Source of the DNA: an uncultured virus (IMG/VR IMGVR_UViG_3300042453_001749)
Lineage: Duplodnaviria; Heunggongvirae; Uroviricota; Caudoviricetes
Strand: one strand, 5' to 3'
DNA length: 20,000 nucleotides
IMG/VR virus record: IMGVR_UViG_3300042453_001749
Positions within the stretch are counted from its first letter, which is position 1. Each line of letters begins with the position of its first letter. The notes below the pieces were generated by a model that saw nothing but the letters and a program-made list of their open reading frames with translations, was not told the origin of the DNA and did no database searches. Below, piece by piece: positions 1-20,000 of this stretch. The translations under genes and the position numbers were made by a program.

Positions 1-606
1 CAGAAAAAACAAGAGGAACAGGCAGATAAGAACAGGAGTTTACCTAATAGTACTCCCCCACCTCAAGTGCCTCAAGTTTTTCAAACTCCCCCCACTCAAG
101 CGCCTATTGCTGAAATACCAGCAGATAAACCTCAACCAACCTTTACAGTTCTTGGTGCAGATATTAATCTACCTGATCCTTCTCTTGTTGCTACGGCTGG
201 TGCTGTCGCAGTAGTAACTACTGCCGCTACGATAGCGTCTACAACTGTTCTTAATGCATTAAAGAACGCAGCAGAACCAATCATTAAAGAAGCAACTAAA
301 AATAAATTTAAAATCAAAATCAAACAAGTTAAACCTGTTTTACACTATGTCTTAGCAGAAGAAGGGCACGTTGATATTTTTGAATATTCTGAAAATGGGA
401 CAAAACTTGTAGAACAAGTTACTAATGTAGAGCAATATATTCGGGATCAAGTTGAGATTAATGCTCTTTACGAAATAGACAATAAGATTATTATTGATGA
501 TATTATCAAAGATAAGTTTACAAAAGAGGGCAAAGAAAGATTTAAATCTCTCTTTGCCCCCGCTAAAAAAATTGCTAAAAAATTGTCTGCTAAATTATCT
601 ATCTGA
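1..606 (+). CDS. Partial (5'-truncated) hypothetical membrane-anchored phage protein
   Basis: Frame is open from base 1 (CAG AAA AAA CAA...), so the true start is upstream of the window. Gln/Pro-rich linker, then an Ala/Thr/Val hydrophobic stretch (LVATAGAVAVVTTAATIASTTVL) and a basic C-terminal region. Stop overlaps the convergent ORF at 595-732. Confidence 0.8.
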   Translation, partial: QKKQEEQADKNRSLPNSTPPPQVPQVFQTPPTQAPIAEIPADKPQPTFTVLGADINLPDPSLVATAGAVAVVTTAATIASTTVLNALKNAAEPIIKEATKNKFKIKIKQVKPVLHYVLAEEGHVDIFEYSENGTKLVEQVTNVEQYIRDQVEINALYEIDNKIIIDDIIKDKFTKEGKERFKSLFAPAKKIAKKLSAKLSI

Positions 607-732
607 TGTGAATTGTGTAATAATCCACCCAATTACTAAGACTGGTAATTGAATTGAAACGTTGTAAAGAATTTCAAGAAAGATATTATCTTTCTCTTCC
701 TTACGCTTTTCTTTTACTGGTGCAGCAGTCAT
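595..732 (-). CDS. 45-aa small membrane protein (MTAAPVKEKRKEEKDNIFLEILYNVSIQLPVLVIGWIITQFTSDR)
   Basis: Translated by hand; not in the ORF track. ATG overlaps the nuclease stop (ATGA coupling at 729-732); charged N-terminus followed by a hydrophobic segment. Confidence 0.6.
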   Translation of the reverse strand: MTAAPVKEKRKEEKDNIFLEILYNVSIQLPVLVIGWIITQFTSDR

Positions 733-1163
733 TTTTGCCTCCTAGATTCCAATAAAGCAAAGTCCTTTTTCTTTGTACCACCATCATATTCCCAAGCATA
801 ACCTTCATCAATCATTTGTTGATTGATGGATTTCTTTTTATTCACTGCTGATACTTCTTTGTCCCCAATAAAAAGATGTCCCAGAATTCTTCCGTATTTT
901 TCGGTCGAATCTGGGAGTTCTGTTTTTACAATAATATCAGTCTGACCTTCTAATTTCTTTTTAAGCCACTCTTTAACTTCAAGACCAAGTTTCTTTTCAT
1001 ACGCATTAGTTGTTCTGCTCTCTGGGGTATCGACACCAGCAAGACGAATTCGCTTAGTAAGGGAGATATCAAAACCCAAATCAATATCAGCGTCAATAGT
1101 GTCGCCATCTACTACCTTATGAACTGAACGTATTCTATAGATGTATGGATCTTTGTCTGACAT
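729..1163 (-). CDS. Staphylococcal nuclease (thermonuclease/SNase)-family protein
   Basis: Family motifs VVDGDTI, RIRLAGVDTPE, EKYGRILG and INQQMIDEGYAWEY. No signal peptide. Confidence 0.9.
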   Translation of the reverse strand: MSDKDPYIYRIRSVHKVVDGDTIDADIDLGFDISLTKRIRLAGVDTPESRTTNAYEKKLGLEVKEWLKKKLEGQTDIIVKTELPDSTEKYGRILGHLFIGDKEVSAVNKKKSINQQMIDEGYAWEYDGGTKKKDFALLESRRQK

Positions 1164-1166
1164 TCT

Positions 1167-1376
1167 TCAGAATAGTTTAAACTTCTCAGTATTTAGTTTA
1201 GGAATAGGTAGTTTTTCAAATGCTTTATTAACTTGTTTTTCAACAACAGCACCAACAAACTCTTCTGGATTATTCAGAATATTCTGTGCCTTTTGATAAG
1301 TCACATAAGCACCATAACAAAGTGCTCCACTAATCGCTAGACTTGTTGCTGATAGAATGAGTGCTAGGTTCTTCAT
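1167..1376 (-). CDS. Hypothetical protein with N-terminal transmembrane/signal anchor, 69 aa
   Basis: MKN + hydrophobic helix, then an amphipathic helix; packed within the operon. Confidence 0.75.
   Translation of the reverse strand: MKNLALILSATSLAISGALCYGAYVTYQKAQNILNNPEEFVGAVVEKQVNKAFEKLPIPKLNTEKFKLF
1190..1196 (-). promoter_or_regulatory. Putative T4-type late promoter (CTAAATA) for the nuclease
   Basis: TATTTAG on the + strand, about 27 nt upstream of the ATG at 1163. The same motif sits 20-45 nt before many starts in this window. Confidence 0.5.
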
Positions 1377-1488
1377 CTTGCATCTCCATATATGCTAATC
1401 TTAATATGTAGTAAATGATGTATCCTGTGAACGCAAGTCCGCAAGATAATATTATAACAACTCCCCAGGGAAAATCATTTATGGACAT
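1330..1488 (-). CDS. 52-aa single-pass membrane microprotein (MSINDFPWGVVIILSCGLAFTGYIIYYILRLAYMEMQDEE...)
   Basis: Translated by hand; fills the gap between neighbours, has a clear TM helix and overlaps both flanking ORFs. Confidence 0.55.
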   Translation of the reverse strand: MSINDFPWGVVIILSCGLAFTGYIIYYILRLAYMEMQDEEPSTHSISNKSSD

Positions 1489-1582
1489 ACCAAATACCCA
1501 CAATAGGAAAAATTACTAAACAAAAACAAAGTATCCCTAAAGTTATTGGATTGTTTAATATCCAAACAACAGCATGAGACAT
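1475..1582 (-). CDS. 35-aa membrane microprotein (MSHAVVWILNNPITLGILCFCLVIFPIVGIWYVHK)
   Basis: Translated by hand; TAATG stop/start coupling with the upstream 248-aa gene; one TM helix. Confidence 0.6.
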   Translation of the reverse strand: MSHAVVWILNNPITLGILCFCLVIFPIVGIWYVHK

Positions 1583-2328
1583 TAGTATTTACCCTCCACA
1601 CAATACTCTGATTTTTGATTTGGAGTATATTCTTTGTAACCTTCTTGTGGTTTCATCCATCCGCAACCGATTAACCATTCCATCGTCATTGGTGTTGGAC
1701 GAATCTGTTCCCACAATGGACCTTTCGCACACATTTCTAACTTCTGTGCGGTTACATTTGACTGCTCTTCTGCCCAGTTAGCATCTGCCTCCCAAGGAAC
1801 TGCACGACTTTGCATCATTGATTCATATGCAAGTCTCGTGCTCTTCATTACCCAAGATGGAATCTCAGAATCTTGATGAACCTGAGCCATAAAAGATGTT
1901 TCAATTCCACCACCCATACAGTCTTGGACGACATGCCAACCCTCATGTCTCATTGTTCCCAGAAATTCTCTAGGATCTTTTAAAAGATTTTCATTAACAA
2001 AGAAACGATTATACTTTGGTTTGTAAAGTCCGACTGTTCTTGGAGTAAAGTATCTACTCTGCCCAACATATACAGGGACGTTAACTTTATTCAAAGCAGT
2101 TAAAATACTTTTAATTTCTTCTCTGAATGGATCAAAAGATGCGCTTTTAAGTATATCAGACTCTGGTGTAAGTTGTTCAACCCCTTCTGTACATTCTCTG
2201 AGTATCATACAACCCATCGCTGCTACGCTATATGCGGGAACAGTTGGTTGAGTCTTTTCTAATTTATTTGCATTAACTGGAAATGAAAAGGTTAATGATA
2301 ACCCGATTGCTGTGAGGATCTTTTTCAT
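1582..2328 (-). CDS. Exported zincin-like (HExxH) putative metallopeptidase, 248 aa
   Basis: Sec-type signal peptide MKKILTAIGLSLTFSFPVNA; RHEGWH motif with a downstream WEADA Glu as candidate third ligand; six Cys. Confidence 0.7.
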   Translation of the reverse strand: MKKILTAIGLSLTFSFPVNANKLEKTQPTVPAYSVAAMGCMILRECTEGVEQLTPESDILKSASFDPFREEIKSILTALNKVNVPVYVGQSRYFTPRTVGLYKPKYNRFFVNENLLKDPREFLGTMRHEGWHVVQDCMGGGIETSFMAQVHQDSEIPSWVMKSTRLAYESMMQSRAVPWEADANWAEEQSNVTAQKLEMCAKGPLWEQIRPTPMTMEWLIGCGWMKPQEGYKEYTPNQKSEYCVEGKY

Positions 2329-2525
2329 TCATCCCACCATCCTTCTTGTTTATGAATCCAGACTTTCAAATCTTTTACATACTTTCTCAAGATCTGGGCC
2401 TGTTCTTCATGCCAATAGTCACCCGTCTCCATCCAAAGACGAGTGTGATTGTCTATAGCTTTGAGAATCTGATGGATTGGAGCATTCCAACACTCCCTCT
2501 TTGGAGTGTTCCATTCTCTTGGCAC
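2325..2525 (-). CDS. Hypothetical Trp/His-rich protein, 66 aa
   Basis: GTG start; stop overlaps the next ATG (ATGA at 2325-2328). Confidence 0.65.
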   Translation of the reverse strand: MPREWNTPKRECWNAPIHQILKAIDNHTRLWMETGDYWHEEQAQILRKYVKDLKVWIHKQEGWWDE

Positions 2526-2629
2526 GGTACTACTAGTGAGTGTATTTCGTTATATCTAAAATATTCTAAAGTGCATTGACCAGGATTTGTTTCAATGTAA
2601 CCAACTATCATAAAAGCGATGAACTCCAT
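2453..2629 (-). CDS. 58-aa hypothetical protein (MEFIAFMIVGYIETNPGQCTLEYFRYNEIHSLVVPC...)
   Basis: Translated by hand; TGATG coupling to the Lys-rich ORF; overlaps the downstream ORF by 73 nt, which lowers confidence. Confidence 0.45.
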   Translation of the reverse strand: MEFIAFMIVGYIETNPGQCTLEYFRYNEIHSLVVPCQENGTLQRGSVGMLQSIRFSKL

Positions 2630-2730
2630 CACTTCTTCTTACCACCATTCTTTGCTTTTTTCGCTGTAGCATTACCAGAATTCTGCTTGGCGTTAGCAGA
2701 CTTACTTTTTTTATTTTTGGGTTTGCCCAT
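2629..2730 (-). CDS. 33-aa Lys-rich basic peptide (MGKPKNKKSKSANAKQNSGNATAKKAKNGGKKK)
   Basis: Translated by hand; preceded by CTAAATA (2755-2761, minus strand); stop coupled to the next start. Confidence 0.65.
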   Translation of the reverse strand: MGKPKNKKSKSANAKQNSGNATAKKAKNGGKKK

Positions 2731-3352
2731 TGACTTGCTTAGGAGGTGTCTTTATATTTAGAGATCCAACAGGGTCAATTGTAACAATTTTTGGTGGTTG
2801 TATTATTACATCAGCACAAACACTTGCATATGGACTATTTGGATGAAAGTCGATACCTGATTTTTTTGCTTCACCGCATTTCAATAACCTAACTAATTCA
2901 AAATCGAGACGTGCTTTATCCGCTTCTGCGTTTTGTCTTTTTATTTCTGTTCTTGCTCTTTCTTTACAAAGTTCTTGTAATGAACCATCGAGGGGGAAAT
3001 TAAATCCTAGACTTACACCAAAATTCCCATTATAAGATTGATAAGACTCTGGATCTTGACTCCCATTAAAATTTCCTAATGCAAATGGAGCAACGCTCAT
3101 TGTTGGACCTTGGCAACTAACCCCACCACCATAAGTATTCATTGCATAAGGACCCTGAAGCACCTGAACTGCCTGGTTAGTTACGTTACCAGTCGCAGAT
3201 GCTGAGGGTCCTGCAATATTAGTATTGCTCGGTGCTTGCTGAGCTTTACTTTTTGTCGAACCTGCAAGAGATAGTAATAATATTCCTGTTACTGTGTAAA
3301 GACAGATACCGAGTTTGTAACCGAATTTGTTTCTGTACTGCGATCTATCCAT
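2711..3352 (-). CDS. Exported hypothetical protein with beta-hairpin + coiled coil (half-TolC-like pattern), 213 aa
   Basis: Hydrophobic leader ending SKA|QQ; GPTMSVAPF...NFGVSLGFNFPLDG followed by a long charged helix; four Cys in the mature part. The only in-frame ATG overlaps the upstream gene by 64 nt. Confidence 0.75.
   Translation of the reverse strand: MDRSQYRNKFGYKLGICLYTVTGILLLSLAGSTKSKAQQAPSNTNIAGPSASATGNVTNQAVQVLQGPYAMNTYGGGVSCQGPTMSVAPFALGNFNGSQDPESYQSYNGNFGVSLGFNFPLDGSLQELCKERARTEIKRQNAEADKARLDFELVRLLKCGEAKKSGIDFHPNSPYASVCADVIIQPPKIVTIDPVGSLNIKTPPKQVNGQTQK
2755..2761 (-). promoter_or_regulatory. Putative late promoter (CTAAATA) for the Lys-rich peptide
   Basis: TATTTAG on the + strand, about 25 nt upstream of the ATG at 2730. 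Confidence 0.5.
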
Positions 3353-3648
3353 GTTTCCTTAGCCACTCCTGGGCCGAGATAAGTTTCGCTGAACTGGAAT
3401 GGAGCGCCTTGATTCATAATAGTATAATTGGCTCCAGGTGTTGGATTACCAGGAATATTGATGTTTGTTCCAGTTACAGTGTAAGATGTGCCAGTTGTAT
3501 ATTCAACTTGGCGAATTGTTTCTACAATCTTTGTAGTCGATTCTGTGGTTGCAGTGATTGTTCCTCTAGTAAAATTAGGAACAACTTGTTCAGCTAGGGC
3601 AGGACAAGAAAACCCTAGCAGGAGCAACCCTGCTAGGATACTTTTCAT
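3289..3648 (-). CDS. Exported Thr-rich beta-strand protein, 119 aa
   Basis: Signal peptide MKSILAGLLLLGFSCPALA; ATGA coupling to the upstream gene. Confidence 0.85.
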   Translation of the reverse strand: MKSILAGLLLLGFSCPALAEQVVPNFTRGTITATTESTTKIVETIRQVEYTTGTSYTVTGTNINIPGNPTPGANYTIMNQGAPFQFSETYLGPGVAKETWIDRSTETNSVTNSVSVFTQ

Positions 3649-4106
3649 TTGAATACGCTCAATTCAACGCTACGTTGTGCTGTTGCTGTAGTACCAGGAC
3701 CACCAGCAGTAACAGTAGGAACACCTGTAGGTGATAATGTACCAGCGAGAGAACCTTTGTCTCCTGCTAACTGAGTAACACTATCCCCATAAAGGTTGGG
3801 AGAAGCAATAACTCCACCAGAGACCGACTGAGTGGTGACGATTGAATCAGCAGCATTGAAACTTTCTGAGAAAGTAAATGCTTGACCTGCCGTATTAATA
3901 TCGTAAGTTCCAGCGCCACTTACACCACCGAATGAAGTTGCTTGAATATTTGTACCTGAGGCAGAATATGATGCCCCAATTCTTGTTGACTGAACCGCCG
4001 CGCCCTGTACACCTAATTGAACAGAATCAGTAATTCTTGATGTAATTTCAGCAGCACTTACAGGAGTGATAAAGAATAACGAAAAGGCTAAAAGAAGTCT
4101 TTTCAT
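3645..4106 (-). CDS. Exported Ser/Thr/Gly-rich beta-strand protein, 153 aa
   Basis: Signal peptide MKRLLLAFSLFFITPVSA; first gene of the minus-strand operon. Confidence 0.85.
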   Translation of the reverse strand: MKRLLLAFSLFFITPVSAAEITSRITDSVQLGVQGAAVQSTRIGASYSASGTNIQATSFGGVSGAGTYDINTAGQAFTFSESFNAADSIVTTQSVSGGVIASPNLYGDSVTQLAGDKGSLAGTLSPTGVPTVTAGGPGTTATAQRSVELSVFK

Positions 4107-4132
4107 TTTTTCTTAGTAATAAACACTACTAT

Positions 4133-4139
4133 TATTTAG
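4133..4139 (-). promoter_or_regulatory. Putative late promoter (CTAAATA) of the minus-strand operon
   Basis: TATTTAG on the + strand, about 27 nt upstream of the ATG at 4106. Confidence 0.6.
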
Positions 4140-4150
4140 CAAAGTGTCCC

Positions 4151-4174
4151 CACATTGGGGCTCATATTGGGGCT
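4151..4174. repeat. 12-bp tandem repeat CA(C/T)ATTGGGGCT x2
   Basis: CACATTGGGGCT (4151-4162) and CATATTGGGGCT (4163-4174), 11/12 identical, abutting the psbA -35 box. Confidence 0.8.
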
Positions 4175-4207
4175 TGACTCTTACGGCAAACCGTAGTATG
4201 ATAAATA
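4174..4207 (+). promoter_or_regulatory. psbA promoter: sigma70-type with overlapping T4 late box
   Basis: TTGACT (4174-4179), 17-bp spacer, TATGAT (4197-4202); GATAAATA at 4200-4207. Confidence 0.8.
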
Positions 4208-4246
4208 CATCAACAAGTTAAGAACCGTTACAGATTCTTAATGTTG

Positions 4247-4359
4247 ACTTCTCAAACCGAGATCACGAGAAGTAAAGTATCTCTCATATCCCCGCTGAGG
4301 GTGCGGGGAACATAGTAACTCCACCATTTCCCCGATGGTCTTACTACCTTTTAAAACAA
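4247..4359 (+). ncRNA. PhotoRC-II-like structured psbA 5' leader
   Basis: Stems ACTTCTC/GAGAAGT (4247-4253/4267-4273), TCCCCGC/GCGGGGA with TGAGGGT loop (4289-4309), and AGTAA..ACCAT/ATGGT..TTACT with TTCCCCG loop (4314-4345). PhotoRC-II is the known cyanophage psbA leader motif; the match was made by eye. Confidence 0.7.
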
Positions 4360-5439
4360 ATGACTGCTACAATTGCTCAACAACGTTCCACAAATACCTG
4401 GAACCAATTCTGTGAGTGGGTTACTTCCACTAACAACCGTATCTATGTTGGTTGGTTCGGAGTCCTTATGATTCCTTGCCTTCTTGCTGCTACGACTTGC
4501 TTCATTATCGCATTCGTCGGTGCTCCTCCTGTGGACATTGACGGCATTCGTGAACCAGTTGCTGGTTCTCTCATGTACGGAAACAACATCATCTCTGGTG
4601 CTGTTGTTCCTTCTTCTAATGCTATTGGACTTCACTTCTATCCTATCTGGGAAGCTGCTTCTCTGGATGAATGGTTGTACAATGGTGGACCTTTCCAACT
4701 TGTTGTTTTCCACTTCCTCATCGGCATCTATGCCTATATGGGTCGTGAGTGGGAATTGTCGTATCGCCTGGGGATGCGCCCCTGGATTTGTGTTGCATAT
4801 TCCGCACCCGTTGCTGCCGCTTCTGCAGTATTCTTGGTCTATCCTTTCGGACAAGGATCGTTCTCTGATGCTATGCCTCTCGGTATTTCGGGCACGTTTA
4901 ACTACATGCTCGTCTTCCAAGCAGAACATAACATTCTTATGCATCCCTTCCATATGCTTGGAGTTGCGGGAGTATTTGGCGGATCACTCTTCAGTGCAAT
5001 GCACGGTTCTTTGGTCACTTCATCTTTAGTTCGTGAAACTACTGAAACCGAATCTCAGAACTATGGTTATAAGTTCGGTCAAGAAGAAGAGACCTACAAC
5101 ATTGTTGCTGCTCATGGTTATTTTGGTCGCCTTATTTTTCAATATGCTTCGTTCAATAACTCCCGTTCGCTGCACTTCTTCCTTGCTGCCTGGCCTGTTG
5201 TAGGTATCTGGTTCACCGCTCTTGGTGTGAGCACTATGGCTTTTAATCTCAACGGTCTGAATTTCAATCAGAGTATCCTGGACAGTCAGGGTCGTGTGCT
5301 CAATACTTGGGCAGATGTCCTGAATCGTGCTGGACTCGGAATGGAAGTGATGCATGAGAGAAATGCACATAATTTTCCTTTGGACCTCGCTGCTGCCGAA
5401 GCAACTCCTGTTGCCTTGACTGCTCCTGCGATTGGTTGA
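4360..5439 (+). CDS. psbA: Photosystem II reaction centre protein D1 (intronless)
   Basis: Unambiguous D1 sequence ([42 protein letters not shown] + C-terminal extension); Glu130 form. Confidence 0.99.
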
Positions 5440-5460
5440 TAAGTTAGAGTTTTCTAACAG

Positions 5461-5483
5461 AGACCCCGAAAGGGGTCTTTTTT
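5461..5483 (+). terminator. Rho-independent terminator after psbA
   Basis: AGACCCC-GAAA-GGGGTCT followed by a T-run. Confidence 0.9.
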
Positions 5484-5484
5484 A

Positions 5485-5521
5485 TTGCTAAATACTTAAA
5501 GTTATGGTATAATAACTTTAA
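5485..5521 (+). promoter_or_regulatory. Endonuclease promoter region: sigma70-like promoter, late box and 10-bp inverted repeat
   Basis: TTGCTA (5485-5490), 17 bp, TGn-TATAAT (5508-5513); CTAAATA (5488-5494); TTAAAGTTAT/ATAACTTTAA (5496-5505/5512-5521). Confidence 0.7.
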
Positions 5522-5535
5522 CAACTAAACCGATT

Positions 5536-5970
5536 ATGAAAACTTGTAAAATCTGCAACCAGTTAAAGCCACTTACAGAGTTCTATCAAACTGTAAGAAA
5601 CGGTAGTCCATATGGGCATCACGGAAAATGTAAAAAGTGTTATGTGAAAAAACAACAAGAAAATTACGACCCAGTAAAAAAGAGGGATGAAAATTTGAAA
5701 AGAGTTTATGGTATTGGTATTGAGGAATATAATACTCTTTTAGAAAAGCAAGGGTATAAATGTGCTATTTGTAATTCCACTGACCCGAAAGGTAGAAAAT
5801 CTGGTAGAGGTGGTGGAGTAGATGTTTTTTATGTTGACCACAATCATAAAACTGGTGAGGTTCGTGGACTTCTCTGTAATGTCTGCAATAGAACTATTGG
5901 TTATGTAAATGAAGATGTTGAGTTGATTAAGAGTATGATTGATTATGTTAAAAGGCATAGAGGTGAGTAG
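5536..5970 (+). CDS. Free-standing endonuclease VII-family homing endonuclease (F-CphI-like)
   Basis: N-terminal CxxC..CxxC; C-terminal YGI..Y..LLEKQ..CAIC..VDHNHKTGEVRGLLCNVCNRTIG EndoVII core. Position between psbA and psbD mirrors F-CphI of cyanophage S-PM2; more AT-rich than its flanks. Confidence 0.9.
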   Translation: MKTCKICNQLKPLTEFYQTVRNGSPYGHHGKCKKCYVKKQQENYDPVKKRDENLKRVYGIGIEEYNTLLEKQGYKCAICNSTDPKGRKSGRGGGVDVFYVDHNHKTGEVRGLLCNVCNRTIGYVNEDVELIKSMIDYVKRHRGE

Positions 5971-5979
5971 AAATTCCTA

Positions 5980-6013
5980 TTGACCTATTTTGTAAAGTAT
6001 TGTAAACTAAATA
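5980..6013 (+). promoter_or_regulatory. psbD promoter: sigma70-type, late box and embedded HLR1 motif
   Basis: TTGACC (5980-5985), 17 bp, TAAACT (6003-6008); CTAAATA (6007-6013); minus-strand TTTACAAT-AC-TTTACAAA (5989-6006). Confidence 0.75.
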
Positions 6014-6036
6014 TGAGAAACGATAATGGAGGATTG

Positions 6037-7098
6037 ATGGTATCATCTACGCTTACAAAACCTATTCAACAAAAAGGTTGGTTTGATTTATTAGATGATT
6101 GGTTGAAAAGGGACAGATTTGTGTTTGTTGGATGGAGTGGATTACTACTATTCCCAACTGCTTATCTTGCTCTTGGTGGATGGTTGACTGGAACAACATT
6201 CGTCACAAGTTTTTATACACACGGTTTAGCATCAAGTTATTTGGAAGGTTGCAATTTTTTAACGTCTGCGGTAAGCACCCCAGCAGACGCTATGGGTCAT
6301 TCTCTTCTTCTACTTTGGGGTCCTGAGGCTCAAGGGGATATCGTCAGGTGGTTCCAACTTGGGGGACTCTGGACTTTTGTGGCGCTCCACGGGGCCTTTA
6401 GTCTGATTGGTTTTATGCTTCGCCAGTTTGAGATTGCACGACTCGTAGGAATTAGACCGTACAATGCTATCGCGTTTTCTGGGCCTATTGCTGTTTTTGT
6501 CAGTGTGTTTCTCATGTATCCACTCGGACAATCGAGTTGGTTCTTTGCGCCGAGTTTTGGTGTTGCAGCGATTTTTAGGTTCCTCCTATTCCTACAAGGT
6601 TTTCATAATTGGACACTCAACCCCTTTCACATGATGGGAGTTGCTGGTATACTGGGAGGAGCACTGCTCTGTGCAATTCATGGTGCTACCGTAGAAAACA
6701 CACTATTTGAAGACAGTGACCAATCAAACACCTTTAAAGCATTCGAACCAACCCAAGAAGAAGAGACCTATTCGATGGTCACTGCTAATCGGTTCTGGTC
6801 TCAAATATTCGGTATTGCTTTTTCTAACAAGCGTTGGCTTCACTTCTTTATGCTCTTTGTTCCCGTCATGGGACTCTGGACAAGTTCCATTGGAATCATT
6901 GGTCTTGCCCTCAATCTTCGTGCTTACGACTTTGTATCTCAGGAAATTCGTGCGGCAGAAGATCCAGAGTTTGAAACATTTTACACGAAAAATATTCTTC
7001 TGAATGAAGGTCTTCGTGCTTGGATGGCTCCAGTAGACCAACCTCATGAGAACTTTGTCTTTCCTGAAGAAATTTTGCCGAGAGGGAATGCCCTATAA
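6037..7098 (+). CDS. psbD: Photosystem II reaction centre protein D2
   Basis: Unambiguous D2 ([20 protein letters not shown]...LPRGNAL). Start reassigned to ATG 6037 after GGAGG (6028-6032), giving 353 aa. Confidence 0.99.
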
Positions 7099-7105
7099 AC
7101 TTACC

Positions 7106-7127
7106 AAGACCCTTCGGGGTCTTTTTT
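7106..7127 (+). terminator. Rho-independent terminator after psbD
   Basis: AAGACCC-TTCG-GGGTCTT + T-run (cUUCGg tetraloop). Confidence 0.9.
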
Positions 7128-7130
7128 CTT

Positions 7131-7343
7131 ATGAATAACTTTTTAGTAATAATCTACTTCACATTCTTCGCAGTCATCGCAGGAGGTGCTTTTGCGATGA
7201 TGTGGGCAAATGTCCAGTCCATCAATGAGGAAATGAGAAGACCAAAGAAACCTCAACATCCAGAAGCACCAAAAGAAGGTGATGAACTTTTATATGTTGA
7301 CCTCACCAAAGAAAGACTAGAAAATCTTTATAACGATAAGTAA
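7131..7343 (+). CDS. Small membrane protein, 70 aa (possibly DUF2973-like)
   Basis: N-terminal TM helix, then HPEAP..GDELLYVDL resembling the HPE...L motif of cyanobacterial DUF2973; family call tentative. Confidence 0.7.
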   Translation: MNNFLVIIYFTFFAVIAGGAFAMMWANVQSINEEMRRPKKPQHPEAPKEGDELLYVDLTKERLENLYNDK

Positions 7344-7408
7344 TGCTAACAATCCTCACAGCCTTCATAGCATTCGGAGTGCTCCTCTTTCTAATGTCTC
7401 TGATATAA
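7343..7408 (+). CDS. 21-aa hydrophobic microprotein, copy 1 (MLTILTAFIAFGVLLFLMSLI)
   Basis: TAATG coupling with the upstream gene; paralogue at 8408-8473 differs mostly by synonymous or conservative changes. Confidence 0.65.
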   Translation: MLTILTAFIAFGVLLFLMSLI

Positions 7409-7413
7409 TAGAA

Positions 7414-7421
7414 TATAAATA
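7414..7421 (+). promoter_or_regulatory. T4 late promoter TATAAATA
   Basis: Exact T4 gp55 consensus about 20 nt upstream of ATG 7442. Confidence 0.75.
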
Positions 7422-7441
7422 TCTAAGAAATATAATTTTTG

Positions 7442-8395
7442 ATGGAAGAACTTTCAGAATTATTTAAAATAGTTGCAGAAGAAAATAAAAAGAAAAAACT
7501 AGAGATAGAATCTTTAGTTGGTGATTCTTTTGAGACACTTTTTATTGAGCAACTGAAACCCAAAAAGAAAAAAATTATTCAAAAGAAAATACAAGAACCT
7601 CAAATTGTTGAAATAGTAGAAGTAAAAAAAGATACTTTAATAGAAAAATCATTAGGTTTATTATCTGAACCATCAGATACCAAACATAAGAATGATCCAC
7701 TCACACCACTCAATCAAAAGTTTGCAACACTTGATGATTTACAAAAACATTACAGCACTTTCCTTTCTCGTATTCAGCAACAACTCTCTACATTAGGTGG
7801 AGGTGGTGAAACTCAAATAAGATACTTGGACGATGTTGTAGGTGTTGCAACAAACTCAAGTGCTTATAATTCAAAATTTTTACAATGGGATTCTTCATCA
7901 AACAAGGCAGAGTTTGTTAATATCAATTCAGGAAATATTGTTGGTATTGTTACAGGATATTATGGAAGTTTTTATGATACCACAACACAAAATGTAGTAG
8001 GCGTCAATACATATCAACCATTTACAATCAATACGACTGATATATCAAATCAAGTATCAATAGCAAATAGTTCTCATATTGTCATTGCAAACTCTGGAAT
8101 ATATAATATTCAATTTTCTTTACAAATTGATAAGTCACAAGGTTCTCAAGCACACGTTTATATTTGGTTGAAAAAAAATGGGACAGATGTCCCAAATAGT
8201 GCAGGAGAAGTTTCAGTTCAGGGAACATCATCAGAAGCAATTGCTGCTTGGAATTATGTAGTATCTGCTTCTGCGAATGATTATTATGAACTTATGTGGA
8301 GTTCTACTGATATTCACGTTGAAATCAAAGCAAGGACTGCAAGTGGAGTTGTTCCTGCTATTCCATCAATCATTCTCACAGTAGTCTCTGTATAA
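7442..8395 (+). CDS. Putative late/virion protein with charged helical N-terminus and C1q/BclA-CTD-like beta C-terminal domain
   Basis: ATG 7442 (track starts at TTG 7439). N-terminal region ends in QQLSTLGGGGE; C-terminus has YGSFYD..SGIYNIQFSLQ..IWLKKNG..AAWNYVV..DYYELMW..SIILTV, a jelly-roll head pattern. Confidence 0.75.
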   Translation: MEELSELFKIVAEENKKKKLEIESLVGDSFETLFIEQLKPKKKKIIQKKIQEPQIVEIVEVKKDTLIEKSLGLLSEPSDTKHKNDPLTPLNQKFATLDDLQKHYSTFLSRIQQQLSTLGGGGETQIRYLDDVVGVATNSSAYNSKFLQWDSSSNKAEFVNINSGNIVGIVTGYYGSFYDTTTQNVVGVNTYQPFTINTTDISNQVSIANSSHIVIANSGIYNIQFSLQIDKSQGSQAHVYIWLKKNGTDVPNSAGEVSVQGTSSEAIAAWNYVVSASANDYYELMWSSTDIHVEIKARTASGVVPAIPSIILTVVSV

Positions 8396-8407
8396 TACAC
8401 AAGATAA

Positions 8408-8473
8408 ATGCTCACAATCCTCGCAGCATTCATAAGTTTCGGAGTGTTCCTCTTTCTGATGTCCCTACTATAA
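8408..8473 (+). CDS. 21-aa hydrophobic microprotein, copy 2 (MLTILAAFISFGVFLFLMSLL)
   Basis: 55/66 nt identical to 7343-7408 with the same start, length and stop. Confidence 0.65.
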   Translation: MLTILAAFISFGVFLFLMSLL

Positions 8474-8494
8474 AACCTCAAGGAGTATTACAAA

Positions 8495-9124
8495 ATGTCT
8501 TATTTGAATCATAACTTACCTGATTGGAGTTGTTATATTCGCAACGAATTTCTATATAATCACAAAAAAGGGCAAGGTGAAGTTACGAAATGTGATGTTC
8601 ACTCTGTCGCAAGTATGGAGAAACGAGTTCCATTATTCGAATGTTTTCTGGAGAATGGTGTAAACTGGACAAGAAGACCATTACATTCACTCTGCTGGAA
8701 ACCTGATGCAGAAATAGAACCTCTCAATCAAATCATGTATTGGGATTGCTTCTCTTCTTATGTGGATGTACAAAGAAGGAATCGTCTTGCTGGACTGAAA
8801 GCAGAACTTATTCGTCCTGATAATACTAAAGTTCAAGGTGATTATATGTTCACTCTTGACTGGGGATTTGAGAATAAGGGAATGACGGATTTTAATTACT
8901 CAGAAACTCCAGAACATAAATGTGCTCATTTGTTCAAGGTTGAAACTGGTAATTATTATGCATATCCAAATAATAGAATTATATGGTATGATAGTGCCTG
9001 GACATTCAATCGTATCCAGTCAAATCCAGGATATGAGATTGATACGAATTTGTATTCTGTAGAAAATACAAGAACCTTTGAGACTTCTGATCACTACATT
9101 TATCAAATCAAGGAAGGGATTTAG
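8495..9124 (+). CDS. Conserved phage hypothetical protein, 209 aa
   Basis: AGGAG RBS upstream; aromatic/Cys/His-rich globular sequence (YWDCFS, PEHKCAH, YAYPNNRIIW). No function recognised. Confidence 0.85.
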   Translation: MSYLNHNLPDWSCYIRNEFLYNHKKGQGEVTKCDVHSVASMEKRVPLFECFLENGVNWTRRPLHSLCWKPDAEIEPLNQIMYWDCFSSYVDVQRRNRLAGLKAELIRPDNTKVQGDYMFTLDWGFENKGMTDFNYSETPEHKCAHLFKVETGNYYAYPNNRIIWYDSAWTFNRIQSNPGYEIDTNLYSVENTRTFETSDHYIYQIKEGI

Positions 9125-9127
9125 TTG

Positions 9128-9244
9128 ATGATATCCTCAGAAACTCCATACAAACTCGTAGAGATTATTCACGATACTTGGCCCAATCTTTACAGACCAC
9201 CTGTTAGGAAACCCCAACCTAAAAGCGTACAGATTATATATTAA
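9128..9244 (+). CDS. 38-aa hypothetical protein (MISSETPYKLVEIIHDTWPNLYRPPVRKPQPKSVQIIY)
   Basis: Translated by hand; begins 3 nt after the upstream stop; resembles small cyanophage ORFs with an EII.DTWP.LY motif (from memory). Confidence 0.55.
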   Translation: MISSETPYKLVEIIHDTWPNLYRPPVRKPQPKSVQIIY

Positions 9245-9302
9245 GATAAACATTTTTTATATTCATTATAGATCTTCAAAAGATTATAAGCCACCCTCAG
9301 AT

Positions 9303-9309
9303 CTAAATA
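9303..9309 (+). promoter_or_regulatory. Putative late promoter CTAAATA
   Basis: 24 nt upstream of ATG 9334, at the head of the structural cluster. Confidence 0.6.
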
Positions 9310-9333
9310 ACTTTATAATAAAACATAAGATAG

Positions 9334-9669
9334 ATGGCTCCTGTAAATATTAACTTAACTATCGAGCAGGGATCAGATTATGAGGCAACTTTTACCATTA
9401 CGAATGATGATGGATCTGCATTAAATCTTACTGGATATACAGCAGAGGCAGAATTGAGAAAGCATTATGCTTCTACAAGTTCAAAATCATTTGCAATTGC
9501 ATTTGTTGATCGACTTGCTGGTGAAATAGCAGTATCGATGGCTAGCACTGTAACCTCTACATTGTCTGAGGGTAGGTATGTTTATGATATAGTCCTTACC
9601 TCCCCTACAAGTACAAAGTCTAGAGTTATTCAAGGCAATATAATAGTTAATCCTGGAGTTACATTATGA
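9334..9669 (+). CDS. Putative virion structural protein (Ig-like/BppU-N-like), 111 aa
   Basis: NLTIEQG..F..LNLTGY...GRYVYDI...RVIQG...PGVT pattern typical of small cyanomyovirus structural proteins. Confidence 0.8.
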   Translation: MAPVNINLTIEQGSDYEATFTITNDDGSALNLTGYTAEAELRKHYASTSSKSFAIAFVDRLAGEIAVSMASTVTSTLSEGRYVYDIVLTSPTSTKSRVIQGNIIVNPGVTL

Positions 9670-10373
9670 CTCATTATAATGTAAGATTATCATCACCATC
9701 AAAAAGAGTAACGGTTTCTCCTCCAACTAAGTATGATGTTGGAGTTAACTATGAAATTCCTACAAAGTCTTTACAATATAATAACATTATATTAGATGAT
9801 ATATCATCTGGATTTAATGGTATTGGAAAAACGTTTTCTTTATATGACGATGGTGCTGCATATACTCCAATAAATGATCAACAATTAATTGTTAGTCAAA
9901 ATAATATTATACTTGAACCAGAAGAGGATTATACTATATCTGGTTCAAGTATAATATTCACCACTTCCCCACAAGTTGGTGATGATGTTTGGATAGTTGC
10001 TCTTGTTACAACTGCAGATTTAACAAGAACTATTAATTTTTCATTTGATAGTGGATCTCTTGACTTAGTTCCAGGAGTTAAGGGGTCGATTACTCTTGAC
10101 GTAAGTGGAGTAATTGACTCTTGGAAAATATTTGCAGATCAAACTGGAACATTGGGAATCGATATTTTAAAATCAAATTACACAGATTTTCCAAATTTTG
10201 TTTCTATTGCTGGAACAGGGTCTTATCCAACTATTCTAAATACAAATAAGGGATTTGATGATACTTTAACTGGGTGGGACACTGCTATTAGGGCAGGAGA
10301 TATACTTAGATTTGAAGTAATCAATTCACTAAATATTAAAAGATTTCTTATATCACTCAAATTGATTTTGTAA
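9666..10373 (+). CDS. Putative virion structural protein, 235 aa
   Basis: ATGA coupling; LDDISSGFNG..F.L...PEEDYTISGSSIIF..P repeat-type domain plus a beta-rich C-terminal domain. Confidence 0.8.
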   Translation: MTHYNVRLSSPSKRVTVSPPTKYDVGVNYEIPTKSLQYNNIILDDISSGFNGIGKTFSLYDDGAAYTPINDQQLIVSQNNIILEPEEDYTISGSSIIFTTSPQVGDDVWIVALVTTADLTRTINFSFDSGSLDLVPGVKGSITLDVSGVIDSWKIFADQTGTLGIDILKSNYTDFPNFVSIAGTGSYPTILNTNKGFDDTLTGWDTAIRAGDILRFEVINSLNIKRFLISLKLIL

Positions 10374-10379
10374 TAAATA
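10372..10379 (+). promoter_or_regulatory. Late promoter AATAAATA
   Basis: NATAAATA box overlapping the upstream stop, before ATG 10419 (GGGAG RBS). Confidence 0.6.
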
Positions 10380-10418
10380 ACATTAGTAATCTAAAAAACG
10401 TAAACGGGAGAGCTTTAG

Positions 10419-11465
10419 ATGACACTCTTAGTTCCACAGATTGGTGAAATTGAGTCACTCCGTTATTTAGTCGGAGCAAATAATCATGTAACTGATCTAG
10501 AAAATACTTCACCAAGAAATTTAATTCTTAAACTTTTTAGAAGTGACACCAACGTTGCGGTTGGTGAAACTGGAGATCAGTTGACTCCATCAATCAATCA
10601 CTTCTTTGAACCATATGTAAACCAGGCAACCAGTTCATATGGTGAAGTAGTTGCTACTGGATATCCAACTTGCATCAATAACAGAACAGATCAAGATTAT
10701 ACCAACAACTATGGTATTCTCTTAAACGGATCACGTTGGACAATCCGCACTACTGGAACAGCGACTACTTCAACTTATCCAGAACAAACCTTCACCTTTA
10801 GCTCAGCAGCTGGTGATATTTACGGTTATTATCTTGCTAGAGCACAAAATATGCCTAGAAACGTTCAGGGTGTAGAAGGTGTTGGCGTTGGTACAACTGG
10901 AACAAAATGGGCTTTAGGAAATGATACTGATCCAACTATTGGTATTTTAGGTAACTTGTATGTTACTATTGATGCTCAAATTGGAATTGGATCAATTACT
11001 GTTGGTATGGCTGCAACTCACTTAGCACTTCCTGGTCAGCAAATCGGTATTCAAACTGGTACTAAGGTAGTTGGTATTGATCGTGCTACTCAACAAATTT
11101 ATCTTGATAAAGCACTAGAGGCAAACATTCAGGTTGCGACTGGATCAACTGTTCAGTTCTCTTACACTGAGATTCAAACCTTTGATAGTACAAGTGGACT
11201 AGCAACTGCTCATGGATTACAACCAGGAGATGTACTCTTTATTGGTACAAGAGGAGCTGCTGTTTCTGGTATTACCACTGGTACTTATACAGTTCATACC
11301 GTACCAACAACGACCAAGTTTACAACCACACCTGCAATGGCTGGAGTTGGTACTTGCACGTTGTTCCCTTCAGTGTTCTATGCTGAAACCTTCACAAATG
11401 GTCCTTACAACATTCAAAACAATGGCGACCAAATCAAAGTTACTCTAAACGTCTCCCTTGAGTAA
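10419..11465 (+). CDS. Putative virion structural protein, 348 aa
   Basis: Thr/Gly-rich and beta-rich; late promoter and RBS upstream, terminator downstream, consistent with an abundant structural gene. Contains an HGL..GD insert motif. Confidence 0.8.
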   Translation: MTLLVPQIGEIESLRYLVGANNHVTDLENTSPRNLILKLFRSDTNVAVGETGDQLTPSINHFFEPYVNQATSSYGEVVATGYPTCINNRTDQDYTNNYGILLNGSRWTIRTTGTATTSTYPEQTFTFSSAAGDIYGYYLARAQNMPRNVQGVEGVGVGTTGTKWALGNDTDPTIGILGNLYVTIDAQIGIGSITVGMAATHLALPGQQIGIQTGTKVVGIDRATQQIYLDKALEANIQVATGSTVQFSYTEIQTFDSTSGLATAHGLQPGDVLFIGTRGAAVSGITTGTYTVHTVPTTTKFTTTPAMAGVGTCTLFPSVFYAETFTNGPYNIQNNGDQIKVTLNVSLE

Positions 11466-11508
11466 TAAATAGTTTATATTGTAATGATACCAATCTAAGG
11501 AAATATTG

Positions 11509-11534
11509 GGGATTGCTTAGCAATCCCTTTTTTT
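11509..11534 (+). terminator. Rho-independent terminator
   Basis: GGGATTGC-TTA-GCAATCCC followed by T7. Confidence 0.85.
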
Positions 11535-11555
11535 CTGAAGAAAGAGGCAAGTAGA

Positions 11556-11933
11556 ATGCATCAAATCTTTTACTATAATTCGTTCTTAGGCGTCTATCAT
11601 CTTCAAGAGGATTATGGATCTATAGATTCTCCTCCAGATGAGATGGAAGATGCTGGCGCGTTGGAAGATCCTGTTGAGTACGATGCAGAAGAAAATATCT
11701 TAACTCCAAAGCAAATCAAAAATTCTTGCACTCTATTCAAAGCAAGAGGAAAATCTAAGTCTACGTTCAAACCATCTAACTTTATTGAGTATGATGATTT
11801 GAATACTGATGATATAATTTTCTGTGGAATTATTTTAACATGGATTGGATTTGGTACGGTATTTGAGTTAGATAATGGATCTGAAAGGATCACATCTCCA
11901 TATCTATCTTCGGGGACAGTACGATGGCTCTGA
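11556..11933 (+). CDS. Hypothetical acidic protein sharing the EDYGSI motif with the downstream giant protein, 125 aa
   Basis: YYN..QEDYGSIDSPPDEMEDAG resembles the acidic module of 11924-18481; 10-nt overlap with that gene. Confidence 0.7.
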   Translation: MHQIFYYNSFLGVYHLQEDYGSIDSPPDEMEDAGALEDPVEYDAEENILTPKQIKNSCTLFKARGKSKSTFKPSNFIEYDDLNTDDIIFCGIILTWIGFGTVFELDNGSERITSPYLSSGTVRWL

Positions 11934-14900
11934 AGATATATCTCTATCCAAGTATTTTTAGCAGCGAAGATTGGGGACTGGTAACATCCCAATCGGTTGA
12001 GTCTGTAGATCTTGGTCAGGTCTCTACGAATAATACTGATCAAGAAGACTACGGACTTGTTACTACTACAACAGATATTCCAGAAGATAAAGGTCAAGCA
12101 GATTATAGCGGTATCTCTACAGCAACCCGCACTTTTGACTACAATGAATCTTCCGTAGGAACTACGTTCACCGTTGATGATTATGGTGCTGACCTAGTTT
12201 CTACACCTTCTTATGAAGATTATGGTTCTATTGAAAATGTTGTAACTGAAGAAGATGATTATGGAAATGTATCAAGTTATTCTTCCAACTTAACTCCTTT
12301 TGGATCCTTTAGTGCATTATCTGGATCTGCCGTTGTATTTGGTGCTAACCCACCAGATCAAGATCTTATTATCACGATTTCTGGATCTGCGGTAGAGAAG
12401 AATACCGAATCCTATGTTGGTGTAGGAACCTTTAGTGTTTCTGGTTCTGCTATTGAAAGATTTAATCCCTCCTATGTTGGTACAGGAGTTGTTGCATCAT
12501 CTGATGCTCTTATTGAAAGAGTTTCCTATGACTACAATGAGCAATCAATTCTTCTTTATCAATCGCCAGAAGATTTTGGTGGTATTAGCACATCAGTAAC
12601 CATAATTGATGATTATGGTTCTATTGCAGATTCTAGTAGCGCCCAAGATACTTATGGTTCTATAGGAGTTTCTTCTGATCGTTATCCTTTTGGAACCATT
12701 GTTATTTCTGGTCAAGGTGAATTTGTAAGAGAAGTTTTAAACATTCATATTGGATCTGGAACTATTGAAGTTTCTGGAATTGCAATAGAGAAGAACACTG
12801 AATCCTATGTTGGCGTAGGAACCTTTAGTGCGTTCAGTGGATCTGCAGAAGTTTTTGGTGCGAATCCTCCAGATAAAGATGTTACCATTACGATTTCTGG
12901 ATCTGCAGTAGAGAAAAACACTGAATCTTACGTTGGCGTAGGAACCTTTAATGCTTCTGGATCATCAGTAGAAAGAAACACTGAATCCTATGTTGGTGTA
13001 GGAACCTTTAATGCTTCTGGGTCTCTTGTTGAAAGAAATACTTTCTCTTATGTTGGTGTAGGAACCTTTAGTGCATTTGGTGGAGCAGCAGAGGTCTACG
13101 GTGCGAACCCACCAGACAATGATGTTACCATTACAATCTCTGGTGAGAAAGTTGAAAGAAGAACTTATAGTTACAACGAACTTGCAGTAAATTCTGCATT
13201 TAGTGTTGATGATTATGGTGCGGATCTAGTAACTGTTCCTCCTTATGAAGATTATGGTTCGATTGAAAATTCTGTAACTGAAGAAGATGATTATGGAAAT
13301 GTATCTTCCTCACAATCTGAGAGTCCATTCGGTCTCTTTGTTATTTCTGGAGATGCAATAACAACCAGAGAAGTTGAAAATATTCATATTGGATCTGGAA
13401 CCATTGAAGTTTCTGGATCATTAGTAGAAAGAAACACTGAATCTTATGTCGGTGTAGGAACCTTTAGTGTTTCTGGATCTCTTGATATTGTTAATACATT
13501 TGTTTATATTGGTGTTGGAACCTTTAGTGCGTTCAGTGGATCTGCAGAAGTTTTTGGTGCGAATCCTCCAGATAAAGATGTTACTATTACGATTTCTGGA
13601 TCAGCAATAGAGAAGAATACAGAATCCTATGTTGGTGTAGGAACCTTTAGTGTTTCTGGATCAGCAGTAGAGAAGAATACCGAATCCTATATTGGTGTAG
13701 GAACCTTTAGTGCATTTGGTGGAGCAGCGGAGGTCTACGGTGCAAACCCACCAGATAATGATGTTCTTATTACGATCTCTGGTGAGAAGATTGAAAGAAG
13801 AACCTATAGTTACAATGAACTCGTTGTAGATTCTACATTTACTACCGATGATTACGGTGCGGATCTAGTTTCCACACCTCTTTATGAAGACTATGGTTCG
13901 ATTGAAAATTCTGTAACTGAAGAAGATGATTATGGAAATGTAACTTCTTCACAGTCAGGAAGTCCATTCGGTCTATTCAATATTAGTGGGTCTGTAGATG
14001 AGCAATTCTTTGGTGCTAAGATTCAAATAGGTTCTGGATCTATTGAAGTTTCTGGATCATTAGTAGAAAGAAACACTGAATCTTATGTCGGTGTAGGAAC
14101 CTTCAGTGCCTTTAGTGGATCTGCAGAATCGTTTGGTCCTAATCCACCAGACCAAGATCTTGTTATTACAATCTCTGGAGAGAAAATCGAAAGAGTATCT
14201 AGATCTTATGTTGGTCTTGGAACCTTTAGTTCCTTTGGTGGTTCTTCTATTGTATTTGGCGCTAATCCTCCAGATAAAGATGTTACTATCACAATCTCTG
14301 GTGAAAAGGTAGAAAGAACTCTAAGATCCTATGTTGGCGTAGGAACCTTCAGTGCATTCTCTGGTTCTGCTGAAGTCTTTGGTGCAAATCCTCCAGACAA
14401 TGATGTTACTATTACAATTTCTGGCGAGAAAGTTGAAAGAAGAACCTATAGTTATAATGAACTCGCTGTAGATTCGACATTTAGTGTTGATGATTACGGT
14501 GCGGATCTAGTTTCCACACCTCTTTATGAAGACTATGGTTCGATTGAAAATTCTGTAACTGAAGAAGATGATTATGGAAATGTAACTTCTTCACAGTCAG
14601 GAAGTCCATTCGGTCTATTTGTTATTTCTGGAGATGCAATAACAACCAGAGAAGTTGAAAATATTCATATTGGATCTGGAACTATTGAAGTTTCTGGATC
14701 TCTCATAGAGAAAAATACAGAATCCTATGTTGGTGTAGGAACTTTCAACGCTTCTGGATCTCTTGGTATTGTTAATACATTTGTTTATATTGGTCTTGGA
14801 ACCTTTAGTTCCTTTGGTGGTTCTTCTATTGTATTTGGTGCGAATCCACCAGAAAATGACGTTACCATTACGATCTCTGGTGAAAAGGTAGAAAGAACTT

Positions 14901-17900
14901 TAAGATCCTATGTTGGTGTAGGAACCTTTAATGCTTCTGGATCTCTTGTTGAAAGAAATGCATTCTCTTATGTTGGTCTTGGAACCTTTAGTGCCTTTAG
15001 TGGATCTGCAGAAGTCTTTGGTGCGAATCCACCAGAAAATGACGTTACCATTACGATCTCTGGTGAAAAGGTAGAAAGAAGAACTTATAGTTATAATGAA
15101 CTTGCTGTAGATTCTACGTTCACCGTTGATGATTATGGTGCGGATCTAGTTTCTACACCTCCTTATGAAGATTATGGTTCGATTACGAACTCGATCACTG
15201 AAGAAGATGATTATGGAAACGTAACTTCTGTAGATTCAACCAGTCCATTTGGTCTATTCAATATTAGTGGATCTGCTGATGAGCAGTTCTTTGGTGCTAA
15301 GATTCAGGTTGGATCTGGAACTATTGAAGTTTCTGGATCTGCAATAGAGAAGAACACTGAATCTTATATTGGTCTTGGAACCTTTAGTTCTTTTGGTGGT
15401 TCTTCCGTTGTATTTGGTGCTAATCCTCCAGATGATGACGTTACTATCACAATCTCTGGTGAAAAGGTAGAAAGAACTCTAAGATCTTATGTTGGTGTAG
15501 GAACCTTTGATGCTTCTGGATCCGCTAACACGTTTGTAAATGCTCAGAAGATACATATTGGTTCTGGAACTATTGAAGTTTCTGGATCATTAGTAGAAAG
15601 AAACACTGAATCTTATGTCGGTGTAGGAACCTTTAATGCTTCTGGATCTCTTGTTGAAAGAAATACTTTCTCTTATGTCGGTGTAGGAACCTTTAGTTCC
15701 TTTGGTGGAACTGTTGAATCCGTTTCCTATGATTACAATGAACAATCAATTTTCCTATCTCAACCATCACAAGATTATGGTGGTATTGGTACATCAGTAA
15801 CCATAGTTGATGATTATGGTTCTATTGCAGATTCTACTGGTGCTCAACAATCAGATTATGGTTCAGTAGCGATTTCTTCTGATCGCTATCCATTTGGTTC
15901 CTTTACAATTTCTGGATTTGCTAATGAATCCTTTACTCCATCTACTTATGTCGGTGTAGGAACCTTTAATGCTTCTGGATCTCTTGTTGAAAGAAATACT
16001 TTCTCTTATGTTGGCCTTGGAACCTTTAGCGCATTTGGTGGATCTGCAGTTGTATTTGGTGCGAACCCACCAGATAAAGATGTTATCATTACGATTTCTG
16101 GCGAAAAGATTGAGAGAATAAGCAAATCTTACGTTGGTACATCTGATAATCAAATTATAGATCTAAATGAAGATACTGGAAGTGAAGATTTTGGTTCAGT
16201 AGATGATCCAAACACTTCTTATGAAGATGCTGGAGGGCTACTTAATTTAACTTCAATTCTAATTGAAGGGACAGTTACCGAATCTTTCGTTCCAACAAGT
16301 TATCAAGGATCTGGATCTGCTGAATTCTTTGGATCTGCTAAGGAATCCTTTACTCCAACATCATATATTGGACTTGGAACCTTTAGTGCGTTTGGTGGAT
16401 CCGCAGTTGTATTTGGTGCAAATCCACCAGATGATGATGTTACTATTACTATCTCTGGCGAGAAAGTTGAAAGAAGAACCTATAGTTACAACGAACTCGC
16501 TATAGATTCTTCTTTCACCGTTGATGATTATGGTGCGGATCTAGTTTCTACACCTCCTTATGAAGATTATGGTTCGATTGAAAATTCTGTAACTGAAGAA
16601 GATGATTATGGAAATGTAACTTCTGTAGATTCAACCAGTCCATTTGGTCTATTCAATATTAGTGGATCTGCATCTACACCTTTCAGTAGAATTTATACTG
16701 GAGTTGGTACAATTAATGCCTCTGGAGAATCTGATATCAGATTCTTACCAGAATTTTATATTGGATCTGGATCATTTAGTTTCATTGGTGGTGCAGCAGA
16801 ATCCTTCGGACCTAATCCACCAGAGGATACTAGATTATTCTCTTTCTCTGGATCAGCTCTTGATATTAAACTTACTCATGCAAATGTTGGTTTCGGAACC
16901 TTTAGCGCATTCTCTGGATCTGCAGAAGTATTTGGTTCAAATCCACCAGATAAAGATGTTACCATTACAATATCTGGATCTGCTAATGAATCATTTACTC
17001 CAACAACATATATTGGTTTCGGATCCTTTAGCGCATTCGGTGGAGCATCTGAAGTTTATGGTGCTAACCCACCAGATAATGATGTTACCATTACGATATC
17101 TGGAGATAGGATTGAAAGAAAAACTCATGCTTATGTTGGATTTACTTCACTTTCTATTGTCGGTGGAGCGACTGGAGTTGAATTCACAGGTGAGGTAATA
17201 TACTCTGGATCTGGACAAATCAATATTGATGGTATTGGTGTTGATAAGAACATTAAGTCTTATGTTGGTCTCGGTGCATTTAGTTCTTTTGGTGGATCTG
17301 CTGAAGTAATAGGAATTAATCCTCCAGATAATGATGTTCTCATTACGATATCTGGTCAGGCAGAAACAAGAGTAATTTCTGTATACACTCATGTTGCTAC
17401 TGGAATTGCTACATTTACTGGAAATTCTGTAAACAAAGCAATATTTGATTATTCAGGTTCTGGTAGTATTCAAATTGAAGTCGATAGTAAAGAATCCTTT
17501 ACTCCAACAACATATATTGGTCTTGGAACCTTTAGTGCATTTGGTGGAGCAGCAGAGGTCTACGGTGCGAACCCACCAGACAATGATGTTACCATTACAA
17601 TCTCTGGTGAGAAGATTGAAAGAAGATCTTATGCCTATGATGGTGTAGGAACCTTAAGTATTTCTGGATCTTCAGATGTAGAGTTTATTACAGAATTCAA
17701 ACAGATTGGTTCTGGAACTATACTCATCACAGGATCTGCTAGAGAATCCTTTACTCCAGCAACTTACAATGGATTTACTGATATCCAAATCAGTGGATCT
17801 CTTAGAGAAAGTTATACTCCAGCAACTGAAATCGGATCTGGATCTTTCAGTGCATTTGGTGGGGCAGCGGAAGTCTTTGGTGCGAACCCACCAGATAATG

Positions 17901-18481
17901 ATGTTACCATTACGATCTCTGGATCTGCTGGTCAAAAGAATACAGAATCCTATGTTGGTTTTGGAACCTTCAGTGTCTTTAGTGGATCTGCAGAATCGTT
18001 TGGTCCTAATCCACCAGATCAAGATCTTGTTATTACAATCTCTGGAGAGAAAATCGAAAGAGTATCTAGATCTTATGTTGGTCTTGGAACCTTTAGTTCC
18101 TTTGGTGGTTCTGCTGAAGCCTTCACTGCGAATCCCGAAGAAGATACAAGACTCTTTACATTCTCTGGATCTGCAAACGTTTCATTCATCACAGAGTTCA
18201 AGCAGATTGGTAGCGGAACAATCACTGTTAGTGGAGATGCTCTTGTTCCAATTTCTGCTAGAATTTCTGGATCTGGATCAATTGGTATATTCAGTGGTTC
18301 TTCAATTGCCTTCGGTGCAAATCCACCAGAGAGTGATCTTCTTTTCTCAATCTTCGGAAACGCAAGAGAATCCTTTACTCCCGCTACATATATTGGATTT
18401 GGTACTGCTATATTCTCTGGAATTGCAACGGATCAAGGAAATCCATTTGTTCCTGGAACGGCATTTATTCAAATCATCTAA
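11924..18481 (+). CDS. Giant modular repeat protein (probable virion fibre/structural protein), 2185 aa
   Basis: Uninterrupted ORF built from ~20-aa (YVGVGTFNASGSLVERNTES), 41-aa (…FGANPPDxDVTITISG…) and ~71-aa acidic triple-DYG modules; lies in the late structural cluster. Confidence 0.9.
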   Translation: MALKIYLYPSIFSSEDWGLVTSQSVESVDLGQVSTNNTDQEDYGLVTTTTDIPEDKGQADYSGISTATRTFDYNESSVGTTFTVDDYGADLVSTPSYEDYGSIENVVTEEDDYGNVSSYSSNLTPFGSFSALSGSAVVFGANPPDQDLIITISGSAVEKNTESYVGVGTFSVSGSAIERFNPSYVGTGVVASSDALIERVSYDYNEQSILLYQSPEDFGGISTSVTIIDDYGSIADSSSAQDTYGSIGVSSDRYPFGTIVISGQGEFVREVLNIHIGSGTIEVSGIAIEKNTESYVGVGTFSAFSGSAEVFGANPPDKDVTITISGSAVEKNTESYVGVGTFNASGSSVERNTESYVGVGTFNASGSLVERNTFSYVGVGTFSAFGGAAEVYGANPPDNDVTITISGEKVERRTYSYNELAVNSAFSVDDYGADLVTVPPYEDYGSIENSVTEEDDYGNVSSSQSESPFGLFVISGDAITTREVENIHIGSGTIEVSGSLVERNTESYVGVGTFSVSGSLDIVNTFVYIGVGTFSAFSGSAEVFGANPPDKDVTITISGSAIEKNTESYVGVGTFSVSGSAVEKNTESYIGVGTFSAFGGAAEVYGANPPDNDVLITISGEKIERRTYSYNELVVDSTFTTDDYGADLVSTPLYEDYGSIENSVTEEDDYGNVTSSQSGSPFGLFNISGSVDEQFFGAKIQIGSGSIEVSGSLVERNTESYVGVGTFSAFSGSAESFGPNPPDQDLVITISGEKIERVSRSYVGLGTFSSFGGSSIVFGANPPDKDVTITISGEKVERTLRSYVGVGTFSAFSGSAEVFGANPPDNDVTITISGEKVERRTYSYNELAVDSTFSVDDYGADLVSTPLYEDYGSIENSVTEEDDYGNVTSSQSGSPFGLFVISGDAITTREVENIHIGSGTIEVSGSLIEKNTESYVGVGTFNASGSLGIVNTFVYIGLGTFSSFGGSSIVFGANPPENDVTITISGEKVERTLRSYVGVGTFNASGSLVERNAFSYVGLGTFSAFSGSAEVFGANPPENDVTITISGEKVERRTYSYNELAVDSTFTVDDYGADLVSTPPYEDYGSITNSITEEDDYGNVTSVDSTSPFGLFNISGSADEQFFGAKIQVGSGTIEVSGSAIEKNTESYIGLGTFSSFGGSSVVFGANPPDDDVTITISGEKVERTLRSYVGVGTFDASGSANTFVNAQKIHIGSGTIEVSGSLVERNTESYVGVGTFNASGSLVERNTFSYVGVGTFSSFGGTVESVSYDYNEQSIFLSQPSQDYGGIGTSVTIVDDYGSIADSTGAQQSDYGSVAISSDRYPFGSFTISGFANESFTPSTYVGVGTFNASGSLVERNTFSYVGLGTFSAFGGSAVVFGANPPDKDVIITISGEKIERISKSYVGTSDNQIIDLNEDTGSEDFGSVDDPNTSYEDAGGLLNLTSILIEGTVTESFVPTSYQGSGSAEFFGSAKESFTPTSYIGLGTFSAFGGSAVVFGANPPDDDVTITISGEKVERRTYSYNELAIDSSFTVDDYGADLVSTPPYEDYGSIENSVTEEDDYGNVTSVDSTSPFGLFNISGSASTPFSRIYTGVGTINASGESDIRFLPEFYIGSGSFSFIGGAAESFGPNPPEDTRLFSFSGSALDIKLTHANVGFGTFSAFSGSAEVFGSNPPDKDVTITISGSANESFTPTTYIGFGSFSAFGGASEVYGANPPDNDVTITISGDRIERKTHAYVGFTSLSIVGGATGVEFTGEVIYSGSGQINIDGIGVDKNIKSYVGLGAFSSFGGSAEVIGINPPDNDVLITISGQAETRVISVYTHVATGIATFTGNSVNKAIFDYSGSGSIQIEVDSKESFTPTTYIGLGTFSAFGGAAEVYGANPPDNDVTITISGEKIERRSYAYDGVGTLSISGSSDVEFITEFKQIGSGTILITGSARESFTPATYNGFTDIQISGSLRESYTPATEIGSGSFSAFGGAAEVFGANPPDNDVTITISGSAGQKNTESYVGFGTFSVFSGSAESFGPNPPDQDLVITISGEKIERVSRSYVGLGTFSSFGGSAEAFTANPEEDTRLFTFSGSANVSFITEFKQIGSGTITVSGDALVPISARISGSGSIGIFSGSSIAFGANPPESDLLFSIFGNARESFTPATYIGFGTAIFSGIATDQGNPFVPGTAFIQII
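12140..18420 (+). repeat. Intragenic coding repeat array
   Basis: Many near-identical DNA blocks (e.g. GGAACCTTTAGTGC, GAAGAAGATGATTATGGAAATGTA), all in frame. Confidence 0.95.
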
Positions 18482-18496
18482 ATATGATATCGGAGG
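18478..18496 (+). promoter_or_regulatory. Late promoter CTAAATA and GGAGG RBS for the tail fibre
   Basis: CTAAATA 18478-18484 overlaps the upstream stop; GGAGG 18492-18496; ATG 18507. Confidence 0.65.
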
Positions 18497-18506
18497 TAAA
18501 ATATAG

Positions 18507-20000
18507 ATGGCTAAAGCCTTTCAATTTAGAAGAGGAAATTCCACTCAGATTTCATCTTTTACAGGACTTTCTGGTGAAATTGTAGTAGATACTGATAAAA
18601 AAATTGCCGTGGTTCATGACGGTAATAAGGTAGGTGGATATGAGCTTGTTGGAGTTGCTGCTACTCAAACTCTAACTAATAAAAATATTAATACCGTTGG
18701 CGTTATAACCGCTTCATTTTTTAGAGGCGATGGTTCTCAACTGACTGGTATTGTTGGTACTGGTTCTGGAATAGAAGTTAGAGATGATGATTCACCAATA
18801 GGAACTGCTGCGACTGTAAATTTTGCGGATAATATAAAAGCAACTATTAACTCAGGAATTGTTAGTGTTAGTTTAAATGATAGCGTCTCTTACACTAATG
18901 AATATGTGAGTGGTGTTTCGACAATATCAAACTTAAATGTTGGTGTTGGTGGAACTATAATTACTTCAACTTCTTTAGGATTAATTGGAATTGGAACAAC
19001 CAATCCAACTTCTAAACTTCATGTTGTTGGCGATGTAACGGCAACTACATTTGTAGGTGGTTTAACTGGAACAGCAACAAATTTGAATAGAACTGTAACC
19101 GCTGGATCTGGTTTAAGTGGTGGTGGAACTTTAACTGCTGATGTTACTCTTAATGTCGGTGCTGGTTCTGGTATTACCGTTAATGCTGATAATGTTCAGT
19201 TAAAGAATGCTGGATCTTTAACAAATAATATAGTCACTAAATGGAATAGTAGTAATGAACAATTAACTAATACTATTATTACTGATAATGGTACTAACGT
19301 TGGTATTGGTAGCACACTACCAAATAATAAACTTGATGTAATTGGAAGTACTTACATTTCTGGTAATCTTGGTATAGGAACTACAAATCCAGTAGAAGAA
19401 TTGCATTTATACAATTCTCAAAATGAAGGAACAGTATTTAGAGTTGAGAATCCAAATACAGGAACTGCTGCAAATGCATCAGTGAGATTATTCTCTGATA
19501 CTGCTACAGTCACTCAATTAGCTCATGGTTCTGGGAGAGTTGCATCCAGATTTGGAACTGTTTTAGCAAGATTTGGTGAAATTTCTTTGAGTTCTGGAAA
19601 TGGACTTTTAGTTGGGACACAAAATGCATCTCCATTAATTTTAGGATCCAATGATACTGAAGCATTAAGAATTGATAGTTCTCAAAGAGTTGGCATAGGA
19701 ACCACAAATCTAACATCAAAACTTCATGTTGTTGGTGATGCAAGAGTCACTGGAGTCATTACTGCTACTACATTCAGCGGTACAGCAACAAATTCTAGTG
19801 CCGTTACTTTAGCATCAGGATCTGGAGCTACTAATTATGTTACATTTTCTACAACTGCTACTGGTTCAAGTAGTCTTTTAACTGATACTGGACTGACTTA
19901 TAATGCTTCAACCAACCTTTTAGGTGCAAGTATTTCTGGTAGTGCTGCAACTGCTACTGCTGCTAGTACTGTTACTCTTGCTGCTGGATCTGGAACTTCC
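18507..20000 (+). CDS. Tail fibre protein with Mtd_N-type N-terminal domain (3'-truncated, >=498 aa)
   Basis: Missing from the ORF track because no stop falls in the window. MAKAFQFRRGNSTQISSFTGLSGEIVVDTDKKIAVVHDG..GG is the Mtd N-terminal/hyaluronidase-N signature; repeated (V/I/L)GIGTTNP..KLHVVG fibre motifs follow. Confidence 0.9.
   Translation, partial: MAKAFQFRRGNSTQISSFTGLSGEIVVDTDKKIAVVHDGNKVGGYELVGVAATQTLTNKNINTVGVITASFFRGDGSQLTGIVGTGSGIEVRDDDSPIGTAATVNFADNIKATINSGIVSVSLNDSVSYTNEYVSGVSTISNLNVGVGGTIITSTSLGLIGIGTTNPTSKLHVVGDVTATTFVGGLTGTATNLNRTVTAGSGLSGGGTLTADVTLNVGAGSGITVNADNVQLKNAGSLTNNIVTKWNSSNEQLTNTIITDNGTNVGIGSTLPNNKLDVIGSTYISGNLGIGTTNPVEELHLYNSQNEGTVFRVENPNTGTAANASVRLFSDTATVTQLAHGSGRVASRFGTVLARFGEISLSSGNGLLVGTQNASPLILGSNDTEALRIDSSQRVGIGTTNLTSKLHVVGDARVTGVITATTFSGTATNSSAVTLASGSGATNYVTFSTTATGSSSLLTDTGLTYNASTNLLGASISGSAATATAASTVTLAAGSGTS

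Follow-up and report, generated by a model that had tools for sequence, protein, structure and literature searches.

The window, by which we mean the whole stretch of 20,000 nucleotides that was analysed, carries a cassette of three genes on its minus strand that encode proteins of 153, 119 and 213 residues (denoted p153, p119 and p213). The features of the locus and the parts of p213 are as follows.

1..606, plus strand: 5'-truncated open reading frame containing a Pro-rich region and a hydrophobic segment rich in Ala and Thr (weak BLASTP matches)
2711..3352, minus strand: p213 gene, 213 residues (open reading frame; T4-like cyanophage)
2783..2860, minus strand: conserved C-terminal loop of p213, residues 165-190, with G166, F169, HP, SPY, C179 and D181 (alignment, models)
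2861..2986, minus strand: predicted single long helix of p213, residues 123-164 (42 residues; model, alignment)
2999..3103, minus strand: predicted beta hairpin of p213, residues 84-118 (model, alignment)
3149..3241, minus strand: p213 residues 38-68, APSNTNIAGP..GNVTNQAVQVLQGP, the stretch of highest conservation in the protein (alignment, models)
3242..3352, minus strand: putative Sec-type signal peptide of p213, residues 1-37, with a basic n-region and a hydrophobic core (alignments, model helix 7-30)
3289..3648, minus strand: p119 gene, 119-residue secreted protein, DUF6322, PHROG 650, T4-GC 236 (Pfam, PHROGs, model)
3645..4106, minus strand: p153 gene, 153-residue secreted protein, PHROG 564, T4-GC 237 (PHROGs, shared motifs)
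4133..4139, minus strand: CTAAATA, a motif resembling that of T4 late promoters, located 27 nt before the start codon of p153 (motif scan)

The peptide cited in the earlier note is the exact product of the minus strand, its residues 77-165 lying within 2860-3125. p213 belongs to PHROG 848/1755 (matches with E 8e-55 and 1e-47) and to the cyanomyovirus gene cluster T4-GC 235, whose members include Syn9 gp165 (34.6% identity, E 4e-28) and P-HM2 PHM2_195. This assignment is borne out both by sequence and by position, the gene standing behind those of T4-GC 237 and 236; the p153-p119-p213 series of the window matches T4-GC 237/236/235 (Syn9 gp167/gp166/gp165; P-HM2 PHM2_197/196/195) in sequence and in gene order. 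T4-GC 235, 236 and 237 and DUF6322 are all annotated as 'hypothetical protein', and our literature search found no published function or structure for them; searches on DUF6322, Syn9 gp165-167, cyanophage spanins and exported or outer-membrane cyanophage proteins returned nothing on p213, p119 or p153. The NCBIfam models matched none of the seven module proteins. Against PDB chains the p213 sequence gave chance matches only (E ≥ 0.36) and the family profile a single one, to hemagglutinin (E 1.7). In the ESM Atlas the only matches were unnamed viral clusters, with no structure.

Relatives of p213 are numerous: 1319 proteins among 1537 candidates matched with E ≤ 0.001, and these reduce to 320 representatives when clustered at 50%. 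The family occurs in 462 phage records from several phage families, and every record that names a host names Synechococcus or Prochlorococcus. Carriers include T4-like and T7-like phages as well as S-TIM5 and S-SKS1. Complete cassettes are also present in three host-type chromosomes of picocyanobacteria (MAGs), where ndhA, gltA and hrcA lie at a distance of 5-7 kb; a Pfam scan of 29 open reading frames flanking these cassettes gave no match to a phage protein family.

In 22 of 27 related loci the gene immediately upstream of p213 is p119, and p153 is found upstream in 13 of the 27; the p119 and p213 genes of the window overlap by 64 nt. p119 is a DUF6322 protein (58 bits, against a gathering cut-off of 30.6). 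p153 scores only 13.6 bits with the same model but has motifs in common with p119, and by its sequence it is a paralogue of p119; both are rich in Thr, Ser and Gly. The signal peptides of p119 are of the AxA type in all 19 aligned homologues. The open reading frame at 1-606 matches S-TIP37 gp46 (E 1.5e-5) and, through its hydrophobic segment only, Syn9 gp164 (BLASTP, E 0.009). These matches are weak, and it may be a membrane-anchored fourth member of the module, of the Syn9 gp164 / T4-GC 234 type. Small membrane open reading frames (1167-1503) and a gene for a secreted HExxH protein (1582-2328) also lie near the cassette.

A monomer model of p213 was calculated with AlphaFold2 from an alignment of 77 sequences (mean pLDDT 74.8), and conservation was counted in the same 77 sequences. 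The model places a helix at residues 7-30, within the signal peptide. At position -1 a small residue is found in all 73 sequences that have the column (A37 in 67, S in 4, G in 2), and the signal peptide is presumably cleaved there. Residues 38-68 are the best conserved of the protein, although the stretch 37-63 is modelled with low confidence in the monomer. Two short strands (71-74 and 78-81) are followed by the hairpin, with strands E84-96 and E106-118 of 13 residues each, and by the long helix. The 10-residue blocks spanning 121-180, including the C-terminal loop, have mean pLDDT values of 89-96. The helix comes in two lengths across the family, 42 residues (55 sequences) or 35 (19 sequences), a difference of exactly one heptad. 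Conserved positions frame the hairpin (P83 in 51/77, P120 in 75/76, L121 in 75/76, D122 in 70/76), and the length of its tip, taken from F90 to G112, ranges between 16 and 113 residues. The hairpin followed by a long helix, which had been read from the sequence, is thus upheld by model and family conservation alike.

Residues 85, 87 and 91 together with 111, 113, 115, 117, 119 and 121 make up the hydrophobic face of the hairpin, and residues 84, 86 and 88 together with 110, 112, 114, 116 and 118 its polar or small face. The period-2 hydrophobic signal peaks at 109-122, in strand 2, with a score of 2.12, the maximum of the mature protein; in 5000 column shuffles a maximum as high was reached in 42. 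Given this test and the family conservation, the feature is real, conserved and above chance. In strand 1 the conserved P89-F90 step leaves only a weak alternation (0.59). The earlier proposal of an amphipathic hairpin therefore holds well for strand 2 and only weakly for strand 1. The cysteines that had been noticed around hairpin and helix number four and are invariant (C80 77/77, C129 76/76, C159 77/77, C179 77/77), with exactly four in the mature part of 75 of the 77 sequences. We infer that they form disulfides.

The short hydrophobic stripe, 4 to 6 positions per strand, and the weak amphipathicity of strand 1 would also suit a soluble periplasmic oligomer, for instance a collar or scaffold on peptidoglycan or on the other module proteins, in which the hydrophobic face of the hairpin would be buried in protein contacts. 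Nor was an outer-membrane targeting signal (lipobox or beta-signal) seen in the p213 alignments. Against this, the alternation extends family-wide over 14 residues with aromatics at both ends, as is typical of membrane strands, and the variable insertion site falls exactly at the tip of the hairpin. We regard a soluble oligomer as unlikely.

The earlier note likened the hairpin and helix to half of a TolC protein. The order of elements is indeed the same: a strand, an exposed loop, an amphipathic strand with a P-L-D-G-like turn, and a long periplasmic helix. OEP (PF02321) is the sole Pfam match of p213, covering residues 101-153 and profile positions 48-100, but at E 0.12 and with a score of 12.6 bits where the cut-off is 22 bits. 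None of 13 p213 relatives matches OEP at E ≤ 1. In the three host genomes that bear cassettes the OEP model found 45 matches, and at none of the three places where the p213 homologues are encoded. The p213 family profile retrieved no outer-membrane factor or OEP chain from the PDB at E ≤ 10. Comparison by hhalign with nine cyanobacterial OEP proteins gave a probability of 5.8% over 23 columns only, which are exactly the 'strand 2 + PLDG' motif that had drawn attention in the first place. The top of the Foldseek list consists mostly of TolC, OprM, SilC, CmeC and MtrE, with a best E of 0.44 and TM scores of 0.13-0.27. With VIA-align the best Z was 5.1, for residues 122-166 only, and four chains reached Z ≥ 5; since these matches are to a bare helix, they are uninformative on the fold of p213, for which no solved match beyond that helix was found.

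TolC has two tandem repeats per chain, each with two barrel strands and a pair of long antiparallel helices, whereas in the p213 model a single long hairpin is followed by a single long helix, with no second repeat. Two matched stretches seen among the best 150 of the 320 representatives result from insertion at the tip and not from duplication. The helices of p213 are modelled as parallel, unlike the antiparallel coiled coils of TolC; p213 also differs in its four invariant cysteines, in being encoded by phages and in having no pump partner, no pump or adaptor being found among six neighbours (Pfam) or 13 further proteins of the window (PHROGs). It is conceivable that p213 is a very diverged single-repeat member of TolC/OEP that forms a 12-stranded hexameric channel-tunnel with an inner-membrane pump. 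The single Pfam match, the dominance of TolC-type chains at the top of the Foldseek list and the location of the sole hhalign segment at the strand-2/turn motif speak for it. Chance-level scores throughout, the silence of the OEP model on the relatives and at the homologues in all three host genomes, one helix per chain in place of the up-down helix pairs of TolC, and the lack of a pump or adaptor gene among the six Pfam-scanned neighbours make it very improbable. Homology of p213 to TolC/OEP is thus close to refuted. p213 resembles a TolC half-repeat by architecture and not by ancestry, and 'half-TolC' is only an analogy.

One further likeness to TolC is that the strands of p213 are predicted to pair with those of adjoining chains. 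When four copies were modelled, ipSAE values of 0.66, 0.66 and 0.67 were obtained in three runs, compared with 0.00 for the best of three controls; at least 87% of the contacts were common to the runs and the partner pLDDT was at least 66. Of 30 proteins solved as same-chain pairs, 20 attained the ipSAE mark used, compared with 1 of 23 solved as single chains; this calibration was made with two copies rather than four and with alignments from another source. In the model, strand 1 pairs with strand 2 of the neighbour and the helices run parallel, side by side. Residues 83-85 contact 119-121 of the neighbour and 130-144 contact 125-142, while the alternate residues 59, 61, 63, 65 and 67 and the C-terminal loop 165-190 also touch the adjacent copy. 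The association of subunits that had been proposed is therefore seen in the predictions as lateral pairing. According to these models, copies of p213 probably align laterally into a ring that would form a pore in the host outer membrane; its insertion there, the closure of the ring and its function are what we infer.

p119 is modelled as two very long strands (28-51 and 94-118) with a small head. Structural comparison gave only weak matches for it, each to a subunit of a giant oligomeric beta-barrel (Z 2.0-4.5, 10 chains). One long hairpin per subunit that needs its neighbours is also the design of the stems of beta pore-forming toxins, of the phi29 lower collar and of flagellar ring proteins. 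The resemblance to these one-hairpin barrels comes with no sequence similarity, a low Z and a trivial shared element; p213 has, in addition, its helix and a loop that would be locked by the putative disulfides.

The promoter-like motif ahead of p153 is enriched in the window, where CTAAATA occurs 11 times against 4.8 expected (none of 200 shuffles was as high), and it has the form of the Syn9-type late promoter. In 8 of 14 related loci the first gene is preceded, at 26-37 nt, by the similar N[AC]TAAATA. In all three T7-like cyanophages examined, the p119-p213 pair lies between the tail-fibre and small terminase genes, which recalls the lysis slot of T7, the site of its holin gene 17.5. No holin or endolysin was identified beside the cassette in the window. 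The S-PM2 late promoter is given as NATAAATA in an excerpt of PMC2984593. In P-HM2, PHM2_197, 196, 195 and 194 are classed as Late(E), Late(D)/Mid(C), Mid(C) and Late(D), respectively (S6 Table, PMC5082946), so that PHM2_195, the homologue of p213, is Mid and not Late. A text search of the machine-read PDF of the PMC3037559 supplement, which includes a table of virion proteomics, found neither 235 nor 236 as row labels. A role in the virion was considered and rejected on account of the signal peptides and of the missing clusters 235 and 236 in that supplement text.

The cassette invites comparison with the spanins. Like lambda Rz/Rz1 and T7 gp18.5/gp18.7, it encodes exported envelope proteins from overlapping genes, probably in middle to late infection, and one of the proteins (p213) is predicted to have a long periplasmic helix. 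Unlike spanins, neither p213 nor p119 has a lipoprotein box: no Cys is conserved in the signal region of p213 or of 20 aligned p119 proteins, and we rejected both as lipoproteins for that reason. The long helix of p213 follows a signal of the cleavable type in place of a membrane anchor. The predicted structures are rich in beta strands, and copies also reside in host chromosomes, two further departures from spanins.

We propose the following model, to which we give a little less than an even chance. p213 would be exported by Sec, its signal peptide removed, and the mature protein of ∼ 175 residues locked by two disulfides. It would then assemble laterally into a ring. The amphipathic hairpins, one from each subunit, would make up a common beta sheet or barrel in the outer membrane, their variable tips pointing outward, and the helices, likewise one from each, would lie parallel in a collar facing the periplasm. 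The very conserved N-terminal strand and the C-terminal loop would serve contacts between subunits. The ring would be part of a conserved cyanophage envelope module, together with the two secreted DUF6322 proteins with their long hairpins and probably a membrane-anchored protein, produced in middle to late infection. Its likeliest use would be to open or permeabilize the outer membrane late in infection, the task of spanins in other phages. That p213, the two DUF6322 proteins and the membrane anchor jointly form a beta-barrel-plus-helix pore, which inserts from the periplasmic side and breaches the outer membrane at the end of infection, is a more specific version that we consider doubtful. 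The weak amphipathicity of strand 1, the low confidence of the best conserved stretch in the monomer model and the lack of a solved fold that matches more than the bare helix count against the model as a whole.

Several observations stand against lysis: the complete cassettes in the three MAG chromosomes, the Mid class of PHM2_195 and the lack of a spanin-type lipobox or an uncleaved anchor. A different use of the same architecture would be a non-lytic envelope channel or surface structure, in which the p213 ring would be an outer-membrane duct that exports or polymerizes the DUF6322 proteins in the manner of curli or Fap. The cell surface would be remodelled as a result, for example so that receptors are masked and superinfection or grazing is hindered. 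In favour of this reading, the channel-like p213 gene is preceded by those of two secreted beta proteins that are paralogues of each other and rich in Thr, Ser and Gly, and a tip of such variable length is expected of an exposed surface loop. Indeed, the hypervariability of the tip suggests surface exposure under diversifying pressure, the need for which is not obvious in a lysis device. The cassettes in host-type chromosomes are intact and stand beside housekeeping genes, which means that the module is not necessarily lethal, and the Mid class of the P-HM2 homologue also speaks for the non-lytic reading. On the other hand, neither sequence nor fold connects p213 with CsgG, FapF or ushers, and searches of Pfam and NCBIfam offered nothing of the kind; the p119 model looks like the subunit of a barrel or tube rather than an amyloid repeat; and the late-type promoter and the position in the T7-like late region fit a late function better than exclusion. 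As a full account this reading seems to us rather unlikely; as the use of the proposed ring, a non-lytic channel or surface structure is nearly as likely as late opening of the outer membrane.

Infection by cyanophages removes a sizeable share of the main primary producers in the ocean, and we know of no account of the route by which these phages pass the host outer membrane. Few cyanophage genes without an assignment are as widespread as p213 and its two partners, given the 462 records and the host-type chromosomes. The structural hypothesis of an exported, disulfide-locked protein that contributes one hairpin and one helix to a ring makes the module directly testable; for the cyanophage S-TIP37, a genetic system is mentioned in the abstract of PMC8776855. 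If opening of the outer membrane by such a ring is correct, it would be a third phage device against this membrane, beside spanins and disruptin peptides, and would account for the lysis of picocyanobacteria by phages from three unrelated families in which no spanins are recognizable. It would also represent a new design of outer-membrane pore, to which each subunit supplies two strands and a helix, with an origin apparently separate from that of TolC.

The peptide that led the earlier note to read p213, a 213-residue phage protein, as half-TolC-like is exactly residues 80-152 of that protein. An AlphaFold2 model of the monomer (77-sequence alignment, mean pLDDT 74.8, pTM 0.47) has the following layout.

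2711-3352, minus strand: p213 ORF, 213 aa
Residues 7-30: N-terminal helix
Residues 37-63: low-confidence stretch
After this stretch and before the hairpin: two short strands
Residues 84-96 and 106-118: long hairpin
Residues 123-164: single helix
C-terminus: confidently modelled loop

The N-terminus, basic at first and then hydrophobic in its core, resembles a Sec signal peptide, for which we infer cleavage; among 73 sequences covering position 37, 67 have Ala there, 4 Ser and 2 Gly. C80, C129, C159 and C179 are invariant and the mature part has exactly four Cys residues in 75 of 77 sequences, which fits two putative disulfides of an exported protein.

When hydropathy was averaged across 77 family members, residues 109-122 alternated perfectly, with F111, V113, L115, F117, F119 and L121 on the hydrophobic side and N110, G112, S114, G116, N118, P120 and D122 on the polar or small side. 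Nowhere else in mature p213 is the period-2 signal as strong; the maximum of column shuffles reached it 42 times in 5000. Alternation is weaker in strand 1 (0.59), where L/M85 and I/F/L87 share one side before the conserved P89-F90 breaks the pattern. The amphipathic hairpin proposed previously is borne out for strand 2 and weak for strand 1. The family accepts insertions at the hairpin tip (F90-G112 spacing 16 to 113 residues, median 21), and the helix occurs in two lengths one heptad apart, 42 residues (55 sequences) and 35 residues (19 sequences), a step that helix packing within a regular bundle would accommodate.

The sole Pfam match of p213 is the outer-membrane efflux family OEP (PF02321), at E 0.12 and 12.6 bits versus a cut-off of 22. 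None of 13 p213 relatives repeated it at E ≤ 1, and none of the 45 matches of the OEP model in three cassette-carrying genomes falls at the place of a p213 homologue. Profile comparison spoke against membership of the family: with a shallow profile of nine aligned OEP proteins from those three genomes, hhalign reached a probability of 5.8%. The 23 aligned columns coincide exactly with the end of strand 2 and the P-L-D-G turn, the part that had first drawn attention. The p213 family profile retrieved no outer-membrane factor from PDB sequences at E ≤ 10. The top Foldseek chains were TolC, SilC, OprM, TOprJ1, CmeC, MtrE and OprN, all at E 0.44 or worse (TM 0.13-0.27), and VIA-align matched the bare helix and nothing more. 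TolC has two repeats with helix pairs per chain, whereas p213 has one hairpin and one helix. On these search results and the chain layout we set kinship with TolC aside; the half-TolC reading stands as a description of architecture, and we favour convergence as the source of the resemblance: a strand, turn and helix would be the shared way out of a membrane barrel.

Complex prediction with four copies of p213 residues 38-192 gave ipSAE values (the model's own confidence) of 0.66, 0.66 and 0.67 in three runs, while the best of three unrelated-protein controls scored 0.00; the runs had at least 87% of contacts in common and partner pLDDT was at least 66. Of proteins solved as one-chain pairs, 20 of 30 reach the tool's mark, and of those solved as single chains, one of 23; this calibration was made with two copies and other alignments, as against the four copies used for p213. 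In the models, strand 1 (83-85) pairs with the end of the neighbour's strand 2 (119-121) and the helices run parallel (130-144 against 125-142 of the neighbour). Further contacts to the neighbour come from the C-terminal loop and from residues 59, 61, 63, 65 and 67, which belong to a highly conserved part of the N-terminal region. The predicted geometry is the one anticipated for a ring in which a sheet is shared and the helices make up a collar.

The p213 gene is the third of three co-oriented genes, the first of which has a CTAAATA motif 27 nt upstream of its start codon. Both upstream products, p153 (153 aa, 3645-4106) and p119 (119 aa, 3289-3648), carry signal peptides, and they are paralogues that share motifs such as R-I-G-S-S-Y-S-V-S-G / T-G-Y-x-Y-S-V-T-G and A-F-S-F-S-Q-S / A-F-Q-F-T-E-T. 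Pfam DUF6322 matches p119 with 58 bits and p153 with only 13.6. In the p119 model (pLDDT 80.1) two strands, 24 and 25 residues long, come with a small head; its sole structural neighbours, all weak (Z 2.0-4.5, 10 chains in total, Foldseek E ≥ 0.0014), are the phi29 lower collar, the stems of pore-forming toxins and flagellar ring proteins, in each of which a subunit contributes a single long hairpin to a very large oligomeric barrel. Two features mark the gene junctions.

3289-3352, minus strand: p119/p213 gene overlap, 64 nt, different frames
3612-3639: 12-bp GC-rich hairpin just within the start of the p119 gene, at the p153/p119 junction

The 64-nt overlap persists in distant phage loci (L007-L010) and is absent from host-type copies (L003-L005). 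Folded as RNA, the hairpin has -23.1 kcal/mol (z -2.0) and might govern how much of the first gene product is made relative to those that follow.

The window derives from a T4-like cyanophage (Kyanoviridae); among named phages the closest is Synechococcus phage DSL-LC03 (~80% DNA identity over 59% of a 2.9-kb query), and a 36-kb virus record (G001) encodes proteins identical to those of the window. Beyond psbD lie tail-fibre-like and virion genes.

1167-1503, minus strand: two small overlapping ORFs, 69 and 57 aa, one hydrophobic segment each
1582-2328, minus strand: 248-aa protein, signal-like N-terminus, HEGWH (HExxH) metallopeptidase motif, PHROG 591
4360-5439: psbA
5536-5970, plus strand: endonuclease VII / HNH-like gene between psbA and psbD, PHROG 2633 (E 1.5e-36)
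about 6040-7098: psbD
11924-18481, plus strand: 2185-aa ORF, PHROG 11522 (function not assigned), 12 matched stretches

The endonuclease gene looks like a homing-endonuclease insertion, and the 2185-aa product probably serves in the virion or a fibre as a giant repetitive protein. The HExxH protein, matched in Pfam by DUF6782 alone and weakly (E 0.056) and by nothing in a PDB sequence search, is a candidate for an exported peptidase of the wall or envelope, encoded close to the cassette. The size and position of the 69- and 57-aa ORFs, the latter in a family without assigned function (PHROG 25130/814), would suit candidate holin-like proteins.

Relatives of p213 number 1319 proteins at E ≤ 0.001 among 1537 candidates in a 90%-clustered collection (320 representatives at 50% clustering). 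Matches occur in 462 phage records, and wherever a host is named it is Synechococcus or Prochlorococcus; the records include T4-like myoviruses, S-TIM5, S-SKS1 and the T7-like podoviruses S-TIP37, P-SSP2, P-SSP3, KBS-P-1A, SS120-1 and P-SCSP1. Of 27 loci of the genome collection, mostly MAG or single-cell contigs resembling phage DNA, 22 have p119 directly upstream of p213 and 13 have p153. The cassette corresponds to gp167, gp166 and gp165 of Syn9 and to PHM2_197, 196 and 195 of P-HM2, in clusters T4-GC 237, 236 and 235, all labelled 'hypothetical protein' (PMC3037559, supplementary file 3). A fourth gene often adjoins (Syn9 gp164, T4-GC 234; hydrophobic segment and basic tail) and was found by tblastn with Syn9 gp164 in 11 of the 27 loci. 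Whether the truncated ORF at 1-606 of the window is of this type is uncertain, its similarity to gp164 (E 0.009) covering the hydrophobic segment alone.

Intact p213 homologues, 60-64% identical to that of the window, also occur in three freshwater picocyanobacterial MAGs. On contigs of 120 and 85 kb the cassette lies 5-7 kb from genes for an NADH dehydrogenase subunit (ndhA), citrate synthase (gltA), HrcA (hrcA) and APS kinase, in the same order on both. The whole cassette is intact, downstream of a Bestrophin-like gene, in genomes G003 and G002 (L004, L005, L034 and L035). Cassette G+C is 60-62% versus 66-67% for the flanks, none of 29 flanking ORFs scanned against Pfam matched a phage protein family, and on all three contigs the p213 homologue lies within about 1 kb of the contig end. 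Separately, a 27-residue match at 96% identity to the conserved p213 N-terminal segment is encoded on a 189.8-kb contig binned as Pelagibacterales (L029, 6001-6081). Given the size of this contig, like that of a cyanomyovirus, we probably see either a phage binned wrongly or a fragment of the gene.

These chromosomal copies, like the hypervariable hairpin tip, argue against a purely lytic device and for a non-lytic channel or surface structure, an alternative we consider nearly as likely as outer-membrane breaching. The restriction of the family to phages of these hosts points the other way, as do map position and promoter motif. In all three T7-like cyanophages examined, the p119-p213 pair sits between the tail-fibre and small terminase genes, that is, in the late region, the position occupied in T7 by the holin gene 17.5. 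CTAAATA, which we take to be the Syn9 form of the late promoter, occurs 11 times in the window versus 4.8 expected, a count reached in none of 200 shuffles.

1190, 2755, 4133, 5488, 6007, 9303, 10236, 10329, 10464, 18478, 19435: CTAAATA sites

It stands 23-42 nt upstream of the start codons at 1163, 4106, 5536, 9334 and 18507, those of tail-fibre-assembly-like and tail genes among others, and looks like the late promoter of this phage. N[AC]TAAATA precedes the first cassette gene by 26-37 nt in 8 of 14 loci, one near-identical to the window, against a background of 0.02 per 90 nt. The S-PM2 late promoter is given as NATAAATA in PMC2984593. Expression in P-HM2 is middle to late (PMC5082946, S6 Table): PHM2_197 is Late(E) and PHM2_194 Late(D) in light and dark, and PHM2_196 changes from Late(D) in light to Mid(C) in the dark. 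The p213 homologue, PHM2_195, is Mid(C) in both, which again tells against a purely lytic role. A text search of the machine-read supplementary PDF of PMC3037559 with the virion proteomics table found neither 235 nor 236 as a cluster row label.

The most economical reading is that p213 is an exported, disulfide-locked subunit that would assemble laterally into a ring, its hairpins forming an outer-membrane sheet or barrel with the variable tip outward and its helices a periplasmic collar. Its partners would be both long-hairpin proteins and, probably, a membrane-anchored one. No spanins are recognizable here, and we tentatively suggest that the complex might act as a spanin analogue, breaching the outer membrane at the end of infection. 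The cassette gene families have been catalogued since 2010 and are still unnamed and unstudied; literature searches returned no account of them. With two strands and one helix per subunit, p213 would represent a new variant among oligomeric outer-membrane channels, outside the TolC family.
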